Shown here in pieces: positions 1 to 64,000 of a stretch of DNA of 64,000 nt. Below the pieces are notes generated by a model. The model was not told where the DNA came from and ran no database searches. It worked only from the letters and a program-made list of their open reading frames with translations. Each line of letters begins with the position of its first letter. Positions within the stretch are counted from its first letter, which is position 1. This DNA comes from Nitrospirota bacterium (GTDB lineage Bacteria; Nitrospirota; Thermodesulfovibrionia; Thermodesulfovibrionales; JdFR-88), in NCBI GenBank assembly GCA_021789935.1, contig JAJYIR010000010.1, forward strand, positions 3,065 through 67,064, given 5' to 3'. Both the position numbers and the translations under genes were made by a program.

Positions 1-66
1 GATACTGAATTCTTTGAATCGTCGGTCACTCTAAGAGATGATAAAATATCAGAGTTAGGAGCGCCC

Positions 67-360
67 ATGAAAGAACTCAACAAAATAAAAGATATTCTAA
101 ATAAGCACCGGGATGAGCTGCGGGAAAAGTACAAGATTACGGAAATCGGTATATTTGGCTCTTATATAAGGGGCGAGCAAAAAAAAGAGAGCGATATAGA
201 TGTCCTGGTTGAATTCAGCGAGCCCATTAGCCTGATTGACCTTATCGGAGCAGAAAATTATATTTCCGATCTGATAGGGAGAAAGGTCGATCTCGTACCC
301 AGAGAGGATATCCGGCCTGAACTGAAACAGGTTATTCTTGACGAGGTGGTTTACATTTGA
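67..360 (+). CDS. mntA: MntA-like minimal nucleotidyltransferase (antitoxin of a HepT/MntA type VII TA pair)
   Basis: 97-aa ORF with the GS-x-RGE...DIDVLV nucleotidyltransferase signature (GSYIRGEQKKESDIDVLVEF). SD-like taggag lies just upstream. Its stop overlaps the TTG start of the downstream HEPN gene by 4 nt. Confidence 0.8.
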   Translation: MKELNKIKDILNKHRDELREKYKITEIGIFGSYIRGEQKKESDIDVLVEFSEPISLIDLIGAENYISDLIGRKVDLVPREDIRPELKQVILDEVVYI

Positions 361-719
361 AGCGCGATATATCGCTGTACGTGAAGGATATCCTGGAAGC
401 AATGGAAAAGGCCGAGGGCTTTATAGGCGCGATGGGCCAGCAGGATTTCCTTCTTGATGCGAAAACCAATTTTGCTGTTGTGCGGTGTCTTGAAATAATC
501 GGCGAGGCCACAAAAAATATCCCGGATGCTATCAGGGAAAAATACAAGGATATCCCGTGGCGTGACATGGCTGGCATGAGGGACAAAGTGAGCCATTTCT
601 ATTTTGGGACTGATTTCAATAAGGTCTGGCTCGCCGTCAAAAGGGATATTCCGATTTTGAAGCCCCGAATAAAAAAGGTTCTTACGGATCTCAGTGCACC
701 TCCTGAATCTGGCCGATAA
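357..719 (+). CDS. hepT: HepT-like HEPN/DUF86 toxin
   Basis: 120-aa ORF with an Rx4H HEPN motif (GMRDKVSHFYF). Translationally coupled to the upstream nucleotidyltransferase gene, the usual MntA/HepT arrangement. Confidence 0.75.
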   Translation: MKRDISLYVKDILEAMEKAEGFIGAMGQQDFLLDAKTNFAVVRCLEIIGEATKNIPDAIREKYKDIPWRDMAGMRDKVSHFYFGTDFNKVWLAVKRDIPILKPRIKKVLTDLSAPPESGR

Positions 720-1075
720 TTACGCTACTGTATTCTTTCGGAAACCCGCGTCGGTTCCGGGTTTCGAAACTATCATATAACGCCTGTAACCCGCGCCAAA
801 ACCTGGTCCCTGAAAAGTTGCCGTTACGAACATCTCGTCCTGGGAAACGGCCAAAAGAAGGCGGGTTTTTACCGGTAACTGTTATATCGCCAAAACGGCG
901 CGAGTGTGATATAGCGGGGTGAAGTTCGCACGGGAAGCCACCCCAGGCTTGCGCCAGAGTGTTGACGCCGGTGGTGGCCAGTTTGGATCGGAATAGGTGT
1001 CCGGATTCACCGGAATCTCCAGCACTTTATTTTCGCCCGCCCGCTTTCATTTATAAATCTATAAGAAAATTTTTT

Positions 1076-1104
1076 TTGAACTATTTCGTGAACTATGGTA
1101 TTTT
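1076..1104 (+). promoter_or_regulatory. Candidate sigma70-type promoter upstream of acsE
   Basis: TTGAAC (1076-1081), 17-nt spacer, TATTTT (1099-1104), about 65 nt upstream of the acsE ATG in an AT-rich stretch. Pattern match only. Confidence 0.25.
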
Positions 1105-1169
1105 CAATACTCTCTAACTTTAAGGTTTTTTGTAACCCGAGGGGAAAAATAAAGGCCAAGGAGTAACCG

Positions 1170-1952
1170 ATGCTTATTATAGGCGAGAAGCTGAGCATAA
1201 TAGCCAAAAGGGTCCGTGAAGCGATGTTCAAAAAGGACAAGGGCCCCATCCAGGAGATAGCAAAGGCGCAGTGGAACGCCGGCGCAAGGATGATAGATGC
1301 CAACATAGGCCCGGCGGAAGACGGGGGAGAGGAACTGATGCAATGGATGGTGAGGACCATCCAGGAGGCTGTCCCGTCCCCGATATGCCTGGATACGACA
1401 AACGCGAAGGCCATAGAGGCGGGCCTCCAGGTGCATGATAACCAGTGGGGCAGGGCGCTCATCAACTCGACTTCCAACGACCCGGAAAGGTTCCCGATTC
1501 TGGAGCTTGCGGCAAAGTACAACTGCCAGGTGATAGGGCTCACCGTGGGCAAGGGCGGGCTGCCAGCGGACGCTGAAGAGAGGTGCGGCATAGCCGCCGA
1601 GATAATGGCGAGGGCCATGGAATACGGGGTGCCGCTCGAAGACCTGTACCTGGACCCGCTTGTGCTCCAGATAGCGACTTCCCAGGACCACGCCATGCAT
1701 GTGATAAAGGCGATAAAAATGTTCCAGGAACTTAATGACCCGGCCATGAAGACCGTAGTGGGGTTAAGCAATATTTCAAACGGCTGTCCCAAGAACGTAA
1801 GGCCGCTGATGAACAGGCAGTACTTCGCGCTGCTTATGTACCACGGGCTTACCTCGGCCATAGCGGACGCGGCCGAACTCTCCGAGATAGCAAAGACCAT
1901 GGACGTAATCATGGGCAAGACGCTTTATGCCCATTCATATCTAGAGATGTAG
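1170..1952 (+). CDS. acsE: Methyltetrahydrofolate:corrinoid/iron-sulfur protein methyltransferase
   Basis: 260 aa. Pterin-binding MeTr-type sequence (DANIGP, INSTS, GLSNISNG blocks). SD aaggag upstream. First gene of an acs cluster. Confidence 0.85.
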   Translation: MLIIGEKLSIIAKRVREAMFKKDKGPIQEIAKAQWNAGARMIDANIGPAEDGGEELMQWMVRTIQEAVPSPICLDTTNAKAIEAGLQVHDNQWGRALINSTSNDPERFPILELAAKYNCQVIGLTVGKGGLPADAEERCGIAAEIMARAMEYGVPLEDLYLDPLVLQIATSQDHAMHVIKAIKMFQELNDPAMKTVVGLSNISNGCPKNVRPLMNRQYFALLMYHGLTSAIADAAELSEIAKTMDVIMGKTLYAHSYLEM

Positions 1953-1969
1953 GAGGGAAAGGAAAGAAC

Positions 1970-2914
1970 ATGCCATTTACACCGCCTAAAGAGAGCTATA
2001 ACGGAAAGATATTCGAACTTGCCCTTGGCAGCGGCGAAAAAGCGCTTGCGATAGGCGGCGAAAATGTCCTTTCGTTCCACGGATTTGAGGGAAGCACCCC
2101 GAGAAAGCCGGTAATCGCGATGGAGGTGCAGGACATCGCCCCCGCGGACTGGCCGCAGACCGTACAGGACGTATATAAGGATGTCTCCGGAGACCCGGTG
2201 GCGTGGGCTCTGCACTGCCAGGACAAACTTGGCGCGGAGGCCATCGCCCTGAGGCTTACTGGCACCCACCCGGACAAAGGCGATATCAGCGCGGAGCAGG
2301 CAGCGGCAACTGTTAAAAAAGTTCTTGAGGCCATAAAGGTACCCCTTATCATACTTGGTTCCAACCATGCGGAGAAGGACACGGCCGTGCTCGTGAAGGC
2401 AGCGGAGGCGGCCAAGGGGTCCAACTGCGTTATCGGAAAGGCCCAGGAGGCGAACTACAAGACGATAGCCGCTGCGGCGATGGCCAATGATCTGAAACTC
2501 ATAGCCATGAGCGAGCTGGACATAAACCTCTCAAAGCAGCTCAACATACTTATCACGCAGATGGGTTTCGACAGGGAGAAGCTGATAACCGACCCGATGT
2601 GTTCGGCCCTGAGCTATGGCCTGGAATACACTTATTCGGTCATGGAGAGGATAAAGCTGGCGGCCCTGGCCCAGAACGATCCCGTCCTTCAGCCCCCGAT
2701 GCTGGCGGACGCCGGCATGTACGTCTGGAAGGTAAAAGAGACCCAGGCCCCGGAAGCCGGCCTGCCGGAGTGGGGGAGCCTCGCCGAAAGAGGCATCGCA
2801 TGGGAAGCGGTCACGGCTTCGTCCTTTCTTGTCTCTGGGGCGGATATGCTCATTATGAGGCACCCAGCCGCCGTCGAAGCGGTCAAAAAGTTCATAGCCG
2901 AGATGGAGGTCTAG
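1970..2914 (+). CDS. acsD: Corrinoid iron-sulfur protein small subunit (CdhD/AcsD family)
   Basis: 314 aa, no Cys cluster, AcsD/CdhD-like sequence. Sits between acsE and acsC with gaps of 17 and 6 nt. Confidence 0.85.
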   Translation: MPFTPPKESYNGKIFELALGSGEKALAIGGENVLSFHGFEGSTPRKPVIAMEVQDIAPADWPQTVQDVYKDVSGDPVAWALHCQDKLGAEAIALRLTGTHPDKGDISAEQAAATVKKVLEAIKVPLIILGSNHAEKDTAVLVKAAEAAKGSNCVIGKAQEANYKTIAAAAMANDLKLIAMSELDINLSKQLNILITQMGFDREKLITDPMCSALSYGLEYTYSVMERIKLAALAQNDPVLQPPMLADAGMYVWKVKETQAPEAGLPEWGSLAERGIAWEAVTASSFLVSGADMLIMRHPAAVEAVKKFIAEMEV

Positions 2915-2920
2915 AGAAAA

Positions 2921-4261
2921 ATGGCGCTAACCGGAGTCGAAATTTTCAAGCTGTTGCCAAAAACCAACTGCAAGAAGTGCGGGCAGCCCACCTGCCTTGC
3001 CTTTGCCATGAAGCTTGCCCAGAGACAGGTTTCCCTCGATCAGTGCCCCGATGTCTCCGAGGAGTCGAAACAGAAGCTTGGCGAGGCCTCCGCGCCGCCT
3101 ATCAGGCCGGTAACGCTGGGCGCCGGAACCAGGGCTGTGAAGATGGGCGAGGAGACGGTCCTTTTCAGGCATGAAAAGAAGTTCGTGAACCCGTGCGCCT
3201 TCGCCGTCAAAATAGAGGATACGCTTTCCGAGGCTGATGCCGCAAAGAAGATAGACGAGGTGCTGGCTTCCGAGATAGACAGGGTCGGCCAGAAGCTGAG
3301 GGTGGACGCCATGTTCCTTTCAAACGATTCGGGAGATGCCGCAAAGCTTGAGGCGCTCGCCAAACTGGCTGCCCAAAAGGCCCCCGATGTGCCGGTAATA
3401 ATATCCACGGTGAACCCGGATGCGGCCGGGGCCGCCCTGGGCCATTTCAGCGGCAAGAACGCTGTGCTCTACGGCGCCAACGCCGGCAATCTGCCGGCGA
3501 TGGCTGAAAAAGCAAAGGCCGCGAAGGCCGCGCTGGGCATAGCCGCCAAAAACCTTGACGAGCTTTCGGATCTGACAGAGAAGGCCAAGGGCCTAGGCAT
3601 AGAGGATATGGTGATAGACTCCGGGGCGCGCAAGGCCGGAGAGATACTCAGGGACAACACCTACATAAGAAGGGCCGCCCTTAAAAAGGGAATCAAACAG
3701 GTTGGCTACCCCGTCATAAACTTTGCGGAGCGCGGGGACGAGATGCTGGAGAGCCTGGTTGCCGGGCTGGCAGTCAAAAAATACGGCTCCATTGTCGTGC
3801 TCGGCGCGGTCCGGAAATGGAAAGACCTTGTCCTCTTCTCGCTCAGGCAGAATATATACACGGACCCGCAGGTGCCTATGCAGGTCCAGCAGAAAGTATA
3901 CAAGATCGGGGAGCCGGGGCCGAAATCCCCCTTCCTTATTACGACGAACTTTTCTCTCACTTACTTTATAGTTTCCGGCGAGATAGAAAACTGCAAGGTG
4001 CCCTGCCGTCTTGCAGTAATGGACTCCGAGGGGCTTTCGGTCCTTACCGCATGGGCCGCGGGCAAGTTCACGGCTTCCAGGATATCCCAGTTTATAACCG
4101 AAAGCGGTATCGGGGAAGAGCTTGAACAGAAGGAGCTCATCATTCCGGGCTATGTTGCCATTCTTAGCGGAGCGATAGAGGACAAGCTGCCCGGCTGGAA
4201 GATAACTGTCGGCCCCAGGGAGGCAAACGGCTTGCCAGCGTTCCTGAAGGCCAGGGCGTAA
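2921..4261 (+). CDS. acsC: Corrinoid iron-sulfur protein large subunit (CdhE/AcsC family)
   Basis: 446 aa. N-terminal 4Fe-4S motif CKKCGQPTCLAF...QCP typical of AcsC, followed by a TIM-barrel/corrinoid-binding-like region. Confidence 0.85.
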   Translation: MALTGVEIFKLLPKTNCKKCGQPTCLAFAMKLAQRQVSLDQCPDVSEESKQKLGEASAPPIRPVTLGAGTRAVKMGEETVLFRHEKKFVNPCAFAVKIEDTLSEADAAKKIDEVLASEIDRVGQKLRVDAMFLSNDSGDAAKLEALAKLAAQKAPDVPVIISTVNPDAAGAALGHFSGKNAVLYGANAGNLPAMAEKAKAAKAALGIAAKNLDELSDLTEKAKGLGIEDMVIDSGARKAGEILRDNTYIRRAALKKGIKQVGYPVINFAERGDEMLESLVAGLAVKKYGSIVVLGAVRKWKDLVLFSLRQNIYTDPQVPMQVQQKVYKIGEPGPKSPFLITTNFSLTYFIVSGEIENCKVPCRLAVMDSEGLSVLTAWAAGKFTASRISQFITESGIGEELEQKELIIPGYVAILSGAIEDKLPGWKITVGPREANGLPAFLKARA

Positions 4262-4284
4262 TCCGTCTGATTTTCTGAAGGACA

Positions 4285-4301
4285 GTCCCCTTTTGGGGGA
4301 C
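4285..4301 (+). terminator. Stem-loop after acsC (possible attenuator/terminator, no U-tract)
   Basis: GTCCCC-TTTTG-GGGGAC hairpin 24 nt after the acsC stop, followed by about 290 nt of AT-rich non-coding DNA. Confidence 0.25.
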
Positions 4302-4590
4302 AAGTGAAGCCGGAACTGTTTGTATTTTTTATTTCAAGTTGTAGATTTGTTTATAAATTGGTAAATTATACGTTTAGCTTTAAGAATCTGTGGCGTAAAT
4401 CTTTAAAATAGTATCTCAGAAACCGAGCCGGAGACGGCGGTGCAGGCCTTTTTTGTTTTCGCATGAAAGAAAAAACTGCGGGGCCCGATCCGGCTTGCTT
4501 ATCCTGGAATCCATCAAACGCGTACAAAAAAACCTGACTAAATATTCCCTAGGTCATTTTTTTAAAGACGGAGGACAAAACAAAAAAATC

Positions 4591-5091
4591 ATGAAGATAG
4601 AAAATATTGACGTAGACGGCCATTACAGGGAAATAGGCGAAGTCCTCACGGACGAGCAGAAAAAAAGAGGGGTGCTCATTCATGCCCTTCAAAAGCTCCA
4701 GAAAGAGCATAATTACCTGCCTGAAGACAGGCTGAGGGCCCTTTCAAAGAAGCTGGACATCCCCCTTGCGGAAATATACAGCACAGCTTCCTTTTACAAG
4801 CATTTCTACTTCAAGCCCAGGGGCAAAAACATTGTCTGCGTTTGCACCGGAACGGCCTGCCACGTGCGGGGTGCCTCAAAGGTGCTCCAGCAGATAGAAG
4901 ACGAATTCGGGGTGAAAGAGGGGCAGACCACGGCCGACATGTCCCTGACGCTTGAGACCGTCGGATGTGTCGGGTGCTGCGGGCTGGCGCCGGTCGTGAC
5001 GGTAAACGATGAGGTAATCGGGGAGGCCGGCCCCAAAAAGGTAGGCGGGATAATAGATAAAGTCAGGGCCAGGGGCGGGGAGGACGAATAA
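4591..5091 (+). CDS. NuoE/HoxE/HndA-like thioredoxin-fold [2Fe-2S] subunit
   Basis: ATG at 4591 is preceded by the SD gacggagga; the track ORF from 4453 adds an implausible N-terminus. Motif CTGTAC...CVGCCGLAP (Cx4C...CxxxC) of the 24-kDa subunit family. Confidence 0.8.
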   Translation: MKIENIDVDGHYREIGEVLTDEQKKRGVLIHALQKLQKEHNYLPEDRLRALSKKLDIPLAEIYSTASFYKHFYFKPRGKNIVCVCTGTACHVRGASKVLQQIEDEFGVKEGQTTADMSLTLETVGCVGCCGLAPVVTVNDEVIGEAGPKKVGGIIDKVRARGGEDE

Positions 5092-5096
5092 AACCG

Positions 5097-7442
5097 ATGG
5101 GAACAAAAAGGCTGCAGAACATAGATGATTTAAAGGCGCTGAGGGCGAGGCTGGAGGCTGAGGTCTTCCAACCGGGACGGGCCAGGGCAAGGGTATGCTG
5201 CGGCACAGCCTGCACCGCCCTGGGCTCGCACAAGGTCATAAGCGCACTCGAAGAGGATGCCGGGAAAAGGGGCATTGATGTGGAGATAGTAAAGACCGGA
5301 TGCCAGGGCATGTGCCAGAAGGGCCCGGTCATGAAGGTGGAGCCGGAGGGCATCTTCTACCAGAGGGTTAAAGCCTGGCAGGTGCCGGACCTCGTAAGCT
5401 ATACGCTTGTGGGGAAGACGCCTTACAGGAACGCCCTTTACAGGAAGGACATACTCAGCGAGCCGATTGCTGACATGCTGGAGCTGCCTTTTTATAAAAA
5501 ACAGATGCGCATCGCGCTTCGCAACAATGACAAGATTGACCCCACGAACATCCTTCACTACATAGCGGTGGGCGGATACAAGGGGCTTGAAAAAGCGCTT
5601 TCCACCATGACCCCTGATGGCGTCATGGATGAGGTGGACGAGGCGAACCTGAGGGGCAGGGGCGGCGCCGGTTTCCCGGCGGGCAAAAAGTGGAGACACG
5701 CGAAAAGCGGCCCGGAGCACACGAAGTTTGTTATCGCAAACGGCGACGAGGGAGACCCGGGGGCCTTCATGGACCGCTCCATAATGGAGGGAGACCCGCA
5801 CAGCCTGTTTGAGGGGATGCTCCTTTGCGCCTACGCCATCGGCGCCAAATACGGGTTCGTGTACGTCAGGCACGAGTATCCGCTAGCGGTGAAGCACCTG
5901 AAGCACGCGATCTTCCAGGCTGAGGAACTTGGCCTGCTAGGCAACAATATCCTCGGCACGGCTTTCAGTTTTCATCTCGATGTGAGGGAAGGCGCCGGGG
6001 CCTTCGTATGCGGCGAATCAACTGCGCTTGTGGCCTCGATAGAGGGGGAGCGCGGGTTCCCGAGGCCTCGTCCCCCAAGGCTCTCTGAGCGGGGCGGCGG
6101 CGTGTGGGGTTACCCGAGCAACCTGAACAACATAGAGACATATGCATGCGTGGCGCCGATTATAGAGAAGGGGGCGGGCTGGTTCAGGAGCATAGGCACC
6201 GAGACCTCGCCGGGCACAAAAGTCTTCGCGCTTACCGGCAAGGTCAAGAACACAGGCCTCGTCGAGGTGCCGATGGGCATGACCCTGCGGGAGATAATAT
6301 ACGGCATCGGCGGGGGGATCATTGACGACAAGAAGTTGAAGGCAGTCCAGACCGGCGGGCCTTCCGGCGGCTGTCTGCCCGCGAGCTATCTGGACCTGAA
6401 GGTGGATTTTGACTCGCTCTGGAAGTCAGGCTCCATGATGGGCTCGGGCGGCATGGTCGTAATGGATGAGGACACCTGCATGGTGGACGTGGCCAAATAC
6501 TTTCTCTCCTTTACCCAGTCGGAATCCTGCGGCAAATGCCCTCCATGCAGGATCGGCACTTACCAGATGCTCCAGATACTGGAGAGGATAACGAAGGGGC
6601 AGGGAGAGATGGGCGACATAGAGAGGCTCATAAGCATAGGCCACATGGTACAGAAGGGCTCACTGTGCGGCCTTGGCCAGAGCGCGCCCAACCCGGTTTT
6701 AAGCACGATAAAGTATTTCAGGCAGGAATACGAGGAGCACATCTATGACAAATACTGCAGTGCCAAGGCCTGCAAGGGCATGGGCGTGTTCGCCATCAAC
6801 CTCACAGAGTGCATACGGTGCGGCCTGTGCAAGGAGGCCTGCGCCTATGGCGCCGTAAAAGAGGGCAAGGACAAGTTCTTCATAGACAGGGACGGCTGCC
6901 GGCAGTGCAAGGCCTGTTATGACGTCTGTCCCGTGGGCGCGGTCAAGATAAGGAAGCACAGCGTGGCCAGGCTGGAGGAACAGTTCAGGATCCCCGCGGA
7001 TAAGATAGAGATACTTGAAAGGAGGGTCAGCATGACGCTTAAAGACCTCGTAGAAGCAAAACCCGCCAAATTCGTTTCCTGCGGCGAAGATTGTCCCGTG
7101 ACCGATGCCGTCACGAAGATGGACGGCCAGAACGTCGGTTCCATACTGGTTTTCAATAACCGGCAGAAACTGGTGGGCATATTCACGGAGAGGGACATCA
7201 TGCACTGCTTTGCCAAGAACGTCCAGTTCAATCAGAAAACGATCAAGGACGTGATGTCGCAAAACCCTGTGACGCTCGATGCGGCCACGGACATAAGCGT
7301 GGCGGTCAGCCTCATGTCCGAAAGGAAGATAAGGCATCTTCCCGTGATGGAGAACGAAAAGATAATAGGCATCGTCTCCTACAGGGACCTGGTGTCCTAT
7401 ATGCTGCCTGAAATTATCTTCATGGCCGAAGACATCTACTAG
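5097..7442 (+). CDS. NuoF/HoxF/HydB-like FMN- and NAD(H)-binding flavoprotein, with N-terminal [2Fe-2S] domain, C-terminal 2x[4Fe-4S] ferredoxin domain and a terminal CBS pair
   Basis: 781 aa. GRGGAGFPAGKKW (FMN/NADH site); ESCGKCPPCRIG...LCGLGQSAPNP (N3 cluster); CIRCGLCKEAC and CRQCKACYDVCP (ferredoxin). Residues ~646-781 (nt 7032-7439) form two CBS-like repeats (VGIFTERDIMH..., IIGIVSYRDLVSY). Confidence 0.85.
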   Translation: MGTKRLQNIDDLKALRARLEAEVFQPGRARARVCCGTACTALGSHKVISALEEDAGKRGIDVEIVKTGCQGMCQKGPVMKVEPEGIFYQRVKAWQVPDLVSYTLVGKTPYRNALYRKDILSEPIADMLELPFYKKQMRIALRNNDKIDPTNILHYIAVGGYKGLEKALSTMTPDGVMDEVDEANLRGRGGAGFPAGKKWRHAKSGPEHTKFVIANGDEGDPGAFMDRSIMEGDPHSLFEGMLLCAYAIGAKYGFVYVRHEYPLAVKHLKHAIFQAEELGLLGNNILGTAFSFHLDVREGAGAFVCGESTALVASIEGERGFPRPRPPRLSERGGGVWGYPSNLNNIETYACVAPIIEKGAGWFRSIGTETSPGTKVFALTGKVKNTGLVEVPMGMTLREIIYGIGGGIIDDKKLKAVQTGGPSGGCLPASYLDLKVDFDSLWKSGSMMGSGGMVVMDEDTCMVDVAKYFLSFTQSESCGKCPPCRIGTYQMLQILERITKGQGEMGDIERLISIGHMVQKGSLCGLGQSAPNPVLSTIKYFRQEYEEHIYDKYCSAKACKGMGVFAINLTECIRCGLCKEACAYGAVKEGKDKFFIDRDGCRQCKACYDVCPVGAVKIRKHSVARLEEQFRIPADKIEILERRVSMTLKDLVEAKPAKFVSCGEDCPVTDAVTKMDGQNVGSILVFNNRQKLVGIFTERDIMHCFAKNVQFNQKTIKDVMSQNPVTLDAATDISVAVSLMSERKIRHLPVMENEKIIGIVSYRDLVSYMLPEIIFMAEDIY

Positions 7443-7454
7443 GGGTGATCTTTC

Positions 7455-8057
7455 ATGGATGAGAAGAAGGAACTGAAAGTTGAGGACATAAAGGCCGGCG
7501 CGCAGGCCCTGGGGTGCCCGGTGCAAAAGGCGCTCTATTACGTGGCGGGCTTTCTCGACGGCCCCATGTGCGGCAAGTGCTTCCCATGTTCCCTAGGGAT
7601 ATTCGAGGCCAAAAGAAGGCTGGAGAATATCGCGGAGGGGCGCGGCACCGGGGCGGACATAAGCGCACTTAAGCGGATAGCCGGACACATGCTTGAGGCC
7701 TCCATGTGCAGGAAGGGGAAGGACACGGCGCGTTTCATCATCGAGTGGATGGAGGACGGCGCGTTTTCCGCACACGCGTTTTTTTCTTCCGGCGCGGCGG
7801 GCAGGTGCCCGGGAAAGCAATGTTCGGGGCTCATAGAGTTCAGGGTCGTCCCGGAGAAATGCGAGAGGTGCGGCCTTTGCAAAGACGCATGCACGCATGG
7901 CTCCATATTCGGAGAGAAGAGAAAACCGTACCTCACGGGTTATCCGCCCTTTGAGATAAGGCAAAAAAGATGCGTGAAATGCGGCGTCTGCCTGCGGGCA
8001 TGTCCCGCCGGCGCGATAGAGATCGCGGACGCGGCCACTGAACTTTTAAAGGCCTGA
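7455..8057 (+). CDS. Small Fe-S protein: stand-alone NuoF-C-terminal (N3-type 4Fe-4S) domain fused to a 2x[4Fe-4S] ferredoxin domain
   Basis: 200 aa. MCGKCFPCSLG...SMCRKG mirrors the CGKCxPCRxG...LCGLG cluster-N3 motif of NuoF. Followed by CERCGLCKDAC and CVKCGVCLRACP. Confidence 0.7.
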   Translation: MDEKKELKVEDIKAGAQALGCPVQKALYYVAGFLDGPMCGKCFPCSLGIFEAKRRLENIAEGRGTGADISALKRIAGHMLEASMCRKGKDTARFIIEWMEDGAFSAHAFFSSGAAGRCPGKQCSGLIEFRVVPEKCERCGLCKDACTHGSIFGEKRKPYLTGYPPFEIRQKRCVKCGVCLRACPAGAIEIADAATELLKA

Positions 8058-8124
8058 AAAAGATTTTTTGATTTTTTTACCCGGTTTTTAAGGAAATCAA
8101 GCTCGAATCAGGAGGAGTCCGCTC

Positions 8125-10203
8125 ATGTCGGAAAAGATCGAGGAAAATATTACAGGAAAAAAGTCTGGAACCATAAAAGTAAAGATAAACGGCAGGGAGA
8201 CGGAGGTGCCGGAGGGCGCGAACCTTATCCAGGCCGCGGAGCTTGCCGGCGTGCACATACCGAACCTCTGCTATCTCAAGGGAATGAAGGGCATCGGCGC
8301 CTGCAGGCTCTGTCTGGTCGAGGTCGAGGGCATGAAGGCGCCCCTTACCGCCTGCACCACCAGAGCCAAAGACGGCATGGCGATTACCACGAGCAACGAA
8401 AAGATTGACGAGGTCAGGAAGTTCGTGATAGACCTTATCCTCTCGATGCACCCCCTGGACTGCATGACCTGCACCAAGGCCGGCGTGTGCAGCCTTCAGG
8501 AATATGCCTATGAAATGGGAATCAAAGAGTCCTCCTTCACCAGAAAGAAACAGGGCTATGCGGCGGACGATGCAAACCCGTTCATAAAAAGGGACCCCGA
8601 ATATTGCGTCCTTTGCGGCAAGTGCGTAAGGGTCTGCAAAAGCCAGGGCACAAACGTGCTGGAATTCATGGGCAGGGGTGTGGGCTCAAAGGTCATAACG
8701 GCTGAAGACAGGCCGCTGCAGGAGTCCGGATGCACGTTCTGCGGAAGCTGCGCGGATGTGTGCCCGGTAAACGCGCTTCTTGATGCCGGCATGTGGCGCA
8801 AGGGAAGAGAATGGGATTTTGAGGGCGTCAATTCGACATGCCTGCTTTGCGGCAACAGCTGCGATATAACTGTAAGCACAAAAGACGGCAGGGTCATGAA
8901 GGTAAACGCCGGCCCGAATTACGGCCCGGCGGAGCGGTACATCTGCGCGTACGGAAGATACGGGTTCGATTGCATCGAGGCGGACTCCAGGATAACCGCA
9001 CCCATGAAGCGCGTGGACGGTGAGCTTAAGGAGACAACATGGAAGGACGCCATCCAAACGGCCGCAGACAGGCTGAAGGCCGCTGGCAAGGACGCGGGCT
9101 TCATAGCCACCGCCGGTTTGCTCAATGAAGACGCCCTGGCGCTTAAAAGATTGGCGGAGGGGGCCGGTATATCCAATGCCGATACGACGGCAAGCCTGTA
9201 CTCCACCGCAGAGACGCTTATGTCGGACAGCGCGGACAGCCTTGAATCCGCCGATCTCTTCGTGGTCGTAGACCTGTATCCCGACCAATGGAAAAGGGTG
9301 CTGCCCGGAATTGACGCGGCGATAAGAAAGAGGCTGGAGGCGGGGGCCGGGCTCGTTGTCATCAACAGACGGGAGTCCTCGCTTTCCGCAGTCGCGGCGG
9401 TAAACCTGGCTGGCAGCGAGGCGGATTCCCTGAAATCCTTCGCGCAGGCACTGATCGGCACAGGTCTGAACGGGGCCAGGGAGCTTTTTTCCTCCGCAGT
9501 CTCCGGCGTGGCCGCAGACGAGGATGCAGGGAAGGCCGCGGACCTGTTTGCCAAGGCCAAAAACCCGGTCGTTCTGTCCTCACCGGGCATGTATTTTGCG
9601 GCCGCGAACCTGGGCCTGCTCAAGGGCACGGCCGTTTCGGTCCCGGCAGAGAGCAACGCAAAGGGCATTGCGGCCATAGGCCTGCGCGGGGCCGGAAAGT
9701 CTTATGAAGAGATGGTCTCCGGCGGCGTCATGGCGCTTTATGCCGTTGGCGAGGTGCCTGTCAATGAGCGCCCCCGGACTGGCTTCCTCATTGTCCAGGG
9801 CTCACATATGACGGAGCTTGCCAGGCAGGCGGATGTGGTGCTTCCCTCTGCGGCATACCTTGAGGCTGACGGGACCATAGTCGATTATCTTGGAAGGCCC
9901 AGAAAGGTTTGCAAAGCCGCTGAGCCCGCGGGCGTTGCGAAGCCCCACCGGACGATATTTGCACAGGTGGCGGAGGCAATGGGGCTGGATATAAAAGGGT
10001 CCTGCGCCGGACTTTCGGAGGCAGAGAAAAATCCCGCCTCCGCTGCCCGGACGGCCAAAAAATTCAGGCCCTTTGAGCGCATGGCCTTCGATCATATGGA
10101 GGGTTTCGATATGACGCCGAAGGAGATGATGGAGGCCATGAACGCCGCGGTAATAAACGGCTCCAGGCTCCTTTGGCTCAAGGAAGCGAAGACCAGGGCA
10201 TAA
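8125..10203 (+). CDS. NuoG/HoxU-like Fe-S subunit with a truncated, apparently non-catalytic molybdopterin-oxidoreductase-like domain
   Basis: 692 aa. N-terminal [2Fe-2S] (GACRLCLVEV), His-ligated cluster motif HPLDCMTCTKAGVC, CVLCGKCVRVC, CTFCGSCADVCP, MopB-type CLLCGNSCD. Where formate dehydrogenases carry (Sec/Cys)-His, the sequence reads ISNADTTASLYS. Confidence 0.75.
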   Translation: MSEKIEENITGKKSGTIKVKINGRETEVPEGANLIQAAELAGVHIPNLCYLKGMKGIGACRLCLVEVEGMKAPLTACTTRAKDGMAITTSNEKIDEVRKFVIDLILSMHPLDCMTCTKAGVCSLQEYAYEMGIKESSFTRKKQGYAADDANPFIKRDPEYCVLCGKCVRVCKSQGTNVLEFMGRGVGSKVITAEDRPLQESGCTFCGSCADVCPVNALLDAGMWRKGREWDFEGVNSTCLLCGNSCDITVSTKDGRVMKVNAGPNYGPAERYICAYGRYGFDCIEADSRITAPMKRVDGELKETTWKDAIQTAADRLKAAGKDAGFIATAGLLNEDALALKRLAEGAGISNADTTASLYSTAETLMSDSADSLESADLFVVVDLYPDQWKRVLPGIDAAIRKRLEAGAGLVVINRRESSLSAVAAVNLAGSEADSLKSFAQALIGTGLNGARELFSSAVSGVAADEDAGKAADLFAKAKNPVVLSSPGMYFAAANLGLLKGTAVSVPAESNAKGIAAIGLRGAGKSYEEMVSGGVMALYAVGEVPVNERPRTGFLIVQGSHMTELARQADVVLPSAAYLEADGTIVDYLGRPRKVCKAAEPAGVAKPHRTIFAQVAEAMGLDIKGSCAGLSEAEKNPASAARTAKKFRPFERMAFDHMEGFDMTPKEMMEAMNAAVINGSRLLWLKEAKTRA

Positions 10204-10219
10204 GAATTTTGATTTTTTT

Positions 10220-10249
10220 AATCCGCCCCCGTTTACCCGGGGGCGGATT
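10220..10249 (+). terminator. Strong GC-rich hairpin between the nuoG-like gene and acsB
   Basis: AATCCGCCCCC-(gtttaccc)-GGGGGCGGATT, an 11-bp perfect stem starting 17 nt after the stop. It is flanked by a T-run on the 5' side and an A-rich run on the 3' side, so it is not a textbook + strand intrinsic terminator. Confidence 0.45.
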
Positions 10250-10473
10250 AAATAAAAATCCCATTGAATTTTTCCCCGCCGCCCTCTCCGCGCGTGTGAA
10301 ATACTATTTTTTTTTCTTATTTGTCCATAAGCAGGAATTAGTCACTTTCTTTTTCTGTTATATAATAATAGCTTGGTAAAAAGTTGATTTAGAAAGAAAG
10401 GCTTTTGTAAAATAGATACAATCTGGATGTGGTATCTAATTCCTGTCGAGGATAGAAGGAGGTCGGGGGCAAT

Positions 10474-12672
10474 ATGTCCAAGATAATCGCCACAGCGGCG
10501 ATAAGAGGCGCCAACCGGTTATACAGAGAAGCCGAGGAGTTGCTTGAAAAGGCGATAGCTGAAAAAGGTGAGGGGCACCAGTTTGAATTTGTTGACACCG
10601 CTTTCTATCTTCCTATGATATACGCGATGACAGGCTTTCCGGTTAAGACGCTTGGGGACATGCGGACCGCCCTGGGGTTTGCACGGAAGCTTTTGCATGA
10701 GGAACCCTCGGACCATGTATGGAAGCCGTACCTGGGCGAGGCCCTGGATTCCGGAATGGCCAGCCTTTTTGCCGAGGAGATATGGCTTGCGGCAAGGACC
10801 GTCCTTGGGCTTGAGCCATCCGTTGATCCCGAAACGGGGTATGTCTACAACGGGTTTATAACCGACACCATACAGAGGAACCTGGGCATTCAGCTTGTTG
10901 ACGGCACGATGCCCGGTTTTGCGGCCATCATCGGCGCTGCGCCGGATGACGATACGGCCGTCAAGATAGTCTCCGAACTCCAGGAGAAGAACATCCTCAC
11001 ATTCCTTTCCGGCCATGTCAACGGAAACAGCGTAACCAAACAGCTTTTAAGGAAGGGCGTTGAGCTCGGCTGGGACACAAGGATCGTCCCTCTTGGGCCT
11101 GACACCCGGCACACCCTTTATGCGCTGGACTGGGCAATAAGGGCCTCCCTCATCTTCGGCGGCAAAAAGCCCGGGGATTACAAGGAGCACCTGAAATACC
11201 AGAAGGACAGGGTGTTTGCATTTGCCATGGTGCTTGGAGAGCTTGACGACATAATATGGACAACCGGGGCCGGGGCCATAAACATGGGCTTCCCGGCCGT
11301 TGCCGATACCGATATCCCGGTTGTGCATCCGACCGGCGTTTGCATCTATGAGGAAGTTGACAAGGAATTCGACCACAAGAAGATAGTCCAGAAGGCGATA
11401 GAGGTGAGGGGATTAAAGATCGTGGTTGAGAAGCCCCCGATACCGGTCTCTTACGGCCCGGCCTTCGAAGGAGAGAGGATACGCAAGGAGGACATGTTCA
11501 TAGAGTTCGGGGGCCAGAAGACCCCTGCCTTTGAATGGGTCCGCATGCGTGAGATGGAAGAGGTCGAGGACGGCAAGATCACCATCATCGGCGAAAACTG
11601 GAAAGAGCTCTATGAAAAGGGCGGCAGGATGCCCCTCGGGCTCGTGATAGATGTGGCCGGCAGGAAGATGCAGAAGGACTTCGAGTCTGTCATTGAAAGA
11701 AAAGTGCACCATAGCATAAACGAGGCACAGGGGCTCTGGCACATGGGCCAGAGGGACTTGAACTGGATAAGGATAAGCAACGCGGCAAAGGGAGCAGGCA
11801 TAACCCTGGAACACCTCGGGCAGATATTTTCCACCATGATGAGGCATACGTTCCGTTCCATCATAGACAAGGTGCAGGTCACCATCTATACGGATGAGAA
11901 GGAAGTCCTTGCGGTGAGGGACGAGGCCAGAAAGGCCTATACCGAGAGGGACAAGCGGCTTGGTTCGATGACTGACGAGTCGGTGGAGACTTTTTATTCC
12001 TGCCTTTTGTGCCAGAGCTTCGCCCCAAGCCACGTATGCATCATAACCGCGGAAAGGCTTGGCCTCTGCGGGGCGTACAACTGGCTGGACGCCAGGGCGG
12101 CCTTTGAGATAGACCCCACCGGCGGCAACCAGCCGGTTCCGAAAGGGCAGTTGCTGGACCCGAGATACGGCCGCTACACGGGCGTTGATGAATACCTTAA
12201 AAAATCCACCGGCGGCGCGGTGGAGTCCCTGAACCTGTACACGATAATGGAAAACCCGATGACTTCCTGCGGCTGCTTCGAGTGCATCATAGCCATAGTG
12301 CCGGAGGCAAACGGGGTCATGATAGTGCAAAGGGGGCACCAGGGAATGACGCCTGCCGGAATGAAGTTTTCCACCCTGGCCGGCTCCGTCGGAGGCGGCA
12401 TGCAGACCCCGGGTTTTATGGGCATAGGCAGGAACTTCATCACAAGTAAAAAGTTCCTTGCCGGAGACGGCGGCATAAAGAGGATAGTCTGGATGACCAA
12501 AAACCTCAAAGAAAGCCTGAAGGAGTCCTTCGATGCCAGGGCCGCCGAAGAGGGCGTGCCAGGGCTTCTGGACATGATAGCGGATGAGACCGCGGCTGAG
12601 GATTCCGAAAAGCTCTTGGAATATCTTTCAGGTACGGGGCATCCGGCGCTTGGGATGGACCCGATGATATAA
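10474..12672 (+). CDS. acsB: Acetyl-CoA synthase catalytic subunit (ACS, AcsB/CdhC)
   Basis: 732 aa, colinear by eye with Moorella ACS alpha (FYSCLLCQSFAPSHVCIITAERLGLCGA, LYTIMENPMTSCGCFECI, MQTPGFMGIGR, GHPALGMDPMI C-terminus). Confidence 0.9.
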   Translation: MSKIIATAAIRGANRLYREAEELLEKAIAEKGEGHQFEFVDTAFYLPMIYAMTGFPVKTLGDMRTALGFARKLLHEEPSDHVWKPYLGEALDSGMASLFAEEIWLAARTVLGLEPSVDPETGYVYNGFITDTIQRNLGIQLVDGTMPGFAAIIGAAPDDDTAVKIVSELQEKNILTFLSGHVNGNSVTKQLLRKGVELGWDTRIVPLGPDTRHTLYALDWAIRASLIFGGKKPGDYKEHLKYQKDRVFAFAMVLGELDDIIWTTGAGAINMGFPAVADTDIPVVHPTGVCIYEEVDKEFDHKKIVQKAIEVRGLKIVVEKPPIPVSYGPAFEGERIRKEDMFIEFGGQKTPAFEWVRMREMEEVEDGKITIIGENWKELYEKGGRMPLGLVIDVAGRKMQKDFESVIERKVHHSINEAQGLWHMGQRDLNWIRISNAAKGAGITLEHLGQIFSTMMRHTFRSIIDKVQVTIYTDEKEVLAVRDEARKAYTERDKRLGSMTDESVETFYSCLLCQSFAPSHVCIITAERLGLCGAYNWLDARAAFEIDPTGGNQPVPKGQLLDPRYGRYTGVDEYLKKSTGGAVESLNLYTIMENPMTSCGCFECIIAIVPEANGVMIVQRGHQGMTPAGMKFSTLAGSVGGGMQTPGFMGIGRNFITSKKFLAGDGGIKRIVWMTKNLKESLKESFDARAAEEGVPGLLDMIADETAAEDSEKLLEYLSGTGHPALGMDPMI

Positions 12673-12739
12673 GCGCGCCCGAGGGGCGTGTATAGCCAAA
12701 AACTGAAAAAGAAAAAAGGCACCGGAGGAAAATTTTTCT

Positions 12740-14728
12740 ATGGACCATAAAATAAAGAGCGCGAATGAAGCCGCAGAGAAGATAATCGAGTGGGGTGAAT
12801 CTCAGGGACTGGTCACCTGTTTTGAGAGGGCCGAGAAGATGAAGCCCTGCCCGATAGGCGAATCCGGGGCATGCTGCAAGGTTTGCCATATGGGGCCCTG
12901 CAGGCTTGTGGGCGCCAATGCCGAGGAAGAGGCCAGGGGTGTTTGCGGCGCAAACGTCTCAACGATAGCGGCCAGAAACTTCCTGAGGATGGTTGCGGCC
13001 GGGACGTCGGCCCATTCGGACCACGGAAGGAGCATGGCCCTTACCCTGCTTGCCGTGGGAGAAGGGAAGGCAACCGATTACGATATAAAGGACCCCGAAA
13101 AGCTCCTTCGCATGGCGTCCATACTGGAGATACCGGTTGACGGCAAGGAGATAAAGGAGGTCGCAAGAGTCGTTGCCCTGAAGCTGCTCGAGGATTTCAA
13201 CAGGATAGACGGACAGCTCAATTATGCCAAGCGCGCCCCCCGGAAGACCCGTGACAGGTGGAAGAAATGGGGGATAGAGCCCCGCTCCATAGACAGGGAA
13301 GTGGTGGAGGCCATGCACAGGACGAACATGGGCGTGGATCACGATCCCGATCATCTCCTGCTGCATGCCTTGAAGACCTCGCTTGCCGACGGGTGGGCGG
13401 GCTCAATGATATCCACCGATATTTCAGACGTGCTGTTCGGAACGCCCAGGCCCGTACGGGCCCAGGCGTCCTTCGGCATTTTCAAGGAAGACGAGGTAAA
13501 CGTCGTTGTGCACGGGCATGAGCCCACCCTTGCCGAATCCATTGTGGACGTTGTCTCCGAGCCTGAGCTCGTGGAGTACGCAAAATCCAAGGGGGCCAAG
13601 GGCATAAACCTCGGCGGTATGTGCTGCACGGCAAACGAGGTGCTAATGAGGCACGGGATACCGACCTCCGGCAGCTTCACGAACCAGGAGCTTGGCATAA
13701 TGACGGGGCTGGTGGACGCCATAACGGTAGACGTGCAGTGCATAATGCCGGCCATCGTGGAACTTTCAAAGAAGTTCCACACCAAGGTCATAAGCACATC
13801 GGAAAAAGCCATGACGCAGGGCGCGGTGCACATTCCCTTTGATGAGCACCATGCCAAGGAGTCGGCAAGAAAGATGGTGCGCATGGCCATAGACAACTTC
13901 CCGAACAGGACGAAAAAAGGCAAGTACGTGGAATCTGACAAGGCTCCGGTGATAGCCGGGTTCTCACATGAGTATATAGAATACATGCAGGGCGGAAAGT
14001 GGCGCGCCTCCTTCAGGCCGCTCAATGACGCTATAATGGCGGGCCGCGTACGCGGCATCGTGGGCCTTGTGGGATGCGACAATCCCAGGCTGCCCGCGAG
14101 CGGATATTTCAAGTCCCTTGCGATTGAGTTCATCAAGCAGGACGTCCTTGTGGTGACCACCGGATGCGGCGCTGGCGTTTACGGTGCGGCCGGGTACCTT
14201 ACCCCGGAGACCGCCCGTGAGCACGCGGGGCCCGGGCTCCAGGAAGTCTGTGAGGCCATAGGCATACCGCCGATACTTCACATGGGCTCCTGCGTCGACA
14301 ATTCAAGAATACTCACCGTCGCATCGGCCATGGCGGCCGAGGGCGGGCTTTCGGATGAGATAGGCGGGATGCCCGCCGTGGGTATCGCCCCGGAGTGGAT
14401 GAGCGAGAAGGCCATAGCCATAGCCTGCTACTTCGCGGCCTCAGGCGTTCCGGTTATATTCGGAGGCGGACAGTCCCCGGTGGCGGCCAGCAAGGAAGTT
14501 ACGAACATCATGACCAATGTGTGGTACGAAAGGTTCATGGGCAGCCTGCATTTCGAGAAGGACCCGGAAAAGGTGCTGTCCCTTGCCCTTGAGTACATAG
14601 ACAAGGCCAGGGCCGCCCTGAAGCTCAAAAAGTACGAGCCAGGCAGGTTCGGCACGGAGCGCGTGCTTATGGACATGGCAGCAAGAAGAGACATCGGGAA
14701 AGCCGCAAAACCGCACATAGGCCTTTAA
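12740..14728 (+). CDS. acsA: Ni-dependent carbon monoxide dehydrogenase catalytic subunit
   Basis: 662 aa. N-terminal Cys-rich cluster B/D motif (CPIGESGACCKVCHMGPCRL), HGHEP, GMCCTANE, VGCDNP, GSCVDNSR blocks typical of CooS/AcsA. Confidence 0.9.
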   Translation: MDHKIKSANEAAEKIIEWGESQGLVTCFERAEKMKPCPIGESGACCKVCHMGPCRLVGANAEEEARGVCGANVSTIAARNFLRMVAAGTSAHSDHGRSMALTLLAVGEGKATDYDIKDPEKLLRMASILEIPVDGKEIKEVARVVALKLLEDFNRIDGQLNYAKRAPRKTRDRWKKWGIEPRSIDREVVEAMHRTNMGVDHDPDHLLLHALKTSLADGWAGSMISTDISDVLFGTPRPVRAQASFGIFKEDEVNVVVHGHEPTLAESIVDVVSEPELVEYAKSKGAKGINLGGMCCTANEVLMRHGIPTSGSFTNQELGIMTGLVDAITVDVQCIMPAIVELSKKFHTKVISTSEKAMTQGAVHIPFDEHHAKESARKMVRMAIDNFPNRTKKGKYVESDKAPVIAGFSHEYIEYMQGGKWRASFRPLNDAIMAGRVRGIVGLVGCDNPRLPASGYFKSLAIEFIKQDVLVVTTGCGAGVYGAAGYLTPETAREHAGPGLQEVCEAIGIPPILHMGSCVDNSRILTVASAMAAEGGLSDEIGGMPAVGIAPEWMSEKAIAIACYFAASGVPVIFGGGQSPVAASKEVTNIMTNVWYERFMGSLHFEKDPEKVLSLALEYIDKARAALKLKKYEPGRFGTERVLMDMAARRDIGKAAKPHIGL

Positions 14729-14812
14729 AGCGTGGCTTTAAGAGCGCGGTTTTTGCTTTGGTAGGAGTTATTCGAGGTATGGAAAAACAGATGGGCCGGA
14801 GGAGGGCGAAAT

Positions 14813-15649
14813 ATGCATAAGATTATCGAAAAAAAGCTGCTTCGCCCCCCTGATGTATTTTTCTACAAAATCAGCGCCCCGCTTGTGGCCGCGAAGGCCA
14901 AGGCCGGGCAGTTCGTGATAATCAGGCTCCATGAGAAAGGCGAAAGGATACCCCTTTCCCTGGCCGGCATAGATGCGGCCGAAGGGACAATAAGCCTTAT
15001 AGTTATGGCTGTGGGCAAGACGACGGGCGAGATGGCAACCCTTGAGGAAGGCGGCGAGATAAGGGATGTCTGCGGTCCTTTGGGAAATCCCACGCATACG
15101 GAAAACGCGGGGAAGGTAATCCTCGCGGGGGGCGGGTTCGGGATAGCGCCGCTTTATCCCATAGGCAAGGCCTTCCGCGAGGCCGGAAGCAACGTGGCCG
15201 CGCTGATGGGAGCAAGGAGCAAAAGCCTTCTGATATACGAAAACGAGATGAGAGGCATAAGCGACAAGGTCCTGATAACTACCGATGACGGCAGCGCCGG
15301 CATGAAGGGCATAATCACCGACGCGCTCAAAGCGGAGCTTGAGGCCTATGGGGCGGACACGGTGATGGCGGTAGGCCCGGCCCCGATGATGAAGGCCGTG
15401 TGCGAGGCCACCAGGCCGTTTGGAGTGAGGACCATCGTGAGCCTGAACGCTATAATGATAGACGGCACCGGCATGTGCGGCGGCTGCCGCGTGCGTGTTG
15501 GCGATAAGACGAAATTCGCCTGCATTGACGGGCCGGACTTCGATGGGCATCTTGTGGACTGGGACTGCCTGATAAACAGGCAGAGGATGTACAAGACGGA
15601 AGAAAAGGAGTCGTTTGAGGACTGGAAAAAACGGCATAATCTGCCCTGA
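14813..15649 (+). CDS. nfnA: NfnA-like / sulfide dehydrogenase-type FAD and [2Fe-2S] subunit (PyrK-like)
   Basis: 278 aa. FNR-like fold sequence with C-terminal GTGMCGGCRV...C cluster motif. Immediately upstream of a GltD-like partner. Confidence 0.75.
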   Translation: MHKIIEKKLLRPPDVFFYKISAPLVAAKAKAGQFVIIRLHEKGERIPLSLAGIDAAEGTISLIVMAVGKTTGEMATLEEGGEIRDVCGPLGNPTHTENAGKVILAGGGFGIAPLYPIGKAFREAGSNVAALMGARSKSLLIYENEMRGISDKVLITTDDGSAGMKGIITDALKAELEAYGADTVMAVGPAPMMKAVCEATRPFGVRTIVSLNAIMIDGTGMCGGCRVRVGDKTKFACIDGPDFDGHLVDWDCLINRQRMYKTEEKESFEDWKKRHNLP

Positions 15650-15685
15650 GAGGGAGCAGAGGAACGAAAAATAAAAAATAAAAAT

Positions 15686-17098
15686 ATGGCTGAAGAGAAG
15701 AAGACCCCAAAGAAATTGAATCCGAAACGGACCCCGGTGCGGGAGCAGGACCCCGCGCTTCGCAGGCGCAACTTTGAGGAAGTGAGTTTCGGGTATGGCC
15801 CGGAAGAAGCGGCGCTTGAAGCCGGACGGTGCCTGGGATGCAAGAACAAACCATGCGTTGCCGGCTGCCCGGTGGGCGTGCCGATACCTGAGTTCATAGC
15901 TGCCATGGTGAATGGGGATTTTGCGGAGGCATACAGGATAATCAGGAGCGCAAATGTGATGCCGGCTGTCTGCGGCAGGGTATGCCCGCAGGAAAACCAG
16001 TGCGAAGGGGCCTGCACCCTCGGTAAAAAACATGAGCCGGTGGCAATCGGCAGGTTGGAGAGGTTTTGCGCTGGCTGGCAGATGGAAAAAGGCGGTGGAG
16101 CAAGTTCTGAGCCCGCGGCGTCCACCGGTATGAAGGTGGCGGTTGTGGGCAGCGGCCCCTCCGGTATAACATGCGCGTACGACCTTGCGCGACTGGGCCA
16201 CACGGTCACGGTGTTCGAGGCCCTGCACGAGCCTGGCGGGGTGCTTTTCTACGGTATTCCGGAATTCCGCCTTCCAAAAAAGATAGTGGCCGGGGAGATA
16301 GACACGCTCAGGCAGATGGGTGTCCGGATAAGGACGAACTCGGTGGCCGGCAAGCTTGTCTCCATGGAGGAGTTGATGAAAGAATTCGACGCCTGCTTCA
16401 TAGGCGTTGGCGCGGGACTTCCCAGGTTCATGGGCATCCCCGGGGAGGACTTGAACGGGGTCTATTCCGCCAACGAGTTCCTGACGCGCACCAACCTGAT
16501 GAGGGCCTACAGGTTTCCCGAGTATGATACGCCCATAAAGACGGGAAAGCGCGTGGCGGTAATAGGCGGCGGCAACGTGGCCATGGATTCCGCAAGGACA
16601 GCGATGAGGCTTGGCGCGCAAGAGGTCACGCTCGTTTACAGGCGCTCGGAGGCGGAGCTTCCCGCCCGCGCCGAGGAGGTCCATCACGGAAAAGAAGAGG
16701 GCCTGCGTTTCGAGATGTGCACACTTCCCACAAGGATAATAGGCGAGGGAGGATGGGTGAAGAGCATCGAGTGCGTACGCATGGAATTGTGCGAGATGGA
16801 CAAATCCGGGCGGAGACGCCCCAATCCGCTTGCGGGCTCTGAATTCGAGATCCCGGTGGATACTGTAATAATGGCTATCGGCACCGGCGCAAACCCTCTT
16901 CTGACCGGGACTGCCACGGGGCTTGCTTTAAACAGGGGGTATATTGTGGCGGACCCTGAAACCGGCAAGACGAGCGTTCAGGGCGTTTATGCCGGGGGGG
17001 ACATCGTAACCGGCGCGGCCACGGTGATCTCGGCAATGGGTGCCGGGAGAAAAGCCGCCCGGGCCATTCACGAGTACCTTTCCTGCATGAAGCGCTAA
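15686..17098 (+). CDS. nfnB: NfnB-like / glutamate synthase small-subunit-like NADPH-dependent oxidoreductase
   Basis: 470 aa. N-terminal CLGCKNKPCVAGCPVGV...C Fe-S motifs and two Rossmann motifs (VVGSGPSG, VIGGGNVAMD). Confidence 0.8.
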   Translation: MAEEKKTPKKLNPKRTPVREQDPALRRRNFEEVSFGYGPEEAALEAGRCLGCKNKPCVAGCPVGVPIPEFIAAMVNGDFAEAYRIIRSANVMPAVCGRVCPQENQCEGACTLGKKHEPVAIGRLERFCAGWQMEKGGGASSEPAASTGMKVAVVGSGPSGITCAYDLARLGHTVTVFEALHEPGGVLFYGIPEFRLPKKIVAGEIDTLRQMGVRIRTNSVAGKLVSMEELMKEFDACFIGVGAGLPRFMGIPGEDLNGVYSANEFLTRTNLMRAYRFPEYDTPIKTGKRVAVIGGGNVAMDSARTAMRLGAQEVTLVYRRSEAELPARAEEVHHGKEEGLRFEMCTLPTRIIGEGGWVKSIECVRMELCEMDKSGRRRPNPLAGSEFEIPVDTVIMAIGTGANPLLTGTATGLALNRGYIVADPETGKTSVQGVYAGGDIVTGAATVISAMGAGRKAARAIHEYLSCMKR

Positions 17099-17408
17099 AA
17101 CTTTTTTCCGGGTTTCAGCTTTTTATGCCAAAAAAAGGGACTTTAGTTCCATTCATCTTTTTTTTGCCTTTTTTGCCTTTTTTGCCCTTTTTGTCTTTCC
17201 CTGCCGGTCTTTTGCCCTGACCCGCAAGAAACCGCGGATCAATATATCGGAGCTGGAAAAAAGGGCCCATGAAATGATCAATGCTGAAAGACGGGATGCG
17301 GGCTTAAGGCCTCTTGCGCTGAACAAAAAACTGGCCGCCATTGCCCGGGAGCACAGCCGCGCTGCGCGCTTGTTTGCGGACGCGAAAGGTTCTTTTTTAA
17401 ATCAATAA
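17091..17408 (+). pseudogene. Decayed CAP/SCP (YkwD-like) domain gene remnant
   Basis: Open frame ...KKRDFSSIHLFFAFFAFFALFVFPCRSFALT...ELEKRAHEMINAERRDAGLRPLALNKKLAAIAREHS... has a signal-peptide-like start plus about the first third of a CAP domain, then stops. The only upstream ATG (17125) is one frame off across an A7 run (17130-17136). Confidence 0.35.
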
Positions 17409-17421
17409 GCTATAATTACCG

Positions 17422-17661
17422 ATGCCCAAAATTCTCTGGAAACAGCTCATGGACGCAAGCCAGGTTGGCCTGAACCTTGTGATTTCCACATTTATCGGCC
17501 TGGCGATAGGCTATTTCACAGACAAACATTTCCATACCTTGCCGTGGTTTACCCTGGTCTTTTTTTTTCTTGGCATGTCAGCAGGGTTCAGGGAAGTTTT
17601 TAAATATATAAGACGCAAAGACAAGGAAGAGGAAAAAGAACATGGAAAAAAGGATTTATAA
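17422..17661 (+). CDS. AtpZ/AtpR-like small membrane protein (putative F0F1-ATPase-associated subunit)
   Basis: 79 aa, two TM helices. GLAIGYFTDKHFHTLPWFTLVFFFLGMSAGF matches the AtpZ-family core. Confidence 0.6.
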   Translation: MPKILWKQLMDASQVGLNLVISTFIGLAIGYFTDKHFHTLPWFTLVFFFLGMSAGFREVFKYIRRKDKEEEKEHGKKDL

Positions 17662-17995
17662 GATTTCGGGATTGTCTGTGCTGGCCCTGACGGTCATTTC
17701 GGCATTTTTCATGCCAAAGGAGATACCGGCGGGAATCCTGGCCGGGGGCGTGCTCATGCTTGCGAACTTCAGGGGGCTTGCGTGGGGAGTGACCGGCTTT
17801 TTAGGGACAAAAAAAGCCACGGGCAAAATGGTTTTCTTCAGCGCGCTGCGGTTCATGATAATACTGTTGGTGCTGATTGCCCTTTTAAAACTGCACCTTG
17901 TGAACCTGCTTGGCGTCATTGTGGGCATGACGGCAGTTTTCACCGTGATCCTTGCGGCCGGGGCTAGGGAACTGCTGAACAAAGTTATGCCATAA
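17642..17995 (+). CDS. atpI: ATP synthase protein I-like membrane protein
   Basis: 117 aa, 4 predicted TM segments. Overlaps the atpZ-like gene by 20 nt. The usual atpZ-atpI pairing supports the call, but no atpB/E follows. Confidence 0.5.
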   Translation: MEKRIYKISGLSVLALTVISAFFMPKEIPAGILAGGVLMLANFRGLAWGVTGFLGTKKATGKMVFFSALRFMIILLVLIALLKLHLVNLLGVIVGMTAVFTVILAAGARELLNKVMP

Positions 17996-18147
17996 ACGAT
18001 TTATTTCTGAGACATATGTGGGGGAAGATGCTATAATGACCTCAAAATGGCCCCGTTTTCTATTTGCAAATGCAGGATACGCCTTCCTTTTCTTGGCAAA
18101 AAAAATCGTTTTGCTAATATAGTTATATTACGGAAGGAGGCCCGCAT

Positions 18148-19491
18148 ATGCTGGGTCTGAATTATTCCTTCATGATGGCCGAGACCATTGGCCAAAAAGG
18201 CATTACCGGGCGCAAGCTGGAGAGTTTCAGGGTGAAGGCCCTCGAGGCGCTGGAGGAAATAAAGCGCAAGCGCTACCCCGGTCTTGCTTTTACGGAGCTC
18301 CCATGGCAGGATGTCTCGTCGGTGAAGGAAGCCGCGAAAAGGCTGAAGGAGTTGGATTATTTTTTGCTCCTCGGTATCGGCGGCTCTGCCCTGGGGCCAA
18401 AGTGCATTCTTGAGTCCTTGAGCCCCTTTCATAACCAGAGGAGGGACGGCAAGGGCCCCAAGGTCTTCATCTATGAAAACGTAGACCCTTCAACGCTTCG
18501 CTCGATCCTGGCCAGCCTGGACATAAAAAAAACCGGCATAAACGTGATAAGCAAGTCCGGAGGGACCTCTGAGACCGTGGCATCATTCATGATCCTGTAT
18601 GAAATGCTGGAAAAGTCCATTGGGAGGGAGGCCGCAGGCAGGTTTGTCCTTACGACAGACCCTGAAAAGGGCGACCTGCGGAAACTTGCCTCGGAGGGCA
18701 TGAGCTCCCTGCCCATTCCGCCTGGTGTCGGAGGAAGGTACTCCGTTTTGTCCCCGGTGGGCCTTCTGACGGCTGAGGTCATCGGGGTGGACTCTGAAGA
18801 ACTCCTTGCGGGCGCGAAAGAGGCCCATGAGAAATGCCTGGCATGCAACTTCTGGGAAAACCCGGCCATAGTGGCCGCAACGCTCTATTATGTCATGCAG
18901 AGGGACGAGGGAAGATCAATAGATGTTTTGTTGCCTTATGCCGACCGGCTTAAATCCTTTTCCGATTGGTTTTGCCAGCTCTGGTCCGAAAGCCTTGGCA
19001 AACAGGGGAAGGGCCTTACGCCGTATCCATCCGTGGGGACTACTGACCAGCACTCCCAGGTGCAGCTCTGGATGGAGGGGCCGGAAGACAAGGTGGTTAC
19101 ATTTCTAAGGGTGGAGGATTACGAGGCGGACTTTGCCATTCCGGATGTGTTCGGGCAGTATGAGGGCATGTCTTTCCTCAGAGGGCAGACCCTGGCCGGG
19201 CTTATAAAGGCGGAGGAGGAAGCCACCGAGCTTGCCCTTGCAAAGGCCGGAAGGCCCAATATGGCTATAACTATTCCTAAGATTGACGCCTATCACCTGG
19301 GGCATCTTTTTTATTTCTTCGAAGTTGTGACAGTCCTTACGGGCCATTTTCTTGGTGTAAACCCCTTTGACCAGCCCTCTGTGGAGGAGGGGAAAAAGCT
19401 CACGTTCGGCCTCATGGGGAAAAAAGGGTTTGAGGACAAAAAAAGGGAAGTAGTCCAGGCCAGGGACAAAAAAAGCCAATTCACAATTTAA
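18148..19491 (+). CDS. pgi: Glucose-6-phosphate isomerase
   Basis: 447 aa. GIGGSALGP, SKSGGTSET and QHSQVQL motif blocks of bacterial PGI. SD ggaaggagg upstream. Confidence 0.85.
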   Translation: MLGLNYSFMMAETIGQKGITGRKLESFRVKALEALEEIKRKRYPGLAFTELPWQDVSSVKEAAKRLKELDYFLLLGIGGSALGPKCILESLSPFHNQRRDGKGPKVFIYENVDPSTLRSILASLDIKKTGINVISKSGGTSETVASFMILYEMLEKSIGREAAGRFVLTTDPEKGDLRKLASEGMSSLPIPPGVGGRYSVLSPVGLLTAEVIGVDSEELLAGAKEAHEKCLACNFWENPAIVAATLYYVMQRDEGRSIDVLLPYADRLKSFSDWFCQLWSESLGKQGKGLTPYPSVGTTDQHSQVQLWMEGPEDKVVTFLRVEDYEADFAIPDVFGQYEGMSFLRGQTLAGLIKAEEEATELALAKAGRPNMAITIPKIDAYHLGHLFYFFEVVTVLTGHFLGVNPFDQPSVEEGKKLTFGLMGKKGFEDKKREVVQARDKKSQFTI

Positions 19492-19532
19492 GATTGAGTT
19501 GCGAAACTTATTGATAAATATAAAAATTTTGG

Positions 19533-19561
19533 TTGAAATAAAAAATTATTTGAATTACTAT
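19533..19561 (+). promoter_or_regulatory. Candidate sigma70-type promoter of the hydrogenase operon
   Basis: TTGAAA (19533-19538), 17-nt spacer, TACTAT (19556-19561), 75 nt upstream of the small-subunit ATG. Pattern match only. Confidence 0.3.
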
Positions 19562-19636
19562 TTCTCAAAAAAGGGAGGTCTGCTTAATAGACAAGACGTA
19601 ACATTTGCATAGAGAGATACAGAAAGGGGGTTTTTC

Positions 19637-20719
19637 ATGGGGGAAGCAAGCGGGAGTATTTATGATTCCCTGAGGAAAAAAGGGGTATCAAGAAGAGACT
19701 TCATGAAGTTCTGCTCTCTGATGGCGGCGACCCTGGCCCTGCCGGTAGGCGGTGCGGCCAAGATTGCGGAGGCGCTCGAAAAGGCCCCGAAGCCCACACT
19801 CGTATGGCTTGAATTCCAGGACTGTTGCGGCAATACTGAATCCTTCCTGAGGGCAAATGATCCGACGGTCGCCCAGATCGTTCTCGATCTCTTGTCAGTG
19901 GACTACCACGAAACTATAATGGCTCCCGCCGGCAAGCAGGCGGAAAAATCTCTCTACGATGTTGTTAAAAACCAGAAAGGCAAATACCTTGTTGTTGTTG
20001 AGGGGGCAATTCCGCTTAAAGACGGCGGCGTTTACTGCACCGTGGGGGGCAGGGCGGCCATCGATATAGCCAAAGAGGTCTGCGGGAACGCCATGGCCAC
20101 CATAGCGATGGGGGCTTGCGCCTGGGACGGAGGTATACCCGGGGCTGCGCCGAATCCCACCGGCGCTGTCGGGGTAAAAGACGCTGTCAAGGACATCACC
20201 CTCATCAATCTTCCGGGGTGTCCGGCAAATGTCGTAAACCTCACCGGCACCATCGTGCATCTGCTCACCTTCGGGAGCCTTCCGCTTACGGATTCCATGG
20301 GCAGGCCGCTTTTTGCCTATGGCCACAGGATACACGACGACTGCGAACGCAGGGCCCACTATGATGCCGGCCGGTTCGTTCAGATATGGGGAGACGAGGG
20401 GCACAAAAAAGGATGGTGCCTTTACCAGATGGGCTGCAAGGGGCCGGAGACCTTCAAGAACTGCCCGGCCCAGAGGTGGAACCAGGGCACAAGCTGGCCC
20501 GTCGAGGCGGGGCATGGATGCATCGGGTGCGCGGCTCCGCATTTCTGGGACACGATGACCCCGTTTTACAAGAGGATCGAGCAAGTGCCGGGCTTTGGAG
20601 TCGAGGCCACCGCTGACAAGTTCGGGGCGGGTCTGGCCGCAGCCACCGCCGCCGGCCTTATAGTCCACAGGATAGCGAGGGCGTCCAAAAAGAAATCATC
20701 CGAAGAGGAGGAGAAATAA
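19637..20719 (+). CDS. [NiFe] hydrogenase small subunit, Tat-exported, membrane-anchored (group 1)
   Basis: 360 aa. Twin-arginine signal SRRDFMKF. Fe-S ligand blocks (GACAWDGGIPGAAPNPTGA, PGCPAN, HDDCERRAHYDAG, WCLYQMGCKGPETFKNCP, GHGCIGC). C-terminal TM anchor. The proximal-cluster motif is atypical (DCCGNTES). Confidence 0.9.
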   Translation: MGEASGSIYDSLRKKGVSRRDFMKFCSLMAATLALPVGGAAKIAEALEKAPKPTLVWLEFQDCCGNTESFLRANDPTVAQIVLDLLSVDYHETIMAPAGKQAEKSLYDVVKNQKGKYLVVVEGAIPLKDGGVYCTVGGRAAIDIAKEVCGNAMATIAMGACAWDGGIPGAAPNPTGAVGVKDAVKDITLINLPGCPANVVNLTGTIVHLLTFGSLPLTDSMGRPLFAYGHRIHDDCERRAHYDAGRFVQIWGDEGHKKGWCLYQMGCKGPETFKNCPAQRWNQGTSWPVEAGHGCIGCAAPHFWDTMTPFYKRIEQVPGFGVEATADKFGAGLAAATAAGLIVHRIARASKKKSSEEEEK

Positions 20720-20722
20720 TCC

Positions 20723-22432
20723 ATGCCTAAGATTGCGATTGATCCTATAACCAGGATCGAGGGACATCTGAGAATCGAAGCCCAGGTGGACGCGGGGCAG
20801 GTAAAGGACGCATGGGCTTCGGGCACCATGTTCAGGGGCATCGAGCTTATACTTAAAAACAGGGACCCAAGGGACGCCTGGGCATTTGCCCAGCGGATAT
20901 GAGGCGTTTGAACAACGGTTCACGCCACCAGCTCCGTGAGAGCTGTAGAAAACGCGCTTCAAATTACGATTCCGGACAACGCCAGGCTCATAAGGAACCT
21001 TATCACAGGCATACAGTATGTGCAGGACCATACCATTCATTTTTACCACCTGCACGCCCTGGACTGGGTTGATATTGTAAGCGCCCTGAAGGCGGACCCG
21101 GGCAAGACCTCGGACCTCGCCCAATCGATTTCGGACTGGCACAACTCCAGCAAGGTATATTTCGCAGGAGTGCAGGACAAGCTCAAATCATTTGTCGCCG
21201 GAGGACAGTTGGGCCTCTTCGCCAACGGCTACTGGGGACACCCTGCCTACAAGCTGCCGCCCGAGGCCAATCTCATGGCGGTGGCGCATTACCTTGAGGC
21301 CCTGGACTGGCAGAAGAACATCATACGCATCCATGCCATACTTGGCAGCAAAAACCCGCATGCGCAGACCTATCTGGTGGGCGGGATGGCGACGGCCATA
21401 AACCCCAATGACGAATCCACGCTAAATGCAAACAGCATCGCGCATATAATGCAGATGGCCCAGACCGCAAAGGAGTTCGTGGAGAAGGTCTATGTGCCGG
21501 ACCTTCTGGCCATAGCTTCTTTCTACAAGGACTGGGCAGGATACGGGGCGGGGGTCGGCAACTATCTGGCCTACGGCGAGTTCCCCAAGGACAATGTCTC
21601 CAATACGGACAACCTCTTTTTGCCCAGGGGTATGATCCTCGGCAAGGACCTGTCAAAAGTCCATCCGGTGGACCAGCAGAAGGTGGCCGAGTACATAGCG
21701 CATTCGTGGTACACCTACCCGGAGGGCAACAGCGCCTCCAAGCATCCGTGGAACGGCGTTACGGACTACGATTATACCGGGCCCAAGCCGCCGTTTGAGT
21801 TCCTTGAAACTGACAAGAAATACAGCTGGGTCAAGGCGCCGCGTTATGAGGACAAGCCCATGGAGGTGGGCCCGCTTGCAAGGATGCTCGTTGCCTACGC
21901 GTCCGGCCACGAAAGGGTGAAGGAAGTTGTGGACGGCGCCCTTAAGAAACTGGGAGTAGGGTCGGCCGCGCTCTTTTCAACCCTGGGCAGGACGGCAGCC
22001 AGGGGGATTGAAACCCTGATCGTGGCCGAGGCTATCCCGGGATGGGTAGGACAGCTCTCTGATAACATCAAGAAAGGGGACCTGCGCATACACGACAACT
22101 CCAAGTGGGAACCCTCCACCTGGCCGGCCGAGGCCAAGGGCTACGGCTTCCACGAGGCACCGAGGGGCGCCCTTTGCCACTGGGTAAGGATAAAAGACGG
22201 GAAGATCGCCAACTACCAGTGTGTAGTCCCCAGCACCTGGAACGCCTCGCCCAGAGACGCCAAGGGACAAAGGGGCCCATATGAGACGGCCCTCCTGGGC
22301 ACACCCGTGGCAAAACCGGAGGAGCCTCTGGAGATATTGAGGACGGTGCACTCGTTTGATCCCTGCCTCGCCTGCGCTGTCCACATAACGGACGTAAACA
22401 GGAAAGAGCTTCTCAAGGTAAAGGTATCTTGA
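20723..22432 (+). CDS. [NiFe] hydrogenase large subunit, read through two in-frame TGA codons (20900-20902 and 20909-20911; putative selenocysteines)
   Basis: ATG at 20723 follows the SD ggaggag. The N-terminal 71 codons ([22 protein letters not shown]...[29 protein letters not shown]) are in frame with the 498-aa track ORF 20936..22432. C-terminal DPCLACAVH plus a protease-cleaved extension. 569 codons in total, normal for group 1. Confidence 0.85.
20903..20945 (+). promoter_or_regulatory. Two tandem RNA stem-loops at or after the in-frame TGAs (candidate SECIS-like elements)
   Basis: H1 (20903-20926): GGCG-[UU bulge]-UGAAC-(AACG)-GUUCA-CGCC. It starts right after TGA-1 and contains TGA-2 in its stem. 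H2 (20929-20945): CAGCUC-(CGUGA)-GAGCUG, with its loop 23-35 nt after the two TGAs. Pairing was checked base by base; function not shown. Confidence 0.3.
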
Positions 22433-22447
22433 GGAAGGGAGGACGGC

Positions 22448-23110
22448 ATGGCCACTGAGCGGAAGAAGACTTATGTCTGGGAAATCCCGGTCCGGTTGAC
22501 CCATTGGGTCAATTTCTTCTCTATCATCTTCCTTTCGGTAACGGGGTTGTACATTGGCGGGCCTTTTATCCATCCCACCTCCAGTCAAAGCTACACAATG
22601 GGCTGGATGAGGTTTATCCACCTGCTTGCGGGCTATACATTTCTGATGATGGTTATCATCAGGGTTTATTGGGCTTTTGCCGGCAACAGGTACGCCAATT
22701 GGCGGGTGTTTTTGCCCCTTACCCGCAGACAGAGACACGACCTTGGAGACGCCACCAGGTATTACCTGTTCCTGAGCAAAAAACCCCCGTACGCGGCCGG
22801 GCACACCATGTGCGCGGGGGCCGCATATTTTGTGCTGTTTCTGCTGTTTCTGTTTCAGATATTCTCCGGGTTTGCGCTTTTTTCGTACAACAGCCCCGGG
22901 TTTTTCCATACGCTCCTGGGCGGATGGCTTACTGCGTTCATGAATATCCAGGCGATAAGGTTCTGGCACCATATGGTCATGTATTTCATATGGGTGATCG
23001 CCCTTATCCACGTGTATCTGGCTGTATGGCTGGACTCCGTTGAGGGCAACGGACTTATGGGCTCCATCTTCGGTGGGTATAAGTTCATAACCGGCAAGGA
23101 ATGGGAATAA
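22448..23110 (+). CDS. Ni/Fe-hydrogenase b-type cytochrome subunit (HyaC/HupC family)
   Basis: 220 aa, 4 TM helices. N-terminal VWEIPVRLTHWVNF and conserved His positions typical of the family. Directly follows the large subunit. Confidence 0.85.
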   Translation: MATERKKTYVWEIPVRLTHWVNFFSIIFLSVTGLYIGGPFIHPTSSQSYTMGWMRFIHLLAGYTFLMMVIIRVYWAFAGNRYANWRVFLPLTRRQRHDLGDATRYYLFLSKKPPYAAGHTMCAGAAYFVLFLLFLFQIFSGFALFSYNSPGFFHTLLGGWLTAFMNIQAIRFWHHMVMYFIWVIALIHVYLAVWLDSVEGNGLMGSIFGGYKFITGKEWE

Positions 23111-23146
23111 TGAAATTCGGGCGCGCCCTGAAGAGAGGCGGGCGGC

Positions 23147-23701
23147 TTGGATAAACCGGCGGACAGCCATGGCATTCGGTCCCCCCAGGGGGCAACAACC
23201 GTTCTGGGTATAGGCAACATCCTTATGGGCGATGAAGGGGCCGGGATCCGGGCGCTTGATGCCCTCCGGGAACAATATGAGTTCCCGGAGGGCGTGCGCT
23301 TTCTGGATGGCGGCACAATGGGCCTGGACCTTATTTATTATCTGGAGGGCACAGACAGGCTGCTCATGATAGATGCCGTCATCATGGGCGCGCCTCCAGG
23401 CACCGTCAAGGTCTTTGGCGGCCAGGACATACCTTCCGTGCTTGCCGGGAAATTTTCGGTCCACCAGATAGGGTTGCAGGACCTGTTCTTTGCGCTCGAC
23501 ATATTGGGCAGGAGGCCTTCTGACGCCTGCCTGGCGGGCATTGAGCCCAAAGAAGTGGAACTGGGGCTGGAGCTTTCCCCGGAGATAGAAAAAGCGCTTC
23601 CGGTCCTTGTCGATGCTGCTGTGAAAAGGCTTGATGGCTGGGGAATAAGAGTGAGGAAAAAGCAGGATGTGCCTGGCCATACCGTCCAAAATAATCAGTA
23701 A
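23147..23701 (+). CDS. Hydrogenase maturation endopeptidase (HyaD/HybD family)
   Basis: 184 aa. VLGIGNILMGDEGAG N-terminal motif and a ...HQIG... block. TTG start as in the track; the exact start is uncertain. Confidence 0.8.
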   Translation: MDKPADSHGIRSPQGATTVLGIGNILMGDEGAGIRALDALREQYEFPEGVRFLDGGTMGLDLIYYLEGTDRLLMIDAVIMGAPPGTVKVFGGQDIPSVLAGKFSVHQIGLQDLFFALDILGRRPSDACLAGIEPKEVELGLELSPEIEKALPVLVDAAVKRLDGWGIRVRKKQDVPGHTVQNNQ

Positions 23702-23915
23702 AAACGGATTCGAGGCGACCGTCGATCTCTACGGTGCCAGAAAAAAGGTGAGCCTGATGCTCCTTCCGGAAGACGCCTCGGTGGGGGAGTACGTGCTTGT
23801 GCATGCGGGGTTCGCTATCCAGAAAATAGACGAGGAAGCCGCCAAAGACGCCATAGGCCTCATCGATGAAATACTTAAGACCCTCGAACAGGAAGATGCT
23901 GACAGCCTGCAATAA
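23667..23915 (+). CDS. hypC: Hydrogenase assembly chaperone HypC/HupF
   Basis: 82 aa starting MCLAIP (essential N-terminal Cys). Overlaps the protease gene by 35 nt. Confidence 0.85.
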   Translation: MCLAIPSKIISKNGFEATVDLYGARKKVSLMLLPEDASVGEYVLVHAGFAIQKIDEEAAKDAIGLIDEILKTLEQEDADSLQ

Positions 23916-23990
23916 ATAGATAAAAAAATCGTCGGGGCCGCCTTCCCATTTCCCCCCTTTGGTTTTTATTTATGCTCAGATACAATCATT

Positions 23991-26393
23991 TCAGTGTGCC
24001 GTCGTGATGATCGAGAGTGGATACAGCCCGGCGCTGACAGTGGCGGGGTTCATGGGCGTTAGCGCCCCGCCGGCGCCTATAGTGTACTGAGATACGGTTT
24101 TATCGCCCTCGTTTGTCACGTAAACGAACTTGCCCGAAGGGTCCACCGTGACGGAAATGGGCTCGGACCCGGCAGGGACCGTCGCCGGGTTCATCGGGGT
24201 GAGCGCCCCGCCGGCGCCTATGGTGTACTGAGACACGGTGCCATCGCCCTTGTTCGCCACGTAAACGAACCTGCCGGAGGGATCGATCGCAACGGACCAT
24301 GGCTCCGATCCGGCCGCGACCGTTACCGGCGACATGGATGTGAGCTCCCCGTCCGGGCTTATCGTGAACTGCGATACAGTGTCATTGCCCAGGTTAGCGG
24401 CGTAGACATATCTGTCCGAGGGGCCGGCCGCAACGGATTCGGTCCCATCCACCAAGATTCTACCAACGGTCCCTTCCATCGAGATCGTTCCATTTGAATT
24501 CATTATTGGACGCACCCACCACGGTGACATCTGTGTGAGCGACCCGTCCGTGCCTATGGTGTATTGCGCTATGGTGCTGTCGCCCTCGTTCGCTACATAG
24601 GCGTACCTGTCCGAGGGATCTATCGCGATCGATTCCGGCTCATTCACGGCATTTGCCGTTGACCGGGACATCGGCGTGAGTGTCCCGTCCGTGCCTATAG
24701 TGTACTGTGATATGGTGGTAGCGGCCGTGTTTGACACGTAGGCGAACTTGCCCAAGGGGTCGACCGTGACCGCTTCGGGTCCCTGCCCGGCATAGACAAT
24801 TGCCTGGGACATCGGCGTGAGCGCTCCGTCTGCGCCTATAGTGTACTGCGATACAGTGCCATCGCTCTCGTTCGCCACATAGGCGTACTTGCCAGAGGGA
24901 CCGACCGTGACGGACCAGGGCCGTGACCCGTACGACTCCCCGGTGTTGACCGTTGGGTGGGACATCGGCGCCAGCTCCCCGCCGGTCACTATAGTGTACT
25001 GCGACACCGTGCCGTCGCCCTCATTCACCACGTATGCGTACTCGGATAAAGAACTTGCCCATTTGGCGTACAGGGTGACATTTGCCGGACCCATTGTAAA
25101 GGTCTGGCCCTGCGTATAGGTGGTCCCGCTGCCGTCCGCCTGAGTGTTCCAGCCCGTAAATACATAACTGGCGTTTGCGAGGCTGCCGGTATTGCCGGAC
25201 ACCGTAACGGTCTGTCCCTGCTGGTAACGATTTGTTCCGGCCGGGACGGAGCCGCCGGTGTTGCCGTTTCCGTTATACGTTACGGTGTAAGTGGGATTTG
25301 CAGTCCAAATCGCGTACAGCCTAATGTTTTCCGGACCCATTGTAAAGGTCTGCCCCGGGGTATAAACCGTTCCGGATCCATCAGTCCTCGTGTTCCACCC
25401 CGTGAAGGAATATCCGGCATTTACGAGATTGCCTGTATTGCCGGACACTGTAAAGGTCTGGCCCTGCTGATAGTTGGTTGTGTCTGGAACACCGCCTCCG
25501 GTGTTGCCGTTCCCGTTGTATGTCACGCTGTAAACAGGGGTCGCCCACATGGCATACAGGGTGACATTCTGAGTGTCCACAGTTAAGGTCTGCCCCGGGG
25601 CATATGTGGTCCCTCCGCCGTCGGCCCGGGTGTTCCATCCCGCAAAAGAAAAGCCTGTGTTTGACAGGTTGCCCGTGTTGCCTGGCACGGTAACGGTCTG
25701 CCCCTGCAGGTAATGGGTTGTGTCGGACGGAACGATACCGCCGGTGCTGCCATTGCCGTTATAAGTTACGGTGTACGCGGGGTCCGCGGTCCACACCGCG
25801 TACAAGGTGACATTTTCAGGACCCATTGTAAAGGTCCGCCCCTGGGCATAAGTCGTTCCTGAGCCATCAGCCGCTGTGTTCCAGCCTGTGAAGGAATATC
25901 CGGCATTTACGAAGCCGCCAGTATTGCCGGGCACTGTAACGGTTTGCCCCTGCTCGTAATTGGCCGGGCCGGACGGCATGTTTCCGCCTGTGTTGCCGTT
26001 CCCGTTATATATCACGGTGTAAGTTGGGTCGCTCGACCATTTCGCGTACAGATCGATGTTCTCCGTGCCCATCGTAAAGGTCTGGCCCTGGGTATAGGTG
26101 GATCCGCTGCCATCCGCAAGGGTGTTCCAGCCTACAAATGTATAGCCGTTTTTTACGAGATCGCCCGTATTGCCCGGCACCGTAACGGTCTGTCCCTGCT
26201 TGTAACCGGCCTGGGGGGCTGGGGTGCCGCCGGTGTAGCCGTTCCCGTTATATATGACTGTGTAAACTGCAGCGCTGCCCGGATCCGTGCTCCCGCCGCC
26301 TCCGCTGCCGCAGCCGGTCAGGGTCAGGCCGGAGACGGCCGCAATCATCATGAACCCGTAAAAGAAAGCCCTCGTCCATTTTAATATTTCCAT
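23991..26393 (-). CDS. Large surface lipoprotein: 5 tandem Listeria-Bacteroides (InlB B-repeat-like) repeats plus a 7-bladed lactonase-type beta-propeller
   Basis: Likely start at the internal ATG (26393), giving MEILKW...LTLTGCGSGGGG (lipobox). Five ~80-aa repeats (YTVxYNGNGNTGG...GYxFTGWNTxADGSGTxY...LYAxW), then seven YAYVANEGDGTVSQYTIGxDGxLTPMS blades. Confidence 0.75.
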   Translation of the reverse strand: MEILKWTRAFFYGFMMIAAVSGLTLTGCGSGGGGSTDPGSAAVYTVIYNGNGYTGGTPAPQAGYKQGQTVTVPGNTGDLVKNGYTFVGWNTLADGSGSTYTQGQTFTMGTENIDLYAKWSSDPTYTVIYNGNGNTGGNMPSGPANYEQGQTVTVPGNTGGFVNAGYSFTGWNTAADGSGTTYAQGRTFTMGPENVTLYAVWTADPAYTVTYNGNGSTGGIVPSDTTHYLQGQTVTVPGNTGNLSNTGFSFAGWNTRADGGGTTYAPGQTLTVDTQNVTLYAMWATPVYSVTYNGNGNTGGGVPDTTNYQQGQTFTVSGNTGNLVNAGYSFTGWNTRTDGSGTVYTPGQTFTMGPENIRLYAIWTANPTYTVTYNGNGNTGGSVPAGTNRYQQGQTVTVSGNTGSLANASYVFTGWNTQADGSGTTYTQGQTFTMGPANVTLYAKWASSLSEYAYVVNEGDGTVSQYTIVTGGELAPMSHPTVNTGESYGSRPWSVTVGPSGKYAYVANESDGTVSQYTIGADGALTPMSQAIVYAGQGPEAVTVDPLGKFAYVSNTAATTISQYTIGTDGTLTPMSRSTANAVNEPESIAIDPSDRYAYVANEGDSTIAQYTIGTDGSLTQMSPWWVRPIMNSNGTISMEGTVGRILVDGTESVAAGPSDRYVYAANLGNDTVSQFTISPDGELTSMSPVTVAAGSEPWSVAIDPSGRFVYVANKGDGTVSQYTIGAGGALTPMNPATVPAGSEPISVTVDPSGKFVYVTNEGDKTVSQYTIGAGGALTPMNPATVSAGLYPLSIITTAH
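25055..26267 (-). repeat. Five tandem ~240-nt coding repeats inside the lipoprotein gene
   Basis: The repeats are visible at protein level and largely at DNA level (recurrent ccggtattgccgg/ggacaccgtaacggtctg blocks). Confidence 0.7.
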
Positions 26394-26669
26394 GCTGTTC
26401 GCCAAAAAAAAAGATGTGTTGCGGGTTTTTTTTAAAAACCATTGCTGATGCAAAGGATTGAACTTTGACGTTAAAGGGGACTGCACTTTGGAGCTAAAAC
26501 TTCAATTCGGAGTCTTTGAGTCCATGCGCCGGAGAAACAACAAAAGTCCAACGATTTCCACTTTATCAAAAAATGAAAAAGTGGTCAAGATACATAACCG
26601 GGTGTTTTAAATCCCGGTGGCATTGGCTTCTTCCTTGTCTTTTTAGCCATTTTCTCATAAACTAATCAG

Positions 26670-27329
26670 ATGTTTGCCGTGGTCCTGGCCGGGGGGGAAA
26701 ACAGAAGGCTTCCCGTCACAAAAGGCCTTATCGATATAGGGGGCAGGAGGCTCATAGAGACCATCCTTGACCGCCTCGGCACCCATTTTGACGGGCTGGC
26801 CATAAGCACGAACGAGCCTGAAAAATATTTTTATCTGGGCGTCCCTCTGATAGGAGATGTTTATCCGGTGAGGGGCCCCATGACGGGCATCTTTTCCGCC
26901 CTGTCGTGGCTGAAGAATGTGGAGGGGGGGGCGAAGGACGCTTTTTTTGTTGCCTGCGACATGCCTTTCATAAACGTTGAACTTGCAGCCAGGCTGTATG
27001 TCGAGAGGGCCCCTGGATGGGATGTGCTGGCCCCCGTGTGGCAGGGGCGGCCGGAGCCACTTTTCTCATTTTACTCTACGGGGTGCCTGCCGCTGATGGA
27101 AAACAGCCTTCTGGCGGGCCAAAGCGGTCCGACTAAATTATCGCTCAGGCAATTTTTGGGGACGGCTTCCACCCGTTTCCTTGAGGAAAAAGTTGTGAAA
27201 GAGATTGACCCCTTGGGGCGCTCTTTTATTAACATAAACACGGAGGATGATCTGAAAAGAGCACTGAAGATTGTTTTTTCTGTTTCTCCCGGTGAAAAGC
27301 CTGCCAGGGTGCAGCCGGAGGGCTTCTAA
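26670..27329 (+). CDS. mobA: MobA-like molybdenum cofactor guanylyltransferase
   Basis: 219 aa. VVLAGGENRRL N-terminal NTP-transferase motif, GPMTGIFSAL, and the FFVACDMPFI block. Confidence 0.7.
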   Translation: MFAVVLAGGENRRLPVTKGLIDIGGRRLIETILDRLGTHFDGLAISTNEPEKYFYLGVPLIGDVYPVRGPMTGIFSALSWLKNVEGGAKDAFFVACDMPFINVELAARLYVERAPGWDVLAPVWQGRPEPLFSFYSTGCLPLMENSLLAGQSGPTKLSLRQFLGTASTRFLEEKVVKEIDPLGRSFININTEDDLKRALKIVFSVSPGEKPARVQPEGF

Positions 27330-27331
27330 AA

Positions 27332-27532
27332 ATCGGCGATCTCCTGATTATTCTTTTGATCATTCTGCCGGTCGCCGGGACATCGAGGCTCAAAAAGGTG
27401 GTGGGCGGACTTGCGGAGGCTTCGAGAAACTTCAGGCGCGAGGCCTCGGGGCATGTCGAGATCAATATTACCCCGGGCAGAGGGCCGGGCGGGGAAAAGA
27501 ATGCCAGGCGGCGGGAAAATAGCGGACGGTAA
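27332..27532 (+). CDS. TatA/E-like small membrane protein lacking a canonical start codon
   Basis: The frame is open from 27296 with no ATG/GTG/TTG. (K)IGDLLIILLIILPVAGTSRLKKVVGGLAEASRNFRRE resembles the TatA TM plus amphipathic helix. SD ggaggg at 27317-27322; ATC at 27332 is the most plausible initiator. Speculative. Confidence 0.3.
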   Translation: MGDLLIILLIILPVAGTSRLKKVVGGLAEASRNFRREASGHVEINITPGRGPGGEKNARRRENSGR

Positions 27533-27561
27533 GAAAAACAAATGAAGGGAAAAAATATCTC

Positions 27562-28665
27562 ATGTTGAGAGGGCAGGAGGCCAGGATAGATCTGGGCGCA
27601 CTGGCCGGCAATCTGAAAAAGATAAAATCCCTCCCCGGAAGGGTACGAGGCCAGGGTAAAGGCGTGGGCGTAATTGCCGTAGTGAAGGCGGACGCCTACG
27701 GGCACGGGGCGGTACGGATATCAAAAAGGCTCTGGAAAGAAGGCGTTTTGTCTCTTGCGGTGGCTTATGGTTCTGAGGCCCGGACATTGAGGGAAGAGGG
27801 CGTAAAAGCCCCCATACTTGTACTTTTTGACGAGGACCCGGGGCCTGCTTTCGACCTGGAGCTCACCCCGGTGCTCCATTCGCTGAAATCGGCCAGGCGC
27901 CTTTCCCGGGAGGCGCAAAAGCGGGGAAGGGAGATCGGCGTACACGTCAAAGTGGATACGGGCATGGGAAGAATGGGGCTTTTCGGCGACGATGCGGCAA
28001 ATGAGGTCGCGCTGATAGCGTCTCTGCCGGGCGTAAGGGTGGAGGGCCTGATGAGCCATTTTTCAGAAATCGGGCCGGGCAACCTGGGCTTCGCGCGGCT
28101 CCAACTGGAAAAATTCAACTCATTGAGAAATGAGCTTGCCGGCAAAGGGATCCGTCCTTTTGCGCATATCTCAAGCAGCGCAGGCGCACTACTTTTGCCG
28201 GAGGCCCATCTGGATGCGGTGCGGGTGGGGCTTGTTTTATACGGGTCTTCCCCGTTTGAAGCGGACAAGACCGGCCTTAAGCCGGTCATGAACATAAAAA
28301 CCAGGATCATCCTGCTTAAAAAGCTGCATAAAGGGCAGCCGGTAAGCTATGACAGGACCTTCATTACCGCGCGGGAGTCCCTTATAGCTGTCGTGCCGGT
28401 CGGGTACGCAGATGGATATTTAAGGGCTTTCTCCAACAAGGGATATGCCATGGTCGGGGGAAAGCATGCGCCTGTTGCCGGAAGGGTCTGCATGGACCTT
28501 ACAATGCTCGACGTGACCGGCATTAAAGGGGTGTCCGAGGGCGATGAGGCCGTGCTCCTTGGAGATGGGATTACGGGCGGGGAACTCGCCGGCCTGGCAG
28601 GGACCAACCCCTATGAAATAATGACCTCTCTCGGAGGCCGCGCAAGGAGGTACTTTTCTGTATAG
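27562..28665 (+). CDS. alr: Alanine racemase
   Basis: 367 aa. The VVKADAYGHG PLP-lysine motif and overall Alr colinearity. Confidence 0.9.
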   Translation: MLRGQEARIDLGALAGNLKKIKSLPGRVRGQGKGVGVIAVVKADAYGHGAVRISKRLWKEGVLSLAVAYGSEARTLREEGVKAPILVLFDEDPGPAFDLELTPVLHSLKSARRLSREAQKRGREIGVHVKVDTGMGRMGLFGDDAANEVALIASLPGVRVEGLMSHFSEIGPGNLGFARLQLEKFNSLRNELAGKGIRPFAHISSSAGALLLPEAHLDAVRVGLVLYGSSPFEADKTGLKPVMNIKTRIILLKKLHKGQPVSYDRTFITARESLIAVVPVGYADGYLRAFSNKGYAMVGGKHAPVAGRVCMDLTMLDVTGIKGVSEGDEAVLLGDGITGGELAGLAGTNPYEIMTSLGGRARRYFSV

Positions 28666-29431
28666 GCTGCTTGAGTTTCTGGGGTCTGCCTGCATCGGGT
28701 TCACCAGGGCGCTGGGGAGCGTGCTCATTCTCTTTGCGTCGACCCTGAAGGAGATGATTTTCCCTCCGTTTGAGATAAAAAACACCTTCAAGCAGATGCA
28801 GGAAGTCGGCGTAAAGAGCGTGCCCGTTGTCATTATTACTGCGGTGTTCACGGGGATGGTCCTGGCCTTTCAGACATTCACGGGTTTTAAAAGGTTCGGG
28901 GCCGAGGCCCTTGTAGGCACGGTCGTGGCCCTCTCCATGACAAGGGAGATGGGGCCCGTACTCACGGGGCTTGTCGTTGCGGGAAGGGCCGGGGCGGCCA
29001 TGGCCGCAGAACTGGGTACGATGCGTGTGACCGAGCAGATAGACGCCCTTGAGACACTTTCAACAAGCCCGGTTAAATACCTCATAGTCCCCAGGTTCGT
29101 TTCTTCCATGATAATGCTGCCATGCCTGACGATAATTGCGGACATGCTGGGCATATTGGGCGGCTATGCAATCGCGGTCTGGCTTTACGGCATGAGCTCA
29201 GCCCTGTACTGGCGAAGGGCCTGGAATTACCTGGAGATGAACGACATCTATGGCGGGCTCGCCAAGGCCTGTTTTTTTGGCGCAGCCATCGCGATTGTAT
29301 GCTGTTACAAGGGTTTTTATACCGAAGGAGGGGCGGAAGGCGTCGGGAAGGCAACAACCGGGGCCGTCGTTATCTCCTTCATGACCATATTGATATCGGA
29401 CTATTTCCTCGGGGCATGGCTGCTGAAATGA
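28658..29431 (+). CDS. mlaE: MlaE-family ABC transporter permease (probable CTG start; track ORF begins at GTG 28721)
   Basis: MlaE-like sequence (LEFLGSACIGFTRALGS...) extends upstream of the first canonical start. An in-frame CTG at 28658 lies 7 nt after the strong SD aaggagg (28644-28650). The remaining 236 aa are typical MlaE. Confidence 0.8.
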   Translation: MYRLLEFLGSACIGFTRALGSVLILFASTLKEMIFPPFEIKNTFKQMQEVGVKSVPVVIITAVFTGMVLAFQTFTGFKRFGAEALVGTVVALSMTREMGPVLTGLVVAGRAGAAMAAELGTMRVTEQIDALETLSTSPVKYLIVPRFVSSMIMLPCLTIIADMLGILGGYAIAVWLYGMSSALYWRRAWNYLEMNDIYGGLAKACFFGAAIAIVCCYKGFYTEGGAEGVGKATTGAVVISFMTILISDYFLGAWLLK

Positions 29432-29441
29432 AGGGAATGCA

Positions 29442-30206
29442 ATGATAGAGGTTTCAGGGTTGCACAAGTCCTTTGGCTCCCACCAAGTGTTGCGCGGGGT
29501 GGACCTTCAAGTGGGGGACGGCCAGAGTATGGTGGTCATCGGAGGCAGCGGTTCTGGAAAAAGCGTGCTTATTAAGCATATAATAGGTCTTCTTAAGCCG
29601 GACAAAGGCTCCGTATCCATTGACGGAGAGGACATAACGGGGCTTGACTCAAGGCACTTGTACGAGGTCAGGAAGAAATTCGGCATGCTTTTTCAGGGTG
29701 CGGCTTTGTTTGATTCCATGACGGTCTGGGAAAATGTGAGTTTTGCGCTCACGAGAAGCGGCATGAAACCTAAGGAGGCCAAGGAAGTGGCCGTGGAAAA
29801 ACTTCGTCTGGTAGGACTCTCCGGCGTTGAGGACCTTATGCCCTCAGAGCTTTCCGGCGGCATGCGCAAGCGTGTTGGCCTGGCCAGGGCCATAGCCCAC
29901 CAGCCGCGGATACTGCTTTATGACGAGCCGACCACGGGCATTGACCCGATTATGGCCGATGCCATTAACGACCTCATCATAAAGATGCGCGAGGAACTCC
30001 ATGTGACCAGCGTAGCGATAACTCACGACATGCAGAGCGCTTACAAGATAGCCGACCGCATAGCCTTTCTCTACGAGGGAAACATCATTGAGACGGGCAC
30101 CCCGGAGGAGATAAAGAGCACAGCTAACCCTTACACAAAACAGTTCATTACCGGGAGTGCGCAGGGACCTATCAAGATAGAGGGGGTTGAGTTAAAAGGG
30201 GCCTGA
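29442..30206 (+). CDS. mlaF: MlaF-family ABC transporter ATP-binding protein
   Basis: 254 aa. Walker A GGSGSGKS, signature LSGGMRKR, Walker B LLYDEPT. Confidence 0.85.
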   Translation: MIEVSGLHKSFGSHQVLRGVDLQVGDGQSMVVIGGSGSGKSVLIKHIIGLLKPDKGSVSIDGEDITGLDSRHLYEVRKKFGMLFQGAALFDSMTVWENVSFALTRSGMKPKEAKEVAVEKLRLVGLSGVEDLMPSELSGGMRKRVGLARAIAHQPRILLYDEPTTGIDPIMADAINDLIIKMREELHVTSVAITHDMQSAYKIADRIAFLYEGNIIETGTPEEIKSTANPYTKQFITGSAQGPIKIEGVELKGA

Positions 30207-31678
30207 TGAAAGCGACCACTGAAGTCAAAGTCGGCATATTCGCTCTTATCGTCATCGGGATTCTCTCTCTAATGACCTTCTGGGTGGGAGGGCTTGCATG
30301 GCTCAAAAAGCCGGGCTACAAAGTGTATGTGTATTTTAATAACGTAAGCGGGCTGGATAAGAAAAGCAAGATAAGAGTGGCCGGAGTAGAGTCCGGATAT
30401 ATAGAAGACATCTCTCTTGTGGACGGCAGGGCAAAGCTGACCCTGAGGGTGAACAAGGGTGTTACGCTTTATTCAAACGCGGAGGCCGGAATAAGCTCAA
30501 TGGGCTTGCTCGGCGAAAAATATCTGGAGTTGAAGCCGGGTTCGAAACCGCCTGTACTGGGGCCTGGAGGTAACATAACCAGTGTTATCCAGAGCGTGGA
30601 CATGGACCAGCTCTTCCGAAAGCTCTCCTCTCTTTCTGACAGCCTCGGAAAGATTACCGGCAAGATAAACGAAGTGCTGTCGCAGAAGCAGATAAATGCT
30701 CTCAAATCGGCCATAGACAATGTGAAACTGATCACTGAAAATGTGAATAGCGCGGTCGTGCAGGACAATGCCAAGGTGAGGACCACCCTGGACAACGTCA
30801 ATTCGCTCATAAGCAATTTAAACGGGACGGTCAAAAAGAACGACAGAAACATAACAGAGCTTCTTGCCAACCTGAAGGACCTTTCACGGACGCTGGACGA
30901 GGAAGCCCCTGGCGTGCTGGCCAACATAAGGGACACAAGCGGAGAGATCAAGAAACTTGTAGCGCAAAACCGGCCCGGCATAGAGTCCATCGTAAACAGC
31001 ACGAACCAGATAACCGCCAACCTGCGTGAGGGCAAAGGCACACTTGGCAAACTCCTGACGGACAAAACACTGTACAACAACTTAAACAGCAGCGTAAAGA
31101 ACCTGAATAAGACCTTCGGCGCCATAAACCGCTTCAAGGTTTACCTGGACTTCCAGGGAAATTACCTTACAAGGCAATCAAACGGGGAAGGCACGTTCCT
31201 GCTTACCCTGCAGCCCAATCCGGATAAATACTATATTCTGGGCGTGGTTTCCAATCCGATCTCAAGGATAGACGATATACAGGTCTATGACCCGCAGACC
31301 AACCAGCTCGTGACAACTTCGGAAAACGTCCACTCGACCGTAGAATTCATAGGGCAGTTCGCTCGAAGATTCAAGAATACCGCGCTTCGCATCGGTGTCA
31401 CAGACAACACCTTCGGCGCCGGCGCGGACCAGTTCTTCATGAACGACAGGCTGAAACTCTCTTTGGACGCATGGGATTTTAGCGCCAAGGAGGCTTTTGC
31501 CAGGCATGCCCATTTGAGGGCAGGCGCCCAATATTTCCTTTTCAAAAATATTTATCTTAATGCGGGTTGGGACAATCCGCTTAATGCCCATTGGAGCGGC
31601 CCGTACATTGGCGGCGGCCTCAGGTTCGAGGACGAGGATCTTAAGTATCTCTTCGGGGCGGCATCGATCAAACCCTGA
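30206..31678 (+). CDS. MCE/MlaD-domain protein with a long helical region and a beta-rich C-terminal domain
   Basis: 490 aa. N-terminal TM, MCE domain (aa ~40-125), ~170-aa Asn/Leu-rich helical stretch, ~190-aa C-terminal domain. Start overlaps the mlaF stop. Confidence 0.75.
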   Translation: MKATTEVKVGIFALIVIGILSLMTFWVGGLAWLKKPGYKVYVYFNNVSGLDKKSKIRVAGVESGYIEDISLVDGRAKLTLRVNKGVTLYSNAEAGISSMGLLGEKYLELKPGSKPPVLGPGGNITSVIQSVDMDQLFRKLSSLSDSLGKITGKINEVLSQKQINALKSAIDNVKLITENVNSAVVQDNAKVRTTLDNVNSLISNLNGTVKKNDRNITELLANLKDLSRTLDEEAPGVLANIRDTSGEIKKLVAQNRPGIESIVNSTNQITANLREGKGTLGKLLTDKTLYNNLNSSVKNLNKTFGAINRFKVYLDFQGNYLTRQSNGEGTFLLTLQPNPDKYYILGVVSNPISRIDDIQVYDPQTNQLVTTSENVHSTVEFIGQFARRFKNTALRIGVTDNTFGAGADQFFMNDRLKLSLDAWDFSAKEAFARHAHLRAGAQYFLFKNIYLNAGWDNPLNAHWSGPYIGGGLRFEDEDLKYLFGAASIKP

Positions 31679-31699
31679 CGGTCTTTTTGTTTTTTTCTT

Positions 31700-31816
31700 G
31701 GCCCTTCAGGGTCCAGTGCGGGTCAAAATAGTTTTCCCTGAGGAAGATGGCAGGGGCAAAAAGGGTTGAGAGGGCGGGGAAGGCTGTTATCTCCTCTGCC
31801 TTGAGGGGAGAGGCAG
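31700..31816 (+). repeat. Dispersed ~117-nt intergenic repeat, copy A
   Basis: About 90% identical by my hand alignment (8 mismatches plus a 4-nt indel) to 51256-51376, same orientation. Contains the hairpin CCTCTSCC-TTGAG-GGGAGAGG. Confidence 0.65.
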
Positions 31817-31985
31817 GGACTCCGGTTTCGGCTGGAAAGACATTCTGCAGAATATTCGCGTTTTAACCGTGTAGGGAAAAGCCAAAAAAAATATATTTCC
31901 GGCATTCAATTTTGAAACGATGCGCTGGAGAAATATGAGAACTGGCTAGACTCTGGTCCCTGCCAGAAAAAAACTCTTCTGTGCC

Positions 31986-32191
31986 CTAGTGTCCTGTCCC
32001 GTAAATAGCTTTACATAACAGCTTTCAAGTAAGGTTTAGAAACATAAGCATCTCTAAGGTCGTCATGCCCGAGTGTCTTAATCGGGCATCCATTTTGACG
32101 TTTTTGTAAATTGGATTCCCGCCTGCGCGGGAATGACGGCCCAAAACATTCCTGAGCCAAATGTAAAGAACTGTTAGGGACACTACACTAG
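31986..32191 (+). repeat. MITE-like 206-bp element with imperfect 31-nt terminal inverted repeats and two internal REP-like hairpins
   Basis: 31986-32016 (ctagtgtcctgtcccgtaaatagctttacat) matches the reverse complement of 32161-32191 (ctagtgtagtgtccctaacagttctttacat) at 23/31 positions. Internal 8-bp-stem hairpins at 32065-32089 (atgcccga...tcgggcat) and 32115-32134 (attcccgc-ctgc-gcgggaat). Confidence 0.35.
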
Positions 32192-32441
32192 TTGCTCAAA
32201 CATCTCCCCAGCGCTTTGGGATTCCCCCTCCCGTACTTTCAATGCAATTAATGTGCCCCGCTCCTGAACTTTAAAAATCCAATAAAAAACGGGTGTTATT
32301 TTTTACCGTGTTCCGAATGGCGCTTCAGCTGTGAAAAATGCCGCAATGGTGTGGGCTAAATCACTCCGGATTTGCGGGGGTGGTTCCGGAGGAAAGCGCT
32401 CCGGCCTGGTCCGCGGCAATATTTTCCGGAGTGGTAATTCT

Positions 32442-33800
32442 TTAATAAAGTTTGGGCAGGTATCCCGTACGGTCGTCAAAGTCCAGCACATGGCACTTGT
32501 TGCAAAGCTGCCTTTGATATGGGCCGAATGTTTTTTTAATGTCCCTGCCGTAGTATGGAGCGTTTACCACGTATGCGCCATAAGGGCTATACTCCGTATT
32601 AGGGTCGTACGTGGGGCCAGGGACCGAGTTTGCAAGGAACGTCGTCCTGGTGTCCCACCTGGTGGACCACTCGAAGGCAGAGGCGTGTGCCCTGTGGCAA
32701 GTAAGGCATGAGGGGAAACCGGGGATGGACGCTGTGGGGCCGTTAGTATTTTCTCCATTGAGCTGCGATGGCTTGGATATAATTCTTTCAAAAGGCACCA
32801 GCGACAGCCATGCGCCGGTTGCGTTTGAGGTCTTATTCAAGAGATTCCCGGTCGCTATGTAGGAGTTATATAACAGGGGGACCCCCTCAGCCGATGTTCC
32901 TGCGACGGGGTGATGGGTGAATTGGTTCCATGGGTGGCAATTTTCGCACCACAGGGACATGTCATTGTAAGGTTGATACATATGGGTGCCGTAATCCACA
33001 TGATGCCTGTTGTCGGCCGTTTCGGCAAAATTATAAGCCGGTGAACTGTCCGCCGCCGCCATCGGCGCACCGTAAGAGAAAGTGTAAGGGGCCAGGCTGT
33101 TGCCTTTGTAATGGGTGTCCCCAAGGAGCCTGTAGTTGCCGCAAATAGTGCCTGAATGAACATTCGAACAGCCATAGGAGCCCGACATGCTCACCGGCTT
33201 CTGTCCGCGGCCGGTCCCTCCGTTTACCTGTCCGTGGGGGTCATGACAGCTCGTGCACATGAGGGCGGCAGACGGATAGGTGCCACCCGGTGCGTTTGTG
33301 AAATTGGTGTCGGCAGCCATGTCAAAGTCCTTGGCGACCACGTTATGACCGTGGTCCTGACCATTTATCAAATATGAGACCCCGTTTTCCAGCGCCGTAT
33401 ACGTAACGGTAAGGCTCATCCAATAGAAGTCCCCTCCGGGATTGATATTGACGTTCCCGTCAACGCTGAGAACCCGGTAGGGCATTCCTTTTTGCGCGTG
33501 GCAATTAAGGCATGTGGAGCTGTCGTCTGATCCCCTTAGCAAAAACGGGCTTACCGCGTTGCTGACGCTGCCGTTTGGATTTACAGGCTTGCCGTACCAG
33601 TTTTTCACGCCATTTATGGAGGTCTGGTCCGGGGAGAATTTGGGTGTGGTACCCGAGGATATAGAATTGTGCATCGTGTGGCATCCCTCGCAAAAGCCTG
33701 CGCCGCCGTTGTGAAAGGCATGGACGCTGCCCGGTCGCGCAACTATCACGACAACCGCCGCGAGGACCGCAAAAACCGCATTGAGCAGATGTTTTTTCAT
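32442..33800 (-). CDS. OmcS-family hexaheme c-type cytochrome (secreted)
   Basis: 452 aa, signal peptide, six CXXCH motifs (CEGCH, CLNCH, CTSCH, CENCH, CLTCH, CNKCH). Colinear by eye with Geobacter sulfurreducens OmcS: FHNGGAGFCEGCHTMHNS, NPGGDFYW, APGGTYPSAALMCTSCHDPHG, LSLVPFE, CLTCHRAHASAFE, YYGR...FGPYQRQLCNKCH. Confidence 0.85.
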   Translation of the reverse strand: MKKHLLNAVFAVLAAVVVIVARPGSVHAFHNGGAGFCEGCHTMHNSISSGTTPKFSPDQTSINGVKNWYGKPVNPNGSVSNAVSPFLLRGSDDSSTCLNCHAQKGMPYRVLSVDGNVNINPGGDFYWMSLTVTYTALENGVSYLINGQDHGHNVVAKDFDMAADTNFTNAPGGTYPSAALMCTSCHDPHGQVNGGTGRGQKPVSMSGSYGCSNVHSGTICGNYRLLGDTHYKGNSLAPYTFSYGAPMAAADSSPAYNFAETADNRHHVDYGTHMYQPYNDMSLWCENCHPWNQFTHHPVAGTSAEGVPLLYNSYIATGNLLNKTSNATGAWLSLVPFERIISKPSQLNGENTNGPTASIPGFPSCLTCHRAHASAFEWSTRWDTRTTFLANSVPGPTYDPNTEYSPYGAYVVNAPYYGRDIKKTFGPYQRQLCNKCHVLDFDDRTGYLPKLY

Positions 33801-33986
33801 AAGGATTCCTTCCGGTTCTGACGTTTTAAATTAAATTAAATTGAAATTAACCATTCAGAGTCCCAAAGCGGGATGATTAAACTGTCTCATCGTATCCGCT
33901 TTAAAATCCGTTCCCGGCAAAGGATTTTATTTTTATTTGACATATCCGCCTTTTTTATCCTGGGATTCGCCCGATGTATTTTCCAT

Positions 33987-35291
33987 CTAATCCTGCGCGT
34001 GGCACTTGTTGCATAGCGACCTTTGTTCAGGGCCGAAAACGGTGCTTATGTTCCTCCCGTAATAGGGGGCGTTGGTGACATACGGCCTGATGAGGTCCTG
34101 GCCCACGTTATACACGGGCCCTGGGGATGAGTCGCTAAGAAAAGTGGCATAAGTGTCCCATCTTGTATCATGGTCGAAGGCCGAGGCATGTGCCCTGTGG
34201 CATGTGAGGCACATGACGTTTTCCTTACCCGTGGAGGGTCCGTCCGTCCTTTCCCCGTTTAGCTGCGTAATGTCCGTTACTCCCCGTTCAAAGGGGACGA
34301 GAGAGAGCCATGAGTGGGCTGCCGTTCCATCAAAAACCCCCGTAGCCACATAGGAGTTGTAGTTTTTCGTGACTGTTGCCATAAGCGCCTGGACGCCGTC
34401 CGGATGCCTGCGGGCATCATTGTGCGAGGTGTTTCCGCTGTTTGAAAAATCGCAGTGGCAGTTGGAGCACCACTCAGACATGCCGGAACCGTAATCCACG
34501 TGGTGCCTGTTGTCCGCCGTCTCAGCGAAATGATATGCGGGGTCGGAATCCGCGGCGGCGATAGGATCTCCGTAATCCCAGGTTGGAGAGCCCGATTGCA
34601 CGTTGTCCCAGTCTGTGCGGTTCAATAGTCTGTATTTTCCCAGGCTGGAGCCTCCCGGTGCGGTCCCGCCATAAGAGCCAGACCGGCTGATGGGCGGGAG
34701 AGAGGCGCCGCCGTTGCCGGCATAGGTGCTGTTTGGCAGCCTGCCGTGCGGGTCATGGCAGTTTATGCATGAGAAATCTGCGCTGGTGACGGTAAAGCCT
34801 GGAGAGTTGGAATCGCAGCTGCTGTTTCCCGGAGGCTCCTGCATAAAGGGACTGTTCGTAAGGCCGTAGTCCAGTGCCACTATGGCGTGGCCCTTGTTGA
34901 AACCGTTGTATTTCGCAATGGTTTTAGTGCCGTCCGGGTTTATTATTGTTACTGAACCGCTTTCGGTCAGCCAGAAGAAATCCCCCCCGGGAGAAAATAC
35001 GCTTCCGTCGGTGCTCAACACCTGGTATGGCTGGCCCTTCATTGCGTGGCAGTTAAGGCATGTGGAGCTCGGGTCTGATCCCCTGGTGTACCCGGGGCCG
35101 CCCATCGGTTCGCCCGGCCCGCCGGGGTGCATGACATGGCAGCCCTCGCAATATCCCACGCCGCCCGAATGGAACAGTGTGTCTCCATGACTATCGGTGG
35201 ATATTAAAAAAATAAGGGTGCTCGCAACGCAAAGCAGGATTAGGGCCTCGGCTATGCGTTCTTGCAACTTAGAATTGTGCCTTGTGAACAT
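33987..35291 (-). CDS. OmcS-family hexaheme c-type cytochrome (secreted), paralog
   Basis: 434 aa, signal peptide, six CXXCH motifs (CEGCH, CLNCH, CINCH, CSNCH, CLTCH, CNKCH). Ends ...CNKCHAQD, close to my recollection of the OmcS C-terminus. MSEWCSNCH and RHPDG blocks match OmcS. Confidence 0.85.
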   Translation of the reverse strand: MFTRHNSKLQERIAEALILLCVASTLIFLISTDSHGDTLFHSGGVGYCEGCHVMHPGGPGEPMGGPGYTRGSDPSSTCLNCHAMKGQPYQVLSTDGSVFSPGGDFFWLTESGSVTIINPDGTKTIAKYNGFNKGHAIVALDYGLTNSPFMQEPPGNSSCDSNSPGFTVTSADFSCINCHDPHGRLPNSTYAGNGGASLPPISRSGSYGGTAPGGSSLGKYRLLNRTDWDNVQSGSPTWDYGDPIAAADSDPAYHFAETADNRHHVDYGSGMSEWCSNCHCDFSNSGNTSHNDARRHPDGVQALMATVTKNYNSYVATGVFDGTAAHSWLSLVPFERGVTDITQLNGERTDGPSTGKENVMCLTCHRAHASAFDHDTRWDTYATFLSDSSPGPVYNVGQDLIRPYVTNAPYYGRNISTVFGPEQRSLCNKCHAQD

Positions 35292-35758
35292 CCTTCCTCC
35301 GGGGGATCAGTAAGCAATTAGTATGCCCCTGCGGCCATGCATTTTTAAAATCATTAGAAACAAATACTTACCTGTGGTTGTATAAGCAGCCAAAAAAGGA
35401 AATGGTTAAAACTGCGCAATTTGCCGCATAAACTGAGGTAAATCACGGATTTTGGAGGCTGAAGAGGGAGAAATAAAGGTTTATCTTCGGTTACTTTTTG
35501 TATTTTATTTTTTAAGTTAATATATCTTCGGTTGTGTGAGCACCCGGGTTGCATGTTCTTGAGAGGACCCGGGAACTTTTTTTAAAATTATTGCGGTATC
35601 GTGCATCCCATGGTTGTGTGTAGGGCATGGGGAGCTGAAAACTTCCATGCATCAAGATTTCCGGAGGCGGGGAAAATCTTCAATTCTTTCTCCGGGAAAT
35701 TCTATAATAACGGGACAGCCTTTTTTTTTGATTTTTTGAGGAGGTAATTCCATTTAAG

Positions 35759-38287
35759 GTGAAAAAAAGATACGAGCCCGGGGAGATCGAGCTTAAATGG
35801 CAGGAGATCTGGGCCCAAAAGGGAAAAAACATTTTTTCCAGCAGGGTTTCAAAGACAGCCCCCAAATTCTATTGCCTGGAAATGTTCCCTTATCCCTCGG
35901 GTAAGATACATATGGGCCATGTAAGGAATTACGCCATCGGTGATGTCATAGCCCGGTACAAGAGGATGCGCGGTTATAACGTGCTTCATCCAATGGGTTG
36001 GGATGCGTTCGGCCTGCCCGCCGAAAACGCCGCCATAAAAGAAGGTGTTCACCCGGCCCGCTGGACCCACGAAAATATCGCTTACATGAAAAAGCAGCTG
36101 GTAAGGCTTGGGCTTTCCTATGACTGGTCCAGGGAGTTGGCCACGTGTCTGCCGGAGTACTACAGGTGGAACCAGTGGTTTTTCATCAAAATGTATGAAA
36201 AAGGCATTGCCTACAGAAAGGCCTCCTTCGTAAACTGGTGTCCCTCCTGTTCCACAGTGCTCGCAAATGAGCAGGTGATAGAGGGCAAATGCTGGCGCTG
36301 TGACAGCACGGTGATACAGAAGGAACTGGAACAGTGGTTTTTAAGGATAACGGCTTATCAGCAGGAGCTTCTCGATGCCGCGGACAGCCTTGCCGGATGG
36401 CCTCAAAAGGTGGTCCTGATGCAGAAAAACTGGATCGGCCGCAGCGAGGGGCTTGAGGCAATGTTCCGGGTGGAGGGGAGCGATGAGAGCATAGTCGTAT
36501 TTACGACAAGGGCGGATACCCTTTTCGGGGCCAGGTTCATATGTCTGGCGCCGGCCCATCCGCTGGCGGAAAAATTCGCTGAACCGGGCGCTCTTGCGAA
36601 AATCAGGGAGCATTACGGCAAGGTGGACGAGAAGCATGGTCTTTTTACCGGGCGGTACGCCATCAACCCCGCCAACGGTGAAAAGATACCCATTTATGTG
36701 GCCAATTTCGTATTGATGGAATACGGCACCGGGGCGATAATGTCTGTCCCGGCCCACGACCAGCGTGATTTTGAGTTTGCGCAAAAATATGGCCTTCCGG
36801 TGAAGGTGGCGGTAAAACCTGAAGGGGGAGAGGAAATCCCGGAGGGTAAGGCCTTCGAGGAGGACGGTATTCTTGCAGACAGCGGGCCATTCACCGGATT
36901 AAAGAGCGCTGAGGCCCGCGCAAAGATAGCCGGGTTCATTGAAGGCAAGGGCATGGGCAGGCGCATGGTGAATTACCGGTTGAGGGACTGGGGGATATCC
37001 CGCCAGCGCTACTGGGGGACGCCTATCCCGATAATCTACTGCGAACACTGCGGGGCCGTGCCGGTGCCGGAGAAGGACCTTCCCGTTATTTTGCCTGAAG
37101 ATGTGAAATTCACCGGGACGGGCGCCTCTCCGCTTGCGGAGGCTGAGAACTTTGTAAATACGGTCTGTCCTTCGTGCGGCGGAAAGGCCCGGAGGGAAAC
37201 GGACACGATGGATACGTTTATGGACTCATCCTGGTACTATGTCCGCTATTGTTCGAGAAAAGACGAGCCTGCCCTGGATAAGGAAAACCTCAGGTATTAC
37301 ATGCCGGTGGACCAGTATGTTGGCGGTGTGGAGCACGCAGTCCTGCACCTGCTGTATTCCAGATTTTTCATGCGCGTGATAAGGGACCTCGGTCTGTCCG
37401 AGGTGCCGGAGCCTTTCCAGAGACTGCTTACCCAGGGTATGGTCTGCATGGAGACCACCCGCTGCCCGGAGCACGGATGGCTTTATCCCTCCGAAGCCGA
37501 GGGAGGGGTGTGCGCCAAATGCGGGAGGTCCGTGGAGCGTGGCCGGACCGAAAAGATGTCTAAATCGAAGAGAAACGTCGTTGACCCCGACCACCTGATT
37601 AAAACATACGGCGCGGACACCGCGAGGCTTTTCTCGCTTTTTGCCGCCCCCCCGGAAAACGATCTTCAATGGTCTGAAAAAGGGGTGGAGGGCGCTCAAA
37701 GGTTCATACTGAGGGTCTGGGCGTTCATACATGACAACATGGAAAGACTTGAGGCCGTGAAGGGGCAGCTCCCGGAGGGGAAATCGCCCCTTTTGAGGAA
37801 GACCCATCAGACCATAATGCGTGTCACAAGGGACATCGAGCGTGAATATCATTTCAATACCGCCATAGCCGCCATGATGGAACTGGTCAATACGCTTACG
37901 GCCTTTGAACCGGCTGAATCCGGACCCGAAAACCGGGAAGACCTCCGCCAGATGCGCTTTGCCGTGGAGAAGATGCTTCTTCTTTTGAGCCCATTTTGTC
38001 CGCATGTGGCGGAAGAGCTGTGGGAGGCCATCGGAATGCCCGCATCCATACGGCTTGAGTCCTGGCCCGGGTATGATGAGGAAGCGGCGAGGGAAGAGGA
38101 GATAGAGCTCGTAATACAGGTGAACGGGAAGGTCCGGACGAAGATAATGGTGCCTCATGGGCTGCCTGACGATGAGCTCAAGACCCGGGCCATGGCGCTT
38201 CCCAGGATACAGGACGCTGTCGCCGGCAGGCAGGTAATAAACATATTTGCCGTAAAGGGAAAGCTTGTAAACATAGTGATCAGATGA
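35759..38287 (+). CDS. leuS: Leucine--tRNA ligase
   Basis: 842 aa. HMGH and KMSKS class-I signatures and a CP1 editing domain. GTG start. Confidence 0.95.
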
Positions 38288-38832
38288 AGAAAAGTGATCA
38301 TATAAAAAAAACGGGCCGCTATGCGGTCTTCATTTTTATGCTAGTGTTTCTTGCCGCTCCGCTTGCGGGCTGCGGATACTCTATTGTGGGCAGGCGGGGC
38401 CTGGCCGCCACCAGCGTGAGCATCGGCCCGATAGAGAACAAGACCACTGAGCCCGGCCTTGAGGAGACTCTTTATTCCGCTCTTTCCGACGAGCTTATGA
38501 AACAGGGTATAAATGTGGACCAGGACTCACCCAGCAGGATATACGGCACCCTGAACACTTTCCAGTTCCTGGGGGTCTCGGAGACAAACCAGGTATTTAC
38601 CTCATATCAGATAACGATATCCGGGAGCTTTTTTTTCAGGGACGCCAACGGGAAACAAACCGTTCTTGCCAGTTCATCCCCTTTCATTATTTCCTTTTCC
38701 TCCCAGGGGGACTTGAACGATGTTTTCGCCCAAAGGCAGGAGGCCATCAAGGCCGGAATGCAGAGCTTCGCATCACAGATGGTCTCCGGTCTCATAACCG
38801 TGCCCGTAAAGGCGGCGGCCACCGCCAAATAG
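38284..38832 (+). CDS. lptE: LPS-assembly lipoprotein LptE-like
   Basis: 182 aa, lipobox LAGCGY. Conserved leuS-lptE-holA synteny; ATGA overlap with leuS. Confidence 0.6.
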
Positions 38833-38874
38833 GGAGTTTTTTTAAAAAAATGGCTAAAAAGCAAAAGCCTTAAA

Positions 38875-39732
38875 GTGAAAACATTTCTCGAAGAGCTTAA
38901 AAACGGATTGCCGGGGCCCATTTACATTGCCTATTGCGCCGACCTTTACCTGCTTTATGAGGCGAAACTCATGGTCAAAAAGACCGCTCCGCCTGAATCC
39001 GCCAGCCTGTCCGTGGAATGCCTTGATGCCGGAGGAGACGGGTTCTCCGTGGCCGGCATGCTGGAGGCGGTCCGCTCCATCCCTTTTTTTGGCGGCCGCA
39101 AGGTTGTAATAGTTGAAAACCTGGATTCTCTCAAGGCGGATGCCCTTAAAAAGATACAGGCCTACGCAAGGGACCCTGAGCCCCTGAGCCTTCTTTTCAT
39201 GCTCATGAAGTCCAAGAAAGAGCCGCAAGGTTTCCCGGCGGAGGTGAGGCTTCTTCCTCTGTCCATGAAGCCATGGGAAGTCCCGGTCTGGATTAAAAAG
39301 AAGGCGAAGGATGAGGGGTTCGAGCTTTCAGAGGAAGTGGCCTCATGGCTTAACGAAAATTATTCATCCGAGCCCGGCCTTATAGCCTCGGAACTGAAAA
39401 AGCTCTCCCTGGCGGGCAAACCAAGAATAGAGATGGAGGACGTGCGGCAGCTTATCCTGGACATGTCCGAGCATAACGCCTTCGATCTGATCAGGGCGCT
39501 TCTGGCAAAAAACCATGCAAAACTTTTCAGGCTGGCCCGGGAGTTGAGGGGGCAACAGGATATCGTGATGCTCATGGGCGCCCTGAACAAGGAGTTTTCC
39601 AAGCCGGGGACCCCGCCCGGCGTTCATGAAAAAGCGATAGAGCTTCTCCGGGAGGCGGATATGAAATCAAAGGCCCTCTACGGGATTTACCCGGTAGAGG
39701 ACCTTCTTGCCAGACTGCTAAAGCTGGTCTGA
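38875..39732 (+). CDS. holA: DNA polymerase III delta subunit-like
   Basis: 285 aa. Position after leuS-lptE and weak HolA-like N-terminal sequence. Shorter than typical HolA. Confidence 0.55.
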   Translation: MKTFLEELKNGLPGPIYIAYCADLYLLYEAKLMVKKTAPPESASLSVECLDAGGDGFSVAGMLEAVRSIPFFGGRKVVIVENLDSLKADALKKIQAYARDPEPLSLLFMLMKSKKEPQGFPAEVRLLPLSMKPWEVPVWIKKKAKDEGFELSEEVASWLNENYSSEPGLIASELKKLSLAGKPRIEMEDVRQLILDMSEHNAFDLIRALLAKNHAKLFRLARELRGQQDIVMLMGALNKEFSKPGTPPGVHEKAIELLREADMKSKALYGIYPVEDLLARLLKLV

Positions 39733-39777
39733 TTGATTTTATCCGGTTAGGAAAAGCTCTTTTTTTAAAAGAAAGAA

Positions 39778-40065
39778 CTACTCTTTATCTTTTGCCTTGT
39801 TGGCCATTTTGGCCAGCCTGGAGATCTTCCGGGAAGCCGTTTTCTTGTGCAATATCCCTTTGGACGCTGCCTTGGAGTAGGCCTTTACCGCTTCCTTGAG
39901 AGTGCCGGAGGCAGCCTCCGCATTCTTTTCTGATACCACCTTGGCTAGCTTTTTTGAAACCGTCTTCAGCGCGCTTTTGGCGGCTATGTTCTTCGAATGG
40001 TTCTTTTCCGCCTGCCTGACTCTTTTTTCGGCAGACGGGTTCTTTTTCTTTTTTGGTGCCGGCAA
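39778..40065 (-). CDS. rpsT: 30S ribosomal protein S20
   Basis: 95 aa, very basic. N-terminal ...SAEKRVRQAEKNHSKN... is typical of bS20. Confidence 0.9.
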   Translation of the reverse strand: MPAPKKKKNPSAEKRVRQAEKNHSKNIAAKSALKTVSKKLAKVVSEKNAEAASGTLKEAVKAYSKAASKGILHKKTASRKISRLAKMANKAKDKE

Positions 40066-40236
40066 TCTAATCCTCCTCTTAGGGGCTATTGTTTAGCTTA
40101 TAAACTATCATATCTTTCCTCATGAAATCAATACCCGCGTTTTGTCAGCCCGTACCTTGATATGTTACATTATAATTTGCCGTATAAGTGCCGCTTTAAG
40201 ATTTTTTTTTTATTCAGAGGGAAACGGAGAAAAATC

Positions 40237-42189
40237 ATGGGCAGGAACATAGCGGAGAAGATACTGGATGCTCATCTGGTCTATGGGGATGTAAAGACCG
40301 GCTCGCGCGCCGGGCTCAAGATAGACCATGTTTACACGCAGGACGCAACCGGCACGATGGCATGGCTGCAGTTCGAGGCCATAGGAGTGGACAGGGTCAA
40401 GGTGCCCCTGTCGGTCTCTTATGTGGACCACAACATGCTTCAGTCAAATTTCATGAACGCCGACGACCATGAGTTTCTGCGGACCGCCGCGCAAAAATTC
40501 GGGGCCTGGTTTTCCAGGCCTGGCAACGGGATATCCCACCAGATACATCTGGAGAGATTCTCCGCCCCGGGCAAAATAGCTCTGGGCACGGACAGCCATA
40601 CTCCGACCGGAGGCGGTATCGGCATGATGGCCATAGGCGTGGGCGGGCTTGACGCCGCAACGGTGATGGCCGGTGCGCCTTTTGAGCTAAGGGTCCCTGA
40701 GGTGCTGAGGGTAAGACTAACAGGCAAGCTGAAAAGGCCCTGGGTAATGGCCATGGATGTAATCCTGGAACTCCTCAGGAGGTTGAGCGTAAAAGGCGGA
40801 GTGGGGAAGATAATCGAATATTCCGGGCCGGGTGTAAAGCAGCTAAGCGTGCCTGAGCGCGCTACCATCACCAACATGGGCGCGGAACTCGGGGCCACGA
40901 CCTCAATATTTCCCAGCGACGAGCGGACCCTTGTTTTCATGAAGGCCCAGAACCGCGAAAAGGACTGGGTGGAACTCAAGGCCGATGAAGACGCCTCTTA
41001 TTCAGACACTATAAGCATAAACCTTTCGGAACTCGAGCCCATGATGGCGGCGCCCCACAGCCCGGACAAGGTGGTCCCGGCAAGGGAGCTGGCGGGAATG
41101 AAGATAGACCAGGCCTGCATAGGCAGCTGCACGAACTCTTCTTTTGTGGCGCTCAAGGAGGTTGCCTCGGCCTTGAAGGGGAGGGTGGTTTCCCCCGGAG
41201 TGGGCCTCCTTGTAAATACAGGCAGCCGCCAGGTAGCGCTGATGCTGGCCAAAGACGGCACCGCCTCCGATTTCCTGGGCGCGGGCGCACGGATGCTGGA
41301 GTCTTCCTGCGGGCCGTGCATAGGAATGGGCGGTGCGCCCGGCAGCGGGCAGGTCTCTATCCGGACCTATAACAGGAACTTCATGGGCAGGAGCGGCACG
41401 AAGGACGCCAAGGTATATCTGGCAAACCCCCTCTTGTGCGCCCTTTTTGCGTTGAAAGGGGAGGTGGTTGATCCCATGAAGGAAGAGGAGATAAAAGTGA
41501 AGCGTATCAAGGAGCCCGCAAGCTTCCTGATCGACGACAAGATGCTCATCCCGCCCTCTGGCGATGAAAGCTCCGTTATTAAAAAAGGGCCAAATATCAA
41601 GGAAGTCCCCCTGAAGAAAGCATTGGATGACGTCATACGCGCCCAGGCCCTTCTTGTGGTGGGTGACAACATAACGACAGACGATATAATGCCCGCGGGC
41701 TCCCAGATACTCCCCCTTCGCTCCAACATCCCGGCCATTTCTCAATATGTCTACAGGGGGATTGACGCCGATTTCAGCAAGCGGGCGCTTGAAGCGAAGG
41801 AAAAAGGCGGGGGGGCGATCATAGGCGGGGAAAATTACGGGCAGGGCTCATCCAGGGAGCATGCGGCGTTGGCCCCCATGTATCTTGGCGTAAAGGTGGT
41901 CATCGCAAGGTCCTTTGCGCGCATACACAGGGCGAACCTTATCAACTTTGGCATCCTGCCCCTTGCGTTCAAAGACCAGGGGGGCCATGATAAAATAAAA
42001 CCTGGTGACATGCTTCTGATAGAAAACGTAAGGGCGGCGGTCAAGGGAGGCCAGTCCTGCACCGTGCAGAACCTCACCAGCGGCCTTACCTTTGAGGTTG
42101 TGTCCAACCTGACGGAACGTGAGGCCGATCTCATTTTGTCCGGCGGGCTTTTGTCTTACATCCGGGCACGTTTTGCGGACCGGAACTGA
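40237..42189 (+). CDS. Aconitate hydratase (about 650-aa short aconitase type)
   Basis: ATG at 40237 is preceded by the SD ggaga; the track ORF from 40162 adds an implausible leader. Cluster-ligand blocks IGSCTNS and SCGPCIGMG, and a swivel domain with GENYGQGSSREHAA. Confidence 0.85.
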   Translation: MGRNIAEKILDAHLVYGDVKTGSRAGLKIDHVYTQDATGTMAWLQFEAIGVDRVKVPLSVSYVDHNMLQSNFMNADDHEFLRTAAQKFGAWFSRPGNGISHQIHLERFSAPGKIALGTDSHTPTGGGIGMMAIGVGGLDAATVMAGAPFELRVPEVLRVRLTGKLKRPWVMAMDVILELLRRLSVKGGVGKIIEYSGPGVKQLSVPERATITNMGAELGATTSIFPSDERTLVFMKAQNREKDWVELKADEDASYSDTISINLSELEPMMAAPHSPDKVVPARELAGMKIDQACIGSCTNSSFVALKEVASALKGRVVSPGVGLLVNTGSRQVALMLAKDGTASDFLGAGARMLESSCGPCIGMGGAPGSGQVSIRTYNRNFMGRSGTKDAKVYLANPLLCALFALKGEVVDPMKEEEIKVKRIKEPASFLIDDKMLIPPSGDESSVIKKGPNIKEVPLKKALDDVIRAQALLVVGDNITTDDIMPAGSQILPLRSNIPAISQYVYRGIDADFSKRALEAKEKGGGAIIGGENYGQGSSREHAALAPMYLGVKVVIARSFARIHRANLINFGILPLAFKDQGGHDKIKPGDMLLIENVRAAVKGGQSCTVQNLTSGLTFEVVSNLTEREADLILSGGLLSYIRARFADRN

Positions 42190-42264
42190 AGGGGAAAAAA
42201 GATCAAAATCAAAGTCAAAATCAAAAAGTCTGTTTGATTCTATTCTGCAGCAAGGAGGCGGTTT

Positions 42265-42774
42265 GTGAACATTAGAAAGGCAGTGGTTTTTTGTTTTTGC
42301 ATCATGTTCCTTTTTGGCGTCGCATCGATAGCGGCTGGGGCCCAGGCGGCGGCAATAGTATCAGAGGGAAAGGTGGTCAAGGTGAATTACACCCTCACGG
42401 TTGACGGAAAGGTTGTTGACACCTCAAAGGGCCGCGGACCACTCGTCGTTGCGATCGGGAAGCACCAGGTGATACCCGGATTTGAAAAGGGTCTCATGGG
42501 CATGAAAGTGGGGCAGAAGAAGTCTTTTACGGTTTCCCCTAAAGACGGCTACGGAGAGGTCAACCCGAAAGCTATCGTCGAGATACCCAAAAGCAAACTG
42601 CCCGCGGGCGTAAAGATCACGCCGGGCATGACGCTTTACGGCCGGGGGCCGAGCGGGCAGCCCGTCCCTGTAAAGGTCGTAAAGGTCAAGAAGGACACCG
42701 CGGTTGTCGATCTTAACAACCCCATGGCGGGCAAGACGCTGAATTTTGCTGTGCAGGTGATGGACATAAAGTAA
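42265..42774 (+). CDS. FKBP-type peptidyl-prolyl cis-trans isomerase (secreted)
   Basis: 169 aa, signal peptide. VKVNYTLTVDGKVVDTS...VIPGFEKGLMGMKVGQKK FKBP core. Confidence 0.8.
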   Translation: MNIRKAVVFCFCIMFLFGVASIAAGAQAAAIVSEGKVVKVNYTLTVDGKVVDTSKGRGPLVVAIGKHQVIPGFEKGLMGMKVGQKKSFTVSPKDGYGEVNPKAIVEIPKSKLPAGVKITPGMTLYGRGPSGQPVPVKVVKVKKDTAVVDLNNPMAGKTLNFAVQVMDIK

Positions 42775-43006
42775 AAGGCCGTTGTTTGCAGTAAAAAATC
42801 AAAAAATCCCGTCGCCCTTTACGCGAAGTAAAACTGGCCGCACTCCGGGGATCCGGAAGGGTCCCCGGCCAAGCCGGAAACGGCGAATTTGTTTTAAGCT
42901 TGAATGCCGGATATCAGGGGTGGCATCAGGCCAGGGGCATCGGATCGGGTGGCATAGGGCCGTCAGGATGCAGGGGGGGTTAAAAATAAAAAATCCGGCC
43001 GGAGGT

Positions 43007-43279
43007 TCAGGCTTTTTTCTCTCTTTTCCGGATGGCCCAGACTTCTATCGCCACCTCGGGGCACATCCTTGCACAGATGGCGCACCCTGAGCAATCCTCC
43101 ATCCTTACGGCCTGTGCAGTGTAAAAACCCGACGGATGGAGTTTCTTGTCCATCTCAATGACGTTTTTGGGGCATGCCAGCGCACAGTATTTGCAGCCTT
43201 TGCAAAGCTCGGTCCTGATGCGTATCTTGCCCCGTGCGGGGCTGTTGGAAAAAACTCCTTTTTTTCCCGTTGTCATCAT
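43007..43279 (-). CDS. 2x[4Fe-4S] ferredoxin
   Basis: 90 aa with CKGCKYCALACP and CSGCAICARMCP. Overlaps the recN stop by 4 nt. Confidence 0.8.
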   Translation of the reverse strand: MMTTGKKGVFSNSPARGKIRIRTELCKGCKYCALACPKNVIEMDKKLHPSGFYTAQAVRMEDCSGCAICARMCPEVAIEVWAIRKREKKA

Positions 43280-44931
43280 GATGAAAGCCCTCTTTCAATG
43301 AGTTCTTTTGCGTGCCTTAAAGACGCGTCAGTAAGTTTGCCGCCGAGCATCCTTGCCACCTCTTCCTGCCTGGCGCTGCCCTTGACCTCCGTTATTATAA
43401 CTTTTGTGCCATCCGGGACGGCCTCTTTTTCTATAATGAAATGGATGTCGGCCGCGCCCGCTATCTGGGGCTCGTGCGTAATGCAGAGCACCTGGTGAGA
43501 GGCGGCAAGCTCTTTTAGTTTCTTCGCCACATTCCAGGCCGTTTTCCCCCCGATGCCGGCATCTACCTCATCGAATACCAGCACTGGCACCCCCTTGCTC
43601 CTGAGGGCGCTTTTGATGGCGAGCATCAGCCTGGACAGCTCTCCGCCGGATGCCACCTTATGGAGCGGTCTTAATCCCTCCCCGGGATTGGCGTTAAAGA
43701 GGAACTCTATCCTGTCCGCCCCTCCGGGCCCTGTCTCGCAACTGGAAAATTCTATCATGAACTGGGCCTTTTCAAGGGCCAGCTCCTTCATGTTACGCAT
43801 TATGGCCTTTTCAGCCTCGAGAGCGAATTTTTTCCTTTTGGAAGAAAGGGCCTCCGCTGCGCAGGCCAGTTTTTTCTCTGCCTCTTTCAGTTCTTTTTCA
43901 ATCTTGCCCGCGTTTTCCCCTTCCTCAAGCAGGCCGGCAAGCTCCGACTGGGCCCGTTCCATCCGCCTTATCGCCTCTTCGATCGTGCCGCCGTATTTTT
44001 TCTTCAGCTTTTTTATGACCTCAAGCCTATCTTCCACGTGGGTGAGCCTGTCCGGGTCCGGCTCATAGGAGTCTTTTTTCGATCTCAGGAACATGGCCGC
44101 CTCCTCAAGAAAGGGCAGGGCCTGGGAGATGAATTCAAGTGGCTGCCCGGCGCCGGGATCGATCGAGGCGGCCTCCTCAAGTGATTTTTTCGCGTTGGAG
44201 AGGCCTTCAATGGCCGAGCCGTCGGCCCCGTAAATGAGCGCGTATGCGGACTCCATCAGCTCTCTGAGCCGGACAAGATGAAGGAGTATGTTTTTTTCCT
44301 CTTCAAGCTTCAAGTCTTCACCCTCAATGAGTGAGGCGGAGCCTATTTCTTCTGCCTGGAATGAAAGCAGCTCGCGCCTCCTGTTTTTTTCCTCGGAGCC
44401 GGAGCTGATACCGGAGAGTTTTTCCCTTGCCTCCGCCACCTGGTCGAAAAGAGATGTTACCAGCTTTCTCTCCGCAGCCAGCCCGGCCGCTTCGTCGAGC
44501 ATCTTTAGCTGGTTCTGAGGGGACAGGAGGCTCTGGTGCTCGTGCTGCCCGTGGATGTCCACCAGGTCTCCGCCCAGCTCGGACAGCGTCTGGACTCCTA
44601 TCATGGTGTCGTTCAAAAAGGCCCTGTTCCGGACGGAGGAAGTGGATATGACGCGTCTTAGAACCATTCCACCGCTGTCGCTTTCGATCCCGAGATCTTC
44701 CAGCAGGCGAGGGCTGTCTTCCGTCTCGAAATAGACCTGGACCGTTGCAGATTCGCATCCGGACCTTATCAGCCCGGAGGAGGCCCTGCCGCCAAGGGCA
44801 ATTCCCAGCGCGTCCACTATTATCGATTTCCCGGCGCCTGTCTCGCCGGTAAGCACGGTCAGGCCCCCGGAAAAACAGACCTCCAGGTCTTTGATGATGG
44901 CGAAATCCTTGATCCTGAGTTCACGGATCAT
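43276..44931 (-). CDS. recN: DNA repair protein RecN
   Basis: 551 aa. Walker A GETGAGKS, long coiled coil, and a C-terminal SGGELSR...DEVD SMC-like signature. Confidence 0.9.
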   Translation of the reverse strand: MIRELRIKDFAIIKDLEVCFSGGLTVLTGETGAGKSIIVDALGIALGGRASSGLIRSGCESATVQVYFETEDSPRLLEDLGIESDSGGMVLRRVISTSSVRNRAFLNDTMIGVQTLSELGGDLVDIHGQHEHQSLLSPQNQLKMLDEAAGLAAERKLVTSLFDQVAEAREKLSGISSGSEEKNRRRELLSFQAEEIGSASLIEGEDLKLEEEKNILLHLVRLRELMESAYALIYGADGSAIEGLSNAKKSLEEAASIDPGAGQPLEFISQALPFLEEAAMFLRSKKDSYEPDPDRLTHVEDRLEVIKKLKKKYGGTIEEAIRRMERAQSELAGLLEEGENAGKIEKELKEAEKKLACAAEALSSKRKKFALEAEKAIMRNMKELALEKAQFMIEFSSCETGPGGADRIEFLFNANPGEGLRPLHKVASGGELSRLMLAIKSALRSKGVPVLVFDEVDAGIGGKTAWNVAKKLKELAASHQVLCITHEPQIAGAADIHFIIEKEAVPDGTKVIITEVKGSARQEEVARMLGGKLTDASLRHAKELIERGLSS

Positions 44932-45422
44932 AAAGGCAGTCCGTTAAACACGGGGTGCAGTTTATCATAGGCGGCCAGCAGGTGCTCAGGTATCACGCGG
45001 ACCTCATCCAGGACGGCCATGAAGCTGGAGTCCCCGGTCCAGCGGGGCACTATGTGCATGTGAAGGTGCTCTTCTATGCCTGCCCCCGCGGCCCTGCCCA
45101 TATTGAACCCCGTGTTGAACCCCTCGGGACGCATCACTTTGGACAGGCAGGATATGGAGAGCCTCGTCAGGCGGAACATATCGCAAAGCTCATCGTCCTT
45201 AAGTTCCTCGATATGGGAGGTATGCTTGTAGGGGGCCACCAACAGGTGCCCGCCGTTATAAGGATATTTGTTCATCATGACGAAACACGTGCTTCCGCGG
45301 TAAAGGACGAGGTTCTGCCTGTCATCATTTTTGTTTTTTTTGGGGTATTCGCAAAATATGCACTCTCCCTTTTCAGGTGACAGGATGTACTCGATGCGCC
45401 AGGGTGCCCATAGCTGTTTCAT
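44928..45422 (-). CDS. HIT-family nucleotide hydrolase/phosphorylase
   Basis: 164 aa with the histidine triad HLHMHIVPR and N-terminal LWAPWRIEYI. Confidence 0.8.
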   Translation of the reverse strand: MKQLWAPWRIEYILSPEKGECIFCEYPKKNKNDDRQNLVLYRGSTCFVMMNKYPYNGGHLLVAPYKHTSHIEELKDDELCDMFRLTRLSISCLSKVMRPEGFNTGFNMGRAAGAGIEEHLHMHIVPRWTGDSSFMAVLDEVRVIPEHLLAAYDKLHPVFNGLPL

Positions 45423-46120
45423 GGGGCCTTCATACCCAGAAGCAATAGCACCTGCAAGGCGTCCTCCCAGGTAAGTTTCTTGTCTCCGGGGTTCCTGAGC
45501 AGGTAAGATGGATGAAACGTGGGCATAACCGGAATGCCTTCGAAACTGGAAAACGTGCCGCGGAGTCTGCTTATCTGCACCGTGGTCCCCAGCAGAGTTT
45601 GTGCGGACACCCTTCCAAGGGCCATTATCGCTTCCGGGGAGATTATTCCTATCTGTTTTTTAAGGAAGGGAATGCAGGCGCTTATCTCGTCCTCTTCCGG
45701 GTCCCTGTTGCCCTCCGGCCTGCACTTGGCGATGTTGGCTATGAAGACATCCTCTCTTTTAAGGCCCAGTTTGATTATAAGGTTCGTAAGCAGCTGTCCG
45801 GCCCTGCCGACGAACGGCCGTCCCAGTTTGTCCTCCTCCCCGCCTGGGGCCTCACCTATGAACATGAGTCTTGCCGAGGGGTTTCCCTCACCGAAGACTA
45901 TGTTTGTCCTGCCAGCCGAAAGCTTGCACCCGGTGCAGCCCTCTATTTCCTCACGGAACAGTTTTTCAAGCGCGGCGCCCTTTTCCCCCGCGGACAATTC
46001 CTGTTTTTTTGATGGCCTCTTTATTTCAGCGCCCGCCTTTAGCGGGACCTCCAAAATGCCCATCGCCCTGTAAAATTCAAACACATGTTTTATGTCAACC
46101 TTGCTTACCGGCTCCCCCAT
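45419..46120 (-). CDS. Uracil-DNA glycosylase, family 4
   Basis: 233 aa. GEAPGGEED motif, CxxC region and C-terminal HPSYLLRN. Confidence 0.85.
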   Translation of the reverse strand: MGEPVSKVDIKHVFEFYRAMGILEVPLKAGAEIKRPSKKQELSAGEKGAALEKLFREEIEGCTGCKLSAGRTNIVFGEGNPSARLMFIGEAPGGEEDKLGRPFVGRAGQLLTNLIIKLGLKREDVFIANIAKCRPEGNRDPEEDEISACIPFLKKQIGIISPEAIMALGRVSAQTLLGTTVQISRLRGTFSSFEGIPVMPTFHPSYLLRNPGDKKLTWEDALQVLLLLGMKAP

Positions 46121-46956
46121 CTCAATTTCTCCCTTAATACCTGAAAATAATTCCGCTCAAAAGGCATAAGCAGCTTTGTTTTATATGGGGACTTCATTAC
46201 CTTTACCACGTCCTGTTCCCTCAGGGTAATGCCAACTTGCCCATCCATCGTGAGAAATACCTCGGCGTTCCTTGTCACCGGTATGATCTCTATCTCAACC
46301 TCCTGGGGCAGCACTATCGGCCTCATGGTAAGAGAGTGAGAGCAGATGGGGGTAAGCACAATGCCGGGGACGGCCGGATGGAGCACCGGCCCCCCCGCAG
46401 ACAGGCAATAGGCGGTGGAACCCGTGGGTGTCGAGGCGATAAGTCCGTCGGCCCTGAACGTGGTCAGATGCGCCTTGTTGACGTATGCCTCTATGTCTAT
46501 TATTCTTGAGGTTGATCCCTTGTTTACGACCACGTCGTTTAAAACCGTGTATTCCGCTATGACCTCGCCGTACCTGTGAACGCTGGTCCCGAGCATCATA
46601 CGCTCTTCGTATGGGCAGTCTTCCGATAAGGCTTTCCCAATCGCCTCATACAGCCGGTCTCCGCCTGCTTCAGTTATGAACCCCAGCCCGCCCATGTTAA
46701 TGCCGAGTATGGGCACTCCCTTTGCGCAGACCAGCCTCGCGACCGATAGTATCGTCCCGTCCCCGCCCAGGGTCACGATGAGGTCTGCGGCCTGTGCGAT
46801 GTCCGCCCGCGGATGACCGGGCATCTTCAGCGCCTTTGCCGGCCCCGACTCCACCAAAGGCTCAAACCCTTTCTCAATGAGCCATGGAACGAGCCCTTCA
46901 ATTACCTCTACGGGCCCGCTGATTCCGTCTTTGGCTATTATTCCAATCTTTCTCAT
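46105..46956 (-). CDS. nadK: NAD kinase
   Basis: 283 aa with GGDGT (TLGGDGTILS) and the NAD-kinase C-terminal beta domain. Confidence 0.85.
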   Translation of the reverse strand: MRKIGIIAKDGISGPVEVIEGLVPWLIEKGFEPLVESGPAKALKMPGHPRADIAQAADLIVTLGGDGTILSVARLVCAKGVPILGINMGGLGFITEAGGDRLYEAIGKALSEDCPYEERMMLGTSVHRYGEVIAEYTVLNDVVVNKGSTSRIIDIEAYVNKAHLTTFRADGLIASTPTGSTAYCLSAGGPVLHPAVPGIVLTPICSHSLTMRPIVLPQEVEIEIIPVTRNAEVFLTMDGQVGITLREQDVVKVMKSPYKTKLLMPFERNYFQVLREKLRWGSR

Positions 46957-47359
46957 CGATGCCCTCTATTATAATCTCTCTTGGCCCTTCCCGGGCAACG
47001 GGAGTCCCGCGGGTCACCGTAATGCTCACCCGGATGCCTATATGATCATGGGGCTCCAGTCTTTCCGCCCACTCCATGACCGCGATGCCGTCCCTGCCGG
47101 GGTACTCCTCTATGCCGATATCTTCCGCGTCACCGGCGTTCTCCAGCCTGTAGAGGTCTATATGATAAAATGGGATTTTACCCGCGCTTTCGTGCTCCGC
47201 GACGATAGTGAAGCTTGCGCTTGTAATATCGCCGGCCGGTATTCCCAGCGCCAGGGCCACGCCCTTTACGAAAACGGTCTTGCCGCTTCCGAGCTCACCG
47301 TGCAAATACACGGTGTCGCCGGGTTTAAGAAGGCCTCCAAGCCTTCTGCCGGCGGCCAT
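46898..47359 (-). CDS. tsaE: tRNA t6A biosynthesis ATPase TsaE
   Basis: 153 aa with the P-loop GELGSGKT and a HIDLYRL block. The 3' end overlaps nadK by 59 nt. Confidence 0.8.
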   Translation of the reverse strand: MAAGRRLGGLLKPGDTVYLHGELGSGKTVFVKGVALALGIPAGDITSASFTIVAEHESAGKIPFYHIDLYRLENAGDAEDIGIEEYPGRDGIAVMEWAERLEPHDHIGIRVSITVTRGTPVAREGPREIIIEGIDEKDWNNSQRRNQRARRGN

Positions 47360-47482
47360 TGTCTCATTTGGAGATCCGGATATGAGCCTTATGATGACGG
47401 CCTCCGATCACTTGCACGCTGCCGGAAAGAAAAAATAAAAATCCCCATCCGTCCACCCCGCCAGCCCCTTTTTTATTTTATT

Positions 47483-47941
47483 TTATTCGCCGGCGGGCAG
47501 CGCGGCTTTTATTATCTCATGCCTGCCTATGATGCCAAGGAGTTTTTTCCCCTTGACGACCGGAACGATATGGACCCTTTTTTCGGTCATTATCGTGGCC
47601 ACATCCTCCATCTGGGCCTCTCCACCGACGGAGATCACTTCCCTGGTGCATATTTCGTCGACCGTGCGGGCGGACATCTTCCTCAGCTCCTCTTTTATCA
47701 GCGAAGGCGGCTCCAGGGCTATGTAGGCGTCGAAGAGCCTGAGGAGGGTGGGTATATGGAGCCTCTTGTCCTGGGCAACCAGATCATTTTCAGTCACCAT
47801 GCCGCGGATATCTCCGCTTTCATTAACAACAGGGGCCCCGCTTATGTTTTTTTCGATAAAAAGCCTTCCAAGCTCCTCCACCGTCATATCCGGCGAGACC
47901 GAGATAACGTCACGTTTCATTATGTCCCTGGCCAGAGGCAT
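47483..47941 (-). CDS. Stand-alone CBS-pair protein
   Basis: 152 aa, two CBS repeats (ISGAPVVNESGDIRGMVTENDLV; VHIVPVVKGKKLLGIIGRHEII). Confidence 0.75.
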   Translation of the reverse strand: MPLARDIMKRDVISVSPDMTVEELGRLFIEKNISGAPVVNESGDIRGMVTENDLVAQDKRLHIPTLLRLFDAYIALEPPSLIKEELRKMSARTVDEICTREVISVGGEAQMEDVATIMTEKRVHIVPVVKGKKLLGIIGRHEIIKAALPAGE

Positions 47942-48008
47942 TTCTTTTTTGTCCCTTCTGGAGAAATTTTTCTCTGTTTTTCTTATTTTTATTTTATTTG
48001 ACCTTTTT

Positions 48009-48779
48009 TCAGGAATGCCTGATTATGAAGCCCCCCTGTCTTCCAGGCGCTTTTGAGCCTAAACGAAACTCCCTTCTGTAGGAATTGAACTTTTCGGGCA
48101 GGCAGGAGGTGCACATCCCGGAAAGCCATATATTTTCCGCCTTTACGCCGCAGGCCATGGCCTGCTGCCTGTTTGCCTCCGGGAGGTCTATGTATGCCTT
48201 CGGTCCCTTTACCGGGTGCTCCAGAAAAATTCCGCCGGTCATGTTTTTTTTATTTTTACCGGCCCCTGTCGAGGCCTCTATCTGTTTCAGGACGTCCAGG
48301 TCCACCTCATAACAGCACTTCCTGATTGCCGGGCCGATGGCAATCCTTATATCCCGGGAGCGGCTCCCGAATGCAGCTATCATCTTTTCAATTGTATTTG
48401 CAAGAATGCCTTTTGCCGTCCCCCTCCAACCTGCGTGGACCGCCCCTATTACGCCTGTTTTTTCATCGTAAAGAAGTGCCGGGACGCAGTCTGCCACCAT
48501 GATGCCCAGCGCCACGCCGGTTTTGGCAGTGATGACCGCATCGGCCTCCGGAGGGGGGGGGATTGCGGCCTCATCGTCCGTGCAGTCCTCATAGACAATA
48601 ACATCGCTTGTGTGCTTTTGCACGGGCATGAACAGCTTGCAAGGGGATGCCTCAAGCTCGCGGCAGACCGCCTCCCTGTCCACGCCGGGTATTTTCCCCG
48701 TGAAAAAGGCGCGGACCTTCCCGCCTGGGAAAGGGAAAAATATTTCGGGATATAGAAACAGGCCCTCTCTCTCTGTCAT
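48009..48779 (-). CDS. pgeF: PgeF/YfiH-family (polyphenol oxidase-like / purine nucleoside enzyme) protein
   Basis: 256 aa. QKHTSDV, ADCVP and HAGWRG motif blocks of the YfiH/DUF152 family. Confidence 0.8.
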   Translation of the reverse strand: MTEREGLFLYPEIFFPFPGGKVRAFFTGKIPGVDREAVCRELEASPCKLFMPVQKHTSDVIVYEDCTDDEAAIPPPPEADAVITAKTGVALGIMVADCVPALLYDEKTGVIGAVHAGWRGTAKGILANTIEKMIAAFGSRSRDIRIAIGPAIRKCCYEVDLDVLKQIEASTGAGKNKKNMTGGIFLEHPVKGPKAYIDLPEANRQQAMACGVKAENIWLSGMCTSCLPEKFNSYRREFRLGSKAPGRQGGFIIRHS

Positions 48780-50353
48780 TCCCCGGATTTTTCCCCCTCA
48801 CTCTTTAAGCTGAGCAAGGCTTCTCCAATCGTATTGTGCATGTCGGAGGCGAGCATGGAGTGAAGACCGTAACGGACCCCGGCCAATTCGCCTGCAAGCC
48901 CGTGTACGTAAACGCCAAGCACGGCAGCCTCTTCCGGAGGAAGTCCCTGCGCAAGGAGCCCCGCTATCATCCCGGTCAGCACGTCCCCGGTCCCGGCCTT
49001 TGCCATTCCAGGCGTGCCTGTGGGATTTATGAAGGTTTTGCCTTCTGGAGAGGCTATTACGGTGCGCGCGCCTTTCAGTACGACGCATGCCCCGGTTTCC
49101 GTTGAGAGGGAAAGGGCCGCTCCGAGCCTGTCTTTTTCGATATCGGCCGCTTTTTTGCCGATAAGCCTTCCCATCTCGCCCGGATGAGGTGTTATGATTA
49201 CGGGCGACTTTGCCTGGGCCAACGGACGGCAGTCTCCATTCAAAGAGTTAAGGGCATCCGCATCCAGCACCATCGGCGCGGGGCAGGCCCTGATAATGTC
49301 CGGCAAAAGTTTTTTGGTGTCCCCGGTGACGCCAAGACCCGGGCCGGCGGCAAGCACGTCCGCATGCTCATGTATGAAAGAAAATATCAGTTCCCCGGCC
49401 TTGACCGAAAGAGAACCTGAATTTGAGGGAAGCGGGAGCGTCATCTCATCGGTTACCCTTGACTGGAAAACATCCGCAACCTCACCTGGGATGCCAAGGG
49501 TCACAAGCCCTGCTCCTGTTTTAAGAGCTGCCCTTGCGCAAAGGATGGCGGCCCCGGTTTTACCCCTGGAGCCGGCCAGGGCAAGTACATGGCCGAACGT
49601 CTGTTTATACGAAAAGGCCGGCCTTTCGGGGATAAGCTGCGCCGCCTGCCTTTTTTCAATGAGCTCGCATAAAAGGTCATCTCCGGTCAAAAGCTCAATA
49701 GGAAAACCTATGTCCTCGACGAAAAGCCTCCCCGAATACTCTGCCCCCGGATATAAAATATGCCCCCTTTTAGGCAGGCCGAATGTCACCGTATAGCCGG
49801 CCCTTACGGCAATGCCCATCACGCGGCCATCATCGGAGGATATGCCCGTTGGTATGTCCACTGCCACTACTTCTTCGCCAAAGCGGTTGACGTCCTCCAC
49901 AACCTGGTTTAATTTCCCAGAAACTTCTTTGCTCAGGCCTGTGCCCAGGATGGCGTCCACCACGATGGCGGCATGAAAATCCGCACGCGAGGGAGGGGTG
50001 CTGACTATGGTCACGCCGAACTTTTTTGCGGTCTCAAGCTGCGCCTTGCAATCAGGACTGGCCTTTTGCGGCGCCTGCAGAAAATGGACTTTTACATTCC
50101 AGCCCTCATTTTTAAGCAGTCTTGCGACCACAAGGCCGTCTCCGCCGTTATTGCCCCCTCCGGCAAGGACGATGGTTTTCTGTTTTCTTTGATTTCCTTG
50201 ATTTTTTTGATTTTTTGGCGACTGGACCAGCTCTTTTATCCTGCGGACAACCGAAAGCCCGGCCCGCTCCATAAGCACGGGGCCTGACAGGCCATATTGG
50301 GTTATAGTGCGCGCGTCTATGGCGCGCATCTGGCTGGAGTCCACCACTTTCAT
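48776..50353 (-). CDS. nnr: Bifunctional NAD(P)H-hydrate repair enzyme Nnr (epimerase/dehydratase)
   Basis: 525 aa. YjeF_N GGGNNGGDG motif plus a C-terminal carbohydrate-kinase-like domain (GTGDVLTG). Contains an N/Q/K low-complexity insertion (SPKNQKNQGNQRKQK). Confidence 0.85.
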   Translation of the reverse strand: MKVVDSSQMRAIDARTITQYGLSGPVLMERAGLSVVRRIKELVQSPKNQKNQGNQRKQKTIVLAGGGNNGGDGLVVARLLKNEGWNVKVHFLQAPQKASPDCKAQLETAKKFGVTIVSTPPSRADFHAAIVVDAILGTGLSKEVSGKLNQVVEDVNRFGEEVVAVDIPTGISSDDGRVMGIAVRAGYTVTFGLPKRGHILYPGAEYSGRLFVEDIGFPIELLTGDDLLCELIEKRQAAQLIPERPAFSYKQTFGHVLALAGSRGKTGAAILCARAALKTGAGLVTLGIPGEVADVFQSRVTDEMTLPLPSNSGSLSVKAGELIFSFIHEHADVLAAGPGLGVTGDTKKLLPDIIRACPAPMVLDADALNSLNGDCRPLAQAKSPVIITPHPGEMGRLIGKKAADIEKDRLGAALSLSTETGACVVLKGARTVIASPEGKTFINPTGTPGMAKAGTGDVLTGMIAGLLAQGLPPEEAAVLGVYVHGLAGELAGVRYGLHSMLASDMHNTIGEALLSLKSEGEKSGE

Positions 50354-50430
50354 GGCTTAGATTATACCATTAGTGGAATTCCGGACCCCCGCCCCTTTTT
50401 GTTCATACGGGCCTCGCCAGCTTGAGTGTT

Positions 50431-51198
50431 TTACGGGATATGTAATTCGTCCAGCATGCCGTAAAACGCTTTAAGGGAGACCGAACCGGCGGGCAGTTCC
50501 AGCACCGCCTTTCCCTGCATATCGTACTGTAAAAGTGTTTTGTCCTCGGGGACCATTCCTGATACCCTCACCCCAAGCTCGCTTGCCGCGGCCATAATAC
50601 TTTCTTCCTGGCCCTCAGGCGCCCTGTTTATGATGAAAAGCCTTTTGTCCACGTCAAGCTTTAGCTCATCCACCAGGGCGTCGATCCTCTTTGCCGTGAG
50701 GATGCCCTTCTTTGAAGCGTCGCTTATAACAAGCAGCAAGTCCACTTTATGCGTGGTCTTCCTGCTTAGATGCTCCATCCCCGCCTCGTTGTCTATTACA
50801 ACGTACGGGTAGTCATCGGAGAGCTTGTCGGTGTATTTCCTGATTATATTGTTGGCGGCGCAATAACAGCCGGGGCCCTCCGGGCGGCCCATCACGAGCA
50901 GGTCAAACCCCTTGGCCTCGATGATGGACTGATTCACCTGGTAATCGAAAAGCTCCTCCATGCTCATGCCGCCGGGCCTTGAGCCCCCGCTCCGGACTGC
51001 CGAAAGGGATTCTTCCCTCAGCTTTCCGATTGTGGCGTGCGCCTCCACCCCAAGGGCCTCGTTAAGGCAGGAGTTGCTGTCCGCGTCCACGGCAAGGACG
51101 GGGCCCTTCTTTTTTTCAATGAGGTAGCGGATCGCCATTCCGGCCAGGCTGGTCTTTCCTGTGCCGCCTTTTCCCGCAAAACCGATGACATATGACAT
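50431..51198 (-). CDS. cooC: CooC/AcsF-type nickel-insertion ATPase for CODH/ACS
   Basis: 255 aa. Deviant Walker A GKGGTGKT and the Ni-binding CxC motif (GPGCYCAANN). Confidence 0.75.
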   Translation of the reverse strand: MSYVIGFAGKGGTGKTSLAGMAIRYLIEKKKGPVLAVDADSNSCLNEALGVEAHATIGKLREESLSAVRSGGSRPGGMSMEELFDYQVNQSIIEAKGFDLLVMGRPEGPGCYCAANNIIRKYTDKLSDDYPYVVIDNEAGMEHLSRKTTHKVDLLLVISDASKKGILTAKRIDALVDELKLDVDKRLFIINRAPEGQEESIMAAASELGVRVSGMVPEDKTLLQYDMQGKAVLELPAGSVSLKAFYGMLDELHIP

Positions 51199-51255
51199 CT
51201 ATTTACATGCTCCTTTTTTCCGTGAGTTGATCTTTTTTATTGTATCACTTTTTTC

Positions 51256-51376
51256 GGCCCTTCATGGTTCAGTGTGGGTCAAAATAGTTTTTCCTCCCTG
51301 AGGAAGATGGCAGGGGCAAAAAGGTTTGAGAGGGCGTGGATGGCTGTTATCTCCTCTCCCTTGAGGGGAGAGGCAG
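51256..51376 (+). repeat. Dispersed ~117-nt intergenic repeat, copy B
   Basis: See copy A (31700-31816). Lies between the cooC start and the thyX stop. Confidence 0.65.
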
Positions 51377-51495
51377 TACAGCAATGCGTAAGTAAAGTCG
51401 TGATGCTCTGCGGCGCTATGCGGCCATAATGCTAAGCTAATTGAGCACCCATGAGTTTCTCTGTTTGTATTTCAAAAATCAGGGAAGTCAGGTCC

Positions 51496-52221
51496 TCAAA
51501 TTCTTTTGAAATATTCCCGGACTTCTTCGATTTTTCCGCAACTATATTCTCCTTCCGGGCAGGTTCCCTTCAGGCAGCCCGGTCCTGCTTTTGAGAATAT
51601 TGTTGGAGCTATGCCTTTTACGAGTTTGAGCATCTCAATGGCCATGGCCCTGATTTCCCACTGTGCCCGATTGCAGCATCTTTGTCTGAAGAAATGAAGC
51701 AGCTCACGGGCATTCATGGAAATCATAATTTTTGTCTCGCAGGCATTGGGGAGAACAAACCTGGCATCCTGGTTGGCAGCTTCCCCTTTAACGCCCTTTT
51801 CATTTAATTTCTTAACCATGTGGTTATAGGCTTGCTGGGCCTTCGACATAAAATCTTCGAAATATCGCTCCAGCTCTCTATCGCCTTTAATCGTTGGCGG
51901 GATCACATAATCAAAACCCGTTTCTTCGCTCACATATCTCTGAGACTGCTGAGAGAAACTGGCTAATCGATGCCTGACCAACTGATGGGAGCAAGCTCTT
52001 GAAATGCCTTCCGCAACAAAGGTAAAAGAAGCATGTTCGATAGGGCTCATGTGTCCCATATTAGCCAATTTCTGTACGAATGCCTTTTGGTCCCTGGCCT
52101 CGATTTTTTCCTTAAGAGATTCGATATCCGAAGGGCTGTAACACAACTTTGCGGCCATTGCGACGGTTTCTTCCGGATCGGGGGTATGTTTTAACAGTAT
52201 GACTTTCAGTTTTGATTCCAT
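51496..52221 (-). CDS. thyX: FAD-dependent thymidylate synthase ThyX
   Basis: 241 aa with the ThyX motif RHRLASFSQQSQRY. Confidence 0.85.
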   Translation of the reverse strand: MESKLKVILLKHTPDPEETVAMAAKLCYSPSDIESLKEKIEARDQKAFVQKLANMGHMSPIEHASFTFVAEGISRACSHQLVRHRLASFSQQSQRYVSEETGFDYVIPPTIKGDRELERYFEDFMSKAQQAYNHMVKKLNEKGVKGEAANQDARFVLPNACETKIMISMNARELLHFFRQRCCNRAQWEIRAMAIEMLKLVKGIAPTIFSKAGPGCLKGTCPEGEYSCGKIEEVREYFKRI

Positions 52222-52388
52222 GTCTGATGCTCTCCTTTTACAGCAAGCATGATGGCCATAACATGATTAATTAGCCATTGAATTTTAGCATAATTGATTG
52301 ATCAGTAAGAATGGATACCAGGGCCTCCTTGACTTCCGCCCCGCTTTTTTTTATTTTTATTCATCATATTTGACCACTGGAGGAGAGG

Positions 52389-52922
52389 ATGCCCATAAAA
52401 TCAAGGATCAGGACCATACCCGATTATCCCAAAAAGGGGATAATGTTCAGGGACATAACCACGCTGATAAAAGATCCGGTGGGCTTCAAGCTGGTAATAG
52501 ACGGACTTACCCAGAGATATATAGGGCAAACCGGCAAGTTTGACCTCGTTGCCGGCATTGAATCCAGGGGGTTTATATTAGGGGGCGCTCTGGCCTACAC
52601 CCTGGGCAAGGGTTTTGTCCCCATAAGGAAGAAGGGAAAACTTCCGGGCGAAAAGGTCTGCCAGGAGTACCAGCTTGAATACGGCTCGGACAGCATGGAG
52701 ATCCACAAGGACGCCATAGTAAAAGCCCAGAAGGTCCTTCTTATAGACGACCTTCTGGCCACTGGAGGAACGGCCCTGGCCGCGGCCGCCCTTATAGAGA
52801 AGCTGGGGGGCGAAGTCTTTGAAACGGCCTTTATAGTGAACCTGCCGGACGTGGGCGGGGAAAAGCGCCTGAAGGCAAGGCATTATGGCGTGTTTGCCCT
52901 TACCGGCTTCGAAGGTGATTAG
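52389..52922 (+). CDS. apt: Adenine phosphoribosyltransferase
   Basis: 177 aa. PRPP-binding motif VLLIDDLLATGGT and N-terminal IPDYPKKGIMFRDIT. Confidence 0.9.
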   Translation: MPIKSRIRTIPDYPKKGIMFRDITTLIKDPVGFKLVIDGLTQRYIGQTGKFDLVAGIESRGFILGGALAYTLGKGFVPIRKKGKLPGEKVCQEYQLEYGSDSMEIHKDAIVKAQKVLLIDDLLATGGTALAAAALIEKLGGEVFETAFIVNLPDVGGEKRLKARHYGVFALTGFEGD

Positions 52923-52926
52923 AAAA

Positions 52927-52969
52927 AACCTGTCTCAAAACCGCTTGAAAATCGATTTTGAGACAGGTT
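52927..52969. terminator. Bidirectional intrinsic terminator between convergent apt and a lipoprotein gene
   Basis: Perfect 14-bp stem AACCTGTCTCAAAA / TTTTGAGACAGGTT with a 15-nt loop. A-run on the 5' side and T-rich sequence on the 3' side. Confidence 0.65.
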
Positions 52970-52980
52970 CCGGTATATTT

Positions 52981-53802
52981 TTACTCCGAGTTTGATACGG
53001 GAGCCCCTCTTCTTTCATCCGGACTGTTCCCTGCCGTGCTCCTTCCGGCAGAATTTCTTTCAGACTTGATCTTGCCAAGTGAGCGCGGCTGGCTGTGCAC
53101 GCTTCTTTTTGCTTGCACTGAAGCCCCTCTGGCCAGCCCCGCCAACAGGCTTTGCAGGCCGAAGCGTACCTGTAAATCCGCGAACGCCGGCGGGACCAGC
53201 GCTTCCCGCATGAGCCCGGTAACGTCAATATCGACGAAGTTCCCGGAATCGGAGTAATAGAAGTCTAACGCCCTGTACGAGTTAGACGTAACAAGGGGAT
53301 CATCAAAATCCGCCGCGGACAGGGCGCCGACTGGATACTGTATCATGTCTACGAACGTTGGGATGGTGTCCGCAAAATCCGCCTCGTCAACGTAAACCTC
53401 GAGGGTCGCGGAATCTATAGTTGCATCGGCCGGGATACTACTGGCCAAAGGGAATGTAAGGAAAGCCCGGTATTCCGGGAGATCGGCGGCCGAACTGTCC
53501 TCCCCGAAAAAAACCTCGAAGGGGCTCTGGGTAACGGTATAAATATTGGTGGACGGATCGAACGCGATATCCCCGTCCGATGAGCGGGCGCTCAGGATAT
53601 TTACTGTGACTGTACCGCTTGAATCCGTATATGTTACGGACAGCAGGGGCGCGGTATTGGTGGCTGTGTCATCCAGACCCACGAACCCCGGGCCGGTTAT
53701 CGGAGCAGGACCGCCGCCCCCTCCTCCGCAGGAGGCCAGTGCCAAAAGGAACAGGCACGAGGCCAAAATCTTCGCGATCCGCAAAACCGGATATTTTTTC
53801 AT
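52981..53802 (-). CDS. Hypothetical lipoprotein
   Basis: Internal ATG at 53802 follows the SD aggaga and gives MKKYPVLRIAKILASCLFLLALASCGGGGGG (lipobox). Acidic beta-rich body with no family recognised; the last ~70 aa are low-complexity. Confidence 0.5.
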   Translation of the reverse strand: MKKYPVLRIAKILASCLFLLALASCGGGGGGPAPITGPGFVGLDDTATNTAPLLSVTYTDSSGTVTVNILSARSSDGDIAFDPSTNIYTVTQSPFEVFFGEDSSAADLPEYRAFLTFPLASSIPADATIDSATLEVYVDEADFADTIPTFVDMIQYPVGALSAADFDDPLVTSNSYRALDFYYSDSGNFVDIDVTGLMREALVPPAFADLQVRFGLQSLLAGLARGASVQAKRSVHSQPRSLGKIKSERNSAGRSTAGNSPDERRGAPVSNSE

Positions 53803-53938
53803 AAAAAAATTTCTCCTGTGAAAATCCTGAAAATATATATCTAGATTTATATCACATATCGGGCTGGCATTCCAGTGGTGAAAAAACAAAAAAAGGCAGG
53901 TGATGCAGGCGGAAACAGAGGAGAGGAGGGAGATTTTT

Positions 53939-54739
53939 CTATTTGAAACTCTGGTCTTCAGAAGGGAATATGCCTTTTTCAACCTCGTCCCTGAACTGAA
54001 TTATCGCCTTTACCCCTTCTTCCTTCATGTGGGCGTATCTTTTGGCGAATTTCGGCAGGAACCTTTCAAAGATGCCAAGCAGGTCATAAAGCACCAGCAC
54101 CTGCCCGTCCACGTGCGGCCCCGCCCCTATGCCGATTGTTGGAATTGAGACGCTTTTGGTTATGCGTTTTGCAAGCTCCATCGGCACAGCCTCCAGGACG
54201 ATGGCAAATGCCCCGGCGTTCTCCAATTCCCTGGCCTCCTCGATGAGCCTGTTTGCCGCCTCTTCGGTCCTGCCCTGGATTTTAAAGCCGCCCATGCGGT
54301 GGACCGCCTGGGGGGTAAGCCCTATGTGGCACATGACGGGTATCTCCGCGCGAGTAAGTGCCTCCACGGTTTGTATTACCTCAAGCCCGCCCTCCAGCTT
54401 TACCGCCTCCGCTCCGCCTTCCTTCAGGAACCTGCCCGCATTCCTCAGGGCATCAGATACGCCTGCCTGGTAAGACATGAAAGGCATATCGCCCACCAAA
54501 AGGGCGTTGGTTACACCTCTTTTGGCCATTTTCGTATGATAGACCATCTCATCCATGGTGACGGGAAGGGTGTTTTCAATCCCCTGTACCACCATGGCAA
54601 CGGAGTCCCCGACAAGCACCATATCAACACCAGCCTCATCCACCATCCGGGCGAAAGGATAGTCATAGGCTGTAAGCATGGTGATCTTCCGGCCCTCCGG
54701 CTTCTTTTTCAGGATGTCCTGTACGGTAATCTTCTTCAT
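53939..54739 (-). CDS. panB: 3-methyl-2-oxobutanoate hydroxymethyltransferase
   Basis: Start at ATG 54739 ([13 protein letters not shown]...). The track ORF start at 54805 reads through a poly-K/Q/N artefact of a (TTTTTTG)n tract. Typical PanB blocks: MLTAYDY, VGDS, and VKLEGG. Confidence 0.9.
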
Positions 54740-54931
54740 GGGTTTTTTGTTTTTTGTTTTTTGTTTTTTGTTCGTTTTGCATTTTATCATAAAGCGGCCC
54801 GGCAATGTTTCCCGGCTTAAGCTATGCCGGGAAAAATGACAAATAAAAAGGCGCTGCGCCGTTTTGTTCCGGAATGCCTCTGGGGTGATACAATATAAAG
54901 AGGGAACGGGGAATGAAGGGGTGGTTTACCT

Positions 54932-56053
54932 ATGAAAGCACCATTTTTCAGGATAGCCGTATTTGCTTTACTGTCTGTTTTTGTATCAGGCCCGGCCTTT
55001 GCACAGGCAGGGACGGCCGAAGCGCCTATTGCCCAAACCCTTGTCCGTGAAGGCGATTTCGCCGTAAAACTTGCGAATGCCCTGAAATTGAGCACGACCA
55101 GCGATGATTCCACAGCGGAGAGCACGCTTGCAGCCGTGGGCATCGCTCCAAAAAACGGGTGGATCGCTGATTATCCGGTCACTCCTGATATTTCGGGGGA
55201 ACTGCAGGCTTCCATCAGTTCCGCGGCGGATTCGGGCAAACTGCCCATGTCCCGGGACGCTGCGCTGGCATCTTTACAGGACGTGCTTTCCGGATATGAT
55301 CTACCCGTGAAAGCCGGCGGCGCTCAGGAGTCTGTTGAGCCCTCTGAAGAGAACTATCCCGATGCCACGGTAATAAACAATTATTACTATAACGAGGGGC
55401 CGCCCGTGGTGACGTATTATGCCCCTCCCCCGGACTATGCCTATCTTTATACCTGGGTGCCATATCCCTTCTGGTGGGCGAATTTCTGGTATCCCGGCTA
55501 TTACTGCCTTGCGGATTTTGATGTGGTTGTTTACCATCATCACCACAGGGAGTTCGTGAGCAACCATTACCGTGAGCCGGGAACGGACAGGTTTGTGCGC
55601 GTGGACCCGACAAGCAGGGCTGAGGGCAGGTATTTTACCCGCGGCGAGAGGAATTTAAGCCCTTCAGCCACAAGGGGGGCACAGTCTATACTTAGAAGGA
55701 GCGTAAGCCGGGCCGGGACTTCCAGTGAGTACAGGGGTTACGGTGTGACACGGCCTGCGACAGGGACGCGTTCCAGCGCGTTTCAGCGCTGGGGCAGCAG
55801 CCGGTTTGAAGGGGATGCAAGCACGCGGGGGTTCCAGAGCCGTTCCTCGGCGGGCCAGATTCCCTCAAGGAACATTGCGCCGCAAAGGTCCGCACCCCGC
55901 AGCTTTACACCTCAAACCCGCGGGGGCTTTTCAGGGTTCCACGGCAGCGGGGGGTTCATACGCGGCGGAGGGGGTTTTGGCGGCGGTGCGCCCCGGGGTG
56001 GCGGCGGTGGTGCGCCGCGCGGAGGAGGCGGGGGCGGAGGTTTCCGGCGTTAG
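54932..56053 (+). CDS. Secreted protein of unknown function with an aromatic/Pro-rich core and an Arg/Gly-rich tail
   Basis: 373 aa. Signal peptide ...GPAFAQAG; core PPVVTYYAPPPDYAYLYTWVPYPFWWANFWYPGYY; C-terminus ...GGFIRGGGGFGGGAPRGGGGGAPRGGGGGGGFRR. Confidence 0.6.
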   Translation: MKAPFFRIAVFALLSVFVSGPAFAQAGTAEAPIAQTLVREGDFAVKLANALKLSTTSDDSTAESTLAAVGIAPKNGWIADYPVTPDISGELQASISSAADSGKLPMSRDAALASLQDVLSGYDLPVKAGGAQESVEPSEENYPDATVINNYYYNEGPPVVTYYAPPPDYAYLYTWVPYPFWWANFWYPGYYCLADFDVVVYHHHHREFVSNHYREPGTDRFVRVDPTSRAEGRYFTRGERNLSPSATRGAQSILRRSVSRAGTSSEYRGYGVTRPATGTRSSAFQRWGSSRFEGDASTRGFQSRSSAGQIPSRNIAPQRSAPRSFTPQTRGGFSGFHGSGGFIRGGGGFGGGAPRGGGGGAPRGGGGGGGFRR

Positions 56054-56104
56054 AGGCGGCGGAAGTTGAAAATGTGGAGGATGTTTATGTTTATAGATAA
56101 GACA

Positions 56105-57097
56105 ATGGCAAAAAGGAAAAATTTTCTTCTGCGGAGATATTTGCCGGCCTTCCTTGCCGCGGCCGTCGCGGCGTTTTACGGGTATCCTGTTTATGCCCAG
56201 GCTGGGGCCGCCGCCCGCGCTGCCGCGGCCGGCGCGCAGCAAATGGAGTTTGGGTCCCCCCGGCAGGCATTCGGTGCGCTTGTGAATGCCGCCGCAAGCA
56301 ATGACACAAAGGAGATGCTGGCCATCTTCGGCCCGGATGGAAAAGACATCATATCCTCGGGCGATCCCATTGCCGATACGAATGCCCGCGCGCGGTTCGC
56401 CAAGTCCGCGAAACAAGGGGTCTCATTCAAGCAACTGGATAAAAACACTTTTCTGGCCCTTGTCGGGAAGGACGGATGGACTTTTCCGATCCCGATAATA
56501 AAAAAAGGAAAATCCTGGATATTCTATACCGAAGAAGGAAAACAGGAGATACTGGACCGCAGAATAGGGAGGAACGAACTAAGCGCCATCCGTGCATCGC
56601 TTTCCTATGTGGAGGCGCAGCGAGAGTATGCCCGGAAGGTCCTTGGCGAGGGCGGCCATTTTCAGTATGCGCAAAGCTTCGTCAACCAAGCGAACGTGCG
56701 GGACGGCCTGTACTGGCCAGGCGAGGGGGACAGTCCCCTGGGGCCGCTTTTTGCCCGGGCCTCCTGCCAAAGGAATGCCGCCGGTCAGGAAGCCGGGAAA
56801 CAGGTGCCATACTATGGCTATTATTTCAATATACTTAAAGGCCAGGGCAAACATGCCCCGGGCGGCGCGATGGATTATGTGATGGGCAAAAGGATGACGG
56901 GCGGTTTCGGCCTCGTTGCGCACCCCGCAAAATACGGGGTTTCAGGCGTCATGACCTTCATTGTGAACCAGCAGGGGATCTTGTATGAGAAAGACCTTGG
57001 GCCGCACACCGAAGCGATGGCAGGAAAGATCACAGTGTACGATCCGGATGATACATGGAAAAGGGTGGACATGACGCAGGCCTCTTTGTCCAAATAG
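56105..57097 (+). CDS. DUF2950-family periplasmic protein
   Basis: Probable ATG at 56105 (MAKRKNFLL..., signal peptide). Blocks as I recall for DUF2950: ILDRRIGRNELSAI, YVEAQREYA, DGLYWPGEGDSPLGPL, YYGYYFNIL, GGFGLVAHPAKYGVSGVMTFIVNQQGILYEKDLGP. Confidence 0.7.
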   Translation: MAKRKNFLLRRYLPAFLAAAVAAFYGYPVYAQAGAAARAAAAGAQQMEFGSPRQAFGALVNAAASNDTKEMLAIFGPDGKDIISSGDPIADTNARARFAKSAKQGVSFKQLDKNTFLALVGKDGWTFPIPIIKKGKSWIFYTEEGKQEILDRRIGRNELSAIRASLSYVEAQREYARKVLGEGGHFQYAQSFVNQANVRDGLYWPGEGDSPLGPLFARASCQRNAAGQEAGKQVPYYGYYFNILKGQGKHAPGGAMDYVMGKRMTGGFGLVAHPAKYGVSGVMTFIVNQQGILYEKDLGPHTEAMAGKITVYDPDDTWKRVDMTQASLSK

Positions 57098-57181
57098 GAG
57101 ATGCGGGAAATCAGTAAAACAAAAAACAAAAAATAAAAAAACATTCCTGGCGCTTTTTCTTTTTTAGCACTTACGGCAGGA

Positions 57182-58270
57182 ATGACAGGGAGGATGAAAA
57201 GTTATATGAGGCTATTGCTGCGGACTCACAGGACCGGGTTTGACGCCGTGCACGTTGGCCGTCCGGTAAGGTTTTTTGCCGGGCGGCTCATTATTTTCTC
57301 TGTTTGTTCTCTTTTGCTTGCCGCGTTCATGTTTGCCGCTCCGGCGGCTTCTTCCGCTTACGTGGCCGTGTCGGTTACGATTGCTCCGCCGGCCATTCCT
57401 ATTTACGTTCAGCCTGCTTGCCCTGGCCCCGGCTATATGTGGACGCCGGGCTACTGGGCCTGGGACCCGGCCTACGGATATTACTGGGTGCCGGGCACCT
57501 GGGTGCTGGCGCCGTTTCAAGGCGCGTTATGGACCCCCGGCTATTGGGGCTGGACAAACGGCGTGTATATCTGGCACGGAGGCTATTGGGGGCCGGTGGT
57601 CGGCTTCTACGGAGGCATTAACTACGGCTTTGGGTATACCGGTTATGGCTACTGGGGCGGCTATTGGAGAGGCCGCGCGTTCTATTACAACCGCGCGGTC
57701 ACCAATATCAACGTCAGGAGAATAACTACCGTTTATGACAGGCGTGTCACCCGCTACAATGCTCGCAGGACGGGCTACAACGGCGGGCCAGGCGGCATCA
57801 GGCTTCGCCCAACTGCCGCGCAGTTGGCAGCGGAGCGTCAGCGGCGGTTTGCGCCCATTGCCGTTCAACGGCAGCATGAACTGAAGGCACGATCTAATCC
57901 CAGGCTTCGCGCGGCTGTGAACCATGGCCGTCCAGCCATTGCCGCCACAAGCAGGCCAGGCGTTTTCACAGGCCGCGGCGTCGTACGGGCCAGCAGGGCA
58001 GGGGCGCAATACAGGGCCGCGCCACGCACCCGGGCTGTCAGACCGAACACCCGGGCGCGGACTCCAAATACGGGGCGTTATGAAAGACGTCAACGGACGG
58101 GCGTACCCGGAGGCGGAGCGCCAGGGGGAACTATCATGCGGCGTCAGGGTTCATCCGGAAGGCCGGCGGGGCGCGGTGCCTCGCCACGCGGCGGAGGCGG
58201 ACGCCGCTTGCCTTCAGGGGGCAATCATAAAAGAGGCGGGGACAGGTCGCGTCAACAAAGGGGCCGCTAA
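57182..58270 (+). CDS. YXWGXW-repeat membrane/secreted protein with an Arg-rich tail
   Basis: 362 aa. N-terminal hydrophobic segment, then repeated PGYWAW / GYYWVPGTW / TPGYWGW / GGYWGP / YWGGYW units, then ~170 aa of R/G/A/P-rich low complexity. Confidence 0.6.
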   Translation: MTGRMKSYMRLLLRTHRTGFDAVHVGRPVRFFAGRLIIFSVCSLLLAAFMFAAPAASSAYVAVSVTIAPPAIPIYVQPACPGPGYMWTPGYWAWDPAYGYYWVPGTWVLAPFQGALWTPGYWGWTNGVYIWHGGYWGPVVGFYGGINYGFGYTGYGYWGGYWRGRAFYYNRAVTNINVRRITTVYDRRVTRYNARRTGYNGGPGGIRLRPTAAQLAAERQRRFAPIAVQRQHELKARSNPRLRAAVNHGRPAIAATSRPGVFTGRGVVRASRAGAQYRAAPRTRAVRPNTRARTPNTGRYERRQRTGVPGGGAPGGTIMRRQGSSGRPAGRGASPRGGGGRRLPSGGNHKRGGDRSRQQRGR

Positions 58271-58311
58271 AAAAACGGGGGGCGGGGATGGTTTTTCTCC
58301 ATTCCCGCTCC
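58268..58311 (-). terminator. Intrinsic terminator for the minus-strand NMO-like gene (shares the stop-codon region of the + strand gene)
   Basis: 13-bp stem (58279-58291 / 58299-58311, including two G-U pairs) with a 7-nt loop. On the minus strand it is followed by GTTTTTTTA (complement of 58268-58276). Confidence 0.55.
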
Positions 58312-58477
58312 ACCGGCATAATGGGAAAAAGATATGCGGCAATGGCGGCATAATGTCCGGACTATTTTGATATTGTTAATAAATAAGATGTATCAGGAAA
58401 CGAGGGAGTTTTTTTTGATTTTTGATTTTTTGATTTTTGGGTCAGGGGACATTCATACACGCTTCAGCTTCAAAACA

Positions 58478-59560
58478 TCAATGTTTCAGCTCCTCCATAA
58501 GATCGTGTACTGAGAGTATCTTGTCCATCCTGCATGCGCTGGTACCGGCCGTGAAAAGCGGTTCCTCCGAGGGATCATATCCGGCAGAGCTCAACAGACC
58601 GTTACAGATGCAAAAAAAGCCTTCGTTGTCCTGTTTGGCCTGGCACCTGGTGAACCTGCCCTCGGTGTCCTTTTGAAGGACGTAACCCTTGTCGCATTTT
58701 GGCGCTCTAAGCCTTTTGAGCGCAGAGACAAACATCGGGGATTGCCTGATTACCCTGAAAGGCAGGCCGCACGGGGAACCGGGGCTATGCGCCACCACTA
58801 TGTCTTCCTCTTTGGCATTGACCACCGCCTGTTTGTATTCGTCCGACGCGCCGCTCTCAATCGTGGCAAGAAACCTTGTCCCCATTTGTACCCCGTCCGC
58901 TCCCAATAGCAAAAATCTTGCTATGTCGGAGTGCGAATATATCCCTCCGGCAACGATAACCGGGAAGTCCCCATGCTTGCGCGCGGTATCCTTTACCGCA
59001 GGCAGAAGATTTTCAAGCCTGTTGGATTCCATGTCCAGTTCGTTAATTTTAAATCCAAGATGCCCGCCGGCCAGAGGGCCTTCAAGCACCGCGGCGTCTG
59101 GTCTGCGGCCCGCTTTTTCCCATTTCCGGCACACTATTTCAAGCGCCCTGGCTGAGGAGACTATCGGTATCAGGGCCGTATCTTTGGAAGGATGGATAAG
59201 CGGCAGTTCCAGCGGCAATCCCGCGCCGGAGAAAATCGCGTCTGCGCCGGCCTCAATAGCGCCTTTTACGGATTCGGCGTAATCCCGCGCAAGGGCCACC
59301 ATTATGTTTATCCCGACATGCACGCCGCCCGATTCCCGTGCAAGAGAGACCTCCTCATAGGCCGCCTCATAGGAATTGACTCTTTTGCCTTTCCTTTTGG
59401 AAACGATACGGTCCAGGCCGGCGCTGGAAATGAGTCCAAGTCCCCCTTCTGCCGCAACCGCGGCCGCGAGCGGGAACAGGGAAATCCCAACACCCATGCC
59501 CCCCTGCACGATGGGGACATCGATTTTCTTTCCTCTTATTATCAGAGCTGGAAGAAGTAT
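58478..59560 (-). CDS. NAD(P)H-dependent flavin oxidoreductase (nitronate monooxygenase / FabK-like), probable ATA start (track ORF starts at GTG 59509)
   Basis: The family-typical N-terminus ...LPALIIRGKKIDVPIVQGGMGVGIS extends upstream of the first canonical start. An in-frame ATA at 59560-59558 lies 7 nt after AGGAG (59572-59568). TIM-barrel FMN blocks follow (GADAIFSGAG, VIVAGGI). Confidence 0.75.
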   Translation of the reverse strand: MLLPALIIRGKKIDVPIVQGGMGVGISLFPLAAAVAAEGGLGLISSAGLDRIVSKRKGKRVNSYEAAYEEVSLARESGGVHVGINIMVALARDYAESVKGAIEAGADAIFSGAGLPLELPLIHPSKDTALIPIVSSARALEIVCRKWEKAGRRPDAAVLEGPLAGGHLGFKINELDMESNRLENLLPAVKDTARKHGDFPVIVAGGIYSHSDIARFLLLGADGVQMGTRFLATIESGASDEYKQAVVNAKEEDIVVAHSPGSPCGLPFRVIRQSPMFVSALKRLRAPKCDKGYVLQKDTEGRFTRCQAKQDNEGFFCICNGLLSSAGYDPSEEPLFTAGTSACRMDKILSVHDLMEELKH

Positions 59561-59915
59561 GCCCGAACTCCTGTGGAAAAAATCGTGAGAAGAAGCCTTA
59601 TAAGTCTAAGACCACTGTTAAGTATAACAAAAACCTTCAAAAAGATTCTGGATAAAATCCAGGACAGGTAAAAAACCGGATATTCGTCCATTGAAAGAAT
59701 ATAAGGCCGGTAGACGGGACAGCGCATACCGGTTTTTTTGCTTGTGACGCGATAGGTCAAATTTATTGACGTTTTTTGTCACATTATTCGCCAATACTTT
59801 TGTAACTCATAGTAAATCCGTTATTTCATCCTGGCATAAATTATGCAATTCTTGATGCCCAGAGTGGTTTATGTGAACCAGCCGCCTGACGGCCGTCCGT
59901 CTTGCGAGAGGAGAA

Positions 59916-60509
59916 GTGCCGTTAAATTTTTTCCGGTTAACGCATGAAGTAAAATTGAGAATTAAAATAATTTGTTTCTCATCTGTGTCCGTAATCCTGT
60001 TTTTCTGCTGTTTTGTCCCAACAGCCCTGCCTGCCCCATCTGACCCGTCTGCCTTATCTGCATCAGCTCATTATTGCGCCGCGGGACCAGGACCCTGCTA
60101 TGGGCAGAGGAGCGGCATAATCGTGGAAACTTCCCGGCATCTTTTATGGATATGCCAGGATGGCAGGGACATTATCAAATTCAGGGTATCTCTTGGCCGG
60201 GGCGGCATAAACAAAACAACGCGTGGAGATGATAAGACCCCTCTTGGCAAGTATCATCTCGGATACCCCAGGTCCTCGGCCCGTTTCGGCACATTCATCC
60301 CGATCGAATATCCAACGCCTGTACAGCGGGCAGAGGGCTATTCAGGCGGCGATGTGGGTGTGCATGGGCCCTCTCACATGTATACATGGTTTGAAAATAT
60401 AGATTTCGACTGGACCCTGGGATGTATTGCTGTCGGCTCCGGTCACGAAATATCCGAGATTGCCAAGTGGGTCAAAAAGCATCATGGGTGCAGGATAATC
60501 ATCAGATAG
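59916..60509 (+). CDS. L,D-transpeptidase (YkuD domain) protein
   Basis: 197 aa, signal/TM segment. GDDKTPLGKYHLG...VGVHGP...TLGCIAV catalytic His/Cys motif. Confidence 0.75.
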   Translation: MPLNFFRLTHEVKLRIKIICFSSVSVILFFCCFVPTALPAPSDPSALSASAHYCAAGPGPCYGQRSGIIVETSRHLLWICQDGRDIIKFRVSLGRGGINKTTRGDDKTPLGKYHLGYPRSSARFGTFIPIEYPTPVQRAEGYSGGDVGVHGPSHMYTWFENIDFDWTLGCIAVGSGHEISEIAKWVKKHHGCRIIIR

Positions 60510-60592
60510 GAAATAAAAGCGGCAGTGTCTTCCATGAGGGAGATACCATTTTTCCACAAAAGAAAAAGTGAATATCAAGGAGGAGAGCGGGG

Positions 60593-61369
60593 ATGAGGCG
60601 CAGGATTGCGTTTATTTTGTTTTTGGTAGTAGTGGCTGTTTGGGCGGAAAGCGGGGCCGCATGGGCCGGTTCACCTGCAGTAGAGCTGGAAGGCCGCTAC
60701 TGGATAACCAGCATAAGCGGCAACCTCCAGGTGTATGATTCGTCATCCGTGGCAACGGACATAGATATAAAAAATGACCTAAAGGTGGGCAACAAGGACG
60801 TCCCGGACGTGCGGCTCATCTGGCATACGGGAGAAAGCAGCTGGCTCAGGCTGGCCTATACGCATCTGTCTTATAGCGGGGATAATCCGTCGCTGGTTAC
60901 GCCAATTGTTTTCAATGGCCATACGTATAGCACCAGCAGTCATGTTTTAAGCTCCCTTAAAGTGGATTATGTGAGCCTGGACTGGGCCTGGCAGTTCATA
61001 AATATAAAAAATGTCGTGAGACTGGGCACACTTATGTCCGCAAAAGGTTTCTGGACAAGCGCCTCGCTTGATGACGCCACCGCCGGAGTGAGTGAATCAA
61101 AGAGTATCGATTTCGGTCTTCCCACCGTTGGCGCCCGCCTGGATATAAACCCGCTCAGGTTAGTGGACATATTCGGGGAATTCTCATGGATGACAGCCGG
61201 AAAGTACGGCCATCTCTATGATACCGAAGGCGGCGTGAAGTTAACTCCCGTTAAATATTTAAGCATCCTCGGCGGATACAGGATATTCGACCTGACCGCC
61301 AAGGACAATTCGAATTTCGCCGGCCTGAAGATACAGGGGCCTTTTTTGGGGGCGGCCTTAAGGTTTTAA
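60593..61369 (+). CDS. Putative outer-membrane beta-barrel protein
   Basis: 258 aa. Signal peptide ...AAWAGS, alternating-hydrophobic beta-strand pattern, C-terminal ...GAALRF (aromatic terminus typical of OMPs). No specific family recognised. Confidence 0.55.
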   Translation: MRRRIAFILFLVVVAVWAESGAAWAGSPAVELEGRYWITSISGNLQVYDSSSVATDIDIKNDLKVGNKDVPDVRLIWHTGESSWLRLAYTHLSYSGDNPSLVTPIVFNGHTYSTSSHVLSSLKVDYVSLDWAWQFINIKNVVRLGTLMSAKGFWTSASLDDATAGVSESKSIDFGLPTVGARLDINPLRLVDIFGEFSWMTAGKYGHLYDTEGGVKLTPVKYLSILGGYRIFDLTAKDNSNFAGLKIQGPFLGAALRF

Positions 61370-61480
61370 TTAAATTAAATTAAGGATTGCCGGCCGATGA
61401 CTGCCCCGATACGCAAAAGCGGTCTGTTCCGCGTGTTAAGCGAGGAAGGTTTTTTAAAAAAGGCATATCCGCGGAAGGGC

Positions 61481-61912
61481 TCAAAGGACCAGTCTCAGGA
61501 CCTTGGCCACGATCTCTTCCAGGGGGAAGGATATCAGGACAAGCGGGAGCATCGGGACAACGGCCCCTGCGATAAGGGGCACGAAGGTTTCCAGGTCTAA
61601 GGGAATAAGCCTCATTTTCCGGACTACCTGGAAGCTGTTGGCCAGGTCGGAGAGGGACTGTATGTCTGCGCTCCCAAGCGCAGAGCCGCCCTCTTTCAAT
61701 TTGATCCATTTTTGGGCGAAGTCCCGTGTATAGGCGGAGGCAAACGCGCCATACTCAAAGAGTCCATTTTTCTTTAAACGGTAGAGCTTACCCGTAAAGA
61801 GAAAAAGCGGGGCCAGGAAGACAATGAGCGAGAGGAGTATGTAACCTATGATCAGGGCCTTGAAAGAAAGAAGGGAGGCCCCTTCGAATATGATTTGCCG
61901 GGCCAGAACGTG
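61481..61912 (-). CDS. Hypothetical membrane protein ORF without a canonical start (possible truncated gene)
   Basis: The frame is open from 61912 to the TGA at 61481 (143 codons). The first ATG/GTG/TTG is the TTG of the 72-aa track ORF (61699), but TM-like sequence (LIIGYILLSLIVFLAPLFLF) lies upstream of it. No convincing SD found. Confidence 0.3.
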   Translation of the reverse strand, partial: HVLARQIIFEGASLLSFKALIIGYILLSLIVFLAPLFLFTGKLYRLKKNGLFEYGAFASAYTRDFAQKWIKLKEGGSALGSADIQSLSDLANSFQVVRKMRLIPLDLETFVPLIAGAVVPMLPLVLISFPLEEIVAKVLRLVL

Positions 61913-62060
61913 TTATATAATGGCGAATGCGAGGCCGGCATGACGAATAAAAGATGAAATCTGTAAAAAAAAATTGTGATATATCTCGTTATATAAAGGA
62001 GCGGGTCAGGATGTGCCATCAGAAGATAAAAGTAATCGCAAACTTGAAAAGTAGGCGGCA

Positions 62061-62726
62061 ATGACCATTTGGGACAAGGATTTTTTCTATACTCTGCCGC
62101 GCAATATCCTGCGGACCTTTTGGGGCCGCAATCTGTTATGGCATGCCCTTGCTATCGGCATAACGTATGTCATAGTAGTTTCAGGGTTTGACTGGAAATA
62201 TTATGAGGCTACAAGGCCTTTTTCCAGATATCTCTTTCCGGCCGTCATTTTGGGCTGGTTTGTCCCGATGATATTTCCGGTCCTTTTATTTGTGGCCGCC
62301 ATTGTCCGTAAAAACCAGAGGGCCATCTGCGCGGCATATGCTTCAGCGCAGGCGGTAATAATTGGCCTACTTATCGCTTCGTTTTACAAGGCGTTCACGG
62401 GAAGGCCGGGGCCAAGACATTTTTTTGTGAACACACTGGTGGATACCAGCAGGGAGTTTCGTTTCGGCTTCCTGAGAGGAGGGGTCTTTTTCGGCTGGCC
62501 GTCTTCACACACCACTATAGCATTCGCAATGGCAATGGCCATGCGGACGCTATATCCCGGCAGTAAAATAACAAGAAGTGTTGCCTTGATCTATGCCCTT
62601 TACATAGGCGTGGGAGTTTCGATGACGATCCACTGGTTTTCAGATTTTGCTGCCGGAGTGATCATCGGAACCGTGGTCGGGACCACGGTCGGAAACGCCT
62701 TTAAAAAAAATAAAATAACCCTTTAA
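62061..62726 (+). CDS. PAP2-family phosphatase (membrane)
   Basis: 221 aa. All three PAP2 motifs present: KAFTGRPGP (KxxxxxxRP), WPSSHT (PSGH-like), MTIHWFSD (HxxxD). Confidence 0.8.
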   Translation: MTIWDKDFFYTLPRNILRTFWGRNLLWHALAIGITYVIVVSGFDWKYYEATRPFSRYLFPAVILGWFVPMIFPVLLFVAAIVRKNQRAICAAYASAQAVIIGLLIASFYKAFTGRPGPRHFFVNTLVDTSREFRFGFLRGGVFFGWPSSHTTIAFAMAMAMRTLYPGSKITRSVALIYALYIGVGVSMTIHWFSDFAAGVIIGTVVGTTVGNAFKKNKITL

Positions 62727-62754
62727 ATCTCTTTCCTCTACCTCCGGCCGCCTG

Positions 62755-63162
62755 TCAATGGTGTTGCAGTTCCTTAAATCCGGCCATGACTTCCTGAACA
62801 TCAGCGGGGAAATCCTCGAATTCCACCATTTGGCGGATTTCGACAATTGCGTCTTCCGGGGCAGGGCAGCGTTTGGCCCATTCGATCGCTTCGTCCCTTG
62901 AATTCACCTTTATCGTCCAGTAGCCGCCAAGGGTTTCCTTCGATCCGGCAAAAGGGCCCTTGGCCACCCTTGGCCTGCCCCCAGGGAATGTTACACGCGC
63001 GCCCATTGAGGGCGGATGCAGCCCATCAAGCGTCAATAGCACGCCTGCATCCCGAAGCGATTTGTTATACTGCATCATCGCTTCAACAGACCTGGCATCC
63101 GGCATAGTGCCTGGCGCAGCATCCTCATATCCTTTGGGTATCATTAACATCATGAATCGCAT
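62755..63162 (-). CDS. YciI-like / DGPF-domain protein
   Basis: 135 aa. MRFMMLM... start and a GPF...GGYWTIKVNSRDEAIEWAKRCP block typical of YCII-related proteins. Confidence 0.7.
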   Translation of the reverse strand: MRFMMLMIPKGYEDAAPGTMPDARSVEAMMQYNKSLRDAGVLLTLDGLHPPSMGARVTFPGGRPRVAKGPFAGSKETLGGYWTIKVNSRDEAIEWAKRCPAPEDAIVEIRQMVEFEDFPADVQEVMAGFKELQHH

Positions 63163-63411
63163 CTGGGCACCTCCTTATGATTTTGGTCCGGGTAAGAAAC
63201 GCGCGGATTTACTCAATAAACTTAAAGGATTCATCCAAGGGAGGTTATTGCTCCCTCCCTGGATATCATCCTATCACGTATTGGTCTTGGGCGAAAAAGG
63301 ATTTTTAGTTTTAGTTTAGTCTCAGTTTTACCGGGTTTGTTTAGTGCTTCAGGCTTCTGTGTTGCTCTTTGCAGGCTTTCTCCAGGTATTTGGAACTGGT
63401 TGGAAATGTAT

Positions 63412-64000
63412 TCAGGGCTTTTTAGTCTGGCCTTGGCCCGGATTTTTGCAGTTGGCCCCGCAGCCGCACGATTCGCCTTTTGCCTTCTTAAACGCCTCGC
63501 GTCCTTCTTTTAAAGAGAAGATGGCAATGCCTATCGCGCCCAATGAATCCATCAGGCCGATGCCGGTTACTTCATAACCAATGCTCGCAATTAAAAGGAC
63601 TATGGAAAGATACAAGCATGTCTTTGAACAGGCCGCGTCGGTAAGCAAAGCGCGGGAGGAAAACTGTTTTCCGATTTTGACTTTGTAATGGATGAGCACT
63701 TGCATCGAGAGAATCGAAATGGCGGCTACGATTATACCCCACAAGGTAGTCTCGGGCTTATAGCCTTTGTAAATGTCTATAAGAGCGGTGAGCGTCAGGC
63801 CGAAGGTGAGGATATAAAAGGAAGCCCCGGTAACCCGGAGTGCATTTTTTTCGAATTCATCCTGGTTCCCGGAACCGTTTTGTCTCATCCTCCTGATCAT
63901 ATGCCATATTCCGGCGCCGGATATTACCTCAACAAAAGAATCCACCCCAAAACCCAGTAGAGTTACCGTGCCCCCTTTGACACCAAAAAAGACGGAAATC
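63412..64000 (-). CDS. Cation-efflux-like membrane protein, 5' end outside the window
   Basis: The ORF runs off the window edge. Multiple TM helices with D/H-containing motifs (GFGVDSFVEVISG, LLTDAACSK, GLMDSLGAIG) and a C-terminal Cys-rich tail CGCGANC. Family assignment is tentative. Confidence 0.5.
   Translation of the reverse strand, partial: ISVFFGVKGGTVTLLGFGVDSFVEVISGAGIWHMIRRMRQNGSGNQDEFEKNALRVTGASFYILTFGLTLTALIDIYKGYKPETTLWGIIVAAISILSMQVLIHYKVKIGKQFSSRALLTDAACSKTCLYLSIVLLIASIGYEVTGIGLMDSLGAIGIAIFSLKEGREAFKKAKGESCGCGANCKNPGQGQTKKP

What the first reader, a model, noticed from the sequence alone, without database searches (positions are those of the whole stretch)
32442..35291. Tandem pair of OmcS-family hexaheme cytochromes (nanowire-type) retaining the inter-subunit histidine, in an isolated locus
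Both proteins (452 and 434 aa) have signal peptides and six CXXCH motifs. They are colinear by eye with Geobacter sulfurreducens OmcS from the mature N-terminus (FHNGGAGFCEGCHTMHNS / FHSGGVGYCEGCHVMHPG versus OmcS FHSGGVAECEGCHTMHNS) to the C-terminal ...YQRxLCNKCH.

The histidine three residues after the first CXXCH is present in both paralogs (CHTMH, CHVMH). In the OmcS filament structures this residue (His16) ligates a heme of the neighbouring subunit. Its presence is compatible with polymerisation into conductive filaments.

The pair sits between a mla operon and leuS. I see no porin-cytochrome conduit, pilin or assembly genes nearby, and the adjacent non-coding DNA is full of repeats (see the two findings at 31700 and 31986).

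In a genome with CODH/ACS and an uptake hydrogenase, this hints at extracellular electron transfer or interspecies electron exchange.
Basis: partly seen in the sequence, partly recalled or inferred. Interest (0 to 1): 0.65.

Follow-up and report, generated by a model that had tools for sequence, protein, structure and literature searches.

The report
Paired OmcS-family six-heme cytochrome genes

Summary
ORFs 33987-35291 (cytB, 434 aa) and 32442-33800 (cytA, 452 aa), both on the minus strand, each carry six CXXCH motifs. OmcS is their only solved relative (HMMER E about 1e-54; Foldseek TM 0.70 and 0.59). All 12 heme cysteines and all 12 axial-histidine positions are kept, including the His16 equivalent.

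That histidine does not discriminate. It is kept in 93-97% of family members, including Geobacter OmcT and GSU2501, which are not known to form wires.

The pair arose by a duplication inside Nitrospirota, independent of omcS/omcT. Both genes are under purifying selection, and the pair is syntenic in four related lineages.

A conserved sigma-54-type promoter sits 36 nt upstream of cytB. The same motif heads osc-like (OmcS-companion) clusters elsewhere in related genomes and occurs nowhere else in the 868 kb examined.

No assembly genes lie in the window. A sister-species genome carries the pair and, on another contig, an osc-like cluster.

Verdict: a new member of a known kind. An extracellular electron-transfer role is likely. 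Polymerisation is plausible but unproven.

The parts
33987..35291 (-). cytB: the upstream gene, a 434-aa OmcS-family hexaheme c-type cytochrome. The inferred axial histidines are H41, 52, 55, 82, 135, 179, 182, 279, 296, 365, 368 and 431. Two clade-specific extra cysteines, C159 and C280, are present.
   Evidence: ORF. HMMER against OmcS gives E 1.1e-54 over the full length. Ligand mapping. AF2 pLDDT 76, and Foldseek to 6ef8 gives TM 0.70 at E 6e-22. dN/dS 0.10-0.13.
32442..33800 (-). cytA: the downstream gene, a 452-aa OmcS-family hexaheme cytochrome. The inferred axial histidines are H30, 41, 44, 101, 152, 186, 189, 289, 297, 369, 372 and 437. Clade-specific features are an insertion of about 30 residues straight after the His16 equivalent and a 12-residue C-terminal tail, FDDRTGYLPKLY.
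   Evidence: ORF. HMMER E 1e-54. Ligand mapping. Insertions and tail are conserved in orthologs P0005, P0007 and P0012. AF2 pLDDT 70, TM 0.59 to 6ef8; the insert and the tail are low-confidence. dN/dS 0.11-0.13.
35313..35328 (-). P1: a sigma-54-type -24/-12 element, GGGCATACTAATTGCT, 36 nt upstream of the cytB ATG.
   Evidence: It sits at the same position (-36 to -38) in four lineages (window, L001/L007, L005/L008, L026) although the flanks have diverged. The strict motif is found only beside OmcS-family or osc-like genes in 868 kb. That it is an RpoN promoter is inferred from the consensus, not shown.
35367..35448 (-). Conserved blocks upstream of P1: ATACAACC... (35367-35383), TGCGGCAAATTGCGCAG (35412-35428) and CCGTGATTTACC (35433-35448). 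They are candidate activator or IHF sites.
   Evidence: Alignment of three lineages; coordinates. The function is inferred only.
35292..35300 (-). Ribosome-binding site GGAGGAAGG of cytB.
   Evidence: Read from the sequence.
33801..33986 (-). The 186-bp spacer between cytB and cytA. It holds the cytA ribosome-binding site (GGAAGGA, within 33801-33813) and a weak AT-rich hairpin (33903-33928). The spacer is 68 bp in L001 and 6 bp in L005, so the pair is most likely one operon.
   Evidence: No promoter or terminator signal above chance.
32215..32258 (-). P2: a second sigma-54-type element, GGGCACATTAATTGCA (32243-32258), followed by a conserved block, CGGGAGGGGGAATCCCAAA (32215-32233). It lies downstream of cytA and faces non-coding DNA. 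It is an orphan promoter of unknown target.
   Evidence: Found. The same block is conserved after cytA in L001/L007 and L005/L008. No conserved ORF follows it, and no remnant of a GSU2505-like gene was found.

Best explanation
cytB and cytA are two functional, Sec-exported hexaheme c-type cytochromes of the OmcS family. They arose by a gene duplication within this Nitrospirota lineage.

They are most likely transcribed together from a sigma-54-dependent promoter just upstream of cytB. The same promoter type heads the osc-like (OmcS-companion) clusters of related genomes. The pair therefore probably belongs to one activator-controlled extracellular-electron-transfer regulon, even though it sits among housekeeping genes.

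Each mature protein should bind six bis-histidine hemes in a linear chain like that of OmcS. Eleven ligands would come from the protein's own chain. The twelfth ligand position is the histidine three residues after the first CXXCH (H44 in cytA, H55 in cytB). In OmcS this histidine ligates heme 5 of the next subunit. The likeliest mode of action is therefore head-to-tail polymerisation into a heme wire on the cell surface. Assembly would be done in trans by an osc-like machinery encoded elsewhere in the genome. The wire would pass respiratory electrons to Fe(III) minerals, or exchange them with partner cells, in mine-drainage sediment.

Shown: homology, fold, the complete ligand set, purifying selection, synteny and promoter-motif conservation.

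Inferred: sigma-54 dependence, export, polymerisation, the direction of electron flow, and the presence of the machinery in this genome.
For: - Family membership: OmcS is the only PDB relative, E 1e-54. Foldseek finds only 6ef8, with TM 0.70 for cytB and 0.59 for cytA.
- Ligands: of OmcS's 17 histidines, exactly 12 are family-invariant (six in CXXCH motifs plus H2, 16, 110, 147, 257 and 335). All 12 are present in both proteins. This matches the 12 all-histidine ligands, one of them from the neighbouring subunit, described in PMC6584659.
- Both genes are maintained: dN/dS is 0.10-0.13, compared with 0.08-0.12 for leuS and mlaD.
- The pair is syntenic in four lineages.
- The P1 motif is conserved at -36 to -38 in four lineages.
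- The strict motif has 33 hits in 868 kb against 0.4 expected. Every hit lies before an OmcS-family or osc-like gene, or at P2.
- The Geobacter omcS locus is itself preceded by a histidine kinase and a sigma-54-activator response regulator.
- Sister MAG WY3.bin97 has the pair (L007) and, on another contig, an osc-like cluster (L011). That cluster holds a GSU2505-like gene (E 4e-57), a 526-aa OmcS-like gene, a YNCE propeller (44% identity to the Geobacter protein, E 5e-125), a 794-aa homolog of the 718-aa Geobacter protein (E 1e-53) and a PPIase.
- The same cluster occurs in contigs from the same sample series.
- Origin: mine-drainage metagenomes, at up to 88x word depth.
Against: - The inter-subunit histidine is family-wide and is also present in OmcT and GSU2501. 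No filament is known for those two (PMC12977616), so the histidine does not predict polymerisation.
- No osc, pilin, porin-cytochrome, periplasmic triheme cytochrome, rpoN or activator gene lies in the 64 kb.
- The osc-like cluster could not be tied to this particular genome.
- cytA has a 30-residue insertion next to the arm histidine and a C-terminal tail. cytB probably keeps 3 extra N-terminal residues. Any of these could alter an OmcS-type interface.
- There is no expression evidence. Three small metatranscriptomes, held only as contigs, show nothing.
- The physiological need for OmcS filaments is itself disputed, even in Geobacter (title and abstract of PMC11077965, as listed).
Confidence: 0.55

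Rival explanations
1. The two proteins are non-polymerising paralogs, as OmcT, OmcJ and GSU2501 appear to be so far. They would act as monomeric or loosely associated periplasmic or outer-surface electron carriers. They might feed or cap a filament made by the longer (505-526 aa) OmcS-like protein of the osc-like cluster. The arm histidine would ligate heme 5 of its own chain or serve only transiently.
For: - Only OmcS among the four Geobacter paralogs is known to form a wire (PMC12977616), yet all of them keep CHTMH.
- The pair lies away from any assembly genes.
- In related genomes it is a different, longer paralog that sits inside the osc-like cluster.
- cytA and cytB carry clade-specific insertions at the N-terminal arm and at the C-terminus.
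Against: - In OmcS the arm histidine reaches the neighbouring subunit, and eleven of the twelve ligands come from the protein's own chain (PMC6584659). A monomer would therefore have to refold its arm or leave heme 5 five-coordinate.
- The shared promoter motif argues for co-expression with the assembly genes.
Confidence: 0.35
2. The pair works in the opposite direction. It would take up electrons from Fe(II), from reduced minerals or from a partner, and feed autotrophy through the Wood-Ljungdahl pathway encoded nearby.
For: - CODH/ACS and a formate-dehydrogenase-like or NuoEF-like module lie in the same window.
- The habitat is iron-rich mine drainage.
- Heme chains of this kind can carry electrons in either direction (general knowledge).
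Against: - A [NiFe] uptake hydrogenase with cytochrome b already supplies reductant.
- There is no Cyc2- or Mto-type gene in the window.
- The sequence says nothing about direction.
Confidence: 0.15
3. cytA and cytB co-assemble into one mixed filament: either alternating subunits, or one protein acting as base or cap for the other.
For: - Strict tandem conservation of both types across four lineages, with a spacer of only 6 bp in one of them.
- The two clades have been distinct for a long time, yet both are constrained.
Against: - All solved cytochrome filaments cited here are described as homopolymers (PMC12307469).
- The proteins are only 42% identical and differ in their insertions.
- No test of this was possible.
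Confidence: 0.08
4. The genes are decaying or silent leftovers of a larger cluster. The secretin and whatever P2 once drove have been lost.
For: - The neighbouring secretin found in L005, L008 and L026 is absent here with no remnant.
- Orphan promoter P2 faces repeat-filled non-coding DNA.
Against: - Both ORFs are intact with every ligand position kept.
- dN/dS is 0.10-0.13.
- The promoter and ribosome-binding sites are conserved.
Confidence: 0.03

Closest known systems
OmcS (GSU2504) of Geobacter sulfurreducens, the hexaheme nanowire subunit (PDB 6ef8/6nef)
   Same: - Six CXXCH motifs in the same order.
- The same six distal histidines, including the arm histidine (His16).
- FH at or near the mature N-terminus and YQRxLCNKCH at the C-terminus.
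- The same predicted fold (TM 0.70 and 0.59).

   Different: - Only 32-37% identity.
- The window proteins are equally distant from OmcS, OmcT and GSU2501, so they are not OmcS orthologs.
- cytA has a 30-residue insert after the arm histidine and a C-terminal tail.
- cytB has an insert carrying an extra cysteine, and probably 3 extra N-terminal residues.
- No filament has been shown.
The omcS-omcT tandem and the osc (OmcS-companion) operon of Geobacter (Shen et al. 2025, as described in PMC12977616 and PMC13194489)
   Same: - Two paralogous hexaheme genes sit head to tail.
- A sigma-54-type regulatory link is plausible. The Geobacter locus has a sigma-54 activator next to it; the window pair has a sigma-54-type promoter.
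- An osc-like cluster exists in sister genomes.
   Different: - The duplication is independent. cytA and cytB are sister clades inside Nitrospirota, 90/100.
- The companion genes are not adjacent here. The pair sits between mlaD and leuS.
- The 1017-aa spermine-synthase-like gene of Geobacter has no counterpart in the Nitrospirota clusters examined.
Other Nitrospirota OmcS-like genes, for example the five-gene array in L022 and the 505-526-aa paralog inside the osc-like clusters of L011, L028 and L031
   Same: - They fall in the same phylogenetic neighbourhood.
- They carry the same promoter motif, GGYAY-N2-WAATTGC.
- They come from the same kind of habitat. omcS KEGG-orthology hits in Nitrospirae MAGs from acid-mine-drainage sediments were already reported in PMC9948709.
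   Different: - The window pair lacks the GSU2505-like NHL gene and the beta-propeller and barrel genes that accompany those loci.
- The two proteins are shorter than the paralog that sits inside the osc-like clusters.

Membership tests
OmcS-family hexaheme cytochromes (sequence and fold family) | Six CXXCH heme-attachment motifs, colinear with those of OmcS | tested here: met
   All 12 cysteines and 6 proximal histidines align with OmcS in both proteins.
OmcS-family hexaheme cytochromes (sequence and fold family) | Six conserved distal histidines (OmcS H2, H16, H110, H147, H257, H335) giving bis-His ligation | tested here: met
   All six are present in cytA and cytB and are 93-100% conserved in the family. 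Calling these six the ligands rests on conservation plus PMC6584659; no coordinates were inspected.
OmcS-family hexaheme cytochromes (sequence and fold family) | Significant full-length sequence similarity and the OmcS fold | tested here: met
   phmmer E 1e-54. Foldseek E 6e-22 and 2e-21 with TM 0.70 and 0.59, and no other PDB fold below E 1.
OmcS-family hexaheme cytochromes (sequence and fold family) | A cleavable signal peptide leaving F-H at the mature N-terminus | tested here: inconclusive
   cytA has ...VHA|FHNGG, like most family members. cytB and its orthologs have small-residue sites 3 residues before FH and an 18-residue hydrophobic core. Read by eye only; no predictor was run.
OmcS nanowire system (polymerising subunit plus osc machinery) | An arm histidine able to ligate heme 5 of the next subunit | tested here: met
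   H44 and H55 align with His16. The feature is present in 93-97% of the family and in OmcT and GSU2501, so it is necessary but not sufficient.
OmcS nanowire system (polymerising subunit plus osc machinery) | Head-to-tail polymerisation into an extracellular filament | not testable with these tools
   Only monomer prediction without hemes was available, and model coordinates are not exposed.
OmcS nanowire system (polymerising subunit plus osc machinery) | Linked osc companion genes (GSU2505-like, YNCE propeller, 718-aa protein, LpoB-like, PPIase and others) | tested here: not met
   tblastn of the Geobacter locus proteins against the window gives only the cytochromes, plus a weak propeller hit at 24108-24929 (E 6e-8). 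Pfam scans of the rest of the window show housekeeping genes.
OmcS nanowire system (polymerising subunit plus osc machinery) | osc-like machinery present somewhere in the same genome | tested here: inconclusive
   It is present in sister MAG WY3.bin97 (pair on L007, cluster on L011) and in contigs of the same sample series (L028, L029, L031).
Orthology with Geobacter omcS/omcT | The pair descends from the same duplication as omcS/omcT | tested here: not met
   In the NJ tree the cytA and cytB clades are sisters (90/100) inside a Nitrospirota clade, apart from the Geobacter OmcS, OmcT and OscC.

The most novel reading that the evidence does not exclude
In these Nitrospirota, a dedicated sigma-54 regulon, marked by GGYAY-N2-WAATTGC promoters, would tie dispersed OmcS-family loci to a single osc-like assembly cluster. 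The housekeeping-embedded cytB-cytA pair would then supply additional nanowire subunits assembled in trans, either as two wire types or as a mixed wire. The orphan promoter P2 after cytA would drive a so far unrecognised short transcript of the same regulon.
Probability: 0.2. Interest if true: 0.55.

Novelty: new member of a known kind. Interest (0 to 1): 0.32.

Why it matters
If these proteins polymerise, OmcS-type wires would extend to abundant, uncultured, H2- and CO2-metabolising Nitrospirota of mine-drainage sediments. That would give a handle on who reduces Fe(III) or exchanges electrons there.

The practical lesson is a caution. The "inter-subunit histidine" is a family signature and cannot be used to call nanowires from sequence.

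The more useful lead is regulatory. One sigma-54-type promoter motif marks every OmcS-family or osc-like locus seen here. It could be used to delimit the EET regulon in these genomes and to choose conditions for expression studies.

Tried and rejected
- **Secretin remnant.** tblastn of the L005 secretin against the window found nothing. The secretin is present in L005, L006, L008 and L026 but lost here and in L001/L007.
- **Beta-propeller lipoprotein as an Osc or NHL companion.** The 831-aa protein at 23991-26486 shows no significant similarity to the NHL proteins of L022 or L024. Its hit to the Geobacter YNCE protein is only weak (E 6e-8). It was not counted as part of the system.
- **Small 55-aa ORF upstream of the pair in L001-L004.** It is not conserved in the window.
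- **Remnant of a GSU2505-like gene after P2.** None was found.
- **Rfam.** No RNA family matches 31000-36500.
- **Sigma-70 promoter and terminator scan.** The counts are at chance level.
- **Local repeats in 31600-32500.** None were found inside the region. The repeat is interspersed in the metagenome, not tandem.
- **Expression.** Three metatranscriptomes from the same study show zero depth. They are small and held only as contigs, so this is uninformative.
- **Primary papers.** Wang et al. 2019 (Cell) and Shen et al. 2025 (Cell Chem Biol) are not held in the library. The His16/His332 numbering is from my own knowledge. The content of the osc operon is taken second-hand from PMC12977616 and PMC13194489.
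- **First tree script.** It timed out and was redone with a faster distance method.
Full report
**1. Observation**

The minus strand holds two ORFs at exactly the stated coordinates: 33987-35291 (434 aa, here cytB) and 32442-33800 (452 aa, here cytA). Each has six CXXCH motifs. No other ORF in the 64 kb has more than two.

phmmer against all PDB chains returns one real hit for each protein, OmcS (6ef8/6nef), at E 1e-54 and 1.1e-54. For cytB the alignment runs from FHSGG to the C-terminal CNKCHAxD. Pfam sees only the generic Paired_CXXCH_1 model.

AlphaFold2 models built on 122-sequence alignments have mean pLDDT 76 (cytB) and 70 (cytA). They match 6ef8 and nothing else, with TM 0.70 and 0.59 at E 6e-22 and 2e-21.

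The flanks are mlaE/F/D on one side and leuS-lptE-holA on the other. Upstream lie the CODH/ACS genes, a NuoEF-like plus molybdopterin module, and a [NiFe] hydrogenase with cytochrome b and HycI.

**2. Heme ligands and the 'inter-subunit histidine'**

OmcS has 17 histidines. In an alignment with the 120 nearest homologs, exactly 12 of them are conserved. Six are the CXXCH histidines. The other six are H2, H16, H110, H147, H257 and H335. The remaining five are variable.

This fits the published description: 12 histidine ligands, 11 from the subunit's own chain and one, on heme 5, from the neighbour (PMC6584659). That the neighbour's ligand is His16 is my own recollection of Wang et al. 2019; that paper is not held in the library.

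Both window proteins keep all 12 positions. The His16 equivalents are H44 in cytA and H55 in cytB.

This histidine is a signature of the whole family:
- It is present in 97.5% of the 120 nearest homologs.
- It is present in 93% of 106 full-length representatives of 50%-identity clusters, the same level as the other N-terminal ligands.
- It is present in Geobacter OmcT and GSU2501/OscC, both of which read CEGCHTMHNS.

Only OmcS among the four Geobacter paralogs is known to form a wire (PMC12977616). The retained histidine is therefore compatible with polymerisation but cannot identify it.

**3. Family size, origin and selection**

A profile search of 1.84 billion cluster representatives finds 258 clusters at E<=1e-30 and 681 at E<=1e-10.

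The nearest named relatives are Nitrospirae/Nitrospiraceae MAGs. The DNA occurs in mine-drainage metagenomes at up to about 88x word depth.

The cytB+cytA pair is found with the same neighbours in at least three further lineages (L001/L007, L005/L006/L008, L026), at 70-80% protein identity. dN/dS is 0.10-0.13 for both genes, against 0.08-0.12 for leuS and mlaD. dS is near saturation, so these ratios are rough.

In a neighbour-joining tree the cytA clade and the cytB clade are sisters (90/100). They sit inside a Nitrospirota clade, apart from the Geobacter OmcS, OmcT and OscC. The window proteins are equally distant (35-37% identity) from all three Geobacter paralogs. The tandem pair is therefore an independent duplication, not an omcS/omcT ortholog pair.

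Each clade has its own fixed features:
- cytA has an insert of about 30 residues directly after the arm histidine and a C-terminal FDDxTGYLPxxY tail. Both are low-confidence in the model.
- cytB has a PPGNSSCDSNSPGFT insert and a CHC motif that together add two conserved cysteines. It also has a likely signal-peptidase site three residues before FH.

**4. Regulation**

A sigma-54-type -24/-12 element, GGGCATACTAATTGCT (35313-35328), lies 36 nt upstream of the cytB start codon. Its GG-N10-GC spacing is correct for that promoter class. It is conserved at -36 to -38 in four lineages, although the surrounding non-coding DNA has diverged. Three further blocks upstream of it are also conserved.

The cytB-cytA spacer is 186 bp here, 68 bp in L001 and 6 bp in L005. 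The two genes are therefore most likely one operon.

The stricter motif GGYAY-N2-WAATTGC occurs 33 times in the 868 kb of window plus fetched loci (both strands counted), against about 0.4 expected. Many hits are redundant copies of the same locus; I count about 14 independent sites. Every hit falls in one of four places:
- in front of cytB orthologs;
- in front of the GSU2505-like gene that heads osc-like clusters (L009, L010, L011, L028, L031);
- in front of OmcS-like or NHL genes of L022;
- at a second site, P2, just after cytA.

The Geobacter omcS locus is itself preceded by a histidine kinase and a sigma-54-activator response regulator. RpoN dependence is inferred from the consensus only. 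No rpoN or activator gene lies in the window.

**5. Assembly genes**

[quoted passage not shown] An eight-gene block, GSU2500-GSU2493, lies downstream of GSU2501 and has been linked to nanowire maturation and secretion (PMC12977616). Both papers cite Shen et al. 2025, which is not held in the library.

I fetched a Geobacter omcS locus (L027) and searched its proteins against the window. Only the cytochromes match, plus a weak propeller hit in the 831-aa lipoprotein at 23991-26486 (E 6e-8). That lipoprotein is not similar to the NHL proteins found next to other OmcS-like genes. The rest of the window is housekeeping. 'Isolated' is therefore correct for this window.

MAG WY3.bin97, however, carries the orthologous pair on L007 and, on a second contig (L011), a full osc-like cluster:
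- the sigma-54-type promoter;
- a GSU2505-like gene (E 4e-57);
- a 526-aa OmcS-like cytochrome;
- a YNCE propeller (44% identity to the Geobacter protein, E 5e-125);
- a 794-aa homolog of the Geobacter 718-aa protein (E 1e-53);
- a PPIase.

The same cluster recurs in contigs of the same sample series (L028, L029, L031). I could not assign one of these contigs to the window's own genome.

**6. What it most likely is**

The pair is a set of two maintained, exported OmcS-family hexaheme cytochromes. They are probably co-transcribed from a sigma-54 promoter of the type that heads the lineage's osc-like clusters, and probably serve extracellular electron transfer in an iron-rich anoxic habitat.

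Polymerisation through the arm histidine is the mechanism that best fits the ligand arithmetic: eleven ligands from the protein's own chain plus one contributed to a neighbour. I put it at roughly 40-50%. The main rival, at about 35%, is that these are non-polymerising paralogs that accompany a filament made by the longer paralog inside the osc-like cluster. The direction of electron flow and a mixed-filament arrangement remain open. Gene decay is excluded by intactness and selection.

**7. Novelty**

OmcS homologs are known to be widespread (PMC10954620). omcS KEGG-orthology hits in Nitrospirae MAGs from acid-mine-drainage sediments have been reported (PMC9948709). The difficulty of calling wires from OmcS-like sequences has been spelled out (PMC12977616).

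This is a new member of a known kind. The modestly new points are the independent duplication, the family-wide status of the arm histidine across about 100 diverse clusters, and the promoter motif that links dispersed loci.

Noticed in passing
window 32215-32258 (- strand): An orphan second sigma-54-type element, GGGCACATTAATTGCA, followed by a conserved block, CGGGAGGGGGAATCCCAAA, lies downstream of cytA and faces non-coding DNA. The same block is conserved after cytA in L001/L007 and L005/L008. L026 instead has a degenerate version followed by a 32-aa ORF with a signal-peptide-like start. The target of this element is unknown: it could be a lost gene or a short RNA.
   Followed up: partly
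window 31986-32194: A high-copy interspersed repeat. Its word depth is 425-1167x against about 17x for the flanking DNA in mine-drainage run X1. Short-read contigs L018-L021 all end inside it. It contains an ATTCCC-N8-GGGAAT hairpin at 32115-32134. No copy lies elsewhere in the window.
   Followed up: partly
L005 12975-14696, L006, L008, L026 3213-4808 (absent from window 31679-32441): A 531-573-aa GspD-type secretin (N0, Secretin_N and Secretin domains) lies between mlaD and the cytochrome pair in two related lineages, on the mla strand. It is missing, with no remnant, in the window and in L001/L007. This could bear on export of the cytochromes, or it could be an unrelated mla-linked gene.
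   Followed up: partly
window 23991-26486 (- strand; likely true start near 26393, MEILKW...LTLTGC lipobox): A predicted lipoprotein (831-aa ORF) with five Listeria-Bacteroides repeats and a 7-bladed lactonase/YVTN-type beta-propeller. It is inserted between the hydrogenase maturation genes and the mobA-like gene, and it is absent at this position in L001 and L005. Its similarity to the Geobacter YNCE/OscD-position protein is only weak (E 6e-8).
   Followed up: partly
window 1170-23701: A carbon and energy module: a pterin-binding methyltransferase, two CdhD-type corrinoid subunits, ACS beta, CODH (prismane family), a NuoE/F-like plus molybdopterin (formate-dehydrogenase-like) set, a GltD-like oxidoreductase, and a [NiFe] hydrogenase (small and large subunits) with cytochrome b and the HycI protease.
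   Followed up: partly
window 40202 (near the start of the aconitase ORF, 40162-42189): Contigs of three runs (16.8x, 85.5x and 26x) lack one base that the window has at 40202. The window's aconitase ORF is 675 aa, against 650-652 aa in relatives. The window may carry a 1-base assembly error or a real variant that affects the annotated start.
   Followed up: no
L022 299-11263 (Nitrospiraceae MAG GCA_027348725.1): An array of five OmcS-like genes (420-430 aa) with a GSU2505-like NHL gene and a 218-aa unknown gene. Two of the genes are preceded by TGGTAT-N5-TTGCT elements. It shows how strongly this family is amplified in some Nitrospirota.
   Followed up: partly
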